Part shown: positions 1 to 42,212 of the stretch, piece after piece | Position numbering within the stretch: position 1 is the first letter of the stretch | Layout: every line of letters starts with the position of its first letter | IMG/VR virus record: IMGVR_UViG_2695420595_000014 | Span: 1-42,212 of that record | Direction: 5' to 3' (one strand) | Length of the DNA: 42,212 nucleotides | Source of the DNA: a virus | Taxonomy: Duplodnaviria > Heunggongvirae > Uroviricota > Caudoviricetes | Program-made: the position numbers and the translations under genes | The notes under the pieces: model-generated | Told to the model about the DNA's origin: nothing | Database searches by the model: none | Seen by the model: only the letters and a program-made list of their open reading frames with translations

Positions 1-1248
1 ATGGCACTGAATATTCCATTCAGAAATGCGTACTATCGTTTTGCATCCAGTTACTCATTTCTCTTTTTTATTTCCTGGTCGCTGTGGTGGTCGTTATACG
101 CTATTTGGCTGAAAGGACATCTAGGGTTGACAGGGACGGAATTAGGTACACTTTATTCGGTCAACCAGTTTACCAGCATTCTATTTATGATGTTCTACGG
201 CATCGTTCAGGATAAACTCGGTCTGAAGAAACCGCTCATCTGGTGTATGAGTTTCATCCTGGTCTTGACCGGACCGTTTATGATTTACGTTTATGAACCG
301 TTACTGCAAAGCAATTTTTCTGTAGGTCTAATTCTGGGGGCGCTATTTTTTGGCTTGGGGTATCTGGCGGGATGCGGTTTGCTTGATAGCTTCACCGAAA
401 AAATGGCGCGAAATTTTCATTTCGAATATGGAACAGCGCGCGCCTGGGGATCTTTTGGCTATGCTATTGGCGCGTTCTTTGCCGGCATATTTTTTAGTAT
501 CAGTCCCCATATCAACTTCTGGTTGGTCTCGCTATTTGGCGCTGTATTTATGATGATCAACATGCGTTTTAAAGATAAGGATCACCAGTGCGTAGCGGCA
601 GATGCGGGAGGGGTAAAAAAAGAGGATTTTATCGCAGTTTTCAAGGATCGAAACTTCTGGGTTTTCGTCATATTTATTGTGGGGACGTGGTCTTTCTATA
701 ACATTTTTGATCAACAACTTTTTCCTGTCTTTTATGCAGGTTTATTCGAATCACACGATGTAGGAACGCGCCTGTATGGTTATCTCAACTCATTCCAGGT
801 GGTACTCGAAGCGCTGTGCATGGCGATTATTCCTTTCTTTGTGAATCGGGTAGGGCCAAAAAATGCATTACTTATCGGAGTTGTGATTATGGCGTTGCGT
901 ATCCTTTCCTGCGCGCTGTTCGTTAACCCCTGGATTATTTCATTAGTGAAGTTGTTACATGCCATTGAGGTTCCACTTTGTGTCATATCCGTCTTCAAAT
1001 ACAGCGTGGCAAACTTTGATAAGCGCCTGTCGTCGACGATCTTTCTGATTGGTTTTCAAATTGCCAGTTCGCTTGGGATTGTGCTGCTTTCAACGCCGAC
1101 TGGGATACTCTTTGACCACGCAGGCTACCAGACAGTTTTCTTCGCAATTTCGGGTATTGTCTGCCTGATGTTGCTATTTGGCATTTTCTTCTTGAGTAAA
1201 AAACGCGAGCAAATAGTTATGGAAACGCCTGTACCTTCAGCAATATAG
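1..1248 (+). CDS. cscB: Sucrose:H+ symporter, LacY-family MFS permease (415 aa)
   Basis: Full-length ORF; 12-TM oligosaccharide:H+ symporter architecture; translation matches CscB as I recall it (MALNIPFRNAYYRF... start). Confidence 0.8.
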   Translation: MALNIPFRNAYYRFASSYSFLFFISWSLWWSLYAIWLKGHLGLTGTELGTLYSVNQFTSILFMMFYGIVQDKLGLKKPLIWCMSFILVLTGPFMIYVYEPLLQSNFSVGLILGALFFGLGYLAGCGLLDSFTEKMARNFHFEYGTARAWGSFGYAIGAFFAGIFFSISPHINFWLVSLFGAVFMMINMRFKDKDHQCVAADAGGVKKEDFIAVFKDRNFWVFVIFIVGTWSFYNIFDQQLFPVFYAGLFESHDVGTRLYGYLNSFQVVLEALCMAIIPFFVNRVGPKNALLIGVVIMALRILSCALFVNPWIISLVKLLHAIEVPLCVISVFKYSVANFDKRLSSTIFLIGFQIASSLGIVLLSTPTGILFDHAGYQTVFFAISGIVCLMLLFGIFFLSKKREQIVMETPVPSAI

Positions 1249-1689
1249 ACGTAAACTTTTTCCGGTTGTTGTCGATAGCTCTATATCCCTCAACCGGAAA
1301 ATAATAATAGTAAAATGCTTAGCCCTGCTAATAATCGCCTAATCCAAACGCCTCATTCATGTTCTGGTACAGTCGCTCAAATGTACTTCAGATGCGCGGT
1401 TCGCTGATTTCCAGGACATTGTCGTCATTCAGTGACCTGTCCCGTGTATCACGGTCCTGCGAATTCATCAAGGAATGCATTGCGGAGTGAAGTATCGAGT
1501 CACGCCATATTTCGCTATCAGGATTCTGTGTGATGGTTACATCGCCCGGCTCAGGGCTGTTTAGTCATCAGCGCTTTCTGACAGTGCTGAGATTTCAACC
1601 TGTTGCAGTAAAAATGAGTAGATATAAGGCAAGTGTGCTGCCAAACCCATCTTTTACGGGGTGAAGGTAGATTTCGTTTGAAGGGTATC

Positions 1690-1704
1690 TGGTGTCCCCT
1701 GCAG
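1690..1704. repeat. attL core (copy of the argW 3' terminal 15 nt)
   Basis: Exact 15-nt match to 41130..41144; sequences diverge immediately on the prophage side. Confidence 0.8.
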
Positions 1705-1777
1705 ACATCTACTTGACGAGGCAGGGGATTGATTGGAATGGTGTTTTTTAGATATGAGAAATATTTTACCCGCTATT

Positions 1778-1978
1778 TTACCCATTGGCGCGGCTTAAGA
1801 GCTTATTTTTGAATTCACAATGGTCACGATATAACCATCTTGCTCGCCCGTGGATAACTTTGGCTTTAGGCAGGTCCCCGGACTTAATCCGGTCATAGAT
1901 GAAGGTTTTACCGAAGCCAGTATCGGCCATGATGAATTTCAAATCAACCAGTGAATCAGGCTGTAGTTCGTGTTGCAT
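1778..1978 (-). CDS. torI: Excisionase / recombination directionality factor, Xis/AlpA family (66 aa)
   Basis: 66-aa ORF MQHELQPDSLVDLKFIMADTGFGKTFIYDRIKSGDLPKAKVIHGRARW...; matches TorI of KplE1 from memory; sits at the end opposite the integrase. Confidence 0.8.
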   Translation of the reverse strand: MQHELQPDSLVDLKFIMADTGFGKTFIYDRIKSGDLPKAKVIHGRARWLYRDHCEFKNKLLSRANG

Positions 1979-1997
1979 GAGTGCTATCTCCGAATAG

Positions 1998-2013
1998 GGA
2001 ATCGAACCTGCAA
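1998..2013. repeat. Second tRNA-Arg-derived segment (16 nt), internal to the prophage
   Basis: ggaatcgaacctgcaa is identical to argW positions 41144..41159 (T-arm region), just upstream of the torI start. Confidence 0.6.
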
Positions 2014-2020
2014 ATCAGGC

Positions 2021-2044
2021 AATAAAAAAACCGCATTGATGCGG
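2021..2044 (-). terminator. Rho-independent terminator (minus strand) between the 114-aa gene and torI
   Basis: Hairpin ccgca-ttga-tgcgg followed on the minus strand by a 9-nt T run. Confidence 0.6.
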
Positions 2045-2103
2045 CAATGGCAGGTCTGGATATCTTGAGAAATGAACAGGCCTCATCGAGTGTGAGGCTG
2101 TGG

Positions 2104-2448
2104 TTAGTCCTTGCGTAACTCGCTAATTCTTCTGTAAGTCTCTGGTGCTTTGTTTCCGTGTATCTTCATTTCAGACTTCAACAGAGCAACGAGGGAATCC
2201 CATTCGTTGAGGATGCCTTTGAATGCCGGAACGCGCTTTGCAACCTTGTCGAATGAATCTCTGATTTCTGGGATCTGCTCAACAAGTGCAACGCATCGTC
2301 GGAAATCGGCTGCGTCATGTGGAGCGCCGAAGTGATGACCATAGATATTCTTTTTCAGTCCACATGCGATTGAGGCAAGAGTTGCGCTACTGATGCCGAC
2401 ATCGCCAGTCGATTGCCATTTCAAAACCTTCATAGCCAAATCTGACAT
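2104..2448 (-). CDS. Hypothetical protein (114 aa from the SD-supported ATG), terminator-flanked
   Basis: ORF 2104..2475; internal ATG at 2448 preceded by GGAGA; hairpins on both sides. Confidence 0.55.
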   Translation of the reverse strand: MSDLAMKVLKWQSTGDVGISSATLASIACGLKKNIYGHHFGAPHDAADFRRCVALVEQIPEIRDSFDKVAKRVPAFKGILNEWDSLVALLKSEMKIHGNKAPETYRRISELRKD

Positions 2449-2461
2449 TTCTTGTCTCCAA

Positions 2462-2482
2462 TAAAAAACCGCCATCAGGCGG
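2462..2482 (-). terminator. Putative intra-operon terminator/attenuator hairpin
   Basis: ccgcc-atca-ggcgg hairpin followed on the minus strand by TTTTTTA; overlaps the stop of the upstream small ORF. Confidence 0.4.
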
Positions 2483-2642
2483 CTTGGTGTTCTTTCAGTT
2501 CTTCAATTCGAATATTGGTTACGTCTGCATGTGCTATCTGCGCCCATATCATCCAGTGGTTATAGCAGTCGTTGATGTCCTCTGCTTCGATAACCCTGTC
2601 GAATGGCTCTCCATTCCATTCACCTGTGACTCGGAAGTGCAT
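2475..2642 (-). CDS. Small hypothetical protein (55 aa), not in the ORF track
   Basis: ATG at 2642 with GGAGA SD; MHFRVTGEWNGEPFDRVIEAEDINDCYNHW... Confidence 0.35.
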   Translation of the reverse strand: MHFRVTGEWNGEPFDRVIEAEDINDCYNHWMIWAQIAHADVTNIRIEELKEHQAA

Positions 2643-2800
2643 TTATCATCTCCATAAAACAAAACCCGCCGTAGCGAGTTCAGATAAAAGAAATCCCCGC
2701 GAGTGCGAGGATTGTTATTGTCTTTTCTTCGTGCATTTGTCGCACTTTCGGCACCATCCAGATAGGCACATCCGTCCGCAATTAACACATATAGGCCACA

Positions 2801-3079
2801 TCATTTTTCCTCTTTTGGTTTATGAATCTGAATGGTCATGCCGCTTTGAGTGGTGACTACAATGACAGAACCAGGCTGAAGACTGTTAAGATTGAATGCT
2901 TCGTAAAACGAATCCAAGGCCAGCGTTTTTTTATTCTTTCGGTTCCACCAACGCCATCCCTTGCTACAGGCTACACTGACAATCCACTGCCCACTCCTGT
3001 AAGCCATATAAAACCAGATGAGCAAAACCTGAAGGAATGCTATCCAGTCAATAATCGTATATTTCGCGAAGGAGTCCAT
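2801..3079 (-). CDS. Small protein with N-terminal hydrophobic helix (92 aa)
   Basis: ATGA overlap with the upstream gene; hydrophobic N-terminus IIDWIAFLQVLLIWFYMAY. Confidence 0.5.
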   Translation of the reverse strand: MDSFAKYTIIDWIAFLQVLLIWFYMAYRSGQWIVSVACSKGWRWWNRKNKKTLALDSFYEAFNLNSLQPGSVIVVTTQSGMTIQIHKPKEEK

Positions 3080-3945
3080 CACTTCACCTCCTGCTGCGGT
3101 GCTGCTGGCATTTCACGCCAGTGCGTAACTGAGTGCGGATCCGGATATTCAGTGCCATCATCCCAGCGATTGCCATTCCACATTGCAGACCACATCTCAC
3201 CGTCTTCATACATGACCATTACCGGAATTAACTTATCCGGCATTCGCTCACTACAGCTTATCCAACCATCCGGAGTTACCGGAACTTGCGGAATGGCTGT
3301 CTGCTCTCGAACGTCATTAGGCGCTATAGGTTCTGCTGCCAACTGACTGGCATATTTGTTAATGGTAACGATAAGCTCTTGCTCAGCCTCATCCAGACAA
3401 TCACCGATACCTCGCCTGTCACCGTCAAAATCATCGAAATCGGCACGAATCTTGGCAACCTTCAGGATTGCGGACAACACTTCACTAGGAATTACCGGAT
3501 AGTTGGTTGACGTTTCCGCGATTTCCCGAAAATTATTGGTTGACGAATTCTTATTTTCCCGAAAGTTTCCGGACTGAAGCATGGCGGCGCGGCAGGCGTT
3601 CCAGCCTCTCACCTCTGCAATAGCGGCAACAGCATCAACCGCGTACATGCTAAGAGGATTAGGCATTGGTTTTTCTTCCGGTACTACTGGAACGGGGGGA
3701 GCGGCGTAGACCTCAATAATTCCATTATCAATAGGCCATTCTCCATCCTTGAGGTAGTCACTTGTGCCGTCAACTTGCTGTTCTGCAATGTGGAATGCAC
3801 CTATTGGTTTTGCTTCCAGCGATGCCAGAGCAATCCGTGCCAGTTCTTCCGCTTCTTCTGCTGGCAGTACAACGTTGCTACCCGGTCCGTATGTTTCGCG
3901 CCACTGCTTGATTGTCAGCAGTCGCTCTTTGGTTATAGTGGTCAT
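3079..3945 (-). CDS. Hypothetical phage early protein (288 aa) with Trp-rich C-terminal domain (DUF551-like)
   Basis: ORF with GAGG SD; C-terminus WISCSERMPD...WNGNRWDDGTEYPDPHSVTHWREMP resembles the DUF551 pattern (from memory). Confidence 0.6.
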   Translation of the reverse strand: MTTITKERLLTIKQWRETYGPGSNVVLPAEEAEELARIALASLEAKPIGAFHIAEQQVDGTSDYLKDGEWPIDNGIIEVYAAPPVPVVPEEKPMPNPLSMYAVDAVAAIAEVRGWNACRAAMLQSGNFRENKNSSTNNFREIAETSTNYPVIPSEVLSAILKVAKIRADFDDFDGDRRGIGDCLDEAEQELIVTINKYASQLAAEPIAPNDVREQTAIPQVPVTPDGWISCSERMPDKLIPVMVMYEDGEMWSAMWNGNRWDDGTEYPDPHSVTHWREMPAAPQQEVK

Positions 3946-3955
3946 TTGTTATGCC

Positions 3956-4153
3956 TCAATACACGAAATCTGTTTTAAATTCATGGTTACATTCTGGACA
4001 GCATGTTTCGTAACCTTTTATTTCTTCACATGCCTGTTTAGCTCCAGAAAACTCCCAGAAATCTGGATCACAAAGCAGATCGAAATTGTGACCACATTTG
4101 GGACATTCGGTATCAAGTGACAGACTCCAGTAGGCAGTGATGTTTTTATCCAT
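3956..4153 (-). CDS. Small zinc-ribbon protein (65 aa)
   Basis: Two Cys pairs (CPKCG ... CCPEC); strong AAGGAGAG SD before the ATG at 4153. Confidence 0.55.
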   Translation of the reverse strand: MDKNITAYWSLSLDTECPKCGHNFDLLCDPDFWEFSGAKQACEEIKGYETCCPECNHEFKTDFVY

Positions 4154-4154
4154 A

Positions 4155-4655
4155 TCACTCTCCTTTGATGCGAATGCCTGTTGCAATGCTGTTTATGATG
4201 CTGTCAGTGCATGGGGTAGAAAGCTGGGCATCTCCAGCAATTTTCATGACCTCAACATCTGCATATCGAATACCGAGGTGTATCAGACCGGCTATGCCTG
4301 ACTTAAGCCGAGCATTTTCCATAAATAGAACTTTTGCCCGCTGTTTTTCTGCTTCAAGCTCAACACGCAGCTTCCCTACCGTTAGCGCAATATCCTCGTT
4401 CTCCTGGTCGCGGCGTTTGATGTATTGCTGGTTTCTTTCCAGCTCATCCAGCAGCGCCCGAACTACATCAGCGGTTTTCTGGCACTGGTCAACAATGCTA
4501 ACGTCACAACCAGTATCGAAACCGTCCTCAGTTTCAAAGCGGAGCTCTACAGAGTCGCCGTCGATATCAGATGGTTCGAACCCGGCAATGTTTTCCAGAA
4601 TGCCGATTATGCTTTCTGCGCTATGACGTAATGCGCGTTTGTCGATGTTGCTCAT
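4155..4655 (-). CDS. Hypothetical phage early protein (166 aa)
   Basis: ORF; ATGA overlap with the upstream gene. Confidence 0.55.
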   Translation of the reverse strand: MSNIDKRALRHSAESIIGILENIAGFEPSDIDGDSVELRFETEDGFDTGCDVSIVDQCQKTADVVRALLDELERNQQYIKRRDQENEDIALTVGKLRVELEAEKQRAKVLFMENARLKSGIAGLIHLGIRYADVEVMKIAGDAQLSTPCTDSIINSIATGIRIKGE

Positions 4656-4933
4656 TGGGCGGCCTCCGGTATTTTTCTTGCGCTGAATTGAGGTACATGT
4701 TCCATTTCAACCGTGAATACACCTACGCTCTCACCGTCAATGAATAGCTCGATATCCAACGGCCAGTCAGATTCCAAGCCGTCATGATTGTCAAAATAAT
4801 CAAGGGAGGCATCCTGAGACAAGCATTCCAATTCCCACTCAGAAATGAGCTCATCGATGTGTCGAGGATCGAGAAAAAACGCATCCTCAGGAAACGTGCC
4901 TGCATCTCTAACTACGTACTGGATTACGCTCAT
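4652..4933 (-). CDS. Hypothetical acidic protein (93 aa)
   Basis: ORF; internal ATG at 4933 overlaps the upstream stop (ATGA). Confidence 0.5.
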   Translation of the reverse strand: MSVIQYVVRDAGTFPEDAFFLDPRHIDELISEWELECLSQDASLDYFDNHDGLESDWPLDIELFIDGESVGVFTVEMEHVPQFSARKIPEAAQ

Positions 4934-5373
4934 TGGTTGCCTCCTTTGCGAAGCTGGGCAGCAATACTTACGCATATCTCTGCGCATCTAATCAGCCCCG
5001 GAACGTTCTTGTTTGGCCCAACTTCACCATCAACAAAATCAATCATCGCGTTACGAGCCATCTCCACACCCTGCGCCCGCACTTCAGCCAGGAAGGCGTC
5101 GGTGGCTGGGGTTCCCTCTACCACTAACCCTACTGGAGCTAGATATTCTTTCATCCCCGCATTCTCCACAGCCAGCGCCGCGCACTTGTCCTCAAGGTTA
5201 TCAATCGTGATTCCAGCAGAACGACACTCCCGCAACGCAGTTTCCAGTTTTGATTCAAGTTCACCGAACTTACGGACAAGATATTCAGCGTTTGTTTCGT
5301 TAACCTTTAAATCTCGTGGGATGCATTTACCTTTCAGAAAACCATCCATCTCAATTAGTGACATTTGTTTCAT
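4930..5373 (-). CDS. Hypothetical phage early protein (147 aa)
   Basis: ORF; start at 5373 overlaps the stop of the upstream small ORF. Confidence 0.5.
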
Positions 5374-5534
5374 TTCTTCCCACTCCGCCACATTGCATTC
5401 AGATATTTGTTTTGATTCACTGATGGAAAAGAATTTCTCTTAAGCAATTCCTCTCTCGATGGCATTGGCTTTACGCGTTGGCGAATAATCATTTCTGCCG
5501 GAAGAATGCCGAGATTGTATGCAAGTCCTCTCAT
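5370..5534 (-). CDS. Small hypothetical protein (54 aa), not in the ORF track
   Basis: ATG at 5534 overlapping the upstream stop (ATGA); uninterrupted to TGA at 5370. Confidence 0.35.
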
Positions 5535-5821
5535 GATTTACTCTCCACGAACTGGTCAATAGCCATGCTAAGTGATACACCTAAAGTCTCGATATGCTGC
5601 TGAATATCCTGTAGCGTCTGCGCCTGAGATAACAGGATTTCACGGTTGCATAACTCTTTGACCAGATGCTCAAACTTGCTGTAATAACCGATACGGCTTA
5701 GTGTTTCTTTCCCTGCATTCTCGCCTTCTTTGATAATTCCTCTTTCACTAAGAATCAGGTCGTGTTTTGTTCCGGTAATAACGTATTTGCCGAGGTCGAT
5801 GTTTAGCTTCATTGTTTTCAT
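5531..5821 (-). CDS. Hypothetical protein (about 96 aa)
   Basis: ORF; preferred start MKTMKL at 5821 with GAGGA SD. Confidence 0.45.
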
Positions 5822-5831
5822 TGTTAATTCC

Positions 5832-6125
5832 TCAGTCATTACTGATAGCGCCATAGCGTGAGCGGTAATTACGCAGGCGCGGGTCAATTTCAGGGAAGTG
5901 GGTATATGTGGCTTTGCGGAATGGTCGGATTGATGTCTGGTAAATTCGCTCGCGTTCTTCTTTCTCTGCAAGCCATATACAATGGCGAAATTCCTTTTCC
6001 TCTTTCGTTTCCTGCGGTAGCGACATTATCCGATCGTAGTTTTTTCTGAATTTATCCAGCACCTCCGATACGGAATTGCCGGAACAGCGGCGCGCGTCAT
6101 CCGCACCATACAAAGGCGCTGGCAT
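5832..6125 (-). CDS. Hypothetical protein (97 aa)
   Basis: ORF with GGAGA SD. Confidence 0.5.
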   Translation of the reverse strand: MPAPLYGADDARRCSGNSVSEVLDKFRKNYDRIMSLPQETKEEKEFRHCIWLAEKEERERIYQTSIRPFRKATYTHFPEIDPRLRNYRSRYGAISND

Positions 6126-6141
6126 GTTTTTCTCCGGTTGA

Positions 6142-6690
6142 TTATTTAGCTAACTTTTTCCAGATCGCTGAAACGTATTTGGCTTGGTGGATGGCATCAT
6201 CAAGCGCGTTGTGGCGAGTTCCTTTGAATGGCATATCTCGCTTAGGGTCGAATCCTATTACCTTTCCAAGCTCGACGATTGTTCTTACGTCGCGGTCATT
6301 CCACCACTGCCACGGAACTGGCTGCCCTGTCAGCGAATAACTGTTGCGGAGAATAACGCAGTCAAATGATGCTCCATTCCCCCAAACCTGAACGAATTTG
6401 TGGTTAGCGTTCTTTATGATGAATTCAGATAACCATGAAAGAGCCGTTGAAAGCTCTTGAGTGTTGCTGGTTAGCGATTTTCTGGCTTCTTCACTCTGTT
6501 CCATCCACCATAAAATCGTTGAAGCGTCAGGACGCGCCCGATATCGCATTGATGACTCAAGCGAGATATTTACCGAGAACTCTTCTCCTGTTTCTCCGGT
6601 ATTCGGGTCAAAGAATACCGCCCCAATAGAAATAACTGGCGCGTATGGCCCGTTGCCCATTGTTTCAAGGTCAACCATCAAGTGATTCAT
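6142..6690 (-). CDS. DnaQ-like (DEDD) 3'-5' exonuclease (182 aa)
   Basis: N-terminal MVDLETMG (Exo I motif), later HNALDDA motif; AAGGAC SD. Confidence 0.7.
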   Translation of the reverse strand: MNHLMVDLETMGNGPYAPVISIGAVFFDPNTGETGEEFSVNISLESSMRYRARPDASTILWWMEQSEEARKSLTSNTQELSTALSWLSEFIIKNANHKFVQVWGNGASFDCVILRNSYSLTGQPVPWQWWNDRDVRTIVELGKVIGFDPKRDMPFKGTRHNALDDAIHQAKYVSAIWKKLAK

Positions 6691-6698
6691 GTAAGTCC

Positions 6699-7214
6699 TT
6701 AAATTGCGTGAATAGCGTGACGAGGGAAGGGGAGAGTTACTGGTGCAAAGGGGATATCGTCGTCAAAATCCATAGGTGGTTCGCTGTGATTTCCCTGCTG
6801 CTGAGGTTGCTGTCTTTGTTGCTGACCGTTATTTTGCTGAGGTGAAGACTGTTCATTGCCTCCTTGCTTGCCACCAAGCATTTGCATGGTTCCACCAACG
6901 CCCACGATGACTTCGGTAGTGAACCGATCCTGTCCGCTTTGATCCTGCCATTTTCTTGTCCGCAATTTGCCTTCAAGATAAACCTCAGAGCCTTTTCGCA
7001 GATATTCGCTGGCAATTTCTGCCAGTTTCCCGCTCATTACCACACGGTGCCACTCCGTCTGCTCCTTTTGCTCTCCAGTTTGCTTATCACGCCATTGTTC
7101 TGACGTAGCAACTGTAAGGTTTGCAAATGCCGTTCCTGATGGTGAATATCTGATTTCTGGATCATGCCCAAGGCGACCAATAATGATCACCTTATTTACG
7201 CCTCTGCTTGCCAT
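6699..7214 (-). CDS. ssb: Single-stranded DNA-binding protein with 15-aa extension after the DDDIPF tail
   Basis: OB-fold N-terminus ([16 protein letters not shown]...), Gly/Gln-rich linker, acidic tail DFDDDIPF, then [15 protein letters not shown] before the stop. Confidence 0.85.
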
Positions 7215-7922
7215 TTATGCCGCCTGTTTTAGCTCGTTAACTCTGATGTTCATTACCTGAACGCATTTAGCCTGCGCCTCCTCGTTTCCAGCCATTAATT
7301 GCCAGTCATGCTGATAACGCTCGATGAGTTTTTTCTTGTCAGTTTCTGTCGCTGCATAATCGCTGAAGTCTTTCAGGATTTGTTCGCAGTCAACCGATGG
7401 AGATTTCTGGTTGGTATTTTCTGGTGATGGTTTGTTATCTGATGCTGGTATTGCCCATCCCGGCAGCGATGGAGGGAGCCAGTAAAATCCTGTTCCATCC
7501 TTGAGTTTTGCCCTGTGCCACCCCTGCTTTTTATCGAGAGATGTTTGTGCGAAACCTTCCTCAAGGTTATACAGATACCGACCGATTCCCCACTGAACGG
7601 CAGCGCGCTTCATTGCACCGGAACGACCACCTTTGACGGCTTCTACCTGCGTGTTTTCAGCAGCATCCCATTTGGTTACCCATTCGGAATCAATCTTTAT
7701 TGATATGCCGCATTCAACGCCGCCGTTGTTGGGAATATCGCGGTATTCATTGCGCCATCCTGCTTTGCCGCAAACATCGTCCAGGCGTTTCATGATTGCC
7801 CTGTTCGTGACATAAGCCAGCACCATAGCCCACACCTTGCCATCGCGTGTTTTACCGCTTTGCTGTATTCGCCATTCGATATCTTCGTGGCTGAATGGCT
7901 CATCGAATTTATTCAAATCCAT
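7215..7922 (-). CDS. Single-strand annealing recombinase with Erf-like C-terminal domain (235 aa)
   Basis: C-terminus ...YAATETDKKKLIERYQHDWQL...CVQVMNIRVNELKQ matches the P22 Erf C-terminal region from memory; sits beside ssb as in P22-like recombination modules. Confidence 0.55.
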   Translation of the reverse strand: MDLNKFDEPFSHEDIEWRIQQSGKTRDGKVWAMVLAYVTNRAIMKRLDDVCGKAGWRNEYRDIPNNGGVECGISIKIDSEWVTKWDAAENTQVEAVKGGRSGAMKRAAVQWGIGRYLYNLEEGFAQTSLDKKQGWHRAKLKDGTGFYWLPPSLPGWAIPASDNKPSPENTNQKSPSVDCEQILKDFSDYAATETDKKKLIERYQHDWQLMAGNEEAQAKCVQVMNIRVNELKQAA

Positions 7923-8021
7923 AATTCACCTCAGAATGGACACGGCCCAAGGAAATAACGCTGATTTAATACTTCGACTCGGGACAAATTAAGGCATACC
8001 CGCATTCCTTCGCGGTCACCA

Positions 8022-8180
8022 TTATGGCGATACCAGAGAGCTTTCTGCGTGTACATGCGTCTCTGTAACTTGCTCTCCTTCACTGTGGTTGCAAGTGACA
8101 TGAATATCTCCTTCGTTACCGATTAATTCTTTCATCTGACGAATGAATTCTTCGTCTGACCAGTTATCTGTAAAACTCAT
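8022..8180 (-). CDS. Small protein (52 aa), not in the ORF track
   Basis: ATGA overlap with the kil-like gene; MSFTDNWSDEEFIRQMKELIG... Confidence 0.3.
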   Translation of the reverse strand: MSFTDNWSDEEFIRQMKELIGNEGDIHVTCNHSEGEQVTETHVHAESSLVSP

Positions 8181-8329
8181 TTCCTGCGATACCACGGATG
8201 GTTGATAGCTGATTTCATCGCTTTATTTGCTTCAAGCCACATTTTTGAATCACCAATAAATCTGGCTATTACTGCTTTGTTTTGTGCAGCACGAAGCATC
8301 TGGTGATTGATGGCTATTTCATTGCGCAT
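8177..8329 (-). CDS. kil: Kil-like small protein (50 aa)
   Basis: GAGGT SD; ...ARFIGDSKMW... resembles lambda Kil (from memory); next to the cIII-like gene as in lambda. Confidence 0.45.
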   Translation of the reverse strand: MRNEIAINHQMLRAAQNKAVIARFIGDSKMWLEANKAMKSAINHPWYRRK

Positions 8330-8445
8330 AATAAGACCTCAACTCTTTTCCATCCGTCACGTAATTTACGGGTGATTCGTTCAAGTAAAGATTCATTTAA
8401 TTGGAAGGCACCCATGCGAGCGCCTCCCGCGATTGCGTAAATCAT
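8314..8445 (-). CDS. cIII: CIII-like protease inhibitor (43 aa)
   Basis: ESLLERITRKLRDGWKR matches the conserved core of lambda CIII. Confidence 0.6.
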   Translation of the reverse strand: MIYAIAGGARMGAFQLNESLLERITRKLRDGWKRVEVLLCAMK

Positions 8446-8469
8446 GGGTGGTTCCTTATGTTGGTTTTA

Positions 8470-9114
8470 TTAGTAGGTTATTTTTGTTGCGAATACTTCG
8501 CCTTTTACGATGGCTGTTATGATATTTTTAGCAACATCTTCTGATGCACCAACCTTGATAAGGTCAGCAAGTATTTTGTTATTTACTTCTTTCCGGTGAG
8601 CTTTATCCTTTGCTCTACGCTCTTCTTCGTCCTTGATTCTTTTTTCTTCTGCTATTCTGGCTTGCTCTTTTGCTTCAGCCTCGCGACGGATTCGTTCAGC
8701 CTCCTCCTGTGCTTTTCTGCGTTCTGCTTCAATTGCTGCCTGCTTTTCTCTTTCAGCTCGTTCTGCTGCCTCTTTTGCTTCGCGCTGTGCTCGTTGCTCG
8801 GCTTCAATGCGTTCACGCTCTGCACGTTCCGCTGCGGCCTTAGCTTCTGCTTCTCGCCTTGCTGCTGCTTCAATTTCGGCTTTTGCCTTTGCTTCGGCTT
8901 CTGCTCTGGCTTTCTCTTCAGCTTCTCTTTTTAATCGTTCTTCATGCTCTCGCTTTTCCTGCTCCGCTTTGAGTCTTGCCTCTTCTCTTTGGCGGTCAAA
9001 TTCGCGATCCATCAAAATCGCTATTTCATGGTCAGACTCAATTTGCTTTGCGAGAGCTTCAGCTGCTGCCTTAGCTTCTTCTTCGGCTTTAATCCGCGCC
9101 TGATTCTTCCTCAT
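8470..9114 (-). CDS. Low-complexity E/A/K/R-rich coiled-coil protein with short globular C-terminus (214 aa)
   Basis: About 150 aa of KAEEEAKAAAE/RREAEAK-type repeats; produces spurious ORFs in other frames. Confidence 0.55.
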   Translation of the reverse strand: MRKNQARIKAEEEAKAAAEALAKQIESDHEIAILMDREFDRQREEARLKAEQEKREHEERLKREAEEKARAEAEAKAKAEIEAAARREAEAKAAAERAERERIEAEQRAQREAKEAAERAEREKQAAIEAERRKAQEEAERIRREAEAKEQARIAEEKRIKDEEERRAKDKAHRKEVNNKILADLIKVGASEDVAKNIITAIVKGEVFATKITY

Positions 9115-9439
9115 AATCAGTAAGAGGCTGGCGCGCCTTGGCTTTCAGTTCATCAAGGCGATCACGCACCGTCTTGCGGTTGGCATCAATTAGCTTTGGA
9201 ATTTCCTTCAGTTCAGCCACAAGGTCTTTGCCAAGACCATCGAGATATGTTTTCGTCTGCGCAACTTTATACGCCAGAGAAGCGATCTCCTTTCTGCCCT
9301 TTGCCGTTGTGATATCAGGCACAAAGGACATAACTTCACGTTCAACCTTTTGAAGGATTTCTTCAATCTGGTCGGCAGACTGAAATACAGTCATTGCATT
9401 TGCTTTTTCAATAACAACTAAATCTGTTACTTCACTCAT
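9089..9439 (-). CDS. Hypothetical phage early protein (116 aa from the SD-supported ATG)
   Basis: GGAGGA SD before the ATG at 9439; the longer ORF start at 9493 would overlap the upstream terminator. Confidence 0.5.
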   Translation of the reverse strand: MSEVTDLVVIEKANAMTVFQSADQIEEILQKVEREVMSFVPDITTAKGRKEIASLAYKVAQTKTYLDGLGKDLVAELKEIPKLIDANRKTVRDRLDELKAKARQPLTDYEEESGAD

Positions 9440-9451
9440 ATATCCTCCATC

Positions 9452-9480
9452 AAAAAAATTGCCCTCACACTGGAGGGCAA
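9452..9480 (-). terminator. Rho-independent terminator (tL-like) in the leftward operon
   Basis: Hairpin ttgccctc-acactg-gagggcaa followed on the minus strand by a T run. Confidence 0.6.
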
Positions 9481-9621
9481 AGAAGATTTCCAATAATCAG
9501 AACAAGTCGGCTCCTGTTTAGTTACGAGCGACATTGCTCCGTGTATTCACTCGTTGGAATGAATACACAGTGCAGTGTTTATTCTGTTGTTTATGCCAAA
9601 AATAAAGGTCGGCTATGCGGC

Positions 9622-10092
9622 CTAGTAGAATACCCAATTTTCTGTTTCTTGGTTGTGTCCAAAGTTATATTCAATATCTGGTGTTGATGTATCAATATTC
9701 TTCATCCCATCAACAAGAGTTGATACAACAGCCAAATCTTGTTTGATTCTCATTAAATGGTATTTCTTCCGGCGCAATAAACTCTCAATGGCAAGTTTCT
9801 TTGTTGGGAATGCAAAAGATCTTTCTGCATTTTTTGCTACTTTCTTAATTGCATATCTATTTCTCCTTTGTTTCCATTCCCGTAACCACTGATTTGGTGC
9901 TGGTTTAAAATCAATAATCCAATGCGCAGGAACCAACCATGCATAATGCTCTGTCTGATGAAAAGCTATATATTGAAGTGCGAATATTTTGATTCCATCT
10001 TCTTCAACTGTCGCCTGGAATCTCCAGAAAACAGGCATTCCATCATGTTCAGTTTCTGATTCAGGAAAAGGTACGCTCCATGATTTTGTCAT
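9622..10092 (-). CDS. Hypothetical protein (156 aa), first gene downstream of N
   Basis: ORF with GAGGTG SD; no recognisable motifs; no predicted TM segment. Confidence 0.55.
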   Translation of the reverse strand: MTKSWSVPFPESETEHDGMPVFWRFQATVEEDGIKIFALQYIAFHQTEHYAWLVPAHWIIDFKPAPNQWLREWKQRRNRYAIKKVAKNAERSFAFPTKKLAIESLLRRKKYHLMRIKQDLAVVSTLVDGMKNIDTSTPDIEYNFGHNQETENWVFY

Positions 10093-10100
10093 ATCTCACC

Positions 10101-10427
10101 TCAAATAAGTGGTTTGCTGCCTAATTTCATTTTCTGGCGACCAACACAAGTCACACCCATTTCACTGCGTGGCTTGCTGTACCATGTGCGCTGATTCTTG
10201 CGCTCAATACGTTGCAGGTTGCTTTCAATCTGTTCGTGGTATTCAGCCAGCACCGTAAGGTCTATCGGATTCAGTGCGCTTTCTACTCGTGATTTCGGTT
10301 TGCGATTCAGCGAGAGAATAGGGCGGTTAACTGGTTTTGCGCTTACCCCAACCAACAGGGGATTTGCTGCTTTCCATTGAGCCTGTTTCTCTGCGCGACG
10401 TTCGCGGCGGCGTGTTTGTGCATCCAT
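10101..10427 (-). CDS. N: Antitermination protein N (108 aa)
   Basis: MDAQTRRRERRAEKQAQWKAANPLLVG... arginine-rich motif and overall near-identity to lambda N; the true start is the internal Met of ORF 10101..10478. Confidence 0.9.
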   Translation of the reverse strand: MDAQTRRRERRAEKQAQWKAANPLLVGVSAKPVNRPILSLNRKPKSRVESALNPIDLTVLAEYHEQIESNLQRIERKNQRTWYSKPRSEMGVTCVGRQKMKLGSKPLI

Positions 10428-10599
10428 CTTGATTCTCCTGTCAGTTAGCTTTGGTGGTGTGGTAGGTGGGAGACCCATTTCGACCTGCTTCGGCCGACTT
10501 CAATTCGGCAATAGTTCCGCAGGCCTCGCCGCTTTACGTGCGACATATTCCCATCCATGAACCCTTCACCACACCCCAAAGCCTTCTGCTTTGAATGCT

Positions 10600-10614
10600 G
10601 CCCTTCTTCAGGGC
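10600..10614 (-). promoter_or_regulatory. nutL boxB hairpin
   Basis: Minus strand reads gccctgaagaagggc, the lambda nutL boxB sequence, upstream of N. Confidence 0.75.
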
Positions 10615-10670
10615 TTAATTTTTAAGAGCCTCACCTTCATGGTGGTTAGTGCGTCCTGCTGATGGCTAAA

Positions 10671-10685
10671 TAGTACGATTTGTAC
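10671..10685. promoter_or_regulatory. Putative OL operator palindrome
   Basis: agtac-gattt-gtact palindrome between cI and N; a related half-site pattern is found in the cI-cro intergenic region. Confidence 0.3.
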
Positions 10686-10761
10686 TTTATCGAGTCAATA
10701 CAAAATGTTCTAAATATGATTAGTTTTTTATAACGCTTTGTATTTAATGGGTTTATGTTTT

Positions 10762-10791
10762 GGAAAAAGAAAACCCGACGCTAAGGTCGGG
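10762..10791 (-). terminator. Rho-independent terminator downstream of cI
   Basis: cccgac-gctaag-gtcggg hairpin followed on the minus strand by a T-rich run. Confidence 0.7.
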
Positions 10792-10823
10792 TTATTGTTG
10801 TGTGTTTTAGAGTTGTGAGGCTG

Positions 10824-11483
10824 TTAACTAAATGTCTCTTCAGGCCACTGGCTGGCGATAACTTTCCCTACTACGGAACAGCTATCATTGCATGGAATCA
10901 TTGGATATTGCGGGTTTAGTGGCTGTAGGAACACCTGACCGCTATCCCTGATCAGTTTCTTGAAGGTAAACTCGTCACCACCAAGTCTGGCTATGCAGAA
11001 ATCACCTGGCTCAACAGCCTGCTCAGGGTCAACGAGAATTAACATCCCGTCAGGAAAGCTTGGCTTGGATCCTGTTGGCGCGGTCATGGAATTACCTTCA
11101 ACTTCAAGCCAGAACGCACAATCACTGGCTTTTTTGGTTGTGCTGACCCATCTCTCCGCATCACCTTTGGTAAAGATTCTAAGCTCAGGCGAGAACATCC
11201 CGGCCTGAACATGAGAAAAAACAGGGTACTCATATTGTTTTTTAACGGGGGCAGATGAGTATTCGCCAACAGGTGAAAATGTACCGTCGTGGTTGAATGA
11301 GACGTTATCAATACCAAGGTATTTAAACACCACACCAATCTCGTCAAGAGATGGATGACGAGATCCGCGCAACCAGTGACCAATTCCACCCTGCGTCATA
11401 CCAAGCTCTTCAGCTAACTTCTCTTGAGTTATGCCGAGCTCTTTCATTCTGGATCTAGCCAGTTCATACCATTTCATTTTCAT
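10824..11483 (-). CDS. cI: CI repressor, LexA-like S24 peptidase C-domain with distinct N-terminal HTH (219 aa)
   Basis: C-terminal half near-identical to lambda cI (...[20 protein letters not shown]...[11 protein letters not shown]); N-terminal DNA-binding domain is different; start chosen at MKMKWYEL with AAGGG SD. Confidence 0.85.
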
Positions 11484-11594
11484 ACCCTTATTATTACGCT
11501 CTGTACTAAAACCATCCATGCACAAGATGTATTTTTTGTTTGCATTCTAAAAGTACATATCGTATTATTGTTTCATGGTTACTATGGAGGGCAT
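11484..11594. promoter_or_regulatory. cI-cro divergent control region (OR/PR/PRM)
   Basis: 111-bp AT-rich interval between divergent repressor genes containing GTAC-N5-GTA motifs; individual operators not resolved. Confidence 0.6.
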
Positions 11595-11810
11595 ATGAGC
11601 AACCTACGAAAATATCGAGAGTCACTGAATATCTCTCAAACAACACTTGCTAAGGCAGTTGGATGCACACAGGGAGCTATCGGACATTGGGAATCTGGTC
11701 GTCGCTTCCCAGACCTTAAAACATGCCGTGCTCTTGTTGAGTGCCTAAACAAGTTAGGCGCAAAAGTCAGTCTTGATGACGTGTTCCCGCCGGAACACAA
11801 AGCCGCTTAA
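11595..11810 (+). CDS. cro: Cro-like HTH repressor (71 aa)
   Basis: GGAGG SD; HTH SQTTLAKAVGCTQGAIGHWESG; first gene rightward of cI. Confidence 0.7.
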   Translation: MSNLRKYRESLNISQTTLAKAVGCTQGAIGHWESGRRFPDLKTCRALVECLNKLGAKVSLDDVFPPEHKAA

Positions 11811-11835
11811 GACATTCTAGCTCTTACACATCCCC

Positions 11836-11850
11836 GCCCTGAAAAAGGGC
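11836..11850 (+). promoter_or_regulatory. nutR boxB hairpin
   Basis: gccctgaaaaagggc, identical to lambda nutR boxB, directly after cro. Confidence 0.8.
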
Positions 11851-11926
11851 ATTACCAGAAACAAATCTCTATGGTTTTGCGTTTCTTTGCGAAGCCAACT
11901 CTATCTAATCATTAAGGAAATTATCT

Positions 11927-12208
11927 ATGGTTACTATTGCAACTAAAAGCAAGAAAGCGGCTCGCATCGAGTCGGCCTTGCTGAACAAACTGGCACTGAT
12001 GGGGCAGAAGACATTCGCTCGAGCAATGGGGGTTCCTGAATATCAGGTAAGCCGATGGAAGAATGGTTTCTTCTCGCAGGTAAGCATGATGCTTGCTGTT
12101 CTGGAATACGGAATCGAAGACGATGAAATGGCTGAATTGACTAAGCGGCTTGCCGATTACCTGACAAAAGAAAAAGCCCCGAAGAACGGCGAATTCTTCG
12201 AGGCCTGA
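11927..12208 (+). CDS. cII: CII transcriptional activator (93 aa)
   Basis: RIESALLNK...SRWK...SMMLAVLEYGIEDDEMA closely matches lambda CII. Confidence 0.8.
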   Translation: MVTIATKSKKAARIESALLNKLALMGQKTFARAMGVPEYQVSRWKNGFFSQVSMMLAVLEYGIEDDEMAELTKRLADYLTKEKAPKNGEFFEA

Positions 12209-12242
12209 TGTAGAAAGACTGGATCAATCCACAGGAGTAATT

Positions 12243-12404
12243 ATGACAAAACGTCGTAAGAAATACCAGGAAAAAGAAGAGATTCGACACCCTGATTCAC
12301 CTGAGGGATTAGTGGTAGCCGCAGCAAATAACAGGGCGTTCGCAGAGCGCCTTGTTGGTGTTTACAGACTAGCCAAAGCAGGAGTGAAACATGGGCGTCG
12401 TTAA
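12243..12404 (+). CDS. Small basic hypothetical protein (53 aa), not in the ORF track
   Basis: ATG ORF between cII and the O-like gene, overlapping the O start in another frame. Confidence 0.25.
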   Translation: MTKRRKKYQEKEEIRHPDSPEGLVVAAANNRAFAERLVGVYRLAKAGVKHGRR

Positions 12405-13281
12405 GTTAGCTGATTACAGGCATAACCCTGTACAACATCAGGAGGCATCCAGTATGGGGTATGTCTCTATACACCGCCAGTTTATGGACAGCAGGCTCTA
12501 TAAGGACTCTCAGGCAGTACATCTTTGGCTTCACTTAATCCTCAAGGCTAATCACGAATCTACTGTCGTCAATACGGATATCGGTCCGATAACTGTTGAT
12601 CGCGGTCAGATGATAACTGGACGCCCGTCGCTGGTCAGAGAAACATTCATCCCCGACAACAAAGTTCGGAGCTTATTACGGACTTTTGAGTCGAAAGGGA
12701 TGCTTAATATTTCCTCGATGGGGAAGAAATTTAGCCTGTTTACAATCGTTAAATATGACGATTTTCAGGCAAAAAATTGTCCAACGGTTGTCCAACGGTT
12801 GTCCAACGCAAACACCAGTAATGGCGCGGCTCTCAGCGGAGATTGTCCAACGGTTGTCCAACGGTTGTCCATAAACAATAATATAAATAATATCTCTAAT
12901 ACTGACGTATTAGAGAGTGCCACAGCAGACAAAAAGTCTGACAAGAAAAAACCTTCCGTTAGCTGTCAGGATGTTGTCGATGCTTACCACGAAATCCTTC
13001 CTGAAGCGCCAAGAATCCGCGCACTGAATGACAAGCGTAAAAACCAGATCCGAACGTTCTGGCGCAAAGCCGGAGTGATAACCCGCCAGCTTGACGGGCA
13101 TGGGTTCACGATGCAGGACTGGAGAAATTATTTGAGCTACGTAGGAGAAAATTGCCGATGGATGTTCGAAGAGCGCCCAAACCATCAACGCGGAACTGTC
13201 TGGCACAAAAAGGGATTTGATTTCCTGCTTAACGATAATACCTACCTGAAAGTTCGTGAGGGTGAACACGATGACCGATAA
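12391..13281 (+). CDS. Replication initiator (lambda O-like) with internal origin iterons (296 aa)
   Basis: AGGAG SD; lies immediately before the helicase; contains a TTGTCCAACGG repeat array that translates to CPTVVQRLS repeats. Confidence 0.65.
   Translation: MGVVKLADYRHNPVQHQEASSMGYVSIHRQFMDSRLYKDSQAVHLWLHLILKANHESTVVNTDIGPITVDRGQMITGRPSLVRETFIPDNKVRSLLRTFESKGMLNISSMGKKFSLFTIVKYDDFQAKNCPTVVQRLSNANTSNGAALSGDCPTVVQRLSINNNINNISNTDVLESATADKKSDKKKPSVSCQDVVDAYHEILPEAPRIRALNDKRKNQIRTFWRKAGVITRQLDGHGFTMQDWRNYLSYVGENCRWMFEERPNHQRGTVWHKKGFDFLLNDNTYLKVREGEHDDR
12777..12871. repeat. Origin iterons: six copies of TTGTCCAACGG in two clusters
   Basis: Three tandem copies at 12777..12809 and three (last truncated) at 12843..12871. 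Confidence 0.75.
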
Positions 13282-14707
13282 TTTTTATGCGCCGCCCCAT
13301 AGCATCGAGGCAGAGCAGGCGGTGATTGGTGGATTGCTTCTGGATGATGACAGCAGTGAGCGCGTCCAGAAAGTTCTGGCGATGCTGAAGCCTGATTCAT
13401 TTTACAGCCGACCACACAAAATCCTTTTCGAAGAAATAACCAGAATGCACCGGGAGCAAAAGCCAGTAGATGGCCTGACGCTTTTCGATGAACTGGATCG
13501 CAAATCGTTAACGGTGTCTGTTGGCGGTTTTGCTTATATCGCTGAGATCGCAAAGAACACGCCAAGCGCCGCAAACATCGTTGCCTATGCAATGCAGGTT
13601 CGCGAAACCGCAATGGAACGCTACGCCATCAACCGCATGACTGAAGCGACGGAATTGCTCTATTCCCGCAACGGAATGACTGCAACGCAGAAGTACGAAG
13701 CTATTCAGGCGATTTTCACGCAACTGACAGACCATGCAAAAACCGGATCGCGTCGCGGCCTTCGCTCATTTGGTGAGGTAATGGAAGACTGGGTTAGCGA
13801 CCTTGAGAAGCGATTTGACCCGTCAGGCGAACAACGAGGAATGAGCACAGGGATCCCATCGCTGGACAGGATGCTGTCACCGAAAGGTCTGGTGAAAGGC
13901 TCTCTGTTTGTCATTGGCGCTCGCCCTAAGATGGGGAAAACGACGCTATACAGCCAGATGGCAATCAACTGCGCAGTGCATGAGAAAAAGCCCGCTCTGA
14001 TGTTCAGCCTTGAAATGCCCGGTGACCAGATACTGGAAAAACTGGTAGGACAGAAGTCAGGTGTTAACCCGAATATTTTTTACCTTCCGGCGACAAATGA
14101 CGCTGATGACGGCTATCAGGGTGATTACGATGGTGACTTCAACAGGGCGATCGAAACAGCCAATCGCTTGAGTGAAATCGACATGCTTTACATCGACGAC
14201 ACGCCGGGATTATCTCTGGCTCAAATCGTCAGCGAAAGCCGTCGAATCAAGCGAGAAAAAGGATGTGTTGGCATGATTCTGGTCGATTACCTGACACTAA
14301 TGACCGCTGAGAAGGCCGATCGCAACGACCTTGCTTACGGCATGATCACCAAAGGACTGAAGAACCTTGCCAAAGAGCTTGATTGCGTTGTTGTGCTTCT
14401 GACGCAGCTTAACCGCGCACTGGAAAGCCGAACCAATAAACGCCCACTACCAAGTGACTCACGAGATACAGGGCAGATTGAACAGGATTGCGATTATTGG
14501 GTGGGGATCCATCGTGAAGGTGCTTTTGATGACAGTGTTCCACCTGGTGAAACCGAACTAATCCTTCGTCTCAATCGTCATGGCAATACCGGCACGGTGT
14601 ATTGCATTCAGGCAAATGGCGCTATTTATGACACAGACCAACAGTCTGCTGAAATGCGCCGCCGTGAACGCGAGGAACCGCAGTCCAAGAAGAAAGGAGG
14701 ATTCTGA
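13271..14707 (+). CDS. Replicative DNA helicase, DnaB family (478 aa)
   Basis: DnaB-type N-terminal domain and RecA-like core with Walker A (GARPKMGKT); ATG at 13271 preferred over the GTG at 13256. Confidence 0.85.
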   Translation: MTDNFYAPPHSIEAEQAVIGGLLLDDDSSERVQKVLAMLKPDSFYSRPHKILFEEITRMHREQKPVDGLTLFDELDRKSLTVSVGGFAYIAEIAKNTPSAANIVAYAMQVRETAMERYAINRMTEATELLYSRNGMTATQKYEAIQAIFTQLTDHAKTGSRRGLRSFGEVMEDWVSDLEKRFDPSGEQRGMSTGIPSLDRMLSPKGLVKGSLFVIGARPKMGKTTLYSQMAINCAVHEKKPALMFSLEMPGDQILEKLVGQKSGVNPNIFYLPATNDADDGYQGDYDGDFNRAIETANRLSEIDMLYIDDTPGLSLAQIVSESRRIKREKGCVGMILVDYLTLMTAEKADRNDLAYGMITKGLKNLAKELDCVVVLLTQLNRALESRTNKRPLPSDSRDTGQIEQDCDYWVGIHREGAFDDSVPPGETELILRLNRHGNTGTVYCIQANGAIYDTDQQSAEMRRREREEPQSKKKGGF

Positions 14708-14790
14708 TGACCATCTACATCACTGAGCTAATAACAGGCCTGCTGGTAATCGCAGGCCTTTTTATTTGGGGGAGAGTAAATCGTGGCTGA
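14707..14790 (+). CDS. 27-aa hydrophobic peptide, translationally coupled to the helicase (speculative)
   Basis: ATG overlaps the helicase stop (ATGA); MTIYITELITGLLVIAGLFIWGRVNRG. Confidence 0.25.
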   Translation: MTIYITELITGLLVIAGLFIWGRVNRG

Positions 14791-14989
14791 GTTTATGCTC
14801 GTCGCATTCAAATGCGTTGGCGTTGGATGGATTCTTCTGACGTTTTTTATTGTTCTGCGTAGCTACATTCGTCTTGTGAATGACGGCAAAGACCCATGGT
14901 ATACGTTGTTTGGCGCTGCATTTGTCTGGGTGATTATCGGTGTTATGCCTGTTGTCGTAGCAAAAATGGCGTGGCGTTTTGTGAGTTGA
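14783..14989 (+). CDS. Small two-helix membrane protein (68 aa)
   Basis: GTG start with GGGGGAGAG SD; two hydrophobic segments separated by a NDGKDP turn. Confidence 0.5.
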   Translation: MAEFMLVAFKCVGVGWILLTFFIVLRSYIRLVNDGKDPWYTLFGAAFVWVIIGVMPVVVAKMAWRFVS

Positions 14990-15006
14990 ACTGAGGGTAA
15001 GTATCG

Positions 15007-15270
15007 ATGGACGAATCAAGAAAGCAGTTTGAAGAATGGTTTGAAAATTACACCGGATGTGATCCTAAAAATAAAATATACGCCAATATGGTTGAGATGT
15101 ATTGGCAAGCGTGGCAGGCATCGCGAGCAGCTATCGAGATTGAGCTGCAAAAGCCAAAGAAAGGCCCACTTCCCGGTGATTATCACATTGGCTATGACTC
15201 AGGTGCAGAATCGCAATACGAAAGCGATGTAGAGGCTATCCGCGCCGCTGGAATCAAAGTGAAGGAGTGA
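15007..15270 (+). CDS. Soluble paralog A of a duplicated small-protein family (87 aa)
   Basis: MDESRKQFEEWF...WQAWQASRAAIE...IRAAGIKVKE; 36-nt and 23-nt nucleotide-identical patches shared with the gene at 15728. Confidence 0.6.
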   Translation: MDESRKQFEEWFENYTGCDPKNKIYANMVEMYWQAWQASRAAIEIELQKPKKGPLPGDYHIGYDSGAESQYESDVEAIRAAGIKVKE

Positions 15271-15458
15271 GCATGAGTCGACGAAGTAGCTTTTTGGGGT
15301 TTGTAATATTCCTGTTCTGCACTGGTTACATCGTAATCTGGTCAATTTCGAACATTGACCGTGGCGGGGAATATCTCATTGTAATGTTCTTTCCTTTGTT
15401 TCTTGGGTGGTACGCCGCAAGGTTGCTGGAAGAATGGGGTTACAGGCATAAAAAATAA
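15267..15458 (+). CDS. Small two-helix membrane protein (63 aa)
   Basis: ATGA overlap with the upstream gene; two hydrophobic segments. Confidence 0.5.
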   Translation: MSMSRRSSFLGFVIFLFCTGYIVIWSISNIDRGGEYLIVMFFPLFLGWYAARLLEEWGYRHKK

Positions 15459-15517
15459 AGGAGTGTTCAGTGAAGCAAACCCTTTTTTATTGGATTAAGA
15501 GCGAGTGGTAAGTACCG

Positions 15518-15700
15518 ATGGTAAATGCATTTATTTGTAGTTTATTTCTTGTCGCGATTTTTCATGGATTCCTTCTGATGATGAGTTTTGTTCTCTGGAA
15601 TAATGGATATCGCATATTGGGAGTAGGTTTTGTTTTACGGTTTTCAGTTGTCTGCGCGTTGCTACCGATAATTATGGCGACTATCAAATATTATTGGTAA
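15518..15700 (+). CDS. Small two-helix membrane protein (60 aa)
   Basis: Preceded by the same gtaagtaYcgatgg initiation context as the gene at 15007; two hydrophobic segments. Confidence 0.45.
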   Translation: MVNAFICSLFLVAIFHGFLLMMSFVLWNNGYRILGVGFVLRFSVVCALLPIIMATIKYYW

Positions 15701-15727
15701 CCCAAAAAATCATCGATGGAGAGTGAT

Positions 15728-16057
15728 ATGGACGAATCAAGAAAGCAGTTTGAAGAATGGTTTAAAAACAAATATCACGTTTCAAGTGACGTGATGAAGA
15801 TTATGCACATCAAGGTCGAGATTGCATGGGAGGCATGGCAGGCATCGCGAGCAGCTATTGAACTGGATATCGACTGGCCCGAATCGAATGACGACTTTTG
15901 GAAAGATGGTGAAGAAGGTGCTTATGCGATGGGTTATGAGGATGGGAGAGACAAAACGGTAATTGCAGTAATGAAAGCTATCAGATCCGCTGGAATTAAA
16001 GAGAAGAATTTCGATGAAGCAAATATACATGCTTCGCAACGAAGCAATCAGAAATAA
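15728..16057 (+). CDS. Soluble paralog B of the duplicated small-protein family (about 110 aa)
   Basis: Same N-terminal, central and C-terminal motifs as 15007..15270; GGAGAG SD before MDESRK (the ORF track starts at 15716). Confidence 0.6.
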   Translation: MDESRKQFEEWFKNKYHVSSDVMKIMHIKVEIAWEAWQASRAAIELDIDWPESNDDFWKDGEEGAYAMGYEDGRDKTVIAVMKAIRSAGIKEKNFDEANIHASQRSNQK

Positions 16058-16460
16058 CGCCATAGACGCAATACTCTCACTTCCCATCGACGACAAGTCA
16101 CCCCACGAAGTCCACCTTAAAGAACCCAAACGCAGCAAAGCGCAGAATGACCGTATGTGGCCGATGCTGAACGATGTTTCGCGTCAGGTGCTATGGCATG
16201 GTCAACGGCTGGCACCGGAAGACTGGAAAGACCTGTTCACTGCCCTGTGGCTTAAGACCAAAAAACTGGAGCAACGAAGTGTTCCTGGTATCGACGGTGG
16301 CGTTGTCATGCTTGGCGTGCGTACCAGCAAAATGCGAAAGGCCAGCATGACTGAGCTTATCGAAATCATGTTTTGGTTCGGCTCAGAGCGCAACGTGCGG
16401 TGGAGTGATGACTCCCGGCGAGAGTATGAATGGTCACAACGAAAAGGGAAGGCTGCATGA
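16014..16460 (+). CDS. ninB: NinB (Orf-family recombination protein, 148 aa)
   Basis: ...NDRMWPMLNDVSRQVLWHG...GVRTSKM...ERNVRWSDD aligns with lambda NinB from memory. Confidence 0.75.
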   Translation: MKQIYMLRNEAIRNNAIDAILSLPIDDKSPHEVHLKEPKRSKAQNDRMWPMLNDVSRQVLWHGQRLAPEDWKDLFTALWLKTKKLEQRSVPGIDGGVVMLGVRTSKMRKASMTELIEIMFWFGSERNVRWSDDSRREYEWSQRKGKAA

Positions 16461-16984
16461 CTATCAAATCAAATACGCCGGCACACGACAAGGACTGCTG
16501 GCAAACGCCGCTTTGGCTTTTTGATGCACTGGATATTGAGTTTGGATTCTGGCTGGATTCGGCAGCGAGCGACAAAAATGCTCTGTGTGCTCACTGGCTA
16601 ACTGAGGCCGACGACGCGCTCAATTCTGAGTGGGTAAGCCACGGTGCAATCTGGAATAACCCACCGTACAGCAATATCAGACCGTGGGTGGAAAAAGCCG
16701 CTGAGCAGTGCATACAACAGCGACATACGGTAGTTATGCTTGTGCCAGAGGATATGTCAGTCGGATGGTTCAGCAAGGCTCTGGAGAGTGTCGACGAAGT
16801 TCGCATTATCACTGATGGACGGATTAATTTTATCGAACCATCGACAGGGTTGGAGAAGAAGGGAAACAGCAAAGGCTCCATGCTGCTGATTTGGCGACCG
16901 TTCATCAGTCCTCGACGGATGTTTACTACCGTATCCAAAGCGGCATTGATGGCGATCGGGCATGGCGTCAGGAGGGCGGCATGA
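16457..16984 (+). CDS. Phage N6-adenine DNA methyltransferase (Dam-like, about 175 aa)
   Basis: NPPY catalytic motif (IWNNPPYSNI); ATGA overlap with ninB. Confidence 0.8.
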   Translation: MTIKSNTPAHDKDCWQTPLWLFDALDIEFGFWLDSAASDKNALCAHWLTEADDALNSEWVSHGAIWNNPPYSNIRPWVEKAAEQCIQQRHTVVMLVPEDMSVGWFSKALESVDEVRIITDGRINFIEPSTGLEKKGNSKGSMLLIWRPFISPRRMFTTVSKAALMAIGHGVRRAA

Positions 16985-17157
16985 GGCGACAGCGACGAAG
17001 TTTCACCGACATCATCTGAGAAAACTGCAAATACCTTCCAACGAAACGCTCCAGAAATAAACGCAAGCCAATCCCAAAAGAATCTGACGTAAAAACCTTC
17101 AATTACACAGCTCACCTGTGGGATATCCGGTGGCTAAGATATCGTGCGAGGAAATGA
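16981..17157 (+). pseudogene. ninE: ninE homolog interrupted by an in-frame TGA at codon 13
   Basis: MRRQRRSFTDII-TGA(17017..17019)[39 protein letters not shown]; lambda NinE has Cys at this position (from memory). Confidence 0.6.
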
Positions 17158-17561
17158 CAATGCTTTTAATTCAACCTGGATTTGGCCTTAGCATCAAAAA
17201 ATGGCACATGTTTGGCGAGAAAGAGTCTCAACGAAAAATGGTGCTTATCAAGTTGCCATTTATCAGTATTTGTTGGCTAAACAGGGAGGCAGCAAATTAT
17301 TTGTCTACATGCGCCAGAGCAGCATTTAACGACCCTGAGTGGTTTGTAGAAAACCATCACGCTGTTCGTCAGGCAAAGAGAAAGGCCAAAACGACATACA
17401 TGAAGGCGTATCGAAAAGCATGGAAAGAACACCGCGATCGATACCAACAAGACATGGAAAAGCTTGAATCAGAAAACATGGAATTAAGACGAAAGCTCGG
17501 TGAAGCAAAACGAGACATTGATGCTTACAAGCGACTTTTTAATGGTGAAAGCCATGCTTAG
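17154..17561 (+). CDS. Hypothetical nin-region protein (about 135 aa; ninX position)
   Basis: ORF 17118..17561; ATG at 17154 overlaps the ninE stop; C-terminal coiled-coil-like region. Confidence 0.5.
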
Positions 17562-17730
17562 CCCATCCCAATCCCTTCAATACCAGAAAGAAAGCGTCGA
17601 GCGAGCTTTAACGTGCGCTAACTGCGGTCAGAAGCTGCATGTGCTGGAAGTTCACGTGTGCTCAGATTGCTGCGCAGAACTGATGAGCGATCCGAATAGC
17701 TCAATGTACGAGGAAGAAGACGATGAATGA
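17554..17730 (+). CDS. ninF: NinF (58 aa)
   Basis: ESVERALTCANCGQKLHVLEVHVC..CCAELMSDPNSSM.EEEDD is near-identical to lambda NinF. Confidence 0.75.
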   Translation: MLSPSQSLQYQKESVERALTCANCGQKLHVLEVHVCSDCCAELMSDPNSSMYEEEDDE

Positions 17731-18445
17731 GTTAATAAATGGCAATGCCATCAAAATGACAAGCATTGAAATCGCTGAGTTGGTGGGTAAGCGTCATGAC
17801 AATGTGAAACGTACCATCGAAACGCTGGCTAAAAATGGTGTTATCCGGCTTCCTCAAATTGAGGTTTCCGAAAGAATCAATAACTTAGGGTTCCATGTTC
17901 AGTACGAGCATTACGTCTTCGAGGGCGAACAAGGTAAGCGAGACAGTATTGTCGTTGTTGCCCAGTTGTCGCCAGAGTTCACCGCTCGCCTTGTTGACCG
18001 CTGGCGAGAGCTTGAAGAAGCTGCAGTTAATATCCCCAAAACGCTACCGGAAGCGTTGCGCCTTGCTGCCGATCTTGCTGAGCAGAAAATGCAACTGGAA
18101 AACCAGCTCGCAATTGTCGCACCTAAAGTTGAGTTTGCCGATCGCGTTGGCGAGGCCAGCGGAATTTTGATTGGGAACTTTGCAAAGGTTGTTGGTATTG
18201 GTCAAAACAAACTGTTTGCGTGGATGCGTGATCACAAAATCCTTATTGCTTCAGGTTCCCGGCGCAATGTGCCAATGCAGGAATATATGGATCGCGGCTA
18301 TTTCACAGTGAAAGAAACAGCGGTCAACACAAATCACGGAATACAGATATCGTTCACCACAAAAATCACCGGGCGCGGTCAACAGTGGCTGACCAGAAAG
18401 TTGCTCGATAACGGAATGCTGAAAGTAACAGGGGAGGCTGCTTAA
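17723..18445 (+). CDS. Rha-family phage regulatory protein / antirepressor-like (240 aa)
   Basis: N-terminal Rha-like DNA-binding region and C-terminal KilAC/ANT-like region; assigned by family resemblance. Confidence 0.55.
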   Translation: MNELINGNAIKMTSIEIAELVGKRHDNVKRTIETLAKNGVIRLPQIEVSERINNLGFHVQYEHYVFEGEQGKRDSIVVVAQLSPEFTARLVDRWRELEEAAVNIPKTLPEALRLAADLAEQKMQLENQLAIVAPKVEFADRVGEASGILIGNFAKVVGIGQNKLFAWMRDHKILIASGSRRNVPMQEYMDRGYFTVKETAVNTNHGIQISFTTKITGRGQQWLTRKLLDNGMLKVTGEAA

Positions 18446-18735
18446 TGGCTAACCTACGCAAAGAAGCACGCGGCAGAGAATGCCAGGTACGTATTTACGG
18501 CGTATGCAATGGCAATCCTGAAACTACAGTTCTGGCACATTACCGGATGGCTGGAATTTGCGGAACGGGAATGAAGCCTGACGACCTGATCGGTGCATGG
18601 GCTTGTAGTGCGTGTCACGATGAAATCGACCGACGCACCCATAATCTCGACAACAAAGACGCCAGACTTTACCACCTCGAAGGCGTGATCAGAACGCAGG
18701 CGATACTGCTGAGGGAGGGGAAGATTAAGTCATGA
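18445..18735 (+). CDS. ybcO: YbcO-like putative nuclease (DUF1364, 96 aa)
   Basis: RGRECQVRI.GVCNGNPETTVLAH...CSACHDEIDRRTH matches DLP12 YbcO from memory. Confidence 0.7.
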   Translation: MANLRKEARGRECQVRIYGVCNGNPETTVLAHYRMAGICGTGMKPDDLIGAWACSACHDEIDRRTHNLDNKDARLYHLEGVIRTQAILLREGKIKS

Positions 18736-19094
18736 ACGAATATCAGTTTGTGCTTCCATACCCGCCGTCGGTGAATACCTACTGGCGAAGACGGGGAAGC
18801 CAATATTACATAAGCGATAAAGGCCAGAAATACCGAAAAGACGTTCAGCAAATCATCCGCCAACTCAAGTTAGACATTTTCACCAAATCACGACTCCGTA
18901 TCAAAGTCATCGCAGACGTTCCAGACTCCCGCCGCCGCGACCTCGACAACATCCTGAAAGGTTTACTCGACTCCCTTATCCACGCCGGATTTGCGGAAGA
19001 CGACGAGCAATTCGATGACATTCGCGTAATTCGTGGTGTGAAAGTGCCAGGCGGACGGCTTGGAATAAAAATCACCGAACTGGAGAACGTATGA
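18732..19094 (+). CDS. rusA: RusA Holliday-junction resolvase (120 aa)
   Basis: PPSVNTYWRR...PDSRRRDLDNILKGLLDSL...GGRL matches RusA. Confidence 0.85.
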   Translation: MNEYQFVLPYPPSVNTYWRRRGSQYYISDKGQKYRKDVQQIIRQLKLDIFTKSRLRIKVIADVPDSRRRDLDNILKGLLDSLIHAGFAEDDEQFDDIRVIRGVKVPGGRLGIKITELENV

Positions 19095-19279
19095 ACGCCA
19101 CAATTCAAACGATACCAGAGCTTCTTATCCAGACACGAGGCAATCAGACCGAAGTGGCGAGGATGCTTTCCTGCGCAAGAGGGACAGTGCTCAAGTACAA
19201 CCGAGACAGCAAAGGCGAGCGTCACGTAATAGTTAACGGCGTCCTGATGGTCAAACAGGGCAAGAGGGGAAGACGATGA
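19091..19279 (+). CDS. ninH: NinH (62 aa)
   Basis: GNQTEVARMLSCARGTVLKY...VIVNGVLMV matches lambda NinH. Confidence 0.7.
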   Translation: MNATIQTIPELLIQTRGNQTEVARMLSCARGTVLKYNRDSKGERHVIVNGVLMVKQGKRGRR

Positions 19280-19764
19280 GCATAAGAGAACTAAACCTCA
19301 CCAAAGAACAGCACGATTGGCTGAATGGCTGGCTTGAACTGTGGGGCGCATGGGTTTATTCAGGTCGTCTGGAAAAGCGCATGAGCAGCGTAATAGCGAA
19401 GTTCATGGAGAGCGTAGAGCCGGGAAGAGTTATGACAAGGCCAATGTGTAATGATGATGATGGAATGTTGATTTCTCAGGTCGTCGATTCCGTCATGTAC
19501 ATTGACAAGAAAGCCTTTGGAATCCTCCTCAGCTACTACGCTCATGGCTCTTCCAAGCACGCCATTGCATCTTACTATCATCGCGTCGCAAGACCTCGCA
19601 AGATGTTATGCCGTGGCGGCGGGCGCATTCAAAAACCATCGCTCGCAACCTGTCGACGGGAAGTTGACGAAATCCTTAATGCCTCGTTGTTTATGATTTA
19701 CCCGGTTCTGGATAGTGCGTTTAAAAATCGGAAACGTGTAGAGAAAATTAAACATGTAGCATAG
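19276..19764 (+). CDS. Q: Late-gene antiterminator Q (162 aa)
   Basis: Last gene of the nin region before the tRNAs and lysis cassette; Q-family by position and size; sequence identity not confirmed. Confidence 0.55.
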   Translation: MSIRELNLTKEQHDWLNGWLELWGAWVYSGRLEKRMSSVIAKFMESVEPGRVMTRPMCNDDDGMLISQVVDSVMYIDKKAFGILLSYYAHGSSKHAIASYYHRVARPRKMLCRGGGRIQKPSLATCRREVDEILNASLFMIYPVLDSAFKNRKRVEKIKHVA

Positions 19765-19810
19765 AACGTGTTGACATCATTGAGCAAATGAGCAACACTA
19801 TTGGCATAAG

Positions 19811-19855
19811 CTGCCGTTAGTGACTCTTAAGTTGCAACGGTGGCTTTTTTTATTT
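19811..19855 (+). terminator. Putative tR'-like terminator downstream of Q
   Basis: Stem ccgtt...aacgg followed by tggc-TTTTTTTATTT. Confidence 0.4.
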
Positions 19856-19930
19856 GGGTCAGTCGTATAAAGGTCATTACGGAAGGCTGTTAACCTTCTT
19901 ATCGTGGTTCGAGTCCACGCTGTCCCGCCA
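19856..19930 (+). tRNA. tRNA-like gene, anticodon GUU (Asn) by manual folding, with acceptor and D-stem mismatches
   Basis: 75 nt ending CCA; T-arm cgtgg-ttcgagt-ccacg; 5-bp anticodon stem with loop CUGUUAA; one T-T mismatch in the acceptor stem and one in the D stem. Confidence 0.5.
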
Positions 19931-19935
19931 AATAT

Positions 19936-20011
19936 GCTGGTTTAGCTCCAATGGTAGAGCAGTCGCCTTGTAAGCGAATGGGTAGCGGTTCAAGTCCGTT
20001 AACCAGCACCA
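19936..20011 (+). tRNA. tRNA, anticodon UGU (Thr) by manual folding
   Basis: 76 nt; perfect 7-bp acceptor stem GCTGGTT/AACCAGC, D-arm GCTC/GAGC, anticodon loop CUUGUAA, T-loop TTCAAGT, 3' CCA. Confidence 0.7.
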
Positions 20012-20253
20012 TAACTGAGCCGTAGCCACTGGCTATCCTGAATTCATCAGTGATAGTTACGCTGCGGCATTCTACGCATGACCTTCGTGAAAGCGGGTGG
20101 CAAGAGGCTGCGCTAACAACCTCCTGCCGTTTTGCCCGTGCATATCGGTCACGAACAAATCTGATTACTAAACACAGTAGCCTGGATTTGTTCTATCAGT
20201 AATCGACCTTATTCCTAATTAAATAGAGCAAATCCCCTTATTGGGGGTAAGAC

Positions 20254-20577
20254 ATGAAGATGCCAGAAAAACATGACCTGTTAGCCGCCATTCTCGCGGC
20301 AAAGGAACAAGGCATCGGGGCAATCCTTGCGTTTGCAATGGCGTACCTTCGCGGCAGATATAATGGCGGTGCGTTTACAAAAACAGTAATCGACGCAACG
20401 ATGTGCGCCATTATCGCCTGGTTCATTCGTGACCTTCTCGACTTCGCCGGACTAAGTAGCAATCTCGCTTATATAACGAGCGTGTTCATCGGCTACATCG
20501 GTACTGACTCGATTGGTTCGCTTATCAAACGCTTCGCTGCTAAAAAAGCCGGAGTAGAAGATGGTGGAAATCAATAA
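20254..20577 (+). CDS. S: Holin S (class I, dual-start, 107 aa)
   Basis: [39 protein letters not shown]... essentially identical to lambda S from memory. Confidence 0.9.
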
Positions 20578-21037
20578 TCAACGTAAGGCGTTCCTCGATA
20601 TGCTGGCGTGGTCAGAGGGAACTGATAATGGACGTCAGAAAACCAGAAATCATGGTTATGACGTCATTGTTGGCGGAGAGCTATTCACTGATTACTCCGA
20701 TCACCCTCGCAAACTTGTCACGCTAAACCCCAAACTCAAATCAACAGCCGCCGGACGCTACCAGCTTCTTTCCCGTTGGTGGGATGCCTATCGTAAGCAG
20801 CTTGGCCTGAAAGACTTCTCTCCGAAAAGCCAGGACGCTGTGGCACTGCAACAGATTAAAGAGCGTGGCGCTTTACCGATGATTGATCGCGGTGATATCC
20901 GTCAGGCAATCGACCGTTGCAGCAATATCTGGGCTTCACTGCCGGGGGCTGGTTATGGTCAGTTCGAGCATAAGGCTGACAGCCTGATTGCAAAATTCAA
21001 AGAGGCTGGCGGAGCGGTCAGAGAGATTGAGGTATGA
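20561..21037 (+). CDS. R: Endolysin R (lytic transglycosylase, 158 aa)
   Basis: [39 protein letters not shown]... near-identical to lambda R. Confidence 0.9.
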
Positions 21038-21501
21038 GCAGAGTAACCGCGATTATCTCCGCTCTGGTTATCTGCATCATCGTCTGTCTGTCATGGGCTG
21101 TTAATCATTACCGTGATAATGCCATCGCCTACAAAGAGCAGCGAGATAAAAAAGTCAGTGAGCTGAAGCAGGCGACCGCCACCATTACTGACATGCAGCA
21201 ACGCCAGCGTGCTGCTGATGTACTCGATGCTAAATACACGAAGGAGTTAGCTGATGCGAAAGCTGAAAATGATGCTCTTCGTCGCAAGCTTGATAATGGT
21301 GGCAGGGTGCTCGTCAAAGGAAAATGCCCTGTGCCATCCTCAGCCGAAACCTCCGGCGCCTCCGGCATGGGCAATGATGCCACCGTCGAACTCTCTCCAG
21401 TTGCTGGACGAAACGTTCTCGGTATCCGGGACGGAATCATCAGCGACCAAACAGCACTGAGAACGCTTCAGGAATACATCAGGACGCAATGCCTTCGATG
21501 A
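21034..21501 (+). CDS. Rz: Spanin inner-membrane subunit Rz (155 aa)
   Basis: N-terminal TM, coiled coil; lambda Rz-like; follows R with ATGA overlap. Confidence 0.85.
21254..21460 (+). CDS. Rz1: Spanin outer-membrane lipoprotein Rz1, embedded in Rz in the +1 frame
   Basis: [19 protein letters not shown] lipobox, proline-rich mature region; AAGGAG SD. Confidence 0.7.
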
Positions 21502-21641
21502 TAGCGATAATTTTACTCATCATCCTTCACATCTGGCTCTGTAGACAGGGTGGTGAACACTTCTGGATTGAATCCAGATTAAACATCTCATTGCTGATGC
21601 TTGAAGTTGAGCATCTGGCGCGCGGTAAGGGGCTGCGTTGA
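21498..21641 (+). CDS. 47-aa hydrophobic peptide, translationally coupled to Rz (speculative)
   Basis: ATG overlaps the Rz stop (ATGA); [15 protein letters not shown]...; not in the ORF track. Confidence 0.25.
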
Positions 21642-21882
21642 GATAAGAGCCAGTTCATTACAAAGCCTATCTACGGGTGGGCTTGATAATGAAACCGGAA
21701 TTTATTCTGGGCAACCAGTTACGGCAGTACAGCGAAACAACCCAAGCCAGTAAGTGGGGAAATAACACTGGCAGCCACTGAAAGATGAACCCCCTGCCTT
21801 ATGGCAAAAAAGATTCTTTGTGGTGGCGGACTGATGGAAAGACATCCGCTGAATCGATGATAAACAAGTGGAAGAGGTTGCG

Positions 21883-22053
21883 ATGGTTTCCGTGAACAAA
21901 GATCCGAAGGAAGGCGTTGAATACATCACTGGTGCTGATGGTGTGAAAAGACCAATGGCTTATTACAAAGCGGCTGAAGAGAGGGCAAGAATAGAAAATC
22001 CCCCTAAATGCGGATCATTTTTCGACATGCTGGACCTTCAATGGAAGTTGTGA
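21883..22053 (+). CDS. Small hypothetical protein (56 aa)
   Basis: ATG with GAAGAGG SD inside ORF 21868..22053. Confidence 0.35.
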   Translation: MVSVNKDPKEGVEYITGADGVKRPMAYYKAAEERARIENPPKCGSFFDMLDLQWKL

Positions 22054-22192
22054 ACAACTAACAGGTCGCTCAGGCGGCCTTTTTTATTGCCATCACAAAA
22101 GCCATTCCCTACAGAGTGGCTTTGGTAATGGCTTATACCCTACACGGGATAACTTAACTGATATCCCTTTTAACGGATAAACGGAGCCAACA

Positions 22193-22435
22193 ATGGCAGA
22201 GATTATTCCCATGACTGAAGAACAGAAATTCCAGTTAGAGATTTACAAACTGGTCATGAACCAGAACACAGCCGCAGAAGAAGCATTTCAGTTCATTGGC
22301 ACTGACGAGTTGAAGCTTGAGCTATTCAAAATTCACTTCCAGTCAGGCGGCGCTAATTCAGATATCACGACCCGCACTATCGAAGCGGTGCGTAAATCGA
22401 AGGAAGCGTTAGACCTGTTCACTACCGGAGCATAA
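22193..22435 (+). CDS. Hypothetical protein (80 aa) upstream of the small terminase
   Basis: ORF with GGAG SD. Confidence 0.5.
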   Translation: MAEIIPMTEEQKFQLEIYKLVMNQNTAAEEAFQFIGTDELKLELFKIHFQSGGANSDITTRTIEAVRKSKEALDLFTTGA

Positions 22436-22514
22436 ACATGGCAACTCAAGGTTTCGACAACCCATCCAAATTCCGCGATGAATGGGATAAGCAAGCAGAA
22501 GGGAAATAATCAAT

Positions 22515-22940
22515 ATGGCGACTGAGAAAAAGAAAGGTGGTCGCCCCTCTGATTATATGCCGGAGGTGGCTAATGACATTTGCGCATTGCTTTCCTCCGG
22601 TGAGAGTCTGCGCAAAGTTTGCGAACGCCCAGGAATGCCGAGCAAAACATCAGTTTTTCGCTGGCTGGCTGAACATCAGGAGTTTCGTGACCAGTACGCG
22701 AAGGCAACAGAGACTCGGGCCGACTCTATTTTCGAAGAGATATTCGAAATTGCTGACGACGTAATCCCTGATGCCGCCGAGGTGGCAAAGGCAAGACTTC
22801 GCGTTGATACCCGCAAATGGGCGCTGGCCAGAATGAATCCCCGTAAGTATGGCGACAAGGTAACTAATGAGCTTGTCGGCAAAGACGGCGGCGCAATCCA
22901 GATTGAAACATCACCGATGAGCACTCTATTCGGAAAATGA
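22515..22940 (+). CDS. Terminase small subunit (Sf6 gp1-like, 141 aa)
   Basis: Precedes the large terminase with overlap; sequence resembles the Sf6 small terminase as I recall it. Confidence 0.7.
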   Translation: MATEKKKGGRPSDYMPEVANDICALLSSGESLRKVCERPGMPSKTSVFRWLAEHQEFRDQYAKATETRADSIFEEIFEIADDVIPDAAEVAKARLRVDTRKWALARMNPRKYGDKVTNELVGKDGGAIQIETSPMSTLFGK

Positions 22941-24352
22941 CCTCGATTAATCCTATCTTTGAACCGTTCATTGAGGCGCATCGCTACAAAGTCGCCAAAG
23001 GCGGTCGAGGTAGCGGTAAGTCATGGGCAATTGCGAGGCTGCTTGTTGAAGCGGCGCGTCGGCAGCCTGTGCGTATTCTCTGCGCTCGTGAACTGCAAAA
23101 CAGTATCAGCGATTCGGTAATCCGGTTGCTTGAAGACACCATAGAGCGGGAAGGGTATTCGGCTGAGTTTGAAATTCAGCGTTCAATGATTCGTCATCTC
23201 GGAACGAATGCTGAATTCATGTTCTACGGCATCAAAAACAACCCGACGAAGATTAAATCGCTAGAAGGCATTGATATCTGCTGGGTGGAGGAAGCGGAAG
23301 CGGTAACGAAGGAATCATGGGATATCCTGATACCAACCATCCGCAAGCCATTTTCCGAAATATGGGTGAGCTTTAACCCGAAAAACATCCTCGACGATAC
23401 CTATCAGCGATTCGTCGTAAATCCTCCAGATGATATTTGCCTGCTGACGGTGAACTACACCGACAACCCGCACTTTCCTGAAGTTCTCCGTCTGGAGATG
23501 GAAGAGTGTAAACGCAGAAATCCGACCCTGTATCGTCACATCTGGCTTGGTGAGCCAGTAAGCGCAAGTGATATGGCAATCATCAAACGTGAATGGCTTG
23601 AAGCCGCAACCGATGCGCACAAGAAACTAGGATGGAAAGCGAAAGGCGCTGTTGTTTCTGCACATGACCCGTCAGATACAGGGCCGGATGCTAAAGGTTA
23701 TGCATCGCGTCACGGTTCGGTTGTTAAGCGCATTGCCGAAGGCCTGCTGATGGACATCAACGAGGGTGCTGACTGGGCTACTTCGCTGGCGATTGAAGAC
23801 GGCGCTGACCATTACCTGTGGGATGGTGATGGTGTTGGTGCCGGGCTACGCAGACAGACAACGGAAGCGTTCTCCGGCAAGAAAATCACCGCCACGATGT
23901 TCAAGGGCAGCGAATCGCCATTCGATGAAGATGCACCGTATCAGGCCGGAGCATGGGCTGATGAAGTCGTACAGGGCGACAACGTTCGCACTATTGGTGA
24001 TGTGTTCCGCAATAAGCGAGCGCAATTCTATTACGCGCTGGCTGACAGGCTTTATCTGACATATCGGGCGGTTGTCCACGGTGAGTATGCAGACCCCGAC
24101 GACATGCTGAGTTTCGACAAAGAAGCAATAGGCGAGAAGATGCTGGAGAAGCTGTTTGCAGAACTGACGCAGATTCAGCGCAAATTCAATAACAACGGGA
24201 AGCTGGAGCTTATGACTAAGGTCGAAATGAAGCAGAAGCTCGGTATTCCATCTCCTAACCTGGCTGATGCATTGATGATGTGTATGCATTGCCCGGAGTC
24301 GGCTGCGCAACCCGACTATTCCAGTTACTCAATTCCTTGTGGTGTAGGTTGA
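22937..24352 (+). CDS. Terminase large subunit (471 aa)
   Basis: Walker A-like KGGRGSGKS, terminase ATPase plus nuclease architecture; ATGA overlap with the small subunit. Confidence 0.85.
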   Translation: MTSINPIFEPFIEAHRYKVAKGGRGSGKSWAIARLLVEAARRQPVRILCARELQNSISDSVIRLLEDTIEREGYSAEFEIQRSMIRHLGTNAEFMFYGIKNNPTKIKSLEGIDICWVEEAEAVTKESWDILIPTIRKPFSEIWVSFNPKNILDDTYQRFVVNPPDDICLLTVNYTDNPHFPEVLRLEMEECKRRNPTLYRHIWLGEPVSASDMAIIKREWLEAATDAHKKLGWKAKGAVVSAHDPSDTGPDAKGYASRHGSVVKRIAEGLLMDINEGADWATSLAIEDGADHYLWDGDGVGAGLRRQTTEAFSGKKITATMFKGSESPFDEDAPYQAGAWADEVVQGDNVRTIGDVFRNKRAQFYYALADRLYLTYRAVVHGEYADPDDMLSFDKEAIGEKMLEKLFAELTQIQRKFNNNGKLELMTKVEMKQKLGIPSPNLADALMMCMHCPESAAQPDYSSYSIPCGVG

Positions 24353-24353
24353 T

Positions 24354-26552
24354 ATGGCAGAAAAAAAGATGACTGACTGGCATCGCAAGGTGCTGTGCAA
24401 CTTTGATAATGCCTGGTCAGCAACGCAGGATATGCGTGAGCAGATTATTGAGGCTCAACGTTTCGTCCGGGTGTCCGGCGCACAGTGGGAAGGCAGTACA
24501 AACGCTGGTTACTCATTTGATGAGGGCAGGTTTGAGCATTACCCGCGCTTTGAACTGAATAAGATTTCCCGTGAATGTGATCGCATCATTGGCGAGTATC
24601 GACAGAATCGCATCAGCGTTAAATTCAGGCCGAAGGACGATAAGGCATCGGAAGCGTTAGCCGAAAAGATGAACGGCAAATTCCGCGCTGACTATCAGGA
24701 AACATCCGGTGGCGAAGCGTGTGATAACGCATTTGATGATGCTGTAACAGGCGGATTTGGTTGTTTCCGCATGTGTGCCGATTACGAAGATGAAATGGAC
24801 CCAAGTAACGAGCAGCGACGCATCAGCCTTCTTCCTGTTTACGACCCGGCGACATGCGTCTTCTTCGATCAGGACAGCAAGCAATATGACCGCTCTGATG
24901 CTATGTGGGCTATGGAAATGTTCTCCATGACGCCTAAAGCGTTCGAGGCTGAATACCCTGATTCCATCGCAGCAAGTCTTTCTCGTGATGACACTGGTAC
25001 TCAGTATGACTGGTCAACGCCCGATGCCATCTATGTTGGACGTTACTACGAAGTCCGCATAGAGAAGGTGAAGCTCACGGCGTGGCGCAACCCTGTTAGC
25101 GGAGAAACGGCAATCTATGATGAAGAGCAAATCAAAGATATTGTCGACGAGCTGACCGATGGTGCATTCGAACTGATTGGCGAGCGAACGGTGAAGAAGC
25201 GCCGCGTTTATTGCGGACTTCTGTCTGGCGCTGAATGGCTGGAAGAACCGAAGCGTATTCCAGGCGAACATATTCCACTCATCCCGGTATATGGGCGTCG
25301 CTCATTTGTTGATAATCAGGAGCGAATCGAAGGTCACGCAGCAAAAGCGATGGATGCACAGCGTCTTGAGAACCTGATGGTTTCTATGATTGCAGATAAC
25401 GCTACTCAGGCTGGCGGTGATGGCATTCCTGTAGTTGATGTTGACATGATTCCTGGTCCTCTCGCCACTCATTGGGCGGAGCGCAACAAAAAGCGCCCGG
25501 CGTTCCTGCCGATGGTCAGTCTGAAAAACAAAAACGGCGATATTACTGCGCAGGCTCAGGTAAGTAGTTATACACCTCCGACACAAATGCCTCCTGCTCT
25601 TGCTGGGCTATTGCAGTACACCGGAACGGCTATTCAGCAAATTACAGGTGCGTCGCAGATTGAGAACATGCCGAGCAACGTCGCCACCGATACCGTTGAT
25701 AGCATCTTTAACCGGATGGATACGCAGTCCTATATCTACATGGACAACATGGCTAAATCCATGCGTCGCGCTGGCGTCGTGTGGCTTTCTATGGCACGTG
25801 AGGTCTATGGCAGTGATACGCCGATGCGTATCGTTAATGAGGACGGCAGCGATGACGTGGCGCTGATGACTGGTGAAGTGGTTGACCGTCAGACAGGCCA
25901 GGTTATCGCTCTTAATGACCTTTCGCAGGGCAACTATGAAGTGACTGTCGATGTCGGTCAGTCGTTCGCTACTCGCCGTGATGCAACGGTTAAGTCGTTA
26001 CTTTCCATGCTGGCACTTATCCCACCAGGAACGCCGAAGCACGACCTTGTATCGTCGATGATTCTCGACAATATGGACGGCGAAGGGATGGACGACCTTA
26101 AAGAATACAACCGCAATCAGTTGCTTCTGTCTGGCGTTATCAAGCCGAGAACGCCTGAAGAACAGCAGATGGTTGAACAGGCGAAACAACAACAGGCCAG
26201 TCAGCCAGATCCGGCTATGGTTGCAGCGCAAGGTCAGCTTCTTGCTGGTCAGGCTGAATTGCAGAAAGCGCAGAACGAACAGGCAGCCATTCAGGTTAAA
26301 GCATTCCAGGCACAGACTGATGCTCAGGTTGCAGCGGCAAATGTTGTGAAAATACTCGCATCTGCCGATAGTCAGCAGAAATCTGATATCCGCGAGGCTC
26401 TGAAACTGCTCGGACAGTTCCAGCAACAGCAAGGAGATAATGCCCGTGCTGATGCAGAGCTTGTCCTGAAAAGTCAGGCACAGGGCCATGCGCAGCGCAT
26501 GGACATCAGCAGCATCCTGCAAAAATCAACTCAGCAACAACCACAGCAGTAA
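24354..26552 (+). CDS. Portal protein (P22 gp1-like, 732 aa)
   Basis: Size and position after the terminase; Gln-rich C-terminal barrel region typical of P22-like portals. Confidence 0.85.
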   Translation: MAEKKMTDWHRKVLCNFDNAWSATQDMREQIIEAQRFVRVSGAQWEGSTNAGYSFDEGRFEHYPRFELNKISRECDRIIGEYRQNRISVKFRPKDDKASEALAEKMNGKFRADYQETSGGEACDNAFDDAVTGGFGCFRMCADYEDEMDPSNEQRRISLLPVYDPATCVFFDQDSKQYDRSDAMWAMEMFSMTPKAFEAEYPDSIAASLSRDDTGTQYDWSTPDAIYVGRYYEVRIEKVKLTAWRNPVSGETAIYDEEQIKDIVDELTDGAFELIGERTVKKRRVYCGLLSGAEWLEEPKRIPGEHIPLIPVYGRRSFVDNQERIEGHAAKAMDAQRLENLMVSMIADNATQAGGDGIPVVDVDMIPGPLATHWAERNKKRPAFLPMVSLKNKNGDITAQAQVSSYTPPTQMPPALAGLLQYTGTAIQQITGASQIENMPSNVATDTVDSIFNRMDTQSYIYMDNMAKSMRRAGVVWLSMAREVYGSDTPMRIVNEDGSDDVALMTGEVVDRQTGQVIALNDLSQGNYEVTVDVGQSFATRRDATVKSLLSMLALIPPGTPKHDLVSSMILDNMDGEGMDDLKEYNRNQLLLSGVIKPRTPEEQQMVEQAKQQQASQPDPAMVAAQGQLLAGQAELQKAQNEQAAIQVKAFQAQTDAQVAAANVVKILASADSQQKSDIREALKLLGQFQQQQGDNARADAELVLKSQAQGHAQRMDISSILQKSTQQQPQQ

Positions 26553-26642
26553 TTAACCCATAACGTGCAATGGCTGTCTTTATGAGGCCTGGCACCCTAT
26601 TGCCTTCCGATGGGCTGAACATCGAGTAAACAGGGGTAACAA

Positions 26643-27536
26643 ATGGACCAGATGGCAGAAAACACACCAGAAGTTGAAATCGAAACCGACGCGTCAGAGC
26701 AGATTCCTGATGATGTCGAACTGGCTGAAGAAGTCGAAACAGAAGATGGCAGTGAGTCCTCCGGCAATGATACAGAGGAAGCTACTGAAACTGATGACGA
26801 CGAATCAGAGCAGGAATTCTACTTTGGTGACGAAAAGCTGGATTCGCCAACCAGCGAAGATGGCGCAGAGCATGGACTGGTAAAACACCTGCGCAAGACG
26901 ATTAAAGAGAAAGACCGCGAACTGAAAGAGCTGATGCGTCAGTCTCAGAAACCCGTCGAGCAGCAGCCGGTAATCACTCAACCACCGCGAATGCCAAAAC
27001 TGGATGATGAGGACATCGGTTTCGATGAAGAAATCTACCAGCAACGCATGGCTAAGTGGGCGGAGGACAACGGCAAATACCAGCAACAGGAGATGGCTCG
27101 CAAGCAGAAGGAGCAGGAGCTTCAGGCTGCCTATCAAGAGCGATTATCCAAATATCAGCAACGTGTTAAGGCTCTCAAGGTTCCTGGCTATCAGGAAGCT
27201 GAACAGGCCGTACTCGAGGAAATCCCCATCGAGACACAAAACGCGATCCTGTTTGAGTCAGAGAAGCCGGAAATCGTTGTTCTGGCACTCGGTCGCAACG
27301 CTGAACTGCGCAAGCAACTGGCAGAAGCTACCAACCCCGTAGCAATTGGTCGTCTGCTGGAACGTATCGAATCGAAGGCCAGAATCATGCCAAAAGCAAA
27401 AACCACGGCAGCCACAACCCCGACAGTTAAGGGGAGCAACGGCGCAGTAATCAATAACCTCGACAAACTGAAAGCCAGGGCGCTGGAAACTGGTGACTGG
27501 ACGCCGTATTTCGCCGCTAAAAAGGCAAAAAAATAA
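26643..27536 (+). CDS. Scaffolding protein (297 aa)
   Basis: Highly acidic N-terminus, coiled-coil-rich, basic C-terminal helix-turn-helix-like tail; lies between portal and coat. Confidence 0.7.
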   Translation: MDQMAENTPEVEIETDASEQIPDDVELAEEVETEDGSESSGNDTEEATETDDDESEQEFYFGDEKLDSPTSEDGAEHGLVKHLRKTIKEKDRELKELMRQSQKPVEQQPVITQPPRMPKLDDEDIGFDEEIYQQRMAKWAEDNGKYQQQEMARKQKEQELQAAYQERLSKYQQRVKALKVPGYQEAEQAVLEEIPIETQNAILFESEKPEIVVLALGRNAELRKQLAEATNPVAIGRLLERIESKARIMPKAKTTAATTPTVKGSNGAVINNLDKLKARALETGDWTPYFAAKKAKK

Positions 27537-27554
27537 CCTATCGGAGCATTAAGC

Positions 27555-28808
27555 ATGGCTAACCAATTAGCAAAAGACCTTGAAATCATGTTCGAAAACT
27601 ACGTTGAAGGCTTTGAGGCCGCCTGCGTAGTTTCCCGTAACGCTAAAAAATTCCGTCCCGGTGATACAGCAATGCAGCGAGCAGGTGATGTTCTGTATCG
27701 TCCGCAGCATTACCACATGAACATTGAGGAAGGCCTAGACCTCAGCGGCAAAACGCCAACAGCACTGGTTCAGCGCCTTGTTCCTTCTGTGTTCAAGGAG
27801 CCGAAAAACATTCTGTACACTCTGGATGCGCGTGAAATGCGTGACCCGGAACATAAAACTGAAGCTGGTCGCGCCGCAGGTATGCGCCTTGCTGCACAGA
27901 TTGACTCTGACCTGATTTCCATGGTCACGCAGCGTGCTACTAACGTGATCACGATGGCTGACTCAACCACAGGTTCACAGGGCCGTGATTTGTGGAACTG
28001 TGCGGCAGGTATTGATGCCACCATGACGGCGATTGGTGTACCTCAGGGTATCAACCGTCGCTCTTTCTGGAACCCCTTCAACTACAAAGACCTTGCTGGC
28101 GAGCTTGGTCACCGTGCCTATGCTCAGGGCGCAACCCTGACAGCATACGAAAAAGCGCAGATCCCTCCGGTTGCGTCCTTCGATAGCTACAAGACCGATA
28201 TTTCTGGTCGTGTTCCGAAGGGTACAGCAACTTCCCTGACGCTGGCGGCTGAACCTGCGCACAAGGTTGAAGCGAAAGATGCCAACGATATGCCAGTGGA
28301 TAACCGACAGGGGACCATTACGGTATCTGCATCTGATTTGCAGGTTGGCGATGCGTTCACCATTGCTGGCGTGAATTCCGTACACCAGATCACCAAAGAT
28401 ACCACCGGGCAGCCGCAGGTATTCCGCGTTCTGGCAGTAAGCGGAACGACAGTAACTATCTCCCCGAAAATTCTGCCGCCTGACAACGCGGATGTCGCCA
28501 GCCGACCATATGCAAACGTTGATGCTAACGCGGCAAATGGTGCAGCAATTACCATTCTCAACAAAAATGCCGCACCGGCTAACCTGTTCTGGGCTGATGG
28601 TTCTGTTGAGCTGATGTACGGCAAACTGGCGTTCCCGACTGGTCAAGGCCCACAGGTAATGACAGCAACCACCGAGCAGGGCGCTACGCTGATCATGTCT
28701 TACGCCTTCGACCACATCAAAGGTGTAACCACTGCGCGTTTCACCACTCTGTACGGTTGCTCTGTACTGGTTCCTGAATATACGGGCATCGTTATTGCCG
28801 GGCAGTAA
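27555..28808 (+). CDS. Major capsid (coat) protein (417 aa)
   Basis: Position and size match the P22/Sf6 coat; followed by a strong terminator. Confidence 0.8.
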   Translation: MANQLAKDLEIMFENYVEGFEAACVVSRNAKKFRPGDTAMQRAGDVLYRPQHYHMNIEEGLDLSGKTPTALVQRLVPSVFKEPKNILYTLDAREMRDPEHKTEAGRAAGMRLAAQIDSDLISMVTQRATNVITMADSTTGSQGRDLWNCAAGIDATMTAIGVPQGINRRSFWNPFNYKDLAGELGHRAYAQGATLTAYEKAQIPPVASFDSYKTDISGRVPKGTATSLTLAAEPAHKVEAKDANDMPVDNRQGTITVSASDLQVGDAFTIAGVNSVHQITKDTTGQPQVFRVLAVSGTTVTISPKILPPDNADVASRPYANVDANAANGAAITILNKNAAPANLFWADGSVELMYGKLAFPTGQGPQVMTATTEQGATLIMSYAFDHIKGVTTARFTTLYGCSVLVPEYTGIVIAGQ

Positions 28809-28814
28809 TTTTGG

Positions 28815-28840
28815 TGGGGCTTCGGCCCCATTTTTATTGG
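28815..28840 (+). terminator. Rho-independent terminator after the coat gene
   Basis: ggggc-ttcg-gcccc hairpin followed by ATTTTTATT. Confidence 0.7.
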
Positions 28841-28849
28841 GAGAAGACA

Positions 28850-29038
28850 ATGGCACGAACAATGCTCTATAAGCCTGGCAACATGATCACCTGCGGTCAG
28901 TTTGCTGTCGATTACATCATTGTTGATGACGAAGAAGTTAAATCTCACCTGAAAAAAGGCTGGGTAAAAACTCCTGAAGAAACCGCAACGAAGCATAAAG
29001 TGGCTAAGGCGGAAGAAGATGGCGAAAACGAAGGGTGA
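28850..29038 (+). CDS. Small hypothetical protein (62 aa)
   Basis: ATG with GGGAGA SD inside ORF 28811..29038. Confidence 0.4.
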   Translation: MARTMLYKPGNMITCGQFAVDYIIVDDEEVKSHLKKGWVKTPEETATKHKVAKAEEDGENEG

Positions 29039-29480
29039 TCTCGTTCTTAAGGCTTTACGAAAAGCCGGGCTGTATTCCAATGCCACGTTGACAGATGCTG
29101 ACCCTCAGGCAATTGAAGATGCCATTAATGACCTCGAAGACATGATGGCAGCATGGCAGGCTAAAGGTATCGAGCTTGGATATCAGTTTGCTGATACAGA
29201 AAACGGCATCATGCCGTTACCTGACGATGATTCAGGTATCCCTGCATGGGCAAATGATGGCGTCGCCTTGAAACTCGCTGTGCAAGTGTGCATGGATAAC
29301 GTCATTCAGCCGTCAGACGCTCTCCTTACCGCTGCTGACAGTGCATACCAGACAATTTGCATCGCTTTAACCAAAATACCACCACTTGAGCGGCGAAATG
29401 ACATGCCTCGCGGTAGTGGTAACAAAAGCGCGTTTACGTGGAATCGGTTTTACATCGAGAAAGATGATCCGAGTACGTGA
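29019..29480 (+). CDS. Head-completion / tail adaptor protein (P22 gp4-like, 153 aa)
   Basis: N-terminus KTKGDLV..ALRK.G...ATLTD...DA.DDLE.MMA.W resembles P22 gp4; correct position in the P22 gene order. Confidence 0.7.
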   Translation: MAKTKGDLVLKALRKAGLYSNATLTDADPQAIEDAINDLEDMMAAWQAKGIELGYQFADTENGIMPLPDDDSGIPAWANDGVALKLAVQVCMDNVIQPSDALLTAADSAYQTICIALTKIPPLERRNDMPRGSGNKSAFTWNRFYIEKDDPST

Positions 29481-29489
29481 GGTGAATAA

Positions 29490-30908
29490 ATGCCGATTCA
29501 GCAACTTCCGCTTATGAAAGGTGTCGGCAAAGACTTTCGAAACGCCGACTATATCGACTATCTGCCAGTGAATATGCTGGCTACGCCCAAAGAAATCCTG
29601 AACAGCAGCGGATATCTTCGCTCATTCCCGGGCATTGCCAAACGTTCTGATGTGAATGGTGTATCGCGCGGTGTCGAGTACAACATGGCGCAGAATGCTG
29701 TTTATCGCGTTTGCGGTGGCAAGTTGTATAAGGGCGAAAGCGAGGTCGGTGATGTTGCCGGAAGTGGTCGCGTATCAATGGCGCATGGTCGAACATCTCA
29801 GGCGGTAGGCGTTAATGGTCAACTGGTCGAGTATCGCTATGATGGCACGGTTAAAACAGTCTCAAACTGGCCTACAGACAGCGGATTCACTCAGTATGAG
29901 TTAGGTTCAGTCCGCGACATTACACGCTTACGTGGGCGTTATGCGTGGTCAAAAGACGGAACTGATTCATGGTTTATCACTGACCTTGAAGACGAATCGC
30001 ACCCTGACCGATACAGTGCACAATATCGTGCCGAGTCTCAGCCTGACGGTATTATCGGCATCGGAACATGGCGAGACTTCATCGTCTGCTTTGGTTCATC
30101 GACGATTGAATATTTTTCCCTGACAGGTGCAACCACTGTTGGTGCCGCTTTGTATGTCGCACAGCCATCGCTGATGGTGCAAAAAGGCATCGCCGGGACT
30201 TACTGCAAAACGCCATTCGCTGATTCGTATGCGTTCATCAGCAATCCGGCAACAGGTGCGCCGTCTGTGTATATCATCGGTTCCGGTCAGGTATCACCAA
30301 TCGCCAGCGCGAGCATTGAGAAAATACTACGCTCCTACACTGCTGATGAACTGGCTGATGGTGTGATGGAATCGCTGCGATTTGATGCGCATGAACTGCT
30401 GATTATCCATCTTACGCGTCACGTCCTCGTGTACGACGCATCTTCAAGCGCCAATGGTCCGCAATGGTGTGTACTGAAAACAGGTCTGTATGACGATGTG
30501 TACCGCGCTATCGACTTCATTTACGAAGGCAATCAGATAACGTGCGGCGATAAGCTGGAATCTGTTACCGGCAAATTGCAGTTCGATATCAGCAGCCAGT
30601 ATGGGCTACAGCAAGAACACCTGTTGTTTACACCACTCTTCAAAGCTGAGAACGCCAGATGTTTTGATCTGGAAGTTGAATCATCGACTGGTGTTGCTCA
30701 GTACGCTGACCGCCTGTTCCTCTCTGCAACCACTGACGGCATCAACTGGGGACGTGAGCAGATGATTGAGCAGAATGAACCGTTCGTTTACGACAAGCGC
30801 GTTTTGTGGAAGCGTGTCGGGCGAATCAGGAAAAATGTCGGCTTCAAATTGCGCGTTATCACGAAGTCACCTGTCACTCTGTCTGGCTGCCAGATAAGGA
30901 TTGAGTAA
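29490..30908 (+). CDS. Tail accessory protein (P22 gp10-like, 472 aa)
   Basis: Same length as P22 gp10 and in the gp4-gp10-gp26 order. Confidence 0.7.
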
Positions 30909-31756
30909 TGGCGGATTCATCACTGAATGATCCTGTCGCGGTTCAGGCTGCGCGCCTTGATGCTTCAATTTTGCCACGCAATATATTCAGCCAGTCTTAC
31001 CTGCTGTATGTCATAAATCAGGGTGCTGATGTTGGCGCAATTGCCGGGAAGGCAAATCAGGCTGGTCAGGGCGCTTATGACGCGCAGGTAAGGAACGATG
31101 AGCAGGATGTGATTCTCGCTGACCATGAGCAGCGAATTTCTGCTGCGGAAGCAACGCTTGTTAATCATGAGGAGCGAATCAGCCAGGCAGAATCAACTCT
31201 TCAGGAACATGAAACACGAATCACTAAGAATGAAAGCGATATTGCGTCGCTTGATACCAGAGTTCAGTCGCTGGAATCGCAGGTTTCAGACCATGAAACG
31301 CGCATTGATGCTCTGGAGTATGCAACCACACGCAAGAAGTCAGAGGTTGTTTACTCTGGCGTATCTGTAACCATCCCGACAGCGCCGACCAACCTTGTTA
31401 GCCTGCTGAAAACGCTCACGCCGTCATCCGGCACGTTGGCACCATTCTTCGACACCGTTAACAACAAGATGGTTGTGTTCAACGAGAACAAAACCTTGTT
31501 CTTCAAGCTGTCGATCGTCGGGACGTGGCCCAGCGGAACCGCCAACAGGTCAATGCAACTAACATTTTCCGGCTCTGTTCCTGACACACTGGTAAGCAGT
31601 CGCAACTCGGCGACAACGACCGATAACATCCTGTTAGCTACGTTCTTCAGCGTGGATAAAGACGGATTTCTTGCCACAAATGGCAGTACGTTAACCATTC
31701 AGTCGAATGGTGCGGCGTTTACTGCCACAACCATCAAGATAATCGCGGAGCAGTGA
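30908..31756 (+). CDS. Tail needle (P22 gp26-like) with C-terminal knob domain (282 aa)
   Basis: Central heptad coiled coil with repeated HExRI motifs; about 120-aa C-terminal globular extension as in Sf6/HK620-type needles. Confidence 0.75.
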
Positions 31757-32211
31757 TGATTCAGTTCAAACCAACGCGAAACATCGACCTGATAGAAGCC
31801 GTGGGAAATCACCCCGACATTATCGCCGGGAGCAACAACGGTGATGGATACGACTACAAGCCTGAATGCCGTTACTTCGAGGTGAACGTGCACGGGCAGT
31901 TCGGCGGCATTGTTTACTATCAGGAGATTCAGCCTTTGACCTTTGATTGCCACGCCATGTACCTGCCAGAGGTTCGTGGATTCAGCAAGGAAATCGGGCT
32001 GGCGTTCTGGCGATACATTCTGACTAACACCACCGTTCAGTGCGTCACATCGTTCGCTGCGCGCAAATTCCGCCACGGTCAGATGTACTGCGCAATGATT
32101 GGCCTTAAGCGTGTAGGAACCATCAAGAAATACTTCAAAGGCGTGGATGACGTGACGTTTTACAGCGCAACACGCGAAGAACTAATCGACTTCCTGAATC
32201 ACGGGAGATAG
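31753..32211 (+). CDS. P22 gp14-like protein (152 aa)
   Basis: Assigned by position between needle and ejection proteins. Confidence 0.5.
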
Positions 32212-32213
32212 CC

Positions 32214-32906
32214 ATGTTATATGCATTTAAGCTGGGCAGAAAACTGCGCGGCGAGGAACCTTGGTGCCCTGAAAAAGGCGGGAAAGGTGGCTCCGATAAA
32301 AGCGCAAAGTATGCAGCAGAAGCTCAGAAGTATGCCGCAGACCTGCAAAATCAGCAGTTCAACACCATCATGAACAACCTGAAGCTGTTTACTCCTCTGG
32401 CTGATAAGTATGTCGGCAGCCTCGAGAACTTATCGTCTCTGGAAGGGCAAGGTCAGGCACTTAACCAGTATTACAACTCTCAGCAGTACAAAGATCTTGC
32501 TGGTCAGGCTCGCTATCAGAGTCTGGCGGCAGCGGAAGCAACAGGTGGATTGGGTTCCACTGCAACCGGTAATCAGTTAGCAACAATCGCACCAACGCTT
32601 GGTCAGCAATGGCTATCTGGTCAGATGAACAACTACCAGAATCTGGCAAATATTGGTCTTGGCGCACTGCAAGGTCAGGCAAACGCCGGGCAGACATATG
32701 CCAACAACATGAGTCAGATTTCGCAGCAAAGTGCGGCTCTTGCAGCGGCAAATGCCAACAGACCATCAGCAATGCAATCTGCTATTGGCGGAGGTGCGTC
32801 TGGTGCTATTGCTGGGGCTGGACTTGCGAAATTAATTGGTTCATCAACTCCGTGGGGTGCTGGTATCGGTGCTGGTATCGGTCTGCTTGGTTCACTGCTT
32901 TATTAA
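32214..32906 (+). CDS. Ejection protein (P22 gp7-like, 230 aa)
   Basis: Size and position; Gly/Ala-rich C-terminus. Confidence 0.6.
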   Translation: MLYAFKLGRKLRGEEPWCPEKGGKGGSDKSAKYAAEAQKYAADLQNQQFNTIMNNLKLFTPLADKYVGSLENLSSLEGQGQALNQYYNSQQYKDLAGQARYQSLAAAEATGGLGSTATGNQLATIAPTLGQQWLSGQMNNYQNLANIGLGALQGQANAGQTYANNMSQISQQSAALAAANANRPSAMQSAIGGGASGAIAGAGLAKLIGSSTPWGAGIGAGIGLLGSLLY

Positions 32907-32916
32907 GGGGTAATCA

Positions 32917-34332
32917 ATGGCTACGTGGCAACAGGGTATTAATTCTGGTGGTTTTCTGGCTGGCATCGGTACGCAAAATGAGAATGCGCCAAAGGCAAGC
33001 GACATTAACGCAACGCTTGGTCTGATCCGCGAAAACAATGAACTGGCTCGCTCAGGTGCAAATAACGTTGGTCTGACCGCGTTACGTGGTCTGGCTGGAG
33101 TTGCTGATATTTACAATCAGGAACAGCAACAGAAAGCGATTAGTGCGTTCAATAAGGTTCACGCTGATGCATGGGCTTCTGGTGATCCATCGGGACTATT
33201 TAAGTTTGCCAAGGAAAATCCAGCGTTTGTTGCGCAGGCACAACAGGCGTTTTCCGGTCTTAATGAGCAGCAACGCAACGATATGGGCGATTTAGCCATG
33301 AGGGCTAACGTCGCTCTTTCTCAGGGACCGGAAGCCTACAGTAAATTCATTACTGACAACAAGGACAGGTTAAATCGCGTTGGTGCTAATGCTGACTGGA
33401 TGATTCAGACAGGTATCCAGAATCCAGAGCAGCTATCACACATGCTGACTACTATGTCTCTCGGTGCTCTTGGACCAGAAAAGGCGTTTGCTGTTCAGGA
33501 TAAGATGGCTGGTCGTGAAATTGACCGAGGCAGGCTGGCAGAGACAATCCGCAGCAATCAGGCTGGCGAGGCACTTCAGGCGAGAGGGCAAAACCTTTCC
33601 TATCAGTCAGCAATGACTGGGCACAATATCGCAGCACAACGCTTGGCTCTGGATCAGCAAGAGTTCGGGTTTAAGATGCAGCAAGCGCAGGAAAAGGCTC
33701 AGCAGTTGATTAGCGAAGCACCTAAGCTGTCAGTAAATATGGAAAAAGGCATCGAGACGGCTGTAAACAATGCCACAGCATCATCAAACTCAGCCAATTC
33801 CATGAGTGCGCTTGCTCAACAGTTCAGAGCAGAAAAACCAACGACAGGTTTGTTCGGTAACGCACAGAACATGTTCGCAAAACTTACCGGAAGCGATACG
33901 ACATTGCGTGATTTGCGCATTCGCCAAAATGCCCTTGTTAACAGTCAGGTTCTTAAATTCCTACCTCCCGGCCCAGCAACGGATAAAGACGTTGAGATCG
34001 TTCGACAGGGTGCGCCAACTGACATGGATAACCCTGAGACGGTCGCAAGATGGCTTGATGCAATGGCAAACCTTGAGCGACGAAACGCGCAGTTTAATGA
34101 GTTTAAAGCCGAGTGGATGAGCGCGAATGGCAACCCTGGACAATCGCGTAATGGCGGTCAGATATTGGGGTTGGATGTTAAAAAAGGTGAATCATTGGGG
34201 AGTGCCGTTAAGCGGTATATGTCAATGAATACTGACGCAGCGCCAGCACAAGATTCGACACCTTCAGGAGAACCACGGAATCAGGTTGGATCATATACCT
34301 CAAAATCAGGCATTCAATTTACGGTGGAATGA
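32917..34332 (+). CDS. Ejection protein (P22 gp20-like, 471 aa)
   Basis: Same length as P22 gp20; gene order. Confidence 0.65.
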
Positions 34333-36170
34333 TGAAAGTAACTGCAAACGGTAAGACATTTACCTTTCCTGATGGTACGAGCACCGAAGATATTGGCATC
34401 GCCATTGATGAGTATTTTGCTGGTCAGGATGTTCAGCAACAAACAGTTAATCAGGCCAATAATGCACCAACACGGGAAGAACCATCATTGATGCAACAAG
34501 CTGGCGATTGGCTCACTGGTGGTCAAAGTGCAGGGCAAATTGCAGAACAGGCTGGTCGTGGTCTGGTAAACATACCATTTGACGTATTGCAGGGTGGCGC
34601 AAGTCTGATTAATGCAATCAGTCAGGGGATTGGTGGGCCAAAAGTTTTGGATGATGTTTATCGTCCAGTAGACAAACCGACAGACCCATACGCACAAGCC
34701 GGTGAAACAATTGGTGGGTATTTAGTTCCAGGAGTTGGAACGGCAGGAAGCATGGCTATTGGATCGCTGGCAGAGGCCGCAAATCAGAAAGGCGATTTCG
34801 CACAAAATGCAGCTAAAAATGCCGGAGTTAACCTTGCCGCTCAGGGTGTTCTTTCCGCAGCAGCAAAGGGAATAGGGCGTGGAATAACGGCTATAAAAGG
34901 TGATATTGCGCCAGAAGTGGCGAAGAAAATTGCCACATCAGAATCGATGGGCGTGACACCAATGACATCTGATGTTATCCCGCCGAAAAATGCTTTCACT
35001 CGCGGCCTTACTCAGGATGCCGAGGGGGCTTTGCTCGGGACGGGCTCAAAGCGAGCAGAGCAATATGCAACGCGGAGTAAGCTGGTAAGCAATTATTTTG
35101 ACCGTTTTGGTGAGTACAACCCTGATGATGTGGTGAAATCTCTGACCACCACGTTAAGGGGGCGGAAGGATGCCGCTGGCGCTGTTATCAATGACGTCAC
35201 CAATAAAATGGGTAATGCCGCAGTTGATACCACAAATACCATGAATGCTCTGAATACAGCGATCGCAAGACAGGAACGGCTTGGGACGTCTGCCAATCAA
35301 AGCCTGCTTACATCCTTGCGTAACCTACGTGAAGAATTAGCAAACCCTGCAACTGATTTGGATGTTACGTTTGATCTCTTGCGTCAGCACAGAACAGCAT
35401 TTAGATCTAATGTTCAGGGAGATGCTATGGTCTTCCCCAACCAGGCAAAAGCAGCTACCAATATGGTAGAGAATGCAATGTCAAAAGACCTTCGTAACGC
35501 AGTTGCTAAAAACCTCGGTGCATCAGACGCAGCAAAATACCTTAAAGCAAATTCCGATTATGCAAACGTTTATAATAAGGTGCTTAATAAAAACATTGCC
35601 AACAAGCTCAACAAGGCAAGCAGTGAAGCCAGTCCTGAACTTATAAATACCGTTGTATTAAGCAGAAAACCATCTGACGTGAAACGAATCTGGAGCGCAC
35701 TGGATGATAAGGGGAAAGATGCTATGCGTGCAGCTTACGTCAGCAAAATAGCGGAAAAGGCCGGGGACTCTCCAGCCAAGTTCATCACTGAAGTTAATAA
35801 GCTGAAATCTCAGTCAGGCGGTGAAATTTACAACACTATTTTTTCTGGAAAGCACATGAAAGAGCTTGATGCTCTTCATGAAGTTCTACAGCAAACAGCA
35901 AGGTCAGACACCGCAAATGTAGTAACTCAGACGGGGCAATCGCAAGCCAACAGGATAAGGACGATTGGCGCAACTGCGACCCTTGGCGTATCAATGGGGC
36001 TTGAGGCTGGTTTTGGTGCAATGATGCGCTTGTATGAGTCCAAAGCAGCAAGGAATATGCTTCTTCGTTTGGCAAACACCAAAGCAGGAACACCAGCCTA
36101 TGAAAGAGCGATAAATAACGCTGCGAATGCCATCAGACCGCTGTTTGCTACTGAGGCAACACAGCAGTAA
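34329..36170 (+). CDS. Ejection protein (P22 gp16-like, 613 aa)
   Basis: Size and position; ATGA overlap with the previous gene. Confidence 0.65.
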
Positions 36171-36194
36171 CGTATGGGAAATTGGATTCAATCG

Positions 36195-36584
36195 CTAACA
36201 TTTTCTTTTTACTTTTCCAACAAAAGCTTTGGTTGAATCCATATTTCCATAACCGGAAATGGTTTTTGACATTAAAACTGTTCCAGTAGGATGTATTACC
36301 CATGAGTCGATAACGCGTTGAGTTTCGCCATTCGCGCCGATTCCTATGATGGAGTTTTTAGACAATGCTTTGTAAGCCATGCCGCCCGCATCTGTCCCAG
36401 AATATGTGATGCTGGCATCTTCACCGTTTGTCTTAATGATGAATGTTCCACTAAAACCATCTTCTTCCGGATGGAAATTATTTCGTTCTGAATAGCTTAT
36501 TCCGCGCATATCTCCAACGACCCAGCACTCTGCTGTAGCCCCAAAAGATATGAATAAGAACATAGCAGTAAGAAATTGCTTCAC
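36195..36584 (-). CDS. Secreted protein with cleavable signal peptide (129 aa), cargo between gp16 and tailspike
   Basis: MKQFLTAMFLFISFGATA-E signal peptide; opposite strand to the surrounding late operon. Confidence 0.55.
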   Translation of the reverse strand: MKQFLTAMFLFISFGATAECWVVGDMRGISYSERNNFHPEEDGFSGTFIIKTNGEDASITYSGTDAGGMAYKALSKNSIIGIGANGETQRVIDSWVIHPTGTVLMSKTISGYGNMDSTKAFVGKVKRKC

Positions 36585-36702
36585 GCCAACCTCCTTAGTT
36601 TTGAGCAGGATACCATGAAAAAAGTAAACATCTTTTGCCTACTTCACATTTGAATGGTTTGTCATTAGGATGTTTCCGGTTTTTTCAAATATGGAAATTG
36701 AT

Positions 36703-37122
36703 ATGAAGAGGATTATCGGCGTTGTTGCTGGCGCTATATTGTTATCTGGGTGCGCAACTATTGTTGGTGACGAAACACAGCTCGTGCAAGTGAACAGCAA
36801 TCCTTCCGGTGCGAGCTTTAAAGTAAAAGACGAATCAGGCGTGATTGTTGCGCAAGGCAAGACCCCGCAAGGAGTAACTCTTGCCAAGTCAGATGGTAGT
36901 TATTTTGGCAAAAAGAGCTACCAGATCACTATGGAAAAGGATGGGTACGAACCAGTTACCCTGCCAATCAAAGCCAATGCTAATGGTTGGTATATTGGTG
37001 GAAACCTTGTGTTTGGTGGGTTAATTGGTTGGCTTGCTGTAGATCCTTTTAATGGTGGGATGTATACCTTGAAGCCAAAAGAGGCAAACGCATCTCTTAT
37101 ACCATCAACAAAGCAAGACTAA
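36703..37122 (+). CDS. Lipoprotein (about 139 aa)
   Basis: MKRIIGVVAGAILLSGC lipobox within ORF 36670..37122; Gly-rich C-terminal region GWYIGGNLVFGGLIGWLAVDPFNGG. Confidence 0.6.
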   Translation: MKRIIGVVAGAILLSGCATIVGDETQLVQVNSNPSGASFKVKDESGVIVAQGKTPQGVTLAKSDGSYFGKKSYQITMEKDGYEPVTLPIKANANGWYIGGNLVFGGLIGWLAVDPFNGGMYTLKPKEANASLIPSTKQD

Positions 37123-37202
37123 TAAATAGGACCAACCGTCAGGTGGTTTTTTTGTACAAATCCTTCAGCCAGTACATAACTACTGACACTTAACCAACGC
37201 AA

Positions 37203-37229
37203 CGACCCAGCTTCGGCTGGGTTTTTTTA
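37203..37229 (+). terminator. Rho-independent terminator
   Basis: gacccagc-ttcg-gctgggt hairpin followed by T7. Confidence 0.8.
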
Positions 37230-37277
37230 TGCCCAAAATTCACCGTAGCTACTCAGCGGCTATGGCCTTGAGAGATA

Positions 37278-37300
37278 GCACTACACAAAAAGTGTAGTGC
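37278..37300. promoter_or_regulatory. Perfect 9-bp-stem palindrome flanked by about 26-nt imperfect direct repeats, upstream of the tailspike
   Basis: gcactacac-aaaaa-gtgtagtgc; flanked by caccgtagctactcagcggctatgg (37241..) and caccgtagccatgctgcggcgattcc (37319..). Confidence 0.4.
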
Positions 37301-37364
37301 AAAAAGCGAACAAATACTCACCGTAGCCATGCTGCGGCGATTCCTTGTATCTGGAGCAAATTAA

Positions 37365-39602
37365 ATGACAGACATTACAGCCAATGTGATCGTATCGATG
37401 CCTTCGCAACTCTTCACTATGGCTCGTTCTTTTAAAGCCGTAGCCAATGGCAAAATTTATATCGGTAAAATTGACACTGACCCGGTAAATACTGAAAACC
37501 AGATTCAGGTTTATGTAGAGAACGAAGATGGTTCTCACGTTCCTGTTTCGCAACCAATCATCATTAACGCTGCTGGATATCCGGTATATAACGGACAGAT
37601 TGCCAAATTCGTAACCGTGCAAGGCCATTCTATGGCTGTTTATGATGCGTATGGTGCGCAGCAGTTCTATTTTTCGAATGTGCTGAAGTATGACCCTGAC
37701 CAACTCAGGCAAGATCTTGCATCTCAAGGAGGTGTTAATCTGGTAAACGGAGCTATCTCACAGGAAGATCTTGTTTTGCAGTCGATCACAAAAATTCCAA
37801 GTTATGATAATTCTAACGTAGTCCAGGCGTGGCGCGATAGTGTTGCGACCTACGGGTATGTTTACTTCTCTAATCATTCAAAAAATCAGATGGTGTACAC
37901 CGTACCGTCTACAGCTGCTAACGCTTCTTTCCTTGCGAACAGTAAAGTAATCATTGATAAAAATGTCACCCTGAGATTCGACAGTGATCTGTACTCACTG
38001 TTTAAATCGTTGCAGTACGAGGGGGAGGGTACGTTTGAATTTACGCACCTGAACTTTAAAGCAACCGGTGGAGAAGTGGATTATCTGGCTAAGCAGGCCA
38101 TCCTCAACCGAAACCCTATTCGCATGAAGCGAGTGGAATGGTCAGATTGTAAAGTTTATTCCATAAATGGTGACACGTTCTTCTATGAAGGTGAAGTCAC
38201 CATATCCTCAGATAGCGCAGCTATCTTCCCCTTAACTACTGACCGTACAACAGGCCTGTTCGCACCAATAGATATTGGAGAGCATATTTCTGCACATATT
38301 CGTATGGAATCTCAGGCCGCCTCAGAAGTTGGGATTGTTCTGCGATGCTCTGGTGGTTGGATGATGTTCTATGGGGCACCAGGTGCTACACAGTGGTCTT
38401 ATAGACAGAAACCAATTGGTGGTCCAGTAGCAGAAGGAACTCCATTCCCGCTGCCAGGAGGTTTACTGTCGTACGCCCCGGGCAAAGCAACCGTTGGCGT
38501 ATCACTGCAAGGTAAAAACTGGGCGCAGATAACGATGAATGGCGTTGGGATACGTTTGCCCTTTGATACTGCTGATGTAGGGGATGTATACGAAGTTGGG
38601 TTTGTTGCACTGACCACGGCATCTGGAGGTTCTGCGCGTGTAACTGGATTATGCAGCTACACCTCTGATAATGGCGTGCACGGTAAGCCTCCACTTAATA
38701 TCCTTATCCACGGTGATAGTACAGCTGAGGATTTCATTTCCGCGTTCAGCTCGTACATTCCGCAATTAATGGATGGAGCGAACGGCCACCGTTCACATAG
38801 CATTGTAAACAAGGCAGTTGCCGGACAGACAATGAGGCAACAGTTAGATCTCCTGAAGGCTCAGGGGCCGGGTGATGCTTACATCGTTATTATGGTTGCC
38901 GGAACTAACGAAGGGCAGGCAAACCAAAACGGCGATTATATGGCGTCATTGATAGATGAGTTTGTCTTATATTGCAATGGCCTTGGTCGTATCCCTGTTT
39001 GGGTTGAGCCGTGGATGTGGTATAGCCAGTCATTTATTGGAGGGGCTGGCCAGCCATCTTCTAACTACGACGGTGTCGCAGAGTTGCGAGAAGCTGGTAA
39101 ACGCCAGATGATGAAATATGGCAATAACGTCATTTGTGTAACAACAACTCACCAGCTCCCGGCCCCATATCCAGAGTATTTCAACACGCAATACGACCCA
39201 CTTCTGCGTGATGACATTCACCAAAGCCAGTTAGGGTATCGTCTGTATGCGGAAATTATCTGCTCTGCCATTATCGACTGGTGGTCGCGTGTTGATTACA
39301 CGCCAAGAGCAGCTGTTCAATGGTGGGCTGGAACAAACGTAACAGTACAGGCACCGTCAAGTTTAACTGCCAATTCAATTAATATTGAACTGGCAGCCAC
39401 TTCATTTGCGAATGGCAATACTGTTCTAACGCTTCCGAGGTGGTGCAGACCAAAAGTAACCAAAAATGTCCCTGTACCGTTCACTGCTGATGGCGTTTCA
39501 TTTGGCATGGCAATGGCCACCATTAATGCTTCAACAGGACAAATATCGATTGAAGGGTCCACCACTACATCTCCAACGTTCTACATAGATGCGACATGGT
39601 AG
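37365..39602 (+). CDS. Tailspike: P22-type head-binding N-domain plus receptor-binding part with SGNH-hydrolase (esterase) motifs (745 aa)
   Basis: First ~110 aa match the P22 tailspike head-binding domain; C-terminal region carries GDS(T) (nt 38712..38720), a later Gly block, GTNE and DDIH blocks in SGNH order. Confidence 0.8.
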
Positions 39603-39608
39603 TAAAAA

Positions 39609-39631
39609 CATGGAGGCAATACGCCTCCATG
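39609..39631. terminator. Hairpin between convergent tailspike and integrase genes (probable bidirectional terminator)
   Basis: catggaggc-aatac-gcctccatg; T run on the minus-strand side. Confidence 0.5.
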
Positions 39632-39810
39632 CTAATAACTCAAATGCTCTTAAAATACTCTTAAGGAGATGATCAGCGCTTTTATTAACATCAACCATCT
39701 ATGTGCGTTATAGGTTAATTATCTCCATGTGATGGCAGACAAAACTGAGACACACAAAGCTTTGCACTGGATTGCAAGGCTTTGTGCTCTTAGATAGTAG
39801 TTAAGGTGGA

Positions 39811-40968
39811 TCACTCCACCTTCCCATCAAGCCATTCCGCCCACCACTGCATCATTTCTCTGCGCTTATCTAGATACTGAGCATGGTTGTAAATCCCGCG
39901 CACAGATCCGCCGTTGGCATGTGCAAGTTGCACTTCAATAGCGTCAGCAGGCCATTCGTGCTCGTTCATAATCGTGCTGAATTCATGCCTGAATCCGTGA
40001 CCGCTTTCCAGACCCTCATAGCCGATTTGTTTAATCACAAGTAGCACCGCGTTCTCGCAGATTGGCTTCTTCTTATCGTTGCGTCCGGCAAAAACAAACT
40101 CTGATACTGGTTTGGTGATTGAGCTTAGCGTAGTGAGAAGTTCAACCACCTGGTCTGACATAGGAACCACATGAATTTTGCGTCCCTTCATCACACTGGC
40201 GTCGATAGTGATAATCCTGTTTTCAAAATCGACGTTCTTCCATTGCATGGAACGAAGCTCTTTCGTTCTTAGGGCTGTGTAGCGTAAAACTTTGGTCGCA
40301 ATGAGCGATACGATGCTTCCTGAAAATGTTGCCAGTGCTTTGTTGAATGCCGGGATCTGGTCTGCAGGAAGAAACGGGAAGTTCTTCTTGCGGTATCCTT
40401 TCATGGCGTCTGCAAGGTCAGGTGCCGGGTTATATTTAGCCCTACCAGTGACAATAGCGTAACGGAAAACCTCGCCGCATCTTCTGCGTGCTTTGTTGGC
40501 TCGCTCCATTGCGCCGCGATCTTCAAATCTGCGGATTACTTCCAGCAGTTGCATCGGCTCAATATCCTGAATTTCAAGGCCGCCGATGATAGGTAAAATG
40601 TCGTCATCAAACATTTTTGCAAGTTCAGTTGCATAGCCTACTGACCAGACTTGCTTCTTGTGCTCGTACCATTCCTTGTAAATCGCACTAAAGGAATTGT
40701 TGTTAGACGAAGCCTTTTTCGCTTTTACCGGATCGATGCCAACCGAGATGTCTTTCCTCGCAGTCCATGCTTTATCCCTTGCCTCCTGCAAAGTCATTAG
40801 CGGATATTTTCCTACGGTCAGGATTTTCTCCTTACCGTCAATCTTGTAGCGAAGCTGCCATACCTTTTTCCCTGACACAGGGACATAAAGGTACAGGCCA
40901 TTACCATCGAGTAGGCGGTATGGTTTTTCTTTCGGCTTTGCTGCTTCAATCTGCTTAACGGTGAGCAT
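39811..40968 (-). CDS. intS: Tyrosine integrase, P4-type (about 385 aa)
   Basis: Essentially matches IntS of CPS-53/KplE1 from memory; catalytic-domain R...HxxR...Y; adjacent to argW; start chosen at MLTVKQIEAAKPK. Confidence 0.9.
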   Translation of the reverse strand: MLTVKQIEAAKPKEKPYRLLDGNGLYLYVPVSGKKVWQLRYKIDGKEKILTVGKYPLMTLQEARDKAWTARKDISVGIDPVKAKKASSNNNSFSAIYKEWYEHKKQVWSVGYATELAKMFDDDILPIIGGLEIQDIEPMQLLEVIRRFEDRGAMERANKARRRCGEVFRYAIVTGRAKYNPAPDLADAMKGYRKKNFPFLPADQIPAFNKALATFSGSIVSLIATKVLRYTALRTKELRSMQWKNVDFENRIITIDASVMKGRKIHVVPMSDQVVELLTTLSSITKPVSEFVFAGRNDKKKPICENAVLLVIKQIGYEGLESGHGFRHEFSTIMNEHEWPADAIEVQLAHANGGSVRGIYNHAQYLDKRREMMQWWAEWLDGKVE

Positions 40969-41129
40969 GGGTAAAAATCCGGTGGGTAAAATTATTTTAT
41001 CCACTTTTTACCCGTCATGGAGTGCGGCTGTCAACGATCTGACGCGAACCATTACGAACTGTGAATCTACGGAAGGCTTGATATTCAGGGGATTTTGCGG
41101 ACTGGTACGGATGGGAGCGAACTGATAAA

Positions 41130-41204
41130 TGGTGTCCCCTGCAGGAATCGAACCTGCAATTAGCCCTTAGGAGGGGCTCGTTATATCCATTTAACTAAGA
41201 GGAC
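41130..41204 (-). tRNA. argW: tRNA-Arg (anticodon CCU)
   Basis: Reverse complement reads GTCCTCTTAGTTAAATGGATATAACGAGCCCCTCCTAAGGGCTAATTGCAGGTTCGATTCCTGCAGGGGACACCA; cloverleaf folds with anticodon CCU. Confidence 0.95.
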
Positions 41205-41279
41205 AATGCGGCATGAGTATACCCGCTAATGGACTGCGGGGTAAGTACGCTGCCGCTCGATTGCTTAAACCCTCGCCAT

Positions 41280-42212
41280 TTATGCTGGGTTTTTATCATT
41301 TTTCTTAATGTTTTCCGCACGTTCTGCTTTTTGGCGTGCTTCTGCTTTACGCTTGTTGCTCATGTCGTTACGAATCTGTGCATGACTCATTAACGCGAAG
41401 ATAAAGGTGCCGCCGCAGATGTTCCCCGCTAAAGTAGGTAGTGCGAAGGGCCAGATGAAATCGCTCCAGTGCAGCGTGCCGTTAAACACCAGATAGAGGA
41501 TTTCAACAGAACCGACAACGATGTGGGTGGTGTCACCCAGTGCAATAAGCCAGGTCATCAATATAATCACCACAATCTTTGCCGCACCCGCAGCAGGAAA
41601 CATCCAAACCATAGTGGCGATCAGCCAGCCGGAAATGATCGCGTTGGCAAACATCTCGCTGGGGGTGTTCTTCATCACATCCATGCCGATTTTGACAAAT
41701 GCATCGCGAGTTTCTTCATTGAAGATAGGCATATATTCAAATGCCCATGCAGCAATACCTGTCCCGAGAATATTACCCAGCAGCACGACGCCCCATAATC
41801 GCATAAGTAAGCCGACGTTGCTCATTGTCGGTTTTTGCATGACGGGTAGTACCGCAGTCACGGTGTTTTCGGTAAATAATTGCTGGCGGGCCATAATGAC
41901 GATAATAAAACCAAAGGTATAACCGAGATTCTCCAGTAAGAAGCTGCCTGGCACTCCTTCCAGTTCGACATGAAATATCCCTTTTGCCAGTAGCGAAGCG
42001 CCCATCGACAGACCCGCCGCAATGGCTGACCACAGTAGCGCCATTGCGTCGCGTTCCAGCTCTTTTTCACCATCCTGGCGGATATGCTCATGAATTGCCA
42101 TCGCCCGGGAGGGGAGTCGGTCTTCATCTATTTCTATTTTTTTGCCGCGCTCTTTTTCTTCGCTCTCAACTTCAATTTCGTCGCTGTGTTGATCAATTTT
42201 GTCGTTGTCCAT
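41280..42212 (-). CDS. yfdC: Inner-membrane protein, formate/nitrite transporter family (310 aa)
   Basis: Full-length ORF with multiple TM segments; matches E. coli YfdC from memory; start codon is the last three bases of the window. Confidence 0.8.
   Translation of the reverse strand: MDNDKIDQHSDEIEVESEEKERGKKIEIDEDRLPSRAMAIHEHIRQDGEKELERDAMALLWSAIAAGLSMGASLLAKGIFHVELEGVPGSFLLENLGYTFGFIIVIMARQQLFTENTVTAVLPVMQKPTMSNVGLLMRLWGVVLLGNILGTGIAAWAFEYMPIFNEETRDAFVKIGMDVMKNTPSEMFANAIISGWLIATMVWMFPAAGAAKIVVIILMTWLIALGDTTHIVVGSVEILYLVFNGTLHWSDFIWPFALPTLAGNICGGTFIFALMSHAQIRNDMSNKRKAEARQKAERAENIKKNDKNPA

Follow-up and report, generated by a model that had tools for sequence, protein, structure and literature searches.

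A tRNA T-arm-derived box in the leader of torI-family excisionase genes of argW-specific phage modules, probably a regulatory element and not a second attachment site

The closest described relatives of the locus examined here are the integration modules of KplE1 (CPS-53), HK620 and Sf6, which share one attachment core at argW, five GTTCG-type sites by the intS promoter, and integrase and excisionase genes placed at opposite ends of the prophage. The KplE1 core was published as CTGCAGGGGACACCAT and the pentamers recognised by the excisionase TorI as GTTCG, GTCCG and GATCG, the first of which was defined by mutagenesis; TorI represses PintS through such sites, and the torI promoter was called uncharacterised (PMC2951348). 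The attR described for KplE1, 135 bp long and ending inside the 3' end of torI, suffices for excision in vitro (PMC3509656). For Kapi1, whose att sequence was given as AATGGTGTCCCCTGCAG, removal of the 17-bp attB core alone sharply lowers lysogeny even with the T-arm remaining (PMC8787464).

Here we report on a 16-nt copy of the argW T-arm that lies upstream of torI, on the side of the gene away from the attachment core, and on a 10-nt box within it that recurs ahead of excisionase genes across much of the TorI family. In our assessment this second T-arm copy is probably a selected regulatory box and not an attachment site. The module and the repeat as such were already known; what is new is the family-wide T-loop box before the excisionase gene, which is not described in the recombination literature accessible to us, an incomplete part of the whole.

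The window, by which we mean the whole stretch of 42,212 nt taken from IMG/VR record IMGVR_UViG_2695420595_000014, contains a complete P22-like prophage that entered argW a single time by way of the known IntS/TorI module of the KplE1/HK620/Sf6 type (Table 1). That the insertion is single follows from the left flank (cscB side), which joins argW directly in insert-free genomes. IntS is 98% identical to HK620 Int, and TorI is 100% identical to HK620 HkaC and Sf6 gp18; torI occupies the prophage end opposite intS and is transcribed toward attR. On attL, the five TorI sites form two blocks that overlap the intS promoter, with the published pentamers and the published KplE1 layout (8+12+8 and 8+2+8+2+8 nt). 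The duplicated core, CTGCAGGGGACACCA(T), measures 15 nt at both junctions here, the sixteenth base being different because the bacterial flank differs. The repeat motif of the P arm reappears near the intS promoter on the P' arm, and becomes CGGGCATAA on both arms of g341c and phiEt88. In itself, then, the module shows no difference from those of KplE1, HK620 and Sf6. It ends at a mosaic boundary: from position 2026 onward the window belongs to another block, matching HK022, 434 and Stx phages, and E. coli has three different terminators attached to one and the same module sequence, the joint being ...TTTTTATT(G/A)CCTGATTTGCAGG.

Table 1. Features of the integration module and its surroundings in the window (positions are those of the window; the strand is that of the feature)
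Feature	Position	Strand	Basis or remark
attR core, duplicating 15 nt of the argW 3' end (read on the tRNA strand: CTGCAGGGGACACCA)	1690..1704	minus	duplicate of 41130..41144
Predicted C-type core half-site, degenerate T-loop copy (AAGTAGATGT on the tRNA strand)	1705..1714	minus	comparison with the family consensus
Direct repeats GCGGGTAAAA and ATGGGTAAAA, candidate IntS arm-type sites, P arm	1764..1785	minus	inferred from sequence
torI, excisionase (recombination directionality factor), 66 aa	1778..1978	minus	ORF listing
torI leader, Shine-Dalgarno GGAG at 1988..1991	1979..1997	minus	sequence
12-mer GGTTCGATTCCC	1997..2008	minus	sequence
Family-wide box GTTCGATTCC	1998..2007	minus	conserved in 17/35 lineages
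16-mer TTGCAGGTTCGATTCC, identical to the argW T-arm	1998..2013	minus	sequence; kept in Sf6 and HK620
TTGCCTGATTTGC (TTGC-N5-TTGC), annotated cII site of the pI promoter in HK620	2010..2022	minus	HK620 record
Intrinsic terminator for the early-left gene upstream; mosaic edge of the integration module	2030..2045	minus	terminator scan
intS, tyrosine integrase, 385 aa	39811..40968	minus	ORF listing; adjoins argW, transcribed away from attL
TorI site I5	41034..41041	minus	CAGATCGT; P' arm of attL
TorI site I4	41044..41051	minus	TGGTTCGC; P' arm of attL
TorI site I3	41054..41061	minus	CAGTTCGT; P' arm of attL
TorI site I2	41097..41104	minus	CAGTCCGC; P' arm of attL
TorI site I1	41117..41124	minus	CAGTTCGC; P' arm of attL
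argW, tRNA-Arg(CCT); attL core 41130..41144, T-arm 16-mer 41144..41159	41130..41204	minus	ARAGORN and sequence

A preliminary description of this DNA had pointed out that two segments near the left end match argW exactly, and the matches were confirmed: 1690..1704 (TGGTGTCCCCTGCAG) equals 41130..41144, and 1998..2013 (GGAATCGAACCTGCAA) equals argW 41144..41159. The two share base 41144 and jointly span 30 contiguous bases of the tRNA, as had been claimed. A chance origin, already thought improbable, can be set aside, with 0.04 and 0.06 matches expected in shuffled sequence and none of 100 shuffles yielding 2; the 16-mer is related to the argW T-arm. Each pattern, with up to 2 mismatches allowed, occurs at two places only in the window, namely the segment and its argW counterpart. 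Read on the tRNA strand, the 16-mer runs from the 5' strand of the T-stem through the T-loop into the first two bases of the 3' strand. This is the most conserved portion of any tRNA; the exact 16-mer still matches argW alone within the window, the T-loop of the phage's own tRNA-Asn differing at 2 of 12 positions, and a search of the window for further box copies returned the 1998..2013 locus and argW alone. ARAGORN finds no tRNA at 1998..2013 and Rfam no match there, the similarity being confined to the 5' T-stem, the loop and 2 nt. We therefore rejected a tRNA gene or pseudogene, given that neither a cloverleaf nor any fragment reaching past one arm is detectable. The stretch between the two argW-matching segments holds the P arm, torI and a 19-nt leader that includes the Shine-Dalgarno sequence. 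The gene was thus correctly placed in this interval by the preliminary description, and the terminator was not: the sole terminator-like hairpin nearby lies beyond the 16-mer, at 2030..2045.

The same description had considered that a contiguous 30-nt homology in attP was split by insertion of torI. This does not hold, as attP already carries its own diverged T-loop beside the overlap. In 35 att sequences (from Escherichia, Erwinia, Klebsiella, Salmonella, Serratia, Citrobacter, Pantoea, Edwardsiella, Enterobacter, Hafnia, Morganella and others), the 10 nt that adjoin the overlap in attP/attR have the consensus ATTCGATGTC, identical to the tRNA sequence GTTCGATTCC at 7 of 10 positions. Individually they agree with the tRNA at a mean of 5.5 of 10 positions, and the 13 nt further out at 2.7 of 13, which is the level of chance. 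Because the overlap-adjacent 10 nt are themselves a diverged T-loop, the upstream 16-mer is an additional copy. The two copies differ in kind, the 16-mer being of the tRNA (B) type with GATTCC and the attP copy of the (C) type with GATGTC. As judged from sequence, the inverted repeat G(G/A)TGT(C/A)-TGCAGGG-GACAC(C) is likely the C-O-C' core; the predicted 7-bp overlap TGCAGGG and the C' half-site GACACC both fall inside the attR core at 1690..1704.

Partial tRNA copies are familiar from the ends of tRNA-integrated elements, and the 16-mer is likewise a tRNA-identical sequence inside a tRNA-integrating phage. Unlike the usual blocks of attP-attB identity, it lies 293 bp from the crossover site with a gene in between, and it duplicates a part of the tRNA outside the att identity block. 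A reading of the 16-mer as a second, nested attachment or crossover site, raised in the preliminary description, has a precedent in GenBank. The CUS-3 record (CP000711) has TTGCAGGTTCGATTCC at either end, labelled 'attL core' and 'attR core', exactly the repeat pair at issue here; with the repeat taken for the attachment core, the deposited phage excludes torI and the 15-nt core. The copies are, moreover, 16-nt exact direct repeats that bracket nearly the whole prophage. Against this stand the complete genome records of Sf6 and HK620, presumably sequenced from phage particles, in which the 16-mer is identical and in which torI, the P arm and the 15-nt core all sit between the 16-mer and int; the 15/16-nt core is therefore the crossover site. 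Past the deposited end of CUS-3, torI follows in Sf6, HK620 and IMG/VR contigs of the same context, and the boundary of the CUS-3 record is likely misplaced.

The anatomy of the repeats also speaks against exchange between them. Identity stops right after the 16-mer (CTATTCG versus TGCAGGG), with no partner half-site following, and because the sequences diverge at once the would-be partner sites lack a common 6-8 bp overlap flanked by inverted core-type half-sites. The attR of 135 bp that recombines in vitro lacks the 16-mer (PMC3509656); its inner primer maps to about 1784..1803 of the window, far short of it. The impairment of Kapi1 lysogeny by deletion of the attB core alone points the same way (PMC8787464). 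Recombination products running through the second segment had been named in the preliminary description as a means of judging the idea, and we built the two junctions that a 16-mer by 16-mer exchange would leave (argW 5' part-16-mer-torI leader, and terminator-16-mer-core-P' arm): neither is carried by any of 5,426 complete E. coli genomes. With all of this opposing it, a nested site is largely refuted and highly improbable. Stx2a phages that start with argW were also looked at and set aside as irrelevant to the T-arm, because their 24-bp duplication lies at the argW 5' end and belongs to another integrase.

What the 16-mer may be instead is suggested by its distribution. We gathered a set of torI-family loci, taken from annotated phages, from a single genome of each species and from assemblies, amounting to 35 distinct lineages; a scan of IMG/VR returned only 100%-identical E. 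coli copies and is informative on within-species polymorphism alone. The sequence GTTCGATTCC, with at most 1 mismatch, precedes the excisionase ATG by no more than 60 nt in 17 of the 35 lineages, spread across Enterobacterales, against a background of 28 matches in 202,078 positions of the same loci. The lineages that bear it have excisionases with 30-100% identity to TorI. Information content is about 2 bits at each position of the box, compared with 0.2-0.8 bits in the flanks, which cannot be aligned across lineages, and the box is far better conserved than the T-loop copy next to the att core. It is separated from GGAG by 6 nt in most lineages, and the CGGAGAT of the leader is conserved across lineages as well. 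The box stays constant while the arm repeats vary (CGGGTAAAA versus CGGGCATAA) and while the excisionase repeats of the P' arm vary (GTTCG-type versus GATGTAAC-type in phiEt88). All recovered TorI-family modules share the argW core and target an argW-type tRNA-Arg(CCU), which besides the box is the only other feature common to all box-carrying modules. In Erwinia phage Midgardsormr38 the box is present in tandem with a 16-nt period, and in the metagenomic lineages L133/L134 with a 13-nt period; these duplications, in two unrelated lineages, arose independently. The box was not found in the remaining 18 lineages, two of which (L017 and L033) have leaders that appear to be the same sequence minus about 25 nt, a clean absence. 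The box is dispensable, since half of the lineages do without it, two in this clean manner.

Several copies retain more of the tRNA than the box itself. The match extends 5' in the E. coli copy (TTGCAGG) and 3' in those of Serratia and Pantoea (CCTG), and the Edwardsiella and Pantoea stewartii copies form a full T-arm hairpin, GACAGGTTCGATTCCCTGTC, near to the T-arm of Proteus-type argW; such extensions indicate that the box descends from a whole T-arm. Covariation of the 5' flank of the box with the T-stem of the host was not seen, as ACAGG or CCAGG flanks accompany GCAGG-type cores. These hairpins and extensions would suit a non-functional fossil, left over from an ancestral or tandem argW integration or from an earlier attP, and tandem att remnants do exist at argW (in L131, an attR is followed by P'-arm repeats). 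We nevertheless regard a fossil as quite unlikely. Decay, such as the attP-adjacent copy underwent, would be expected of a neutral relic, and here the 10-mer is invariant between flanks that cannot be aligned in lineages whose excisionases are 30-50% identical; its spacing from the Shine-Dalgarno sequence is fixed, and it was duplicated twice independently. The suggestion in the preliminary description of a remnant of tandem integration therefore survives as a possible ancient origin and falls as a recent scar, since the element is old, widespread and under selection. Pseudomonas AlpA/TorI homologues were left out of these comparisons, their integrase and excisionase genes being adjacent and convergent and the architecture thus not comparable.

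RNAalifold, applied to 12 box-bearing leaders, predicts 0 conserved pairs, hairpins being present in some lineages only, and no reading frame through the box is conserved, with box-to-ATG distances of 16, 18, 19 and 25 nt. What is conserved is therefore linear sequence. N-terminally extended 'TorI' ORFs are listed in some databases. Searched with E values up to 10, Rfam returned sub-threshold noise only, including a 14-bit isrK-like match at 2024..2098.

These results bear on whether the box acts in the torI leader RNA, as part of a Rho-utilisation region or as a translational operator for a protein or small RNA, such that torI expression from read-through early-left transcripts would be controlled. 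Rho termination reportedly limits torI expression and KplE1 excision. Action at this level agrees with the fixed placement of the box before the Shine-Dalgarno sequence, at about -29 to -20 counted from the ATG, and with the C-rich, G-poor leaders of many lineages. An invariant 10-mer is, however, not something that Rho-utilisation sites require, and a conserved secondary structure, an Rfam match and a complementary partner RNA all failed to appear; we give such a role little credence.

The records of HK620 and Sf6 offer a different assignment, in which the 16-mer belongs to a 'pI' promoter activated by cII. In phage lambda, pI is a promoter with a cII site that lies inside xis and gives Int without Xis. 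HK620 annotates a 'phage integration' promoter at 1664..1702 with a cII site at 1689..1701, covering the 16-mer, and Sf6 annotates pI at 18404..18431, over the 16-mer and at the end of boundary sequence bsq2. By this account cII would bind TTGC-N5-TTGC, with TTGCAG as the -35 and GAGATA as the -10 element; transcription would start too near torI for a working ribosome-binding site and cross attP into int, supplying Int without Xis during lysogenisation, in a geometry that mirrors lambda pI. The phage does encode a CII homologue (11939..12202), 49% identical to lambda CII with a tblastn E value of 3e-24. Yet the annotation in HK620 and Sf6 is a prediction, and its elements are not those that are conserved. 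The repeats are spaced by N5 and not by the N6 of lambda; TTAC takes the place of the first TTGC in many E. coli copies, among them the Escherichia chromosomal copies L010, L012 and L013; and other genera conserve neither TTGC repeat nor the -35 element. The promoter spacer, where conservation is unexpected, would have to contain the invariant GTTCGATTCC, and a scan for sigma-70 consensus promoters finds none at the site or anywhere in 1500..2500. A pI promoter is accordingly an unlikely explanation of the 16-mer.

The pattern that remains is that of a protein-binding operator, for the box is short, invariant, linear, held at a fixed distance from the ribosome-binding site and occasionally duplicated. 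On comparative grounds the most likely mechanism, to which we give about an even chance, is an operator for a recombination protein which limits torI expression. The 16-mer is the E. coli version of an ancient box, derived from the tRNA T-arm, in the leader of the excisionase gene of argW-specific modules, its invariant GTTCGATTCC often widened to GGTTCGATTCCC; a recombination protein would bind it there and, once bound, would block the ribosome-binding region or read-through transcription, so that less torI is expressed. That the binder is IntS, TorI or both is a more tentative proposal.

The core-binding domain of IntS is the candidate that fits the comparative pattern best. The box ends where the predicted overlap begins (GTTCGATTCC-TGCAGGG-GACACC), and so corresponds to the predicted left (B) integrase half-site of attB. 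On the other side, isolated core half-sites are usually bound weakly, and the box keeps the weak B-type half-site GATTCC and not the better-matched C-type GATGTC. TorI itself, the second candidate, fits the pentamer GTTCG inside the box, which the box has in common with sites I1-I5. It differs from those sites in having A after the pentamer, an invariant ATTCC extension and usually a single copy. In all of some 20 inferred TorI sites GTTCG is followed by a pyrimidine, and in the box it is followed by A in all 17 lineages; the ATTCC is foreign to TorI sites; the tandem periods of 13 and 16 nt contrast with the 10-nt phasing of I3-I5; and the 8-mer context (C/T)NGTTCG(C/T) with phased direct repeats is not matched by a box that is mostly single. 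In phiEt88, the box is retained despite different P'-arm repeats.

A broader and rather improbable extension is an 'attB-mimic' operator, whereby modules with split int and xis genes would keep a copy of the left half-site of attB before the excisionase gene. The core-binding domain of the integrase, or the excisionase, would then recognise one sequence in both places, target and excisionase gene, which would couple the direction of recombination to target recognition. Were this general, modules at other tRNAs should bear the cognate T-arm sequence before their excisionase genes.

For annotation, the practical outcome is the correction of a likely boundary error in the public record, CUS-3 having been deposited without its excisionase gene and true att core, and the recognition that the 'pI/cII' promoter annotated in HK620 and Sf6 is unsupported by comparative data. 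If the attB-mimic proposal were true, phages would have a new way of tying excisionase expression to the target specificity of the integrase. The findings otherwise concern those who study site-specific recombination and prophage stability. They point to a short and sharply conserved element at torI expression, the one uncharacterised control point of a well-studied excision system and one that decides prophage stability, and the box offers a direct handle for mutagenesis.

The T-loop box, the T-loop sequence contained in the T-arm 16-mer upstream of the excisionase gene torI, occurs in tandem in Erwinia phage Midgardsormr38 with a period of 16 nt (L005, ~2305..2345). In an uncultured lineage whose TorI shows only 30% identity (L133, ~650..700) the tandem copies repeat every 13 nt. 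At another pair of torI-family loci, L017 and L033, 30 nt ahead of the excisionase start, the terminator tail TTTTTTATTGCC(T/C)GG directly abuts the Shine-Dalgarno sequence. Set against L014 and L016, this arrangement looks, from sequence comparison, like a clean loss of ~25 nt carrying the box, or alternatively a gain of the same segment in the latter two loci; where present, the segment sits between short CC(T)GG repeats. The HK620-type TTGC-N5-TTGC repeat adjoining the box is itself variable, a G/A polymorphism (TTGC or TTAC) being common among E. coli copies.

The region that separates the box from the early-left gene upstream of it holds a hairpin, an AU-rich stretch and a terminator (see table). 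Its isrK-like Rfam match is weak and sub-threshold (14 bits versus a gathering score of 50), and its hairpin, GCCTCACACTCGATGAGGC, is also kept in the compared loci g341c, L034 and L129. Elsewhere in the phage, the tandem tRNA genes have a counterpart in the related phage Kapi1, where such a pair is likewise described, ahead of the lysis genes.

Features of the window
Feature	Position	Strand	Remarks
Hairpin, AU-rich stretch, terminator (in this order)	2024..2098	-	Between upstream early-left gene and box
Early-left gene	2104..2475		123 aa
Lambda CII homologue	11939..12202	+	49% identity over 88 aa
tRNA-Asn(GTT) and tRNA-Thr(TGT), in tandem	19856..20011	+	Carried by phage

On the torI side of the att core (the P arm), CCCCTGC lies ~18 nt off the core and is the inverted complement of the core GCAGGGG (window 1696..1727). 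It is kept at the same place in most lineages among the compared att loci, and may represent an extra core-like or host-factor site. ATCCCCTG is found again in the P' arm, on the intS side.

The T-arm 16-mer has also been annotated as both the "attL core" and the "attR core" in the GenBank record of CUS-3, CP000711.1 (L003, 1693..1708; L004, 1..16). The record consequently stops short of torI and the real 15-nt core, and the excisionase gene and P arm are probably missing from the deposited CUS-3 genome.

argW is also occupied by Stx2a-converting phages, though at its 5' end, with a 24-bp duplication (positions 46..69; L043, LC645439.1 1..2300); they encode a different integrase (415 aa) and an AlpA-like Xis of 63 aa, and have the early-left gene in common with the window phage. 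In Proteus hauseri, just ~1.3 kb separates a torI homologue from a tRNA-Arg(CCT) gene that lies on the opposite strand (L026, 2995..3067); as the gap has room for about one integrase gene, our guess is that this locus would be a minimal int-xis remnant in which the genes are ordered differently. In Erwinia sp. QL-Z3, P'-arm-type repeats (CCGTTCGC ... TAGTTCGC) replace the bacterial flank after the attR core (L131, ~1000..1060); they are what remains of a second IntS-type element arranged in tandem at argW.

What the first reader, a model, noticed from the sequence alone, without database searches (positions are those of the whole stretch)
6699..6760. Phage SSB carries a 15-residue extension beyond the normally terminal DDDIPF motif
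The SSB ORF reads ...[11 protein letters not shown] and then continues [15 protein letters not shown] before the stop. In bacterial and most phage SSBs the acidic tip ending in Pro-Phe is the C-terminus, and its free end is what docks partner proteins. A masked tip would be expected to alter or block those interactions. This could be a deliberate change in partner specificity or the result of a lost stop codon.
Basis: partly seen in the sequence, partly recalled or inferred. Interest (0 to 1): 0.45.

Follow-up and report, generated by a model that had tools for sequence, protein, structure and literature searches.

The report
Mobile conserved tail on phage SSB
The 15 extra residues after the DDDIPF tip of this prophage's single-strand DNA-binding protein are real and are one copy of a conserved tail found on hundreds of phage and plasmid SSBs. 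The same site is where a family of homing-endonuclease genes inserts, and in some phages those genes bring the tail with them.

Summary
The SSB gene (6699..7214, minus strand, 171 aa) reads ...[11 protein letters not shown], then [15 protein letters not shown], then stop.

It is not a singleton, an error or a private lost stop. The contiguous tip+tail allele is in 306 of 5,426 complete E. coli genomes. Diverged tails of the same 14-15 residue pattern ([AS]P[IV][GT]L.[FY]P[RK]H.I..[ILV]) follow the tip in:
- prophage SSBs of Proteus, Providencia and Vibrio
- IncN and Vibrio conjugative plasmids and phage-plasmids
- a Klebsiella phage primase-helicase

The tail evolves under purifying selection in the SSB frame only (pN/pS 0.34, against about 1.5 in the other frames). 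AlphaFold2 models it as disordered.

The tip|tail junction is the insertion site of a zinc-ribbon HNH homing-endonuclease family. In T1-like, rV5-like and phi92-like phages the tail-coding DNA arrives with that gene, and relatives without it end DDIPF-stop. In Sf6 and Bas106 another member splits tip from tail. The window carries the tail without the endonuclease.

That the tail blocks carboxylate-dependent docking of host partners, or adds a new docking peptide, is inference and was not tested. I found no description of the tail in the searchable literature.

The parts
6699..7214 (-). SSB gene, 171 aa including the 15-residue tail; stop codon TAA at 6699-6701
   Evidence: ORF list and translation; Pfam SSB E 2e-38; TIGR00621 alignment ends at residue 156, phrog_44 aligns to residue 170
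6900..7199 (-). OB-fold ssDNA-binding domain (residues 6-105)
   Evidence: Pfam PF00436 residues 6-105; AlphaFold2 pLDDT above 90 over this stretch
6774..6899 (-). Gln/Gly-rich disordered linker (residues 106-147)
   Evidence: AlphaFold2 pLDDT below 50 from residue 116 onward; sequence composition
6747..6773 (-). Canonical acidic tip MDFDDDIPF (residues 148-156), here internal rather than C-terminal
   Evidence: Translation; identical to the E. coli SSB C-terminus in PDB chains 1eqq/4mz9
6702..6746 (-). 15-codon tail [15 protein letters not shown] (residues 157-171): conserved, mobile tail module
   Evidence: Identical or near-identical in ECP1, mEp235 and IncN plasmids; diverged family; pN/pS 0.34 in this frame against 1.5-1.6 in the others; disordered in AlphaFold2
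6746..6747 (-). F|A junction: the empty insertion site of the Sf6 gp26-type and P0022-type HNH homing-endonuclease genes
   Evidence: DNA alignment of the window with Sf6 and Bas106; 27 endonuclease-bearing alleles all split here; no HNH homologue anywhere in the window
6142..6690 (-). Downstream Rv2179c-like/DnaQ-like 3'-5' exonuclease gene; its likely ribosome-binding site (taAGGA) overlaps the SSB stop codon
   Evidence: Pfam PF16473 E 3e-73; sequence; homology with ECP1 and Sf6 ends exactly at 6699
7215..7922 (-). Upstream Erf-like (Rad52/22 family) annealing-protein gene, abutting the ssb start
   Evidence: Pfam PF04098 E 2e-25; annotated Erf-like in Sf6, ECP1 and mEp235
5832..6125 (-). 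abc2 anti-RecBCD gene, completing an epsilon34-type recombination module (Abc2 - exonuclease - SSB - Erf)
   Evidence: ORF; same protein annotated abc2 in Bas106 and mEp235; module type described in PMC12315714

Best explanation
The 45 nt after the Phe codon encode one allele of a conserved, horizontally mobile C-terminal tail module of SSB genes carried by mobile elements. The pattern is [AS]P[IV][GT]L.[FY]P[RK]H.I..[ILV], nearly always 15 residues, directly after the ..D[IVT]PF tip.

The module is tied to a family of free-standing zinc-ribbon HNH homing-endonuclease genes that target the very end of SSB genes. In one arrangement (ESh4, Mt1B1_P17, EmilHeitz) the cassette replaces the stop codon. 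Its 5' leader, which holds the endonuclease's ribosome-binding site and ATG, is read in the ssb frame as the tail. In the other arrangement (Sf6, Bas106) an endonuclease gene with its own stop-plus-RBS leader has inserted between tip and tail of a tail-bearing allele. This restores a DIPF-stop SSB and leaves the tail on the nuclease's C-terminus. The window holds the endonuclease-free, tail-only allele, which is also the empty site for the Sf6-type insertion.

Shown: recurrence, the insertion junctions, presence/absence polymorphism, and purifying selection on the tail as a peptide in the SSB frame.

Inferred: because the tail is selected as a peptide even where no endonuclease gene is present (prophages, IncN plasmids), it most likely acts on the SSB itself. 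It makes Pro-Phe internal, so it should weaken docking into host pockets that clamp the terminal carboxylate, and it offers a second hydrophobic L-x-[FY]-P peptide that could bind a different partner. The partner is unknown.
For: Recurrence:
- 306 of 5,426 E. coli genomes carry the contiguous tip+tail allele.
- ECP1 and mEp235 SSBs carry the same tail although the mEp235 ssb body is only 45-82% identical.
- IncN SSBs end ..DFEDDIPF|[15 protein letters not shown].
- 430 protein clusters matched the tail query, and the top 120 are all SSBs, from Providencia, Proteus and Vibrio.
- The tail also ends a phage primase-helicase and other tip-bearing proteins.

Selection:
- pS 0.63 and pN 0.21 in the SSB frame, against ratios of 1.5-1.6 in the other two frames.
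- Leu5 is invariant across 5 different codons.
- A set with no pattern constraint gives 0.46 against 1.3.

Endonuclease link:
- Sf6 and Bas106 carry ssb-stop, the HNH gene, then the tail, and 27 such alleles were found.
- HNH homologues elsewhere lack the tail.
- ESh4 against pSf-1, Mt1B1_P17 against EF1-1 and phAPEC8, and EmilHeitz against AlexBoehm: the endonuclease-free relative ends DDIPF-stop, and the endonuclease-bearing one gains tail plus nuclease.
- The ESh4 nuclease is homologous to gp26 (E 1e-21).

Other:
- The tail is disordered in AlphaFold2.
- RecO Arg132 anchors the SSB carboxyl end (PMC3152348).
Against: - No binding or genetic data exist for any tailed SSB. Lambdoid SSB-1 proteins are stated to be unstudied experimentally (PMC12315714).
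- Sf6-type phages do well with the tail removed from SSB, so the tail is dispensable.
- Within the Morganellaceae group the tail DNA is nearly invariant while tips and linkers vary. That also fits frequent recombination or homing rather than long-term peptide selection.
- In L010 an endonuclease reads homologous tail DNA in another frame.
- Purifying selection is moderate, and synonymous sites are near saturation.
- It is not resolved whether the window's tail descends from a lost endonuclease cassette or predates it.
Confidence: 0.6

Rival explanations
1. Neutral homing scar. The tail is only leftover 5' leader of a homing-endonuclease cassette, or flanking DNA co-converted with it. It has no role for the SSB. 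It looks conserved because it is repeatedly re-seeded by homing and recombination, and because it destroys the F|stop target and so protects against re-invasion.
For: The tail appears only together with the endonuclease gene in three virulent phage families. Tail DNA is nearly invariant among Morganellaceae prophages with very different tips. The tail sits at a mosaic joint followed by 39 different gene families. Sf6-type phages lack it on SSB.
Against: Substitutions are third-position biased in the SSB frame only. Length stays at 14-15 codons and no frameshifted or prematurely stopped versions were seen among SSB-attached tails. The tail persists on IncN plasmids and in hundreds of prophages with no endonuclease nearby. 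A scar would not need a conserved peptide to block a DNA target.
Confidence: 0.2
2. Pro-peptide or degron. The tail is removed by a protease to unmask the Phe carboxylate, or its hydrophobic C-terminus targets the SSB for rapid turnover, so that activity is timed.
For: The tip is kept perfectly canonical in front of the tail. The tail has a fixed length and a hydrophobic last residue. ClpX is known, from my own knowledge, to read C-terminal tags ending ..AI, as in MuA.
Against: No protease is consistently linked. No cleavage motif was recognised. The same tail sits on a primase-helicase. Nothing here tests protein processing.
Confidence: 0.07
3. DNA- or RNA-level element. The 45 nt are conserved as a recombination 'boundary sequence', a translation-initiation region for the next gene, or an RNA structure, and the peptide is incidental.
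For: Homology with ECP1 and Sf6 stops exactly at the stop codon, and different genes follow. The SSB stop codon overlaps the next gene's ribosome-binding site. In the endonuclease-bearing phages the tail contains the nuclease's SD and ATG.
Against: No stable RNA fold (z = +0.85) and no Rfam match. The window's allele has lost the internal ATG and GGA yet keeps the peptide pattern. Synonymous variation with amino-acid conservation argues against a nucleotide-level constraint.
Confidence: 0.05
4. Accidental lost stop codon or sequencing error, private to this genome.
For: None beyond the fact that canonical SSBs end at Phe.
Against: Identical junction DNA in independent complete genomes, isolated phages and plasmids.
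Confidence: 0.01

Closest known systems
Bacterial-type SSB with the C-terminal acidic tip (E. coli SSB, ...[13 protein letters not shown])
   Same: OB-fold domain, disordered Gln/Gly-rich linker and an identical MDFDDDIPF tip.
   Different: The tip is not terminal. Fifteen conserved residues follow, so the Phe alpha-carboxylate that partners such as RecO clamp (PMC3152348) does not exist. No PDB chain contains such a tail.
Free-standing HNH homing-endonuclease genes of phages (for example the T4 mob/seg genes and I-HmuI-like enzymes; from my own knowledge)
   Same: Sporadic presence or absence among near-identical genomes, insertion next to a highly conserved coding sequence, and a modular zinc-ribbon plus nuclease architecture.
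   Different: Here the cassette replaces the target gene's stop codon and recodes the target protein's C-terminus with a conserved peptide. A second lineage inserts between tip and tail and inherits the tail itself. Cleavage activity and target were not tested.
Phage HK620 SSB (tail NDYPPF), which recruits its cognate annealase Sak4
   Same: An SSB in a lambdoid recombination module whose C-terminal residues mediate partner recruitment (PMC5928155).
   Different: A different SSB family. Its aromatic tip is terminal, whereas here a canonical tip is followed by an extra motif, and the tailed SSBs sit next to Erf, ERF, RecT/YqaJ, DUF3799 or no annealase at all.
T7 gp2.5 and gp4 acidic C-terminal tails ending in Phe (from my own knowledge)
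   Same: The same tail type is shared by an SSB and a primase-helicase. This parallels the Klebsiella phage primase-helicase ending PDDDTPF|APIGLQYAKHAIYVI.
   Different: The T7 tails end at the aromatic residue. No extra motif is known there.
Lambdoid 'boundary sequences' at module joints (annotated bsq3 in Sf6)
   Same: A short conserved stretch at a point where flanking modules are shuffled.
   Different: The tail is translated and shows codon-level purifying selection. Boundary sequences are proposed to act as DNA.

Membership tests
Bacterial-type SSB (PF00436 / TIGR00621) | N-terminal OB-fold ssDNA-binding domain | tested here: met
   Pfam E 2e-38, residues 6-105; TIGR00621 185 bits against a cutoff of 54; AlphaFold2 OB fold with pLDDT above 90
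Bacterial-type SSB (PF00436 / TIGR00621) | Disordered linker followed by an acidic D-D-D-I-P-F motif | tested here: met
   Sequence ...[12 protein letters not shown] at residues 145-156; linker pLDDT below 50
Bacterial-type SSB (PF00436 / TIGR00621) | The Pro-Phe tip is the extreme C-terminus, with a free carboxylate | tested here: not met
   Fifteen further codons precede the stop; the TIGR00621 alignment stops at residue 156 of 171
Bacterial-type SSB (PF00436 / TIGR00621) | Binds ssDNA as a tetramer and recruits partner proteins through the tip | not testable with these tools
   Needs biochemistry
Tailed SSB module of mobile elements (defined here) | A 14-15 residue tail matching [AS]P[IV][GT]L.[FY]P[RK]H.I..[ILV] directly after ..[IVT]PF, then stop | tested here: met
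   [15 protein letters not shown] fits every position
Tailed SSB module of mobile elements (defined here) | Carried by a phage, prophage or plasmid rather than being the host's primary ssb | tested here: met
   The window is a P22-like prophage between cscB and tRNA-Arg. Other carriers are prophages, IncN plasmids and phage-plasmids. Absence from primary chromosomal ssb genes was not systematically tested.
Tailed SSB module of mobile elements (defined here) | An adjacent zinc-ribbon HNH homing-endonuclease gene | tested here: not met
   tblastn of four family members against the window finds only the 14-residue tail. The window is the endonuclease-free allele.
Free-standing HNH homing-endonuclease gene (applies to Sf6 gp26 / ESh4-type neighbours, not to the window) | Presence/absence polymorphism among otherwise near-identical genomes, with precise junctions | tested here: met
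   Window/ECP1 against Sf6/Bas106; ESh4 against pSf-1; Mt1B1_P17 against EF1-1 and phAPEC8; EmilHeitz against AlexBoehm
Free-standing HNH homing-endonuclease gene (applies to Sf6 gp26 / ESh4-type neighbours, not to the window) | The nuclease cleaves the endonuclease-free allele and is copied in by repair | not testable with these tools
   Needs cleavage and co-infection assays
Accidental read-through (lost stop) | Singleton or clonal; no constraint on the added codons | tested here: not met
   Widespread; pN/pS 0.34-0.46 in frame against more than 1.2 out of frame

The most novel reading that the evidence does not exclude
The tail is an active device of a selfish element. A homing-endonuclease cassette rewrites the C-terminus of a core replication/recombination protein with a conserved peptide. 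That peptide either reprogrammes SSB partner choice in favour of break repair and homing, or tethers or neutralises the nuclease. Tail-only alleles, like the one in this window, would then persist because they give protection at the target-site or protein level against such nucleases.
Probability: 0.2. Interest if true: 0.85.

Novelty: new variant of a known kind. Interest (0 to 1): 0.6.

Why it matters
The free Pro-Phe carboxylate of SSB is treated as the universal docking point for more than a dozen genome-maintenance proteins. A large, conserved class of phage and plasmid SSBs, and at least one phage primase-helicase, buries that tip under a second motif. This suggests either an unrecognised interaction mode or a way for mobile elements to keep their SSB off the host interactome.

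It also exposes a homing-endonuclease family specialised on the 3' end of SSB genes that changes the target protein's sequence when it inserts. That gives a tractable system (ESh4/pSf-1, EmilHeitz/AlexBoehm, Sf6/ECP1) for studying how selfish genes remodel host proteins.

In practice, annotation pipelines call all these proteins plain 'ssb', and recombineering work that pairs phage annealases with SSBs should take the tail into account.

Tried and rejected
- **Tail as the native C-terminus of the Sf6 gp26 nuclease, fused to ssb by deletion.** Rejected. Homologues in other contexts end near KPIYP with unrelated short tails. A 47%-identical second lineage at the same site shares the tail. L010 reads the homologous DNA in another frame.
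- **Cis-docking of the tail on the OB fold.** AlphaFold2 with a 92-sequence alignment leaves residues 116-171 below pLDDT 50, so there is no support.
- **RNA structure or known RNA family.** z = +0.85 and no Rfam hit.
- **Tail specific to one annealase family.** Rejected. Neighbours include Erf/Rad52-like, ERF, RecT+YqaJ, DUF3799, RdgC-like or none.
- **Whole-library representative search with the 30-residue C-terminus.** It returned only 11 fragment hits, because clusters at 50% identity hide the tail. Uninformative.
I used a concatenated-tail query instead. Its E-values are weak (about 0.03-1) because the matches are only about 20 residues, so I relied on the 86-100% identities and the regex tabulation.
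- **Literature searches** for the tail strings, for DDDIPF with phage/prophage/extension, for plasmid SSB, and for homing endonuclease with ssb found no description. Casjens et al. 2004 on Sf6 is not in the library; the Sf6 GenBank note only remarks that gp26 shares 14 residues with an 'E. coli SSB'.
- **Motif matching from memory** to beta-clamp-binding, ClpX or PDZ motifs gave nothing convincing, and I make no claim from it.

Full report
**1. The observation**

The minus-strand ORF 6699..7214 encodes a 171-residue protein. It has an SSB OB-fold domain at residues 6-105 (Pfam PF00436, E 2e-38) and a Gln/Gly-rich linker. The canonical tip MDFDDDIPF occupies residues 148-156 (nt 6747-6773). Then come 15 more residues, [15 protein letters not shown] (6702-6746), before TAA (6699-6701). 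TIGR00621 aligns only to residue 156.

The gene lies in a recombination module: abc2 (5832-6125), a DnaQ-like exonuclease (6142-6690), ssb, and an Erf-like annealase (7215-7922). The module belongs to a P22-like prophage lying between cscB and tRNA-Arg(CCT).

**2. Not a singleton or an error**

- Phage ECP1 has the same 171-residue SSB.
- mEp235 has a 168-residue SSB whose body is only 45-82% identical at DNA level but whose tail is identical.
- The 110-nt junction is contiguous in 306 of 5,426 complete E. coli genomes, always annotated simply 'ssb'. It is 100% identical in CP026085.
- A scan of viral contigs for the tail DNA gave 100 SSB-attached tails out of 127 hits.

**3. A family of tails**

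I scanned viral contigs for the codons of PM[DN]FDD[DE]IPF without constraining what follows. Two outcomes appeared: a stop (about 70 loci), or a 14-15 residue continuation. Nearly all continuations share one pattern. Examples:
- [15 protein letters not shown]
- [15 protein letters not shown]
- APIGLMYPRHLINVI
- APIGLPYPRHAIYVI
- APIGLQYPNLLLCI
- SPIGLQYPKHTINSI
- APIGLQFPALVHCMG
- AHPFLQYPELIHAI

The top 120 are all PF00436 SSBs of Providencia, Proteus, Moellerella and Vibrio. They end APIGLPYPRHAIYVI behind varied tips such as PMDFSDDIPF, DGEWIDDIPF and PQDWDDDIPF.

tblastn with a 20-residue tip+tail query found 98 plasmid records, 68 of them conjugative, and 236 phage records.
- IncN plasmids end ..MPDFEDDIPF|[15 protein letters not shown].
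- Phage-plasmids and a Vibrio plasmid (ssb between traD and traI) carry it too.
- A Klebsiella virulent-phage primase-helicase ends PDDDTPF|APIGLQYAKHAIYVI.

The prophage carriers sit beside Erf, ERF, RecT/YqaJ, DUF3799 or RdgC-like genes. Thirty-nine different gene families follow the tail.

**4. Selection**

Among 52 distinct 15-codon tail alleles, pS is 0.63 and pN is 0.21 in the SSB frame (ratio 0.34; about 0.18 after Jukes-Cantor correction). The ratios are 1.54 and 1.60 in the other two frames.
- Leu5 is invariant across five codons.
- Pro2, Pro8 and Ile12 are nearly invariant across four or five codons.
- A set with no constraint on tail sequence, including four unrelated tails as noise, still gives 0.46 against about 1.3. 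Codons 9-15 alone give 0.52.

The tail is therefore constrained as a peptide in the SSB frame. AlphaFold2 with 92 tailed SSBs models the OB fold confidently and leaves residues 116-171 disordered. The RNA has no unusual fold (z = +0.85) and there is no Rfam match. No PDB chain contains the tail.

One caveat applies. Within the Morganellaceae group the tail DNA is far more uniform than the adjoining tip and linker. Recombination or homing therefore also contributes to its uniformity.

**5. Link to homing endonucleases, Sf6 type**

In Sf6 and Bas106 the SSB ends ...PPMNFDDSDIPF-TAG. Nine nucleotides later a 159-residue zinc-ribbon HNH nuclease gene (gp26) begins. Its last 14 residues are [14 protein letters not shown], encoded by the same DNA as the window's tail, followed by the same downstream genes.
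- A second lineage (P0022, 47% identical) sits at the same place with the same tail, behind SSBs ending MNFDDEIPF-TAA.
- All 27 such alleles sampled are split exactly at F|A.
- Homologues of the nuclease elsewhere end near KPIYP without the tail, so the tail belongs to the site and not to the nuclease.
- Decay products exist: in-frame SSB-HNH and HNH-exonuclease fusions.
- The window contains no HNH homologue. It is the empty site.

**6. Link to homing endonucleases, leader type**

| Phage family | With endonuclease gene | Without it (close relative) |
|---|---|---|
| T1-like | ESh4: ..DDDIPF\|ASVGLQYGKHRIYAL | pSf-1 (97% identical): ..DDDIPF-TGA plus terminator |
| phi92-like | Mt1B1_P17: ..DDDIPF\|APIGLQYGRNFLHCF | EF1-1, phAPEC8: ..DDDIPF-stop |
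| rV5-like | EmilHeitz: ..FCDDIPF\|APVGLQYGKSRIHAL | AlexBoehm: ..FCDDIPF-TAA |

In each case the next gene is a nuclease of the same family. The ESh4 nuclease matches gp26 at E 1e-21. The EmilHeitz nuclease shares only the N-terminal 44-residue zinc ribbon. The ATG of each nuclease gene lies inside the tail (caaTATGg, the Q-Y-G codons), preceded by AGGA (the V-G codons). The inserted block begins immediately after the Phe codon and comprises the tail leader plus the nuclease.

So in three unrelated virulent phage families the tail arrived with the endonuclease gene, by replacing the stop codon. Only about 3 of 121 T1-like relatives and 6 of 72 phi92-like relatives carry the insert, against 52 of 116 rV5-like relatives. 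This is the sporadic distribution typical of homing genes.

**7. Synthesis**

The window's tail is homologous to these leaders (shared GCNCCNGTA...ATYCACGCA..TAA). It has lost the internal ATG and GGA and is followed directly by the next gene's ribosome-binding site.

Two origins remain open: it descends from a cassette that later lost its nuclease, or tailed SSBs came first and the nuclease evolved beside them and now co-converts the tail into new hosts.

Either way, the tail is kept as a peptide where no nuclease gene is present. I therefore favour a function on the SSB. The Phe carboxylate that partner pockets clamp is abolished (RecO Arg132, PMC3152348; the same is reported for ExoI, RecQ, chi and PriA, from my own knowledge). 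A second hydrophobic L-x-[FY]-P element and a hydrophobic new C-terminus are added. This predicts weaker recruitment of the host SSB interactome, recruitment of a different partner, or both. That step is inference. Lambdoid SSB-1 proteins have not been studied experimentally (PMC12315714). Phage SSB tails are known to recruit cognate annealases (HK620, PMC5928155).

**8. Rivals**

| Rival | Confidence | Main point |
|---|---|---|
| Neutral homing scar | 0.2 | Fits the co-arrival and the DNA uniformity, but not the frame-specific constraint or the persistence on IncN plasmids |
| Pro-peptide or degron | 0.07 | Untested |
| DNA/RNA-level joint element | 0.05 | Disfavoured by synonymous variation and the lack of structure |
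| Private lost stop or error | 0.01 | Refuted by recurrence |

**9. Novelty**

The protein is an SSB in fold and tip but fails the 'tip is terminal' criterion. I found no paper that mentions the tail strings or describes an SSB-end-specific homing endonuclease. The library lacks many subscription papers, so prior notice cannot be excluded.

I rate it a new variant of a known kind, with interest 0.6. It is surprising for SSB biology and gives several natural paired phages, with and without the endonuclease, for experiments. Its molecular effect is still unknown.

Noticed in passing
P0011, P0014, P0024, P0053; related to window 6142-7214: In-frame deletion fusions between SSB and the gp26-type HNH nuclease, and between the nuclease and the downstream exonuclease. 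For example, SSB residues 1-114 are joined at a shared IVG to the nuclease. They look like decaying homing-endonuclease alleles and are annotated as 'SSB' or '3'-5' exonuclease'.
   Followed up: partly
L006 2060-2527: A second, unrelated HNH_3-type endonuclease gene sits between erf and ssb in one E. coli prophage. Salmonella phage 103203_sal5 (L004 2226-2618) has another HNH gene about 170 nt after a canonical ssb. The ssb neighbourhood is a hot spot for several nuclease families.
   Followed up: no
L236 2622-3029 (Mt1B1_P17) and L236 2516-2563: The annotated start of the endonuclease (MADGH...) appears truncated. The ORF continues upstream, through the zinc-ribbon CxxCG, to an ATG inside the SSB tail, as in ESh4 and EmilHeitz.
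   Followed up: partly
L138 (NZ_CP026085.1 'DH5alpha'), matches window 6691-6800 at 100%: An assembly labelled E. coli DH5alpha carries this P22-like prophage next to csc sucrose genes, which K-12 strains lack as far as I know. The label or the strain history looks odd. It may be the source of the window or a close relative of it.
   Followed up: no
window 19856-20011 and 41130-41204: The prophage carries tRNA-Asn(GTT) and tRNA-Thr(TGT) genes in its late region. tRNA-Arg(CCT) lies next to the integrase gene (39811-41004) and is probably the attachment site.
   Followed up: no
window 8470-9114 (minus strand): A 214-residue protein made almost entirely of E/A/K/R repeats (TolA-like low complexity) in the early-left operon. 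Function unknown.
   Followed up: no
INPHARED records MG0656xx 'Campylobacter phage': About 9-19 records per search, labelled Campylobacter jejuni phages, match E. coli T1-like, rV5-like and phi92-like phages at about 92-97% identity. Host labels are probably wrong or the preparations mixed.
   Followed up: no
L231 2569-3354 and L233 3593-4381 (IncN plasmids): A SprT-family zinc metalloprotease gene lies convergent and immediately next to the tailed ssb in the IncN leading region. Whether it is relevant to the tail (processing?) is unknown.
   Followed up: no
L137: One tail-DNA match lies on a 3.9-kb contig of a MAG labelled Actinomycetes. This is most likely an enterobacterial phage contaminant in the bin.
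   Followed up: no
L187 and L192: Two tip-bearing proteins carry 14-15 residue tails that do not fit the pattern (MDTYHRQSKLGHCV on a non-SSB protein, and RDTFARGARTAYACS). They may be independent read-throughs or a different tail family.
   Followed up: no

What the first reader, a model, noticed from the sequence alone, without database searches (positions are those of the whole stretch)
9622..10092. Unassigned 156-aa gene immediately downstream of N, at the lambda ral/sieB position
The first gene transcribed after N in the leftward operon has a good SD, no TM segment and no motif I can recognise. It is preceded further downstream by a tL-like terminator (9452..9480), so it would be expressed early and strongly under N antitermination. 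In lambdoid phages this slot commonly carries exclusion or anti-restriction functions.
Basis: inference. Interest (0 to 1): 0.45.

Follow-up and report, generated by a model that had tools for sequence, protein, structure and literature searches.

The report
Unknown early gene beside phage N
This is a real, well-conserved phage gene (the HK97 gp45 / 933W L0079 family) in the slot where phage lambda carries its restriction-alleviation and exclusion genes; it is made together with the N regulator at the start of infection, but its function is still unknown and it resembles no characterised protein.

Summary
Window 9622..10092 (-) is a 156-aa ORF 8 nt after a lambda-type N gene, with a GAGGTGA ribosome site, no membrane segment, and a hairpin+T7 terminator at 9452..9480.

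It is not new as a sequence. It is 98.7% identical to HK97 gp45 and is also 933W L0079 and phi24B vb_24B_11c (phrog_1636, unknown function). It occurs in 598 of 5426 complete E. coli genomes and is always annotated hypothetical. pN/pS of 0.10 shows a functional protein.

Its 3' flank is almost base-for-base the lambda ral-ea10 intergenic region, so the gene literally replaces lambda sieB-orf28-ral. The N-to-terminator interval is a cassette hot-spot, and in one locus the gene sits in tandem with Ral.

Here the gene is therefore co-transcribed with N and does not depend on antitermination.

Best guess, by inference only: a soluble, early-acting effector in phage-host conflict (counter-defence or host takeover). 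Function was not established.

The parts
9622..10092 (-). 156-aa protein-coding gene, HK97 gp45 / 933W L0079 / phi24B vb_24B_11c family (phrog_1636). GC is 36.5% against 47.7% for the window. pI 9.07, with an acidic N-terminus, a very basic middle (residues 61-135, 19 K/R) and an acidic C-terminus.
10096..10102 (-). Shine-Dalgarno GAGGTGA, overlapping the TGA stop codon of N. The 8-nt N-to-ATG gap makes translational coupling possible.
10101..10427 (-). Lambda-type antiterminator N (108 aa). Its last ~60 nt (10090..10150) travel with the 156-aa gene as a remnant even in phages that have a different N type.
10600..10614 (-). nutL boxB hairpin GCCCTGAAGAAGGGC. Assigned from my own knowledge of lambda nutL; the scan only reported it as a hairpin.
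10670..10698 (-). pL-like promoter (TTGACT, 17 nt, TACTAT). It is the only promoter-like site upstream of the gene on this strand.
9568..9621 (-). ~54-nt 'linker' (GCCGCATAGCCGACCTTTATTTTTGGCATAAACAACAGAATAAACACTGCACTG) directly after the stop codon. In other loci the same element lies upstream of the gene or between neighbouring cassettes.
9541..9568 (-). Strong conserved hairpin in the 3' UTR (GTGTATTCATTCCAACGAGTGAATACAC), identical in lambda and HK97. The 175-nt UTR folds with z = -4.0.
9452..9480 (-). Intrinsic terminator (TTGCCCTCCAGTGTGAGGGCAA + T7), homologous to the lambda ral-ea10 terminator. Sequence similarity between phages ends just past it.

Best explanation
SHOWN. The ORF is a genuine protein-coding gene under purifying selection, an allele of the HK97 gp45 / 933W L0079 family. 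It is a self-contained mosaic cassette made of a lambda-N 3' remnant with the SD, the gene itself, and a ~125-170-nt conserved 3' UTR with a terminator. It sits in the accessory-gene hot-spot between N and the first leftward terminator, replacing lambda's sieB-orf28-ral. In this window it lies in the pL-nutL-N transcript before any terminator. It should therefore be made with N in the first minutes of infection, independently of antitermination. The product is a soluble ~18.7-kDa alpha/beta protein: a three-stranded sheet with a long hairpin, two short helices, a fourth strand and a 33-residue amphipathic helix. It belongs to a phage-restricted superfamily with no solved-structure relative.

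INFERRED. It is most likely a non-essential, early-acting effector in phage-host conflict. I expect it to bind and neutralise, or re-direct, a broadly conserved host component (a nucleic acid, or a nucleic-acid-handling or defence protein), and to work by stoichiometric binding rather than catalysis.

Confidence. About 0.95 for the descriptive part and about 0.35-0.4 for the counter-defence or host-takeover function. The figure given for this explanation refers to the function.
For: Identity: 98.7% to HK97 gp45 and 98% to 933W/H-19B/Stx phages; phrog_1636 E = 4e-111.

Real gene: pN/pS 0.10; orthologues in Pectobacterium, Brenneria, Rosenbergiella, Cronobacter and Salmonella phage.

Slot: the 3' flank is near-identical to lambda ral-ea10 and HK97 gp45-cIII. 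Among loci with a recognisable N, more than 40 have this gene alone between N and the terminator. About 20 add one to three other small cassettes, including Ral (phrog_1055, E = 1.7e-49) in tandem. Near-identical copies follow at least four N types.

Immediate-early: the gap after N is 8 nt, and there is no terminator-like site between pL and 9480.

Foreign, moron-like: GC 36.5% against 50% for N.

Not lysogeny-specific: the BFVD fold search finds 14 uncharacterised phage proteins (E < 1e-3), including N4-like phiAxp-3 and RG-2014. The phiAxp-3 ORF 11978-12340 hits the family profile at E = 2e-9.

Context of distant homologues: always in early, accessory stretches with DNA methylases, Lar_restr_allev, RecT/YqaJ, RdgC and xis-int.

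Structure: pLDDT 92.4, pTM 0.79.

Binding rather than catalysis: the near-invariant E46 of the superfamily is Q in the E. coli clade.
Against: There is no direct functional evidence of any kind.

No similarity to any known anti-defence, defence or host-takeover protein was found. The authors of PMC12502783 ran DefenseFinder's anti-defence search on their EHEC phages, which include phi296, phi315 and phi345 (all carry this gene). They reported only MTase, Ral and Gam.

The protein is highly conserved, whereas many counter-defence proteins evolve fast.

It is absent from conjugative-plasmid leading regions, where many anti-restriction genes occur.

The position is not fixed. It is next to xis-int in Pectobacterium/Brenneria, and behind a terminator-like hairpin in phages with the ..NPNKKWS N type. 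Immediate-early timing is therefore not universal.

Rho-dependent termination within or before the gene cannot be excluded by sequence.
Confidence: 0.38

Rival explanations
1. A nucleic-acid-binding regulator of the phage's own early programme. For example, a DNA- or RNA-binding protein that tunes pL/pR transcription, mRNA stability or the lysis-lysogeny choice, in the manner of cIII or the exo-xis genes, rather than acting on host defences.
For: The central region is very basic (19 K/R in residues 61-135), and K87, R91 and K109 are invariant across the superfamily. It is co-expressed with the regulator N. In Salmonella phage NX263 the orthologue heads a small operon with a 'DNA binding protein' and a MarR-like regulator. 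It is conserved in phages of very different hosts, as expected for a target as universal as nucleic acid.
Against: No HTH, RHH, Zn-finger or other known nucleic-acid-binding fold was detected. The gene is dispensable for lambdoid development, since many lambdoid phages including lambda lack it. K109 falls on the hydrophobic stripe of the long helix, so it may be buried rather than ligand-facing (my reading of the sequence, not a tool result).
Confidence: 0.25
2. An accessory factor of phage DNA metabolism (replication, recombination or protection of DNA ends) that works with the Rec module.
For: Homologues lie among RecT/YqaJ, SSB, RdgC, exonuclease and methylase genes. In N4-like phiAxp-3 the homologue is next to dCTP deaminase and thymidylate synthase. 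The window's own left operon carries Rad52-like, SSB and exonuclease genes.
Against: In E. coli phages the gene is separated from the Rec module by a terminator and by cIII/kil. It assorts independently of the Rec-module type, being found with Bet/Gam, Erf and Rad52-like modules alike. No fold match to any DNA-metabolism protein was found.
Confidence: 0.12
3. A superinfection-exclusion or abortive-infection determinant expressed from the prophage, functionally like SieB or Rex.
For: It occupies the lambda sieB/ral slot. It is carried by 11% of complete E. coli genomes as part of prophages. In some loci it sits next to a membrane protein cassette (phrog_3054).
Against: There is no TM segment. 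No promoter-like site lies between pL and the gene, and pL is repressed in a lysogen. Relatives exist in virulent phages. There are no PADLOC defence hits.
Confidence: 0.08
4. A host-growth or cell-cycle inhibitor, like Kil, that is mildly toxic and helps take over the cell.
For: It is made early, is small and basic, lies in the same operon as kil, and the family is phage-only.
Against: There is no evidence of toxicity. Kil is already present in the same operon. The gene is kept intact in hundreds of prophages, although pL repression would mask any toxicity.
Confidence: 0.1

Closest known systems
HK97 gp45 (AAF31125) / 933W L0079 (NP_049479) / phi24B vb_24B_11c; PHROG 1636
   Same: Same protein at 97-99% identity over the full length. 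Same place (first gene after N) and same downstream UTR and terminator.
   Different: Only point substitutions. In this window the upstream gene is a lambda-type N with an 8-nt gap, whereas HK97 and 933W have the other N type with a 58-nt gap carrying a lambda-N remnant. The window also has the extra ~40-nt linker allele after the stop codon. None of these relatives has a known function.
Lambda Ral (restriction alleviation, phrog_1055)
   Same: Same slot in the pL operon and the same 3' UTR and terminator downstream. Both are small, soluble, non-essential early proteins.
   Different: No sequence relationship: Ral is 66 aa and in a different PHROG. The two occur together in tandem in locus L028, so neither simply replaces the other. 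By my recollection of the lambda map, Ral lies behind tL1 and so depends on N, whereas this gene precedes the first terminator.
Lambda SieB (superinfection exclusion / abortive infection)
   Same: Occupies the stretch directly adjoining N in lambda that is replaced here.
   Different: From my own knowledge, SieB is a membrane protein with its own promoter and is expressed in lysogens. This protein has no TM segment and no promoter-like site, and shows no similarity to SieB.
T7 gp0.3 Ocr / ArdA-type DNA mimics (first-expressed anti-restriction proteins)
   Same: An analogy in timing only: among the first genes transcribed from the entering genome.
   Different: Ocr and ArdA are strongly acidic DNA mimics. 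This protein has pI 9.07 with a basic core, and there is no fold match.
Tudor-like / SH3-like small beta-barrel plus helix proteins (PipX, PWWP, MBT, chromo)

Membership tests
HK97 gp45 / phrog_1636 | Full-length sequence similarity to the family profile and to HK97 gp45 | tested here: met
   phrog_1636 E = 4.1e-111 over 1-156 of 156; 98.7% identity to HK97 gp45
HK97 gp45 / phrog_1636 | Location in the leftward early operon just after N, followed by the conserved UTR and terminator | tested here: met
Lambda Ral (restriction alleviation) | Sequence membership of the Ral family (phrog_1055; ~66 aa) | tested here: not met
   No phrog_1055 hit for the 156-aa protein. A genuine Ral lies beside it in L028.
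Lambda Ral (restriction alleviation) | Alleviates type I restriction or enhances modification in vivo | not testable with these tools
   Needs plating of unmodified phage on EcoKI/EcoBI hosts with and without the gene
SieB-type exclusion protein | Membrane protein with TM segments | tested here: not met
   Highest 19-residue hydropathy mean is 0.56
SieB-type exclusion protein | Own promoter allowing expression in the repressed prophage | tested here: not met
   The only promoter-like site on this strand in 9000..11000 is pL. This is a consensus scan, so the evidence is weak.
DNA-mimic anti-restriction proteins (Ocr, ArdA) | Strongly acidic surface mimicking DNA | tested here: not met
   pI 9.07; residues 61-135 carry 19 K/R against 7 D/E
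Known defence-system components (PADLOC) | Significant match to a PADLOC model | tested here: not met
   Best E = 0.013 (Cas1_II, 12.8 bits). No model recurs among 68 superfamily members.
Known anti-defence families (AntiDefenseFinder set) | Match to a curated anti-defence model | not testable with these tools
   That library is not available here. Indirect evidence: the authors of PMC12502783 ran DefenseFinder's anti-defence search on their phages, which include phi296, phi315 and phi345 (carriers of the gene), and reported only MTase, Ral and Gam.
Moron / accessory cassette of lambdoid phages | Deviant base composition, discrete mosaic boundaries, presence or absence among otherwise similar phages, own terminator | tested here: met
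   GC 36.5% against 47.7%. Boundaries lie at the N 3' remnant and at the terminator T-run. Slot content is variable. There is no promoter of its own, so it is a cassette within the operon rather than a classical promoter-bearing moron.

The most novel reading that the evidence does not exclude
The protein is the founding member of a new family of counter-defence or host-takeover effectors with a fold not seen in any solved structure. In this reading it is made together with N as one of only two immediate-early pL products, and it is carried by HK97, Shiga-toxin phages such as 933W and about one in nine sequenced E. coli. The N-to-terminator interval would then be a linker-bounded cassette array of such effectors, of which Ral is the only characterised one.
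Probability: 0.3. Interest if true: 0.65.

Novelty: already known. Interest (0 to 1): 0.35.

Why it matters
If the gene does neutralise a host defence or take over a host process, it would assign a function to one of the commonest 'hypothetical' genes of E. coli prophages. That includes the Shiga-toxin phages 933W, phi24B, BP-4795 and H-19B, and the model phage HK97.

It would also show that the short interval between N and the first leftward terminator is an exchangeable effector array. Apart from Ral, the cassettes scanned here are all uncharacterised: phrog_1871, 19863, 3054, 1965, 1273, 5305 and 11941.

The high-confidence model with no structural relative also makes the protein a reasonable target for structure determination.

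As it stands, nothing beyond an uncharacterised but well-catalogued ORF is demonstrated.

Tried and rejected
Family libraries. Pfam, NCBIfam and PADLOC on the protein gave nothing significant. Pfam at E <= 5 and PADLOC at E <= 1 on all 68 superfamily members gave no recurring family. PHROGs returned only unknown-function families.

Domain fusions. The long hits P0056 and P0081 are repeat artefacts. P0052 has only a Cys-rich N-terminal extension.

With A1 it gave only 6 loci.

RNA families. No Rfam family matches the conserved 3' UTR.

Plasmids. The gene occurs only in phage-like, non-mobilizable records, not in conjugative plasmids.

Full report
1. What is in the sequence

- Window 9622..10092 (- strand) is an ATG-initiated ORF of 156 codons.
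- The ORF just upstream (10101..10427 from its true start MDAQTRRRERR...) is a lambda-type antiterminator N. It matches Pfam N36 at E = 1.5e-26.
- Upstream of N lie a boxB hairpin GCCCTGAAGAAGGGC (10600..10614) and a pL-like promoter TTGACT-17-TACTAT (10670..10698).
- Further upstream is a cI-type repressor with HTH_3 and Peptidase_S24 domains.
- Only 8 nt separate the N stop codon from the ATG of the 156-aa gene. The SD GAGGTGA overlaps that stop codon.
- Downstream there is an intrinsic-terminator-like hairpin, TTGCCCTCCAGTGTGAGGGCAA + T7, at 9452..9480.
- Beyond it come a TolA-like charged protein, cIII, kil, a Rad52-like annealing protein, SSB and a 3'-5' exonuclease.

2. It is a real gene, and it is already catalogued

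- The protein is 98.7% identical to HK97 Gp45.
- It is 97-98% identical to the 'hypothetical protein' that follows N in 933W (L0079 / ST933Wp19), H-19B, phi24B (vb_24B_11c), BP-4795, Min27 and many Stx1/Stx2 phages. The same holds for the P22-like phage vB_EcoP-683R2, which is the window's closest overall relative.
- It is PHROG 1636, 'unknown function' (E = 4e-111).
- It occurs in 598 of 5426 complete E. coli genomes, with up to four copies per genome, and is always annotated hypothetical.
- Among 35 distinct E. coli alleles, pN/pS is 0.10.
- Full-length orthologues of 55-84% identity exist in Pectobacterium, Brenneria, Rosenbergiella, Cronobacter and a Salmonella phage.
- Chance is excluded.

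3. The slot

- The 170 nt after the stop codon align almost base for base with the lambda ral-ea10 intergenic region, from the run CCTTTATTTTTGGCATAAA onward. From GCACTGTG onward they also match the HK97 gp45-cIII spacer.
- The 156-aa gene therefore takes the place of lambda's sieB-orf28-ral block.
- I examined 80 IMG/VR loci that carry near-identical copies.
  - The conserved UTR and terminator travel with the gene, and similarity stops just past the T-run. Most loci keep the terminator stem unchanged while the loop varies.
  - On the other side, about 60 nt of the 3' end of a lambda-type N gene, including the SD, stay attached to the gene. This holds even behind 933W/HK97-type N (58-nt gap) and behind a third N type ending ..NPNKKWS. 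In that last case a terminator-like hairpin lies between N and the remnant.
- The N-to-terminator interval is a hot-spot.
  - More than 40 loci hold only this gene.
  - About 20 add one to three other small cassettes.
  - One of these cassettes is authentic Ral in tandem (locus L028: N - ral - gene - terminator).
  - The other nine cassettes scanned, including a two-TM protein and Zn-ribbon proteins, fall in families with no assigned function.
- A ~54-nt element (9568..9621 in the window) recurs on either side of cassettes, like a linker.
- The gene's GC content is 36.5%, against 50% for N and 47.7% for the window.

4. Expression logic, a correction

- The only terminator-like sites on the - strand in 9000..11000 are one upstream of pL (10793..10772) and the one after the gene.
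- No promoter-like site other than pL precedes the gene.
- In this window the gene therefore belongs to the same terminator-free transcript as N. It should be made immediately after infection or induction, without antitermination.
- Two caveats apply. Rho-dependent events cannot be seen in sequence. In the ..NPNKKWS context a hairpin precedes the gene, so the timing is not universal.

5. The protein

- It is 18.7 kDa with pI 9.07 and no TM segment. The ends are acidic and the core is very basic.
- There are no significant hits in Pfam, NCBIfam, PADLOC or PDB sequences.
- An exhaustive profile search found 88 representatives at E <= 1e-3. Apart from close-family fragments and a few repeat artefacts, these are 130-160-aa proteins about 20-25% identical to this one. 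They fall in PHROGs 13631, 25384 and 28215, all of unknown function.
- Residues invariant across the superfamily are G33, T47, K87, R91, A94, A101, K109 and F155. Nearly invariant are H45, F95 and L105.
- Position 46 is E in most members but Q in the E. coli clade. This speaks against a catalytic glutamate.
- With the deeper alignment, AlphaFold2 gave pLDDT 92.4 and pTM 0.79. The elements are strands 19-30, 33-46 and 50-55, short helices 56-59 and 66-74, strand 83-86 and a long helix 98-130.
- Foldseek against BFVD found 14 uncharacterised phage proteins at E < 1e-3. They come from phages of Erwinia, Achromobacter and Delftia (N4-like), Rhizobium, Sinorhizobium, Cellulophaga and Tenacibaculum.
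- I confirmed the phiAxp-3 member with the sequence profile (E = 2e-9). It lies among nucleotide-metabolism genes.
- The fold is therefore phage-restricted, widespread and not confined to temperate phages.

6. Context of relatives

- The Pectobacterium and Brenneria orthologues are the last gene before xis-int.
- Marine and metagenomic homologues lie in early, accessory stretches beside DNA methylases, Lar_restr_allev, RecT/YqaJ, RdgC, SSB and CsrA, usually near xis-int.
- In one metagenomic phage (L007) the homologue lies among structural genes on the opposite strand to its immediate neighbours. In Salmonella phage NX263 it heads a small divergent operon among head genes.
- No partner gene is constant.
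- No informative domain fusion exists.
- The gene is absent from conjugative plasmids.

7. Interpretation

- Shown: a conserved, selected, soluble protein encoded by a mobile cassette in the ral/sieB hot-spot and co-transcribed with N.
- Inferred: given the slot, the tandem association with Ral, the early timing, the foreign base composition and the dispensability, it most likely acts in phage-host conflict (counter-defence or host takeover) by binding a conserved target. I put this at 0.35-0.4.
- Rivals:
  - a nucleic-acid-binding regulator of phage development (0.25);
  - a DNA-metabolism accessory (0.12);
  - a Kil-like growth inhibitor (0.10);
  - a prophage-expressed exclusion protein (0.08). 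The last is disfavoured by the lack of a TM segment, the lack of a promoter, and the relatives in virulent phages.
- No paper in the searchable library mentions the gene.
- The authors of PMC12502783 ran DefenseFinder's anti-defence search on their EHEC phages, which include phi296, phi315 and phi345, all carriers of this gene. They reported only methyltransferases, Ral and Gam.

8. Verdict

- The finding is accurate as an observation, apart from the expression logic in section 4, but it is ordinary as a discovery. The ORF has been annotated since the HK97 record (AF069529) and its function remains unknown.
- Three points are mildly interesting:
  - the exact replacement of lambda sieB-ral;
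  - the linker-bounded cassette organisation of the slot;
  - a confidently predicted fold with no solved relative.
- Interest: 0.35.

Noticed in passing
window 8470..9439 (-): The 'TolA-like' charged protein is a single 322-aa ORF in phage 683R2 and several IMG/VR loci. In the window it is split into 9089..9439 (116 aa) and 8470..9114 (214 aa) by one extra T near 9103. This is either a frameshifted pseudogene or a sequencing error.
   Followed up: partly
window 9452..9621 (-): The 3' UTR of the gene is nearly identical to the lambda ral-ea10 intergenic region and, from GCACTGTG onward, to the HK97 gp45-cIII spacer. It contains a strong hairpin (9541..9568) and folds with z = -4.0. No Rfam family matches. 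It could be an RNA-processing or stability element, or a 3'-UTR-derived small RNA.
   Followed up: partly
window 9568..9621 (-); also loci L022, L026, L028, L029 (upstream of the gene) and L043, L070, L010, L020 (between the gene and the next cassette): A ~54-nt element (GCCGCATAG(T/C)CG(G/A)CCTTTATTTTTGGCATAAACAACAGAATAAACACTGCACTG) recurs at cassette boundaries on either side of the gene. It looks like a linker or recombination joint for shuffling small genes behind N.
   Followed up: partly
window 10090..10150 (-); loci L042, L009, L068 and others: The last ~60 nt of a lambda-type N gene stay attached to the 156-aa gene as a non-coding remnant in phages whose N is of the 933W/HK97 type or the ..NPNKKWS type. 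This is a fossil of the recombination that moved the cassette.
   Followed up: yes
loci L010, L022, L026, L048, L043 and others (N-to-terminator interval): Other cassettes share the slot: phrog_1871 (45 aa), phrog_19863 (62-aa Zn-ribbon), phrog_3054 (149-aa membrane protein), phrog_1965 (207 aa), phrog_20899, phrog_1273, phrog_5305 and phrog_11941. All are of unknown function. Only Ral (phrog_1055) is characterised.
   Followed up: partly
window 1..1248 (+): An ORF running off the start of the window looks like an MFS sugar permease. The matching stretch of phage record ON470594 is annotated 'sucrose permease, major facilitator superfamily'. It is either host flank or cargo next to the prophage end.
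   Followed up: no
window 19856..20008 (+) and 41133..41204 (-): Three tRNA genes: two in tandem in the late-regulatory region, as in Stx-type phages, and one near the far end that may be the attachment-site tRNA.
   Followed up: no
window 10772..10793: A perfect 8-bp GC-rich palindromic hairpin between cI and pL scores as a terminator on both strands. On the - strand it is followed by a T-rich tail. It is probably the terminator of the cI (pRM) transcript, like the site annotated tM in 933W.
   Followed up: no
window 10101..10478 (-): The mechanical ORF for N starts 17 codons upstream of the real N start (MDAQTRRRERR at 10427). The extension is probably not translated.
   Followed up: partly

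Follow-up and report, generated by a model that had tools for sequence, protein, structure and literature searches.

The window, that is, the whole 42,212-nucleotide stretch of the Caudoviricetes record IMGVR_UViG_2695420595_000014 considered in the current analysis, has a cluster of short open reading frames (ORFs) between its replicative helicase gene and ninB. The helicase is followed by the ninA frame with the terminator tR2, and 1.2 kb of small genes, referred to here as p68, phiA, p61, p60 and phiB, then separate tR2 from ninB (Table 1). All the ORFs listed in an earlier sequence-only reading are present. The region is an ordinary mosaic nin-region accessory array situated after tR2/ninA, and the proposal of that reading that it is cargo and not replication machinery is supported.

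Table 1. Features identified between the helicase gene and ninB, in window coordinates
Feature	Position	Strand	Basis or remark
DnaB-type replicative helicase, upstream boundary	13256..14707	+	Pfam DnaB_C 3e-60, DnaB 1.4e-30; PHROG 19
ninA reading frame, 27 aa, carries tR2	14707..14790	+	PHROG 5907, E 1.3e-18; lambda identity
tR2 intrinsic terminator: stem AGGCCTGC, loop tggtaatc, stem GCAGGCCT, then T-run TTTTTATTT	14736..14768	+	terminator scan, fold
p68, 68 aa, GTG start, predicted small two-helix membrane protein	14783..14989	+	PHROG 1165, E 1.7e-38
Junction/translation-initiation motif GTAAGTATCGATGG, first copy	14997..15010	+	two exact copies in window
phiA (s87), 87 aa, acidic soluble Phage_phiTE_015 protein	15007..15270	+	PHROG 343, E 3.2e-30
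36-nt perfect direct repeat	15007..15042 = 15728..15763	+	inside 41-nt repeat at 98%
23-nt perfect direct repeat	15112..15134 = 15836..15858	+	no match by chance in 100 shuffles
Third repeat, 30 nt at 83%	15235/15977		repeat comparison
p61, 61 codons, two predicted helices, putative coding	15273..15458	+	63 aa from a GTG at 15267
Recombination scar between two slot contents, 62-nt joint	15459..15517	+	base-by-base comparison with other loci
p60, 60 codons, two predicted helices, putative coding	15518..15700	+	ORF, hydropathy
phiB (s109), 109 aa; 113 aa from 15716	15728..16057	+	PHROG 343, E 3.3e-33
ninB/orf recombination mediator, downstream boundary	16014..16460	+	Pfam NinB, E 4e-48

The first ORF after the helicase had been described as a hydrophobic peptide of 27 residues belonging to the cassette. 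Its ATG overlaps the TGA of the helicase gene as ATGA (14705-14709), 70 of 71 nucleotides are identical to lambda positions 40568-40640, between ren and ninB, and ninA is annotated on the homologous sequence in Nil2, P22, 933W, HK630 and SE1. The terminator scan reveals a hairpin with an 8-bp stem containing 6 G-C pairs and an 8-nt loop, also present in the fold, and curated terminator features occur on the homologous sequence of Nil2 ('tR2 terminator'), P22 ('terminator L2'), 933W and 434. The hairpin is unchanged or almost so in about 240 loci; another 20 loci have a different hairpin and T-run, in which the form of a terminator is retained and the peptide is altered. The lambda tR2 lies 30 bp past the NinA AUG (Li et al. 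2015, PMC4824070), and the hairpin of the window, beginning at 14736, about 30 nt past the ninA AUG, agrees with this geometry. Lambda tR2 terminates with a maximal efficiency of about 0.9 and is overridden by the antiterminator (PMC4824070). Judged by these matches, the ORF is the ninA frame of lambda and P22 carrying tR2 and is primarily a terminator. A role as membrane partner is not supported, given the lambda identity, the hairpin with its T-run and the curated ninA and tR2 annotations.

The GTG start of p68 is served by the ribosome-binding site that ninB uses in lambda. Hydropathy analysis places its hydrophobic segments at residues 7-25 and 42-60. The alleles fall into two groups of 51-56% amino acid identity, with 68 codons each, and comparison between the diverged alleles gives a dN/dS of 0.30-0.36 at a dS of about 1.0-1.1. 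By this measure p68 is a conserved gene under purifying selection, and its product would be a true inner-membrane hairpin protein.

The two soluble proteins, phiA and phiB, share 47% identity (E 3e-23). Homologs of phiB with 97-100% identity carry precomputed matches to the Pfam family PF26207, named Phage_phiTE_015; through these hits and the equivalent PHROG 343 match it is very likely that both proteins belong to this large family of 708 representatives. The 109-residue start of phiB is favoured because of a GGAGAG site 5 nt upstream of 15728, and the 3' end of the gene overlaps ninB by 44 nt. The AlphaFold model of phiA (pLDDT 92.9) has an alpha-alpha-beta-alpha-beta topology, for which a structure search recovered no solved relative in the PDB and no likeness of the phi proteins to any known inhibitor. 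Searches of the literature found no PF26207 member with a tested function. The net charges of the two proteins are -5 and -6, and the alleles are extremely diverse: their N-terminal hairpin is conserved and the C-terminal halves can be swapped. Members of PF26207 also occur in the Salmonella phages Seszw and VSt472 and in the Pseudomonas phage vB_PaeM_LCK69, which we take to be virulent types; if so, this distribution fits a role in the lytic cycle. The phi proteins may be small acidic cytoplasmic alpha/beta proteins that most likely act by binding another protein. The sequence-only reading had assigned none of five proteins to a characterised family; four of the six ORFs do have a family (PHROG 5907, PHROG 1165 and, twice, PHROG 343/PF26207).

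The phi genes are related as mosaic paralogs, as had been proposed, and the identical patches noted between them are confirmed, the 36-nt patch exactly and the 23-nt patch close to the positions given (about 15116 and 15834). Minimal pairing segments are 31-34 nt for RecA and 23-27 nt for Red-beta (quoted in De Paepe 2014, PMC3945230), so that both patches are of a length that phage recombinases can use. Genes for a Rad52/22 protein, SSB, an exonuclease, NinB and RusA are present in the prophage. Reciprocal chimeras of the phi proteins occur naturally (P0007 and P0043). The L033/L034 locus has the order ninA-p68-chimera-ninB; its chimera matches phiA at 100% as far as the 23-nt patch and phiB at about 98% from there on, with the crossover inside the patch. 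These genome comparisons show that the chimera expected from a pop-out is present in natural genomes, and the switch of parent in P0007, P0043 and L033 bears out recombination of the paralogs at their shared motifs. A Rad52-type phage recombinase or RecA may swap halves of the proteins at the repeats or delete the intervening 0.72 kb, and such exchange would be a route to the mosaic proteins of the phi family.

Genome comparison reveals that ninB directly follows ninA/tR2 in lambda and P22, where the slot is empty. In locus surveys (n=95, 80, 61 and 33) more than 30 distinct gene orders have been identified, the most frequent being helicase or ren followed by ninA-p68-phi-ninB. The order of the window is found in 9 of 95 loci, a set gathered by similarity to phiB whose fraction is not a population frequency. 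Among 80 loci with p68, the next gene is phi in about 63 (about 79%), ninB in 11 and another gene in 7.

The segment between p61 and p60 has been compared base by base with loci running from p61 to ninB (L003, L004, L010, L188, L189) and with loci running from a tR2 variant to p60 (L003, L084, L094, L249, L252). It comprises the ribosome-binding site and first 11 nt of a ninB allele (GTGAAGCAAAC, 15470-15480), followed by the 3' tail of the variant tR2 and the leader of p60. This ninB-start repeat was also detected in the repeat comparison of the window, and the identical 62-nt joint occurs in 52 loci. The joint at 15470-15490 has no usable homology and looks illegitimate, the scar giving the order of the sequences and not the recombination pathway. 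One slot content would have comprised tR2, p68, phiA, p61 and the beginning of a ninB gene, and the other the variant tR2 tail, p60, phiB and ninB, the two being joined head to tail by a single illegitimate crossover. With two slot contents fused in this manner, phiA and phiB would be two alleles of one gene in tandem. The junction analysis thus supports the earlier suggestion that recombination made the doubled arrangement. The reuse of an initiation context before two genes also holds, GTAAGTAYCGATGG occurring exactly twice in the window (14997 and 15508) where chance predicts no copy; in other loci the motif lies ahead of the soluble gene after p68 and ahead of p60.

All five ORFs lie behind tR2 and share the orientation of pR transcription. 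A crude sigma-70 consensus scan of the plus strand between 13000 and 17500 found no promoter-like site; a promoter that is weak or of another type may escape such a scan, which hence gives a weak negative for a promoter of their own or for expression in the lysogen. From the position behind tR2 in the pR operon and the lack of a promoter-like site, lytic expression is predicted, and not expression in the lysogen. The nin region is known to be nonessential, with terminators ahead of Q/gene 23 (PMC8022706, PMC11016777). Carried over from lambda and P22, dependence on antitermination would make the five ORFs delayed-early genes, transcribed only once the phage antiterminator allows read-through of tR2, which corresponds to lytic growth or fresh infection and not to the repressed lysogen. 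We infer from position, size, charge and distribution that their products are dispensable accessory proteins of the early lytic phase, and this is the weakest step of the reading. Taken together, the region between tR2 and ninB is probably, in this P22-like lambdoid prophage of E. coli, a variable accessory slot in which two slot contents with lytic accessory genes have been fused.

The two hydrophobic frames p61 and p60 allow a different view. They may be open only by chance, as hydrophobic frames of a T-rich spacer or leader that accompanies the phi and ninB cassettes, the functional elements being p68, the two phi genes and ninA/tR2. The substitutions are flat over the codon positions: 17 variable sites distributed as 6, 6 and 5 in p61, and 7, 8 and 11 in p60. 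Calculated from 10-16 substitutions, the dN/dS of p60 is 0.56-0.86; simulated neutral evolution, in which the frame stays open 55% of the time with as many amino acid changes as observed, is not rejected. Neither frame has a synonymous excess, the available variation being too small for a firm negative. The distribution is narrow as well: among 5.8 billion proteins there is no homolog of either beyond 80% identity and p60 forms only 3 clusters, phage records number only 4 with p61 and 1 with p60, and p61 has no Pfam, PHROG, NCBIfam or PADLOC match. Most annotators omit both, and several GenBank/RefSeq records leave p61 unannotated. On the other hand, all 119 copies of p61 and all 84 of p60 are intact and free of indels, in an operon that is otherwise tightly packed. 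A strong consensus AAGGAG 6 nt upstream of the p61 ATG is retained behind two different upstream genes, phi or an unrelated DUF7301 gene, and the start and stop positions of p60 are kept in three upstream contexts, the stop changing from TAA to TGA in place. The hydropathy of both frames clearly outlines two helices, and positive charges lie at the ends. The two hydrophobic segments claimed for each ORF of 60-68 residues are indeed found in 19-residue Kyte-Doolittle windows (mean 1.66-2.51) with a short polar loop between them, on hydropathy only. Of the three small membrane proteins proposed in the sequence-only reading, hydropathy fits all three and p68 is under purifying selection; p61 and p60 are not shown to be coding by their substitutions. 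An origin as chance frames is possible, though doubtful; p61 and p60 would instead be young ORFs, translated or not.

The cassette had further been interpreted as duplicated modules, each of a small membrane protein and a soluble partner, with the typical shape of superinfection-exclusion, abortive-infection or toxin/antitoxin systems. Small membrane proteins are common as effectors of exclusion systems. In every assessable locus (32 of 32) the gene after p60 is a phiTE_015 gene, represented by at least 4 phi alleles, and p68 is followed by phi at the frequency given above. The pairing is nevertheless not fixed, since p60 followed by phi is its only constant form: p68 lies directly before ninB in 11 of 80 loci, phi can stand without a neighbouring membrane ORF (as in ren-ninA-phi-ninB and Sakai L006) and p61 follows either phi or the unrelated DUF7301 gene, so that the obligate pairing of toxin and antitoxin was not found. 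Even the p60-phi linkage is explicable by recombination within phi, at the conserved 36-nt 5' patch, and p60 and p61 lack signs of selection as proteins. No defence, toxin or exclusion family in PADLOC, Pfam or NCBIfam matches the cassette ORFs; in PADLOC-DB v2, none of the six proteins of the region matched a family at E <= 1. The lysogen expression from an own or repressor promoter that goes with exclusion of the Rex, SieA/SieB or HK97 gp15 type was not seen in the crude scan, and the genes behind tR2 are not expected to be expressed in the lysogen. The occurrence of PF26207 in presumably virulent phages also argues against such modules, which we regard as quite unlikely. It is unlikely too, if a little less so, that the phi proteins, and possibly p68, are early counter-defence or host-takeover factors resembling lambda Ren in position and timing, with mosaicism as the mark of an arms race. 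Lambda Ren protects against Rex exclusion. The phi genes occupy the slot of ren, just before or after tR2, and their acidic charge, allelic diversity, predicted early expression and occurrence in both temperate and presumably virulent phages would suit such factors. This case is purely circumstantial, however; no family member with a tested function emerged from the literature, the models do not resemble known inhibitors, and mosaicism is typical of the entire nin region whatever the function of its genes. The p60-phi and p68-phi adjacencies are compatible with functional coupling, and the accessory-slot reading counts them as incidental. That they denote a two-part system of an inner-membrane hairpin and an acidic cytoplasmic protein acting early in infection, p60 keeping phi behind three upstream contexts, is in our opinion improbable; such a system could for instance shut out a rival phage or block a defence of the host and would be retargeted by shuffling of the phi domains.

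The preferred reading, an accessory slot holding two fused contents, makes the locus chiefly a clear case study of the way in which accessory genes of lambdoid phages are assembled and reshuffled. Two contents that are alternatives for one slot appear to have been fused by a single illegitimate event whose scar is still readable, and tandem paralogs recombine at patches of 23-36 nt to give chimeric proteins and pop-out deletions, both encountered in natural genomes. An annotation trap is corrected, the 'hydrophobic peptide' being a terminator, and two recurrent hydrophobic ORFs skipped by most annotation pipelines are flagged. No new kind of biology is involved; the families are already catalogued.

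The tR2 elements of lambda, P22 and Nil2 resemble that of the window in sequence, in their site directly past the last replication gene or ren and in the ATGA overlap, and in lambda the next gene uses the same GGGGGAGAG ribosome-binding site. This next gene is ninB in lambda and P22, whereas in the window it is p68 with four further ORFs, and the ninA ORF ends in GRVNRG in place of the GRGKS of the lambda frame. The match of p68 to PHROG 1165, found after ninA in HK633, mEp213, HK630 and many prophages, is full-length, with position and length alike and no notable difference. Both phi proteins have the motifs MxxSRxxFExW, AWQASRxAIE and AIRAAGIKVK of PF26207/PHROG 343, some records of which are named 'similar to P22 EaD' or 'Sf6 gene 48', and the alpha-alpha-beta-alpha-beta model is common to the window protein and the family. 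Most loci have one copy of this gene, whereas the window has two in tandem, and phiB adds a 16-residue tail overlapping ninB.

Lambda Ren, lambda Rex and P22 SieA/SieB likewise belong to small, nonessential genes situated at or close to this part of the genome, and some effectors of exclusion systems are small membrane proteins; the window ORFs differ from them in having no sequence or profile similarity, no lysogen promoter found in the scan and no fixed pairing. A further parallel is to the mosaic modules that lambdoid phages exchange through relaxed homologous recombination (Martinsohn 2008, PMC2327257; De Paepe 2014, PMC3945230), in which identical patches, here of 23-36 nt, likewise flank divergent segments; natural recombinants and a Rad52-type recombinase in the same phage are found here too. 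The window departs from these modules in one joint (15470-15490) formed at a site of no usable homology, and in exchange points that are intragenic and shuffle the halves of proteins.

The tR2/ninA element between the helicase gene and ninB has been shown to be followed by a mosaic accessory array that recombination has assembled and is still reshuffling. The window corresponds to a complete Escherichia coli prophage of the P22-like (lambdoid) type, inserted at the argW tRNA-Arg(CCU) gene beside yfdC, with a right flank 100% identical to many E. coli chromosomes. A search of the whole window against Rfam has revealed three tRNAs only, none within the studied region; the interval from the Q antiterminator gene to the lysis genes holds two phage-borne tRNA genes. 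The ORF at the replication-initiator position contains an 11-nt repeat (TTGTCCAACGG) in two clusters of three tandem copies each, separated by 66 nt; the clusters have an origin-iteron-like look and encode the repeated peptide CPTVVQRLS.

Features of the prophage and their positions in the window
Feature	Coordinates	Strand	Remarks
P22-type tailspike head-binding domain and integrase			carried by prophage
cI-like repressor			carried by prophage
DUF551 protein	3079-3945
Leftward-operon recombination set	6142-7922	-	Rad52/22-family annealing protein at 7215-7922, SSB, Rv2179c-like 3'-5' exonuclease
296-aa ORF	12391-13281		replication-initiator position; no Pfam match
11-nt repeat clusters	12765-12882		within the 296-aa ORF
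DnaB-type helicase	13256-14707		upstream border of studied region
tR2 hairpin	14736-14759		terminator scan
p68	14783-14989		hydrophobic ORF
GTAAGTAYCGATGG	14997 and 15508		two copies
phiA	15007-15270		soluble paralog
36-nt perfect match	15007-15042 = 15728-15763
23-nt perfect match	15112-15134 = 15836-15858
p61	15273-15458		hydrophobic ORF
p60	15518-15700		hydrophobic ORF
phiB	15728-16057		soluble paralog
phiB/ninB overlap	16014-16057		44 nt, different frames
ninB	16014-16460		downstream border of studied region
nin region			NinB, Dam, NinF, Rha/ANT, YbcO, RusA, then antiterminator Q
147-aa ORF	17118-17561		nin region, Dam-NinF interval; no Pfam match
tRNA-Asn(GTT) and tRNA-Thr(TGT)	19856-20011		phage-borne

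The ORFs described in an earlier sequence-only reading are all present where it placed them. Its pairing of the two soluble genes as paralogs also holds (47% identity, E-value 3e-23), as do the two perfect matches that they share and the reused initiation context GTAAGTAYCGATGG, which occurs in exactly two copies; shuffled sequence gave none of these matches. Hydropathy analysis bears out two strong hydrophobic segments of 19 residues around a short polar turn in each of p68, p61 and p60 (60-68 aa).

The ORF overlapping the helicase stop, which had been taken for a 27-aa hydrophobic peptide, is instead ninA with the terminator tR2, an already known element. The region 14706-14776 is identical at 70 of 71 nt to lambda 40568-40640, which extends from the ren stop to the ninB start, and includes an 8-bp hairpin, AGGCCTGC/GCAGGCCT, followed by TTTTTATTT. 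Homologous sequences are labelled in GenBank as 'ninA' and 'tR2 terminator' in Nil2, as 'ninA' and 'terminator L2; similar to phage lambda' in P22, and as 'homologous to ninA gene' and 'terminator' in 933W. The lambda tR2 is situated 30 bp downstream of the NinA AUG and 16 bp upstream of the stop of that ORF; the NinA start site is active, and its translation cuts termination by only about 10% (Li et al. 2015, PMC4824070). The window has the same geometry, with the ATG at 14707 and the hairpin beginning at 14736. The hairpin is near-invariant in about 240 fetched loci, regardless of whether the upstream gene is the DnaB-type helicase, a helicase sharing just 31-33% identity with that of the window, or ren. 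In 20 loci it is swapped for a different hairpin and T-run that alter the 'peptide' from residue 12 onward, and the conserved entity is therefore the terminator and not the peptide. It is the G+C stem and the T-run behind it that make the ninA peptide look hydrophobic, a caution that terminators can be misread as membrane peptides. The alternative tR2 of these approximately 20 loci (among them L003 1501-1590, which is phage Gally, L084, L094, L249 and L252) occupies the same position with the hairpin GGGGCTA...TAGCCCC and a T-run; ninA is unaltered over its first 11 codons and differs thereafter, the terminator stem having been replaced as a unit.

In lambda and P22 ninB follows directly after ninA/tR2, whereas five further ORFs intervene in the window; these five are therefore considered as cargo inserted in a slot, the variable interval between tR2 and ninB.

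The soluble paralogs phiA and phiB are members of an already catalogued family of unknown function. Both match PHROG 343 (E-values 3e-30 and 3e-33), and homologs of 97-100% identity bear precomputed matches to PF26207, which gene tables name Phage_phiTE_015; RefSeq refers to some homologs as 'phiTE_015 family protein'. A profile search of 1.84 billion representatives identified 708 relatives (E <= 0.001), almost all of which stand alone and are 80-135 aa long. About 300 phage records contain the family; most are of lambdoid or P22-like phages that infect Salmonella, Escherichia and Klebsiella, and others are of the Salmonella phages Seszw and VSt472, with structural matches in Pseudomonas and Aeromonas phages; several of the phages outside the lambdoid and P22-like group are presumably of virulent types. 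The AlphaFold model of phiA built with a deep alignment (pLDDT 92.9, pTM 0.72) comprises helices 2-16, 23-42 and 58-80 and strands 44-46 and 84-86. Both proteins are acidic (net charge -5 and -6), and our best guess is that they are small binders of another protein. A PDB sequence search gave no match for phiA or phiB, nor did Foldseek against PDB with a first model from a shallow alignment (pLDDT 67.7), and a fold search of BFVD returned uncharacterised phage proteins only. The literature search found no paper on phiTE_015, DUF7301, PHROG 343 or PF26207. No third copy of the family was found across the window, including the DUF551 protein.

The N-terminal helical hairpin of the family (MxxSRxxFExW ... 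AWQASR) behaves as a portable module and is also found fused to other C-terminal parts, including DUF551. Among relatives with extensions or fusions (P0127, P0132, P0164, P0162, P0259 and P0254), some have a zinc-ribbon-like N-terminal extension of 36 residues (CxxC...CDC), one has two hairpin copies fused to DUF551 and another has a cysteine-rich C-terminus. These fusions were dropped as a functional clue, the DUF551 and zinc-ribbon-like partners being themselves without known function. Across loci the phiB and ninB alleles, whose genes overlap in the window, co-vary: phiB of at least 97% identity accompanies ninB of 94-100%, and a 68% phi allele accompanies a 34%-identical ninB.

The sequence-only reading had placed none of the five cargo proteins in a characterised family. 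Besides phiA and phiB, p68 has now been matched to a PHROG (PHROG 1165, end to end, E-value 1.7e-38), and p61 and p60 have no family match in Pfam, PHROG, NCBIfam or PADLOC. p68 is a real gene with two allele groups, 51-56% identical and each exactly 68 codons long, that conserve the loop RLVxxGKD and the C-terminus; the between-group dN/dS is 0.30-0.36 at dS of about 1. An inner-membrane accessory protein is the best guess for its product. An allele of p68 shared by six related loci is interrupted by an in-frame stop at codon 15 (VGV*WILL), which makes p68 in some prophages either a pseudogene or a gene with a later start. Weak Pfam matches of the membrane ORFs (T4SS_pilin, Acyl_transf_3, QcrA_N) are far under the cut-offs and were put down to hydrophobic composition. 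A distant homology of p68 and p60, with an uncorrected BLAST E-value of 6e-4, disappears with composition correction (E-value 20).

p61 and p60 are narrowly distributed and mostly unannotated ORFs. Among 5.8 billion proteins p60 forms no more than three clusters, at 98, 88 and 80% identity, and of 50,697 phage records searched in translation four contain p61 and one contains p60; both ORFs are usually omitted from RefSeq and GenBank annotation. All collected copies are intact (p61 119/119, p60 84/84), the consensus AAGGAG site of p61 is kept behind two unrelated upstream genes, and p60 begins and ends at unchanged positions in three upstream contexts, its stop having switched from TAA to TGA in situ. 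Against this, substitutions are few and even over codon positions, and the p60 dN/dS is 0.56-0.86; a neutral simulation reproduces the observed number of amino-acid changes, and in it the frame stays open in 55% of cases. Both ORFs are therefore plausible but unproven protein genes. Apparent gaps between annotated genes in the RefSeq/GenBank records L001 (2225-2649), L002 (1817-2241), L007 (1788-2212) and L003 (1588-1767 and 2109-2291) are not empty; they carry p61/p60 conserved at 98-100% without a CDS label.

The slot was surveyed in loci anchored on the soluble gene (95), p68 (80), p61 (61) and p60 (33); a one-genome-per-species scan yielded just 8 loci, a number insufficient for co-occurrence statistics. 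The contents of the slot are combinatorial: p68, p61, p60, one or two phi genes, DUF7301, a 106-aa protein and a 54-aa protein are present in varying subsets. More than 30 gene orders were seen, most often (helicase or ren)-ninA-p68-phi-ninB. The order of the window is seen in 9 of 95 loci, including an IMG/VR contig (L017) 100% identical in all genes, a proportion that is not a population frequency since the loci were gathered by similarity to phiB. The 106-aa protein has an N-terminal hydrophobic segment (L097-L104, 2174-2494), the 54-aa protein is acidic (L097, 3046-3210) and the product that RefSeq names DUF7301 is a basic protein of 71 aa (L002, 1591-1806). Short border sequences are shared, GAGGGTAAGTAYCGATGG before phi or p60 and AAAGTGAAGGAGTGAGCATG before p61, behind phi or DUF7301 alike; the reused initiation context is one of these cassette junction sequences.

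The junction of p61 and p60 records how the array was built. Loci in which p61 leads into ninB read ...TAAAGGAGTGTTCAGTGAAGCAAACAATATTCC..., the GTG being the ninB start, and those in which the variant tR2 leads into p60 read ...GGGGCTATTTACACAGTAGCCCTTTTTTATTGGATTAAGAGCGAGGGGTAAGTACCGATG. In the window the joint is ...TAAAGGAGTGTTCAGTGAAGCAAAC|CCTTTTTTATTGGATTAAGAGCGAGTGGTAAGTACCGATG, where ninB breaks off after its first 11 nt and runs on into the variant terminator's tail. This structure indicates that slot A (tR2-p68-phiA-p61-ninB') was joined to slot B ('tR2 variant-p60-phiB-ninB). The 62-nt joint, with few point differences, is common to all 52 loci with p61 beside p60 and hence arose once. 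The view of a duplicated and recombined module is thus upheld as to recombination; the phi alleles were brought into tandem and not duplicated in place.

A defence or toxin module of paired membrane and soluble proteins had been proposed for the array. Gene adjacency is the sole point in favour of this reading, and no PADLOC, Pfam or NCBIfam match accompanies it; the pairing is not obligate except for p60 followed by phi, a constancy that can be explained by crossovers inside the conserved 5' patch of phi. All the ORFs lie directly behind tR2 in the pR orientation, and across 13000-17500 a crude sigma-70 consensus scan found no promoter-like site on the + strand. The nonessential nin region is noted for terminators ahead of Q/gene 23 (PMC8022706, PMC11016777). 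From these features we infer that the array genes would be delayed-early, made only once an antiterminator carries RNA polymerase through tR2, and silent in the lysogen. Such predicted timing fits a role in lytic development and speaks against classical superinfection exclusion by the prophage. The phi family also occurs in phages which we take to be virulent, and this too would fit a lytic role.

The lambdoid nin region recurs in many mosaic states, of which the whole arrangement is one, and the locus illustrates clearly how cassettes fuse, domains are shuffled within a gene and segments pop out. Both reciprocal chimeras of phiA and phiB occur in the family alignment, P0007 with a phiA front and phiB back and P0043 with the reverse, each from many E. 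coli contigs. Two loci (L033 and L034) have the order ninA-p68-phi-ninB, with a phi gene that is 100% phiA through the 23-nt patch inclusive and about 98% phiB thereafter. This is the exact product expected of direct-repeat recombination between 15112 and 15836, a pop-out of 0.72 kb that would delete p61 and p60. Rad52-like phage recombinases drive such exchanges, and the shortest segments quoted as pairing efficiently are 23-27 nt with Red-beta and 31-34 nt with RecA (De Paepe et al. 2014, PMC3945230). The patches of the window, at 23 and 36 nt, compare with these published minima, and the prophage itself encodes a Rad52/22 protein, NinB and RusA.

Follow-up and report, generated by a model that had tools for sequence, protein, structure and literature searches.

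In P22-like phages, the region between the DNA-ejection genes and the tailspike gene is a known moron hotspot, and two small genes found there in a prophage raise the question of whether they act as one lysogenic-conversion unit and what their products do at the cell envelope. The window (the whole stretch of 42,212 nucleotides analysed here) contains a P22-like (Lederbergvirus-type) prophage of approximately 40 kb, which is integrated at a tRNA-Arg(CCT) gene (41130-41204) with the integrase gene adjoining (39811-41004); genes for an FNT-family transporter and a LacY-like symporter are found in the flanking host DNA. The left boundary of the locus is formed by a gp16-type DNA-ejection protein gene (34329-36170, plus strand), relatives of which are annotated as P22-gp16 family ejection proteins and which is preceded by a gene matching Pfam Inj_translocase (32917-34332). 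The right boundary is the tailspike gene (37365-39602, plus strand; Pfam Head_binding, E 6e-66). Between these lie orfA (36195-36584, minus strand) and orfB (36703-37122, plus strand), which belong to known but poorly understood families. The GC content across this interval is 0.41-0.45, compared with 0.47-0.50 in the ejection genes, and the 5' half of the tailspike gene is also at approximately 0.43.

The orfA product and the Hex family

The initial annotation described a minus-strand gene for a 129-aa protein with a cleavable signal peptide, and orfA bears out this description. The open reading frame starts with GTG, located five bases 3' of a perfect Shine-Dalgarno (SD) sequence (AAGGAGG), and the encoded N-terminus, MKQFLTAMFLFISFGATA followed by ECW, contains a lysine in the n-region, a hydrophobic core and A-T-A at positions -3/-1. 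The predicted signal peptide comprises aa 1-18 (nt 36584-36531, minus strand), leaving a mature protein that begins with E-C-W and ends with Cys129. Searches against PHROGs matched orfA to phrog_2651 (E 2.9e-61, profile positions 1-116 of 117), which is also matched by the Hex protein of phage 434 (E 1.4e-58), both proteins at full length. In a pairwise alignment, orfA and 434 Hex are 27% identical over 133 columns from end to end (E 3e-12), and the signal peptide, the ECW motif and the C-terminal cysteine are retained. Tblastn against phage genomes identified near-identical copies in Salmonella phages Emek and ST-35, and full-length matches of 27% identity to the gene located directly 3' of cI in phages 434, lambda-imm434, Sf6 (gene 38), Sf101, HK446, HK633 and Huey. 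These similarities, which the initial annotation had not recorded, assign orfA on sequence grounds to the phage 434 Hex / Sf6 gp38 family.

A Hex-family profile search of 1.8 billion representative proteins yielded 126 clusters, nearly all of 120-137 aa; a further profile word-index search for Hex relatives gained little. Among 105 full-length representatives, a hydrophobic h-region is present in 102 and a basic n-region in 101, the -3/-1 rule is obeyed just ahead of an x-C-W motif in 90, and the mature part contains exactly two or four cysteines in 98. In the family alignment C20 is invariant and C129 nearly so (orfA numbering). The Hex family thus looks exported. The AF2 model of orfA is a small, all-beta barrel (pLDDT 86.7) without a hydrophobic segment past the signal peptide. 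As the protein is short and hydrophilic, lacks a C-terminal aromatic residue and carries the conserved cysteine pair on the first and last strands, it is predicted to be a soluble periplasmic barrel. An integral outer-membrane barrel was also considered, prompted by the PagP label on the phage Huey homologue, and was rejected on account of the approximately 110 hydrophilic mature residues, the missing C-terminal aromatic and the N-to-C cysteine pair. A structure-based homology search, as the initial annotation had proposed, returned only generic barrels and sandwiches. Foldseek comparison with viral structures was uninformative, with every TM-score below 0.5, the orfA and orfB family profiles found no meaningful match in a PDB sequence search, and orfA had no match in Pfam, NCBIfam or PADLOC.

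The name hex stands for "heterologous exclusion": according to the account in PMC3564112, which cites Susskind and Botstein (1980), Salmonella lysogenic for lambda-imm434 excludes P22, whereas hex- lysogens do not. The gene is co-transcribed with cI from PRM in lysogens (PMC3564112). The only mechanistic study of Hex assigned it a cytoplasmic role in RecA-stimulated repressor cleavage, as hex deletion increased spontaneous induction 30-fold in recA+ cells only and a fragment of Hex acted in vitro as an inhibitor of 434 and P22 repressor cleavage (PMC3564112). The same study found overexpressed full-length Hex to be toxic and never considered export. The N-terminus of its "active fragment", sHex (E43 of a 158-aa ORF), corresponds to E19 of the 134-aa protein and falls exactly on the predicted signal-peptidase site. 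The export features of the family fit poorly with the published cytoplasmic role, and a misassignment of Hex function in the literature appears likely.

The sieA slot and the upstream region of orfA

As the initial annotation noted, the interval corresponds to the position of sieA in P22. P22 sieA is encoded on the minus strand 22 bp past the gene 16 stop, and orfA is on the same strand 24 bp past it. The similarity extends into an upstream expression region common to both genes, here termed the sieA socket (36585-36631, minus strand), which includes the SD sequence (36596-36590) and a candidate extended -10-like element, TGgTATCCT (36615-36607), proposed from resemblance only. Window positions 36582-36631 share 94% identity with the 50 bp that include the P22 sieA start and extend upstream from it, a stretch that takes in 47 nt upstream of orfA, the SD and the GTG. 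In a four-phage alignment, the core TGGTATCCTG..CAAAACTAAGGAGGTTGG(Y)GTG is invariant ahead of three different genes, namely sieA in P22, the hkcB-like gp14 gene in epsilon34 and the Hex-like gene in Emek and the window. The P22-pbi annotation places PsieA 31-61 nt upstream of the sieA start; the window keeps the proximal part of this promoter, while the putative -35 part is not conserved, and a promoter scan found no consensus minus-strand promoter for orfA. In P22, a single copy of sieA together with the 85 bp preceding it is enough to bring about exclusion (Leavitt et al., PMC10883804). With the slot, the orientation and the upstream region (SD, GTG and extended -10-like element) being those of P22 sieA, orfA is expected to be transcribed in the prophage and is probably expressed in the lysogen. 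No literature linking Hex to the sieA locus was found.

A scan of IMG/VR with a 30-nt socket sequence identified at least 120 viral contigs. Among the matches listed, at least 12 unrelated cargo families lie behind the socket, of which the Hex-like proteins are the largest (at least 25 members), alongside two families of 107-109 aa with hydrophobic N-termini (at least 24 and at least 15 members), SieA itself (at least seven members), small hydrophobic proteins of 62, 75 and 116 aa, and several other families, two of them with signal-peptide-like N-termini. Judged by eye, most cargo examples carry a hydrophobic or signal-like N-terminal segment. The diversity of unrelated cargo behind one conserved sequence argues that the socket is a conserved plug-in expression site.

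orfB and the organization of the locus

The ORF list gives orfB as 36670-37122; all 38 of 38 homologues start at the methionine equivalent to position 36703 (MKRIIGVVAGAILLSGC), which results in a protein of 139 aa belonging to phrog_6823 and orthologous to epsilon34 gp15. The plus-strand lipoprotein gene with an LSGC lipobox called by the initial annotation is real: the sequence conforms to the pattern [LVI][ASTVI][GAS]C after a signal peptide with no aspartate at +2, and both the lipobox cysteine (Cys17, 36751-36753) and the alanine at +2 are invariant in the 38 family sequences. Envelope targeting of both products, also part of that annotation, is supported by this lipobox and with the signal-peptide features found across the orfA family. 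The AlphaFold model of orfB contains a transthyretin/PEGA-like beta-sandwich (aa 25-93, 36775-36981; pLDDT ~95), followed by a Gly-rich hydrophobic segment (aa 94-119, 36982-37059) and a confidently modelled beta-hairpin (aa 121-131). The Gly-rich segment noted initially (NGWYIGGNLVFGGLIGWLAVDPFNGGMY) turned out to be the most conserved part of the family, and its invariant hydrophobic stretch is modelled at low confidence as a pair of short helices (residues 96-116). As the conserved hairpin past this stretch appears to be part of the fold, a re-entrant, membrane-dipping loop is favoured over a transmembrane span.

Genes 97.8-100% identical to orfB are present in epsilon34 (gp15) and in phages Gally and vB_EcoP-720R6, and the family comprises 728 homologues in Enterobacterales and beyond. 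In HK97-like E. coli and Proteus siphovirus prophages, homologues of 68-71% identity are located between the tail chaperone and tape measure genes, and a Pseudescherichia homologue is placed between gpI and gpJ. In Enterobacter and other gammaproteobacteria, the homologue is a regular chromosomal gene in surroundings free of phage genes, and such non-prophage copies are approximately 80% identical to orfB. Pfam, NCBIfam and PADLOC searches with orfB returned only sub-threshold matches to PEGA (PF08308, score below the Pfam gathering threshold), LEPBI_I2678 and Cor, and PADLOC models matched neither orfA nor orfB. No literature study of orfB or epsilon34 gp15 was found.

A weak, candidate promoter-like site, TTCACA-17-TAGGAT (36643-36671, plus strand), precedes orfB in a region 94% conserved with epsilon34. 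Directly 3' of the gene lies a terminator-like hairpin followed by T7 (37131-37155, plus strand; fold -10.2 kcal/mol), which the initial annotation had not recorded; it overlaps a remnant of the mnt 3' end, and the homologous site in epsilon34 is annotated as a Rho-independent terminator. Promoter-like and terminator elements also accompany the homologues of Proteus and Pseudescherichia (P. vulneris), where they are clearer than at orfB. The remnant is part of an immI scar (37136-37186), in which positions 37136-37169 match the end of mnt (about the last 10 codons and the region of the stop, 100% identical to P22) and, across a junction at 37169/37170, positions 37170-37186 match the last 17 nt of ant. 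Since mnt-arc-ant is kept at this place in relatives, the scar indicates that the immI region was lost in the window, a loss likewise missing from the initial annotation.

That annotation considered the two genes to be a cassette bracketed by a 9-bp inverted repeat and a strong terminator. The repeat is real and longer than claimed: 19-nt arms at 36173-36191 and 36233-36251 flank a 41-nt loop, 16 of 19 positions are complementary (reached in none of 60 shuffles), and the predicted fold has a dG of -23.2 kcal/mol on the plus strand and -19.3 kcal/mol on the minus strand. It does not bracket the gene pair; spanning the gp16/orfA gap and the last orfA codons, it has both arms at the gp16 end and one of them inside orfA. 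Roles as a terminator and as the end of a mobile element were both rejected in view of this arrangement and of the missing U-tract, without which it is not a canonical terminator. The strong intrinsic terminator (37204-37230, plus strand; hairpin 37204-37223 followed by a T-run) is also real. However, it is the conserved terminator found after ant in P22-like phages, with an annotated counterpart in epsilon34, HK620 and P22-pbi, and is thereby ruled out as the cassette's own element.

Independent, prophage-type expression of the genes is plausible, with orfA behind the upstream region of P22 sieA and orfB flanked by promoter-like and terminator-like elements, and orfB, like orfA, is probably expressed in the lysogen, but a single unit is not what the distribution of the genes indicates. 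Among 5426 complete E. coli genomes, orfA was found in 147 and orfB in 124, and both together in approximately 42, so that roughly two out of three occurrences of either gene are without the other. Among the IMG/VR matches listed, at least six different socket cargoes have orfB next to them in divergent orientation, and orfB adjoins a Hex-like cargo in 10 of 23 Hex-like socket loci. Mosaic joints are located exactly at the orfA start codon (relative to epsilon34) and 31-47 bp upstream of it (Emek and P22); P22 and Emek lack orfB, and other cargo replaces orfA in P22 and epsilon34. A two-component cassette, in which the secreted factor works with a lipoprotein partner, would be in keeping with the divergent arrangement around a 118-bp intergenic region and with the co-occurrences above. 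Given that the genes are mostly found apart, that the mosaic joints separate them and that orfB homologues stand alone in siphovirus prophages, we consider such a partnership most improbable. Each gene is an insertion between genes that lie side by side in relatives, and the interval holds, as far as sequence comparison can tell, two unrelated, independently mobile accessory genes (morons). Of candidate expression elements, orfB has the weak promoter-like site and the terminator-like hairpin, and orfA has the shared sieA upstream region and the inverted repeat, with no canonical terminator.

Possible functions and comparison with known systems

Our preferred reading, to which we give not quite an even chance, is that orfA encodes a periplasmic exclusion factor and orfB, as a separate moron, an envelope conversion lipoprotein. 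According to this proposal, orfA would be transcribed from the repressed prophage via the sieA-type upstream region, and its product would leave the cytoplasm by the Sec route, lose its signal peptide after ATA and adopt, in the periplasm, the fold of a small beta-barrel closed by a disulfide. Based on the homology to 434 Hex and the equivalence of its slot with that of SieA, it would most likely stop superinfecting P22-like phages at the level of the envelope and take over the function of SieA; its probable target is the trans-periplasmic conduit of ejection proteins or the step at which the virion breaches the cell wall. The orfB lipoprotein, with alanine at +2, would be sorted by Lol to the outer membrane, where it may expose a transthyretin/PEGA-like domain to the periplasm and probably insert its Gly-rich hairpin into the membrane. 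There, it would most likely alter an outer-membrane component, resulting in exclusion or receptor masking or in a change of envelope fitness. Against this reading stand the identity of only 27% between orfA and Hex, the cytoplasmic role given to Hex in its sole mechanistic study, the lack of conservation in the putative -35 part of PsieA, the promoter scan without a consensus minus-strand site, the generic results of the structure searches, the missing PADLOC matches and, for orfB, the high conservation and the closely related copies at non-prophage loci, the latter of which weaken receptor masking or exclusion as its function.

The main rival is that both genes serve the host envelope (stress, serum or antimicrobial resistance, adhesion) without an anti-phage role, in the manner of Bor and Lom, lysogenic-conversion genes that benefit the host envelope. 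We regard this as possible but rather doubtful for the pair, and it is strongest for orfB, which would have kept the function of its chromosomal relatives. The breadth of the orfB family and its non-prophage members point in this direction, as do the many bacterial genes that the epsilon34 authors saw matching gene 15, the lack of PADLOC matches and the very high conservation of orfB, which is unlike that of an arms-race protein. On the other hand, the orfA family includes Hex, with its genetically defined exclusion phenotype as summarized in PMC3564112, and orfA occupies the sieA socket. Furthermore, orfB homologues recur beside tail and ejection genes whose products cross the envelope, including in the slot of HK97 gp15, an exclusion protein that itself derives from a chromosomal family, YebO (PMC3594210). 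A role in the lytic cycle, either keeping progeny from readsorbing to debris, in the way of T5 Llp, or aiding envelope disruption, is unlikely. Although orfB is in late-operon orientation, would be read through by late transcription and, like all prophage homologues examined, is co-oriented with late or tail genes, orfA runs against the direction of the late operon, neither gene is indispensable, as their absence from many close relatives shows, terminators flank the orfB homologues, and the putative lysis genes (ORFs at 20254-21501, judged by position) are located elsewhere. It is very unlikely that orfA acts as published for 434 Hex, shielding the prophage repressor from RecA-stimulated autocleavage in the cytoplasm and thereby stabilizing lysogeny. 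The induction and in vitro cleavage data on Hex favour such a role, and the window repressor is a LexA-like S24 protein, yet the family-wide signal peptides and even cysteine counts argue for export. Further points against such a role are the position of the sHex N-terminus at the predicted signal-peptidase site, the toxicity of overexpressed full-length Hex and the fact that export was never considered in that study; in addition, orfA occupies an exclusion slot with no linkage to the repressor gene.

A broader version of the preferred exclusion reading can be formulated, although we think it doubtful as a whole. The Hex family would constitute a widespread but overlooked class of soluble periplasmic superinfection-exclusion proteins directed against the P22-type ejection conduit or cell-wall hydrolase, the cytoplasmic RecA/repressor role published for 434 Hex would be an artefact, and the PsieA socket would be a plug-in site at which at least 12 envelope-acting exclusion genes are swapped. 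To our knowledge, SieA is the only characterized exclusion protein acting on P22-like DNA delivery. Approximately one third of sequenced P22-like phages carry sieA, and the socket described here carries many alternative small proteins, the most frequent of which, among the matches listed, is a Hex relative. New here are the connection between Hex and the sieA slot, the evidence for a secreted Hex family and the cargo diversity behind one conserved socket. The export signals and the disulfide pattern yield the concrete hypothesis that Hex, the product of an exclusion gene defined genetically in 1980, acts in the periplasm. Furthermore, orfB marks a conserved lipoprotein family that phages have repeatedly captured into their tail and ejection modules. 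Each of the two genes is present in 2-3% of the complete E. coli genomes, clinical strains among them, and the genes could influence which hosts are open to phages used for therapy or typing.

Among known systems, orfA shares its family assignment by HMM, length, signal peptide, ECW motif and C-terminal cysteine with 434 Hex / Sf6 gp38, and both Hex and orfA are carried by temperate phages of the lambdoid or P22-like kind, at sites that are expressed in the prophage state (probably so for orfA). They differ in location, with Hex directly after cI in the PRM operon and orfA in the slot of sieA, flanked by gene 16 and the tailspike gene, and an exclusion phenotype is known, from the work cited in PMC3564112, only for Hex. 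With P22 SieA, orfA has in common the location between gene 16 and gene 9 on the minus strand behind PsieA, the distance to gene 16, the 47-nt upstream region with SD and GTG, and a location in the envelope (predicted for orfA). The two proteins show no sequence similarity, and orfA is not a homologue of SieA types A-C: it clusters apart from the 164-aa SieA cargo and does not contain the FxRYPxEAxxFNK motif. SieA, which lacks a signal peptide, spans the membrane with three helices (PMC10883804), in contrast to the all-beta, soluble-looking barrel with a cleavable signal peptide predicted for orfA.

For orfB, the closest counterpart is epsilon34 gene 15, which is 97.8% identical and occupies the same position ahead of mnt; in epsilon34, the left neighbour is hkcB-like rather than Hex-like and immI is intact. 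Cor, Llp and TraT are small phage- or plasmid-borne outer-membrane exclusion lipoproteins encoded near tail genes, and they provide a plausible model for receptor masking by orfB without being homologous to it; the Cor models NF047972 and phrog_1119 aligned only with orfB residues 1-20 and 1-30, that is, the signal peptide, below the cut-off (E 0.0034 and 0.19). HK97 gp15 is an inner-membrane exclusion moron encoded between gpT and the tape measure (PMC3594210), and an orfB homologue (68% identical) is found in the corresponding slot, between tail chaperone and tape measure genes, of an HK97-like E. coli prophage. The sequences of gp15 and orfB are unrelated, gp15 belonging to the inner-membrane YebO family and orfB being a lipoprotein, but both have chromosomal relatives outside prophages.

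Cargo genes behind the conserved expression region

The 30-nt socket TGGTATCCTGNNCAAAACTAAGGAGGTTGG, a conserved upstream expression region common to P22 sieA and orfA (encoding the Hex-family protein), stands 5′ of at least 12 unrelated families of small ORFs in IMG/VR loci (L029–L148). This count is a lower bound derived from the matches listed, and the true diversity is larger. Among these matches, the families are mostly uncharacterised and mostly carry a hydrophobic or signal-like N-terminal segment. In RefSeq, the orfA orthologue (WP_001334102.1; L003, 4096–4464; L023, 1596–1964) is annotated as a 122-aa protein starting at an internal ATG. A GTG located seven codons 5′ of this ATG has a perfect Shine-Dalgarno sequence, and this GTG is common to sieA. 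The RefSeq-annotated start cuts the signal peptide of the orthologue short, which could mask its export signal from automated predictors.

Loss of immI and the tailspike region

The entire immI region (mnt-arc-sar-ant) is absent from the window, where a scar (37136–37186) contains the last ~10 codons of mnt fused directly to the final 17 nt of ant (junction 37169/37170). Among close E. coli relatives, immI is retained in full (L003) or a truncated mnt pseudogene is present (L023, LF82). The exact mnt/ant junction was found in none of the complete E. coli genomes searched. The stretch separating the post-ant terminator from the start of the tailspike, annotated as 'boundary sequence' (bsq1) in phage CUS-3, contains an imperfect 29-nt direct repeat (76%; 37235–37263 and 37313–37341). 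For the 745-aa tailspike (37365–39602), the sole Pfam match covers the N-terminal head-binding domain (residues 1–113), and its receptor-binding part has no Pfam family.

Additional genes in the window and related prophages

Two neighbouring tRNA genes, tRNA-Asn(GTT) and tRNA-Thr(TGT) (19856–20011), are located just upstream of ORFs (20254–21501) taken as putative lysis genes by position. The HK97-like prophage of E. coli ED1a that carries the homologue of orfB, the lipoprotein gene, also encodes a porin between tail genes M and L (L009, 10261–11424). A KilA-N/BstA_C protein (L022, 745–1596) is encoded on a phage-like contig that also bears a distant Hex-family gene.

Comparison with Hex of phage 434

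Overexpression of full-length phage 434 Hex (hex; L004, 1501–1905) was reported to be toxic, and the possibility of its export was not considered (PMC3564112). The reported N-terminus of the 'active' Hex fragment is E43 of a 158-aa ORF (PMC3564112), which coincides with the position where signal peptidase is predicted to cut the 134-aa protein.

Follow-up and report, generated by a model that had tools for sequence, protein, structure and literature searches.

A P22-like Escherichia coli prophage carries a tailspike with a P22-type head-binding domain and a predicted SGNH-hydrolase domain, probably an O88 O-antigen deacetylase

We wanted to investigate how a tailspike acts on the bacterial surface when it carries the head-binding domain of phage P22 and, behind it, the catalytic blocks of an SGNH hydrolase. 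The gene encoding this protein lies at positions 37365..39602 (plus strand) of the window, that is, the whole analysed stretch of 42,212 nucleotides. It comprises 745 codons and a stop in the list of open reading frames, with an ATG start (GGAG 9 nt upstream) and a TAG stop. Its full length matched phrog_17606 in the PHROG comparison, and E. coli genes annotated 'phage tailspike protein' were 98.5% identical to it at the nucleotide level. NCBIfam contained no family for the whole protein and the phage GenBank collection no full-length relative; distant matches to the C-terminal part were found there in Aeromonas phiA047 (29%) and in Enterobacter phages SABI and SonariX (23%). Relatives of the tailspike were already labelled 'SGNH/GDSL hydrolase' by NCBI.

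The surrounding genes form a P22-like virion module: the ejection-protein genes lie upstream of the tailspike gene, with phrog_770, the gene for the DNA-transfer protein, ending at 36170, and int/att is close by. Genes for P22 coat, portal, gp4 and gp10 are present in syntenic annotated prophages. An IntS-type tyrosine integrase (39811..41004, minus strand; PF00589, PF22022, PF13356), whose homologue is annotated intS in relatives, is convergent with the tailspike gene. It is followed by the integration site, tRNA-Arg(CCT) (argW; 41130..41204, minus strand), detected with ARAGORN. The 3' 30 nt of argW are repeated at the left prophage end, with repeats at 1690-1704 and 1998-2013. In its E. coli host, the carrier, a temperate phage of P22-like (Lederbergvirus) type, is integrated at argW, and the gene studied encodes its single tailspike.

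The first 113 residues (37365..37703, plus strand) form the head-binding (virion adaptor) domain. PF09008 Head_binding matched them over the whole profile (1-113 of 113; E = 6.2e-66, 220.2 bits, cut-off 24), and the PDB sequence search aligned the N-terminus with Sf6 gp14 (7sg7, E = 4e-65) and the P22 tailspike (8tvr and 2vky, E = 1e-49). The first-pass annotation had assigned the N-terminal ~110 residues to this type of domain and had called the receptor-binding part unrelated to the P22 endorhamnosidase, and both statements held. When the entire protein was searched against PDB, no match reached beyond aa ~121, and therefore the remainder is unrelated to that enzyme. A reading based on phrog_8280 ('colanic acid degradation') was rejected, since this match covers aa 1-232 only, the adaptor and neck, and so says nothing on the catalytic part.

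According to the AlphaFold model (pLDDT 81 overall, mostly above 85 over aa 140-745), the receptor-binding 'domain' is a mobile cassette of four parts, all on the plus strand. Similarity to relatives with foreign adaptors sets in at aa ~105-118, the point where the exchangeable cassette begins. Positions 37704..38114 encode neck helices (aa ~111-136) and, after them, a small alpha/beta domain (aa ~140-250), both delimited by secondary structure and pLDDT in the model. They are followed by an all-beta, jelly-roll type beta-sandwich (aa ~251-440, 38115..38684; pLDDT above 90), by the SGNH-hydrolase (esterase) domain (aa ~441-645, 38685..39299) and by a C-terminal beta-sandwich of eight strands (aa ~646-745, 39300..39599; pLDDT about 96). 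The last of these is variable among relatives and possibly serves trimer stabilisation or glycan binding.

The C-terminal part is confidently predicted to hold an SGNH-hydrolase fold. The predicted structure contains a three-layer alpha/beta/alpha flavodoxin-like fold, and the comparison with SGNH esterases, which had been suggested as a check, returned esterases as the top structural matches. Many phage SGNH tail proteins, the PP99 tail spike among them, were matched by Foldseek as well.

The ordered SGNH motifs proposed earlier were found in the protein, with one displaced block. Block I, G450-D451-S452-T453 (38712..38723, plus strand, as are all blocks), has the position given in the first-pass annotation, contains the putative nucleophile Ser452 and was invariant in 41/41 aligned sequences, down to 25% identity. 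The later conserved glycine is Gly487 of block II (AVAGQT, 38814..38831), a predicted oxyanion-hole residue that is likewise invariant. The GTNE expected near aa 515 is block III, G513-T514-N515-E516 (38901..38912), where GTN is invariant and Asn515 is the second oxyanion-hole candidate. The DDIH motif is also present, but it lies at aa 616-619 (block V, 39210..39221) and not at about aa 625. The predicted catalytic pair is Asp616 and His619, both invariant in the alignment; the histidine formerly proposed at position 628 is in fact an invariant tyrosine. All four blocks are conserved across 221 homologs, and their predicted catalytic residues align one-to-one with Ser10, Gly44, Asn73, Asp154 and His157 of TesA.

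Between blocks III and V we observed a family-specific insertion (39006..39104, plus strand), mostly without counterpart in TesA. It contains the conserved motifs EPWMWY (aa 548-553) and ELREAGKR (aa 573-580), which are candidate substrate-binding elements. Residues P549, M551, W552, Y553 and R575 were invariant in the 41-sequence alignment, and Arg575 was kept in 134/135 distant representatives.

On its own, the tailspike matched PF13472 across the full profile (3-178 of 178) with a score under the gathering cut-off (E = 0.0014, 19.6 bits against 32.9). The same profile matched 23/41 aligned relatives at E<=1e-3 (best E = 1e-13), and the family profile aligned with TesA (hhalign E = 3.7e-7, hmmsearch E = 1.3e-5). 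The full span of the match, the matches of relatives and the TesA alignment together indicate that the motifs are more than a chance occurrence. The sub-threshold score, together with the low model confidence of the block V loop (pLDDT below 50 at aa 616-618), would fit a domain that is catalytically dead or purely carbohydrate-binding, in which case the tailspike would be an O88 adhesin that performs no chemistry. We consider this quite unlikely. Ser452, Asn515, Asp616 and His619 were present in 100% of the covering sequences among 221 homologs (137 distant representatives included, down to ~23% identity), a pattern of an active site rather than of a degenerate binding domain, and all tested phage SGNH receptor-binding proteins that we found in the literature are active esterases. 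It is scarcely credible that the domain is an O-acyltransferase, as the SGNH domains of OatA, PatB and OafA would suggest by analogy: the protein is virion-borne and extracellular, has neither an acetyl donor nor an AT3 partner, and both its top structural matches and its characterised phage counterparts in function are esterases.

Neither the model nor the structural comparison revealed a beta-helix in the tailspike body, and no glycosidase match was obtained in Pfam, PHROG or NCBIfam. Therefore de-esterification, rather than cleavage of the glycan, is the best reading of this protein. A second active site hidden in the alpha/beta or beta-sandwich domains could nevertheless depolymerise the glycan, with deacetylation as an accessory activity. 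Foldseek did link the sandwich at aa ~251-440 to galectin/GH16-type jelly rolls, the GH16 glycosidases 1mac and 4atf among them, the acidic residues D198, D270, E306 and E410 are conserved, and tailspikes in which an esterase domain accompanies a depolymerising body are reported in an epsilon15 preprint. We find this option very improbable. The GH16 motif ExDxxE is absent and the Asp of 'PIDIGE' is not conserved in the alignment consensus, on which basis a GH16-like site in the sandwich was rejected; the lack of a beta-helix and of glycosidase matches argues in the same direction. Moreover, the best two-domain Foldseek matches combine a beta-sandwich with an SGNH domain (CE2 2waa/2wab, 7toh, 2o14) and are CE2-type esterases, and an esterase alone suffices in phage G7C. 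Close relatives vary most in two blocks, of which this beta-sandwich is one (63-98% identity), and we propose it as a candidate module for glycan binding and specificity.

With de-esterification as the preferred reading, we asked which glycan is the likely substrate. The cassette (aa ~115-745) is mobile and horizontally exchanged. It sits behind at least five adaptor types (PF09008, PF18668, PF03906, PF12571 and PF03160) and is carried by P22-like, guaA-type (holin/GH19-flanked) and tape-measure/TipJ-type prophages. Among 5426 complete E. coli genomes, the 13 carriers of the cassette all fell within the 30 genomes with O88 wzy-wzx (hypergeometric p = 2e-31, or p = 7e-27 with the clonal SRY trio collapsed; the carriers are not fully phylogenetically independent). 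The association is one of genomic co-occurrence in lysogens, with O88 called by wzy/wzx. Published serotypes of independent carriers are O88:H31, O88:H8 and O88:K+:H16. Clonal inheritance was rejected as the sole cause of the O88 link, as H type, host, country and decade vary among the carriers, the cassette occurs on three phage architectures and in three or more integration contexts, and its alleles show 71-99% nucleotide identity.

The O88 gene cluster (placed by synteny in SRY149) encodes two hexapeptide O-acetyltransferases, together with manB/C and an rfbBAC set that includes an additional reductase-like gene. From this gene cluster we infer that the O88 O-antigen carries O-acetyl groups. 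A review citing Torgov 1996 describes this O-antigen as 'branched'. The serogroup has been reported in disease isolates from poultry, pigs and calves.

We can accordingly confine the likely substrate of the tailspike to the O88 O-antigen of E. coli. The receptor could instead be another O-acetylated surface glycan (capsule/K antigen, colanic acid or enterobacterial common antigen), with the O88 link being indirect. Cassettes 89-91% identical to ours occur in Enterobacter; these need either an O88-like antigen in that genus or a different, shared receptor, and a glycan common to both genera would fit. NADC1036 is typed K+, acetyltransferases (WcaB and WcaF) are encoded in colanic acid clusters too, and conserved 'key polysaccharides' have been proposed as podovirus receptors (Letarov review). 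We regard such a receptor as unlikely, since a conserved one predicts broad hosts while every one of the few carriers was O88, and the link persists across H types, hosts, decades, backbones, integration sites and alleles only 71-84% identical. In addition, it has been reported that tailspikes follow the O serogroup of the host in Lederbergvirus and Uetakevirus prophages (PMC10408124).

Taken together, the tailspike is probably a trimeric, virion-borne O88 de-O-acetylase, by analogy with gp63.1 of G7C and gp55 of PP99. In such a mechanism the N-terminal 113 residues would attach the protein, presumably a trimer, to the tail hub in the manner of P22 and Sf6, and the cassette would recognise the O88 O-antigen, probably through its variable beta-sandwich domains. 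In the SGNH site, Ser452 would act as the nucleophile, Gly487 and Asn515 would form the oxyanion hole and Asp616-His619 the charge relay. The predicted esterase activity would hydrolyse the putative O-acetyl esters of the O88 repeat unit, and the glycan backbone would stay whole. Repeated cycles of binding, deacetylation and release, as suggested by the same two phage proteins, may provide specific attachment and then a processive path through the O-antigen layer towards the outer membrane, at which DNA ejection would be triggered.

The region downstream of the gene adds a further aspect. It had been noted that no gtr-type genes lie between tailspike and integrase, and indeed the gap of 208 bp (39603-39810) contains no gene. 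In most relatives with the same tailspike this place is occupied by an acyltransferase module of 2.3-2.7 kb, AT3/SGNH by Pfam of the inserted genes and not gtr. In SRY149 the AT3-SGNH gene spans 1518875-1520662 of NZ_CP173249.1, and LR-06 has it in a split version. The missing conversion genes are specific to the prophage studied and PEC301. Junction blastn against related loci and annotated contexts delimited an empty 'conversion slot' with a filler of ~120 bp (39609..39728, unstranded), which opens with the hairpin CATGGAGGC-AATAC-GCCTCCATG. The presence of an acyltransferase slot beside a predicted deacetylating tailspike suggests an acetylation-based logic of superinfection exclusion. We put forward, as a tentative possibility only, that the two form an eraser/writer pair: the virion esterase would have to strip a specific acetyl group of O88 to infect, and the downstream AT3/SGNH acyltransferase would re-acetylate, or differently acetylate, the O-antigen of the lysogen and so control superinfection. 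The prophage studied would then be a natural writer-less variant. If this were true, infection by P22-type virions would proceed with no cutting of the glycan at all, a point relevant to the 'cut or pull' question about podovirus passage through the O-antigen.

In textbooks the P22-type virion stands for a phage whose beta-helix tailspike cleaves the O-antigen. In the literature searched we found no description of a P22-type virion with an esterase-only receptor-binding protein. Esterase tailspikes themselves are already established, and what is new here is the carrier and the assignment of specificity. Being temperate and genetically tractable, the phage would let one ask whether a podovirus can get through the O-antigen layer by deacetylation alone. 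The O88 assignment is testable and could serve typing reagents as well as phage and enzyme tools.

We compared the tailspike with known systems. With P22 gp9, Sf6 gp14 and the HK620 tailspike it shares the position after the ejection-protein genes and beside int/att, as well as the role of single O-antigen-specific receptor-binding protein. Its head-binding domain is 87-89% identical to that of Sf6 and 68-72% to that of P22. However, the body of those three tailspikes is a right-handed beta-helix endoglycosidase, whereas here an esterase is predicted in its place. The best Foldseek matches of the C-terminal half, the CE2-type esterases 2waa and 2wab and PbeAcXE (7toh), have the same order of beta-sandwich and SGNH domain, but they are soluble bacterial esterases of plant polysaccharides and only 9-15% identical to the tailspike. 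CE2 enzymes are described as using a Ser-His dyad, whereas the Asp of block V is retained in the family studied.

The G7C protein gp63.1 (PDB 4QNL) is the O-antigen deacetylase tailspike of an N4-like podovirus; it leaves the backbone intact and its activity is essential for infection (PMC10743462). No sequence similarity to its enzymatic part was detectable, and the sole HMM match of 4qnl fell on adaptor columns of PF18668 type supplied by relatives. The two proteins also differ in adaptor (gp66/TSP1-type in G7C, P22 head-binding here), in domain order and accessory domains, in lifestyle (G7C is virulent, our carrier temperate) and in O-antigen (E. coli 4s versus O88). Among temperate phages, Klebsiella prophages encode SGNH receptor-binding proteins that likewise have no beta-helix and track polysaccharide type, two of them confirmed as pNP-acetate esterases (PLoS Biol 2026, PMC13123978), but these target capsule (K loci) and use gp11/gp12-type adaptors. 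SGNH receptor-binding proteins of Moo19/B2 hydrolyse pNP-acetate as well. PP99 gp55, from a Pectobacterium podovirus, was shown experimentally to deacetylate a 6dTal side chain (PMC6989608). That phage is lytic and has a T7-like adaptor, in contrast to the P22-type adaptor of our temperate carrier, and the two proteins are related only distantly in structure (Foldseek E=2.9e-7, BFVD). The substrate of gp55 is a side chain of acetylated 6-deoxy-talose, borne by an O-unit that contains mannose; the O88 cluster likewise has manB/C, the rfbBAC set with its additional reductase-like gene and two acetyltransferases.

We observed that the tailspike gene was an intact open reading frame of 745 codons at 37365-39602 (+), exactly where the first-pass annotation had placed it, with a GGAG Shine-Dalgarno sequence 9 nt upstream of its ATG. 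The P22-type head-binding N-terminus proposed there was recovered from Pfam, where Head_binding (PF09008) matched aa 1-113 over its full length (E = 6.2e-66). The body had been described as unrelated to the P22 endorhamnosidase, and this was borne out: PDB sequence matches were confined to the Sf6 gp14 and P22 tailspike N-terminal domains, with none past aa ~121. The full-length family is present in PHROGs as phrog_17606, which bears no functional label, and several relatives have already been named 'SGNH/GDSL hydrolase family protein' by the NCBI pipeline.

An AlphaFold2 model was obtained from a 41-sequence alignment (pLDDT 81.4, pTM 0.74; mostly >85 over aa 140-745, with low confidence at aa 616-618, the block V loop). 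Behind the adaptor, the model contained neck helices (aa ~111-136), a small alpha/beta domain (aa ~140-250), a beta-sandwich also matched by Foldseek (aa ~251-440), an SGNH domain defined by alignment, model and fold comparison (aa ~441-645) and a C-terminal beta-sandwich (aa ~646-745). No beta-helix was detected in any part of the protein in the model, by Foldseek or in BFVD. The comparison with SGNH esterases that had been suggested as a check returned such enzymes for the predicted C-terminal half. The top Foldseek matches were two-domain esterases built of a beta-sandwich and an SGNH domain (CE2 2waa/2wab, PbeAcXE 7toh, YxiM 2o14), and the BFVD matches included many phage tail proteins with an SGNH-esterase annotation, the PP99 tail spike among them.

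The catalytic motifs were then located precisely. GDST at aa 450-453, Gly487 and GTNE at aa 513-516 followed in the order claimed, while the last block, DDIH, had been mis-numbered by 9 and lies at aa 616-619. Residue 628, named as the catalytic His, is an invariant Tyr; the catalytic His is His619. Alone, the tailspike gave a sub-threshold Pfam match to PF13472 (19.6 bits, cut-off 32.9), yet it spanned the whole profile, which was matched by 23 of the 41 alignment members (best E = 1e-13). A homolog search with aa 116-745 returned 85 proteins, and an exhaustive representative search returned 248 clusters at E <= 1e-3. G450-D451-S452, G487, G513-T514-N515, D616 and H619 were invariant in the 41-sequence alignment, down to 25% identity. 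When the domain profile was compared with 224 proteins, including 137 distant representatives, the catalytic Ser, Asn, Asp and His were found in every sequence covering these columns. Between blocks III and V the domain has a family-specific insertion with conserved EPWMWY and ELREAGKR (41-sequence alignment).

TesA of E. coli is the archetypal SGNH hydrolase, and the functional roles of its Ser10, Gly44, Asn73, Asp154 and His157 are established. The tailspike family profile detected TesA (hmmsearch E = 1.3e-5; hhalign probability 92.9%, E = 3.7e-7), and the profile alignment paired these residues with S452, G487, N515, D616 and H619, respectively. Residues 3-105 of the TesA sequence used here agree with the HMMER output for 1jrl/1ivn. 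Because family conservation, profile alignment and structure are three independent lines, the assignment of an SGNH fold to the C-terminal half, beyond a coincidence of motifs, is nearly certain as far as sequence and model can tell.

By sequence comparison, the tailspike has a mobile cassette as its receptor-binding part. Over aa ~115-745, relatives were 80-99% identical yet carried unrelated N-termini, namely PF09008 (P22 type), PF18668 (TSP1/gp66 type), PF03906 (T7 fibre), PF12571 (tail collar) and PF03160 (Calx-beta), and in most relatives with other adaptors similarity began at query aa 105-118. The SGNH block was the best-conserved stretch, and the beta-sandwich and C-terminal domain were mosaic and more variable, as expected if the catalytic core is conserved and the binding surfaces vary. 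Among complete E. coli genomes, A30 and GPEC1240 had the cassette on P22-like prophages adjoining ybhB/bioA, and NADC1036 ('guaAphage'), 602687 and HN257 had it on prophages in which holin genes and a GH19 endolysin gene come after an 800-aa fusion; the XJ55 prophage that carries it encodes a tape measure and a TipJ-type tail protein. Cassettes 89-91% identical were also present behind other adaptors in Enterobacter (E. asburiae and a multispecies entry), which implies either an O88-like O-antigen there or a receptor common to several genera. In both A30 and GPEC1240, ybhB/bioA directly adjoins the window-type sequence that lies downstream of the tailspike gene. The A30 locus has a truncated tailspike fragment (19400-19594) by an IS66 element, ~400 bp upstream of the full-length gene (20001-22238); in the GPEC1240 locus (7447-7530) the window-type sequence enters the 3' end of int, whose annotation is that of an N-terminally truncated fragment. 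Such arrangements suggest that a tailspike was replaced or the prophage rearranged.

Three independent carriers have published serotypes, each of them O88: SRY149/157/206 are O88:H31 (PMC12955429), GPEC1240 is O88:H8 (PMC13248626) and NADC1036 is O88:K+:H16 (PMC3252337). We found the SRY149 O-antigen cluster via synteny; its wzy and wzx are annotated 'O88 family' by NCBI, and the wzy-GT-wzx segment was matched in 30 of 5426 complete E. coli genomes (megablast). Sensitive blastn with the 3' 1.6 kb of the tailspike gene detected the cassette in 13 genomes, including alleles at 84% and 71% identity, and 13/13 lay inside the O88 set (hypergeometric p = 2e-31, or 7e-27 with the clonal SRY trio collapsed; these values are an upper bound on significance, the genomes being not fully independent). 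Five further genomes had an O88-like wzy/wzx variant (~94.6% identity), and none of the five carries the cassette. Simple vertical inheritance could also link cassette and serotype; the diversity of the carriers in H type, host, country, isolation date (1963-2021), phage backbone and integration site argues against it.

The O88 cluster of SRY149 comprises manB, manC, rfbB, rfbA, rfbC, an extra NAD-dependent epimerase/reductase-family gene, three glycosyltransferases and two hexapeptide-repeat O-acetyltransferases, WbbJ-like (E = 5e-30) and CatB/Vat-like (E = 1e-27). In view of the latter two genes, the O88 O-antigen is predicted to be O-acetylated. It is described as branched; its structure paper is Torgov et al. 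1996. An ISAs1-like ISEc1 transposase gene (20628-21764 of this locus) separates galF from the first of the O-acetyltransferase genes.

The reported lack of gtr genes between tailspike and integrase was confirmed, the gap being 208 bp (39603-39810). Homology to relatives with an occupied slot ended 6 nt past the stop codon (39608) and restarted at 39729. In SRY149 the slot is occupied by two genes, one HumD-like and the other encoding a 595-aa protein in which AT3 (PF01757) and SGNH (PF13472) domains are fused. Both genes recur in XJ55, downstream of the cassette-bearing tail gene, where an IS5 element separates them; PEC301 and the window have ~120 bp of filler. In converting phages and Salmonella, the enzymes that O-acetylate the O-antigen (Oac, OafA, OafB) are AT3 and AT3-SGNH proteins. 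Therefore most phages with this predicted esterase tailspike also bear a candidate acetyl 'writer', and the window prophage would be a writer-less variant. Oac of Sf6 blocks the tailspike of Sf6 itself (PMC9558356).

The tailspike gene is separated from the last ejection-protein gene by two small genes, and a strong terminator-like hairpin follows these at 37204-37223. The first, at 36195-36584 (-), encodes 129 aa and its product has a signal-peptide-like N-terminus (phrog_2651); the product of the second, at 36670-37122 (+), is 150 aa long, contains a lipobox (LSGC) and gave a weak PEGA-domain match (phrog_6823). The immI region of P22 occupies the same position, and both genes may be morons or exclusion factors. 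The prophage also contains tRNA-Asn(GTT) (19856-19930) and tRNA-Thr(TGT) (19936-20011), just upstream of open reading frames at 20254-21501, putative lysis genes judging by position. The 3' 30 nt of tRNA-Arg(CCT) (41130-41159) is repeated at the left prophage end as halves of 15 nt (1690-1704) and 16 nt (1998-2013), ~293 bp apart, which suggests that integration occurred twice in succession or that the sequence separating the halves is left over from another argW element. The leftmost gene of the window (1-1248 (+)) encodes a LacY-family sugar symporter (PF01306, E = 1e-193), which judging by position may be the sucrose permease CscB of the csc locus near argW.

The best-supported reading is that the tailspike is a virion-borne O88 O-antigen de-O-acetylase; we infer its activity, the exact ester attacked and its processivity. 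The head-binding domain would fix it onto the tail hub, as in P22 and Sf6, the beta-sandwich domains would offer the polysaccharide to the SGNH site, and this site would take off the O-acetyl groups. The P22 tailspike is a trimer, with six copies on the tail, and by analogy we infer the same for this protein. In the searched literature we found no description of a P22-type head-binding adaptor with an esterase-only body, no assignment of such a tailspike to O88 and no esterase tailspike paired with an AT3 module. The interest lies chiefly in the testable O88-deacetylase prediction and the eraser/writer arrangement.

The predicted activity has experimental precedents in other phages. G7C gp63.1, which is apparently processive, leaves the backbone intact and is needed for infection, and hosts deficient in acetylation resist the phage (PMC10743462). 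PP99 gp55 removes acetyl from a 6-deoxytalose side chain (PMC6989608), and pNP-acetate is hydrolysed by the Moo19 and B2 tailspikes and by two Klebsiella prophage SGNH receptor-binding proteins. The window tailspike falls outside the sequence family of G7C gp63.1 and is related to it at the level of fold only; unlike classical P22-like tailspikes, it is built without their beta-helix body.
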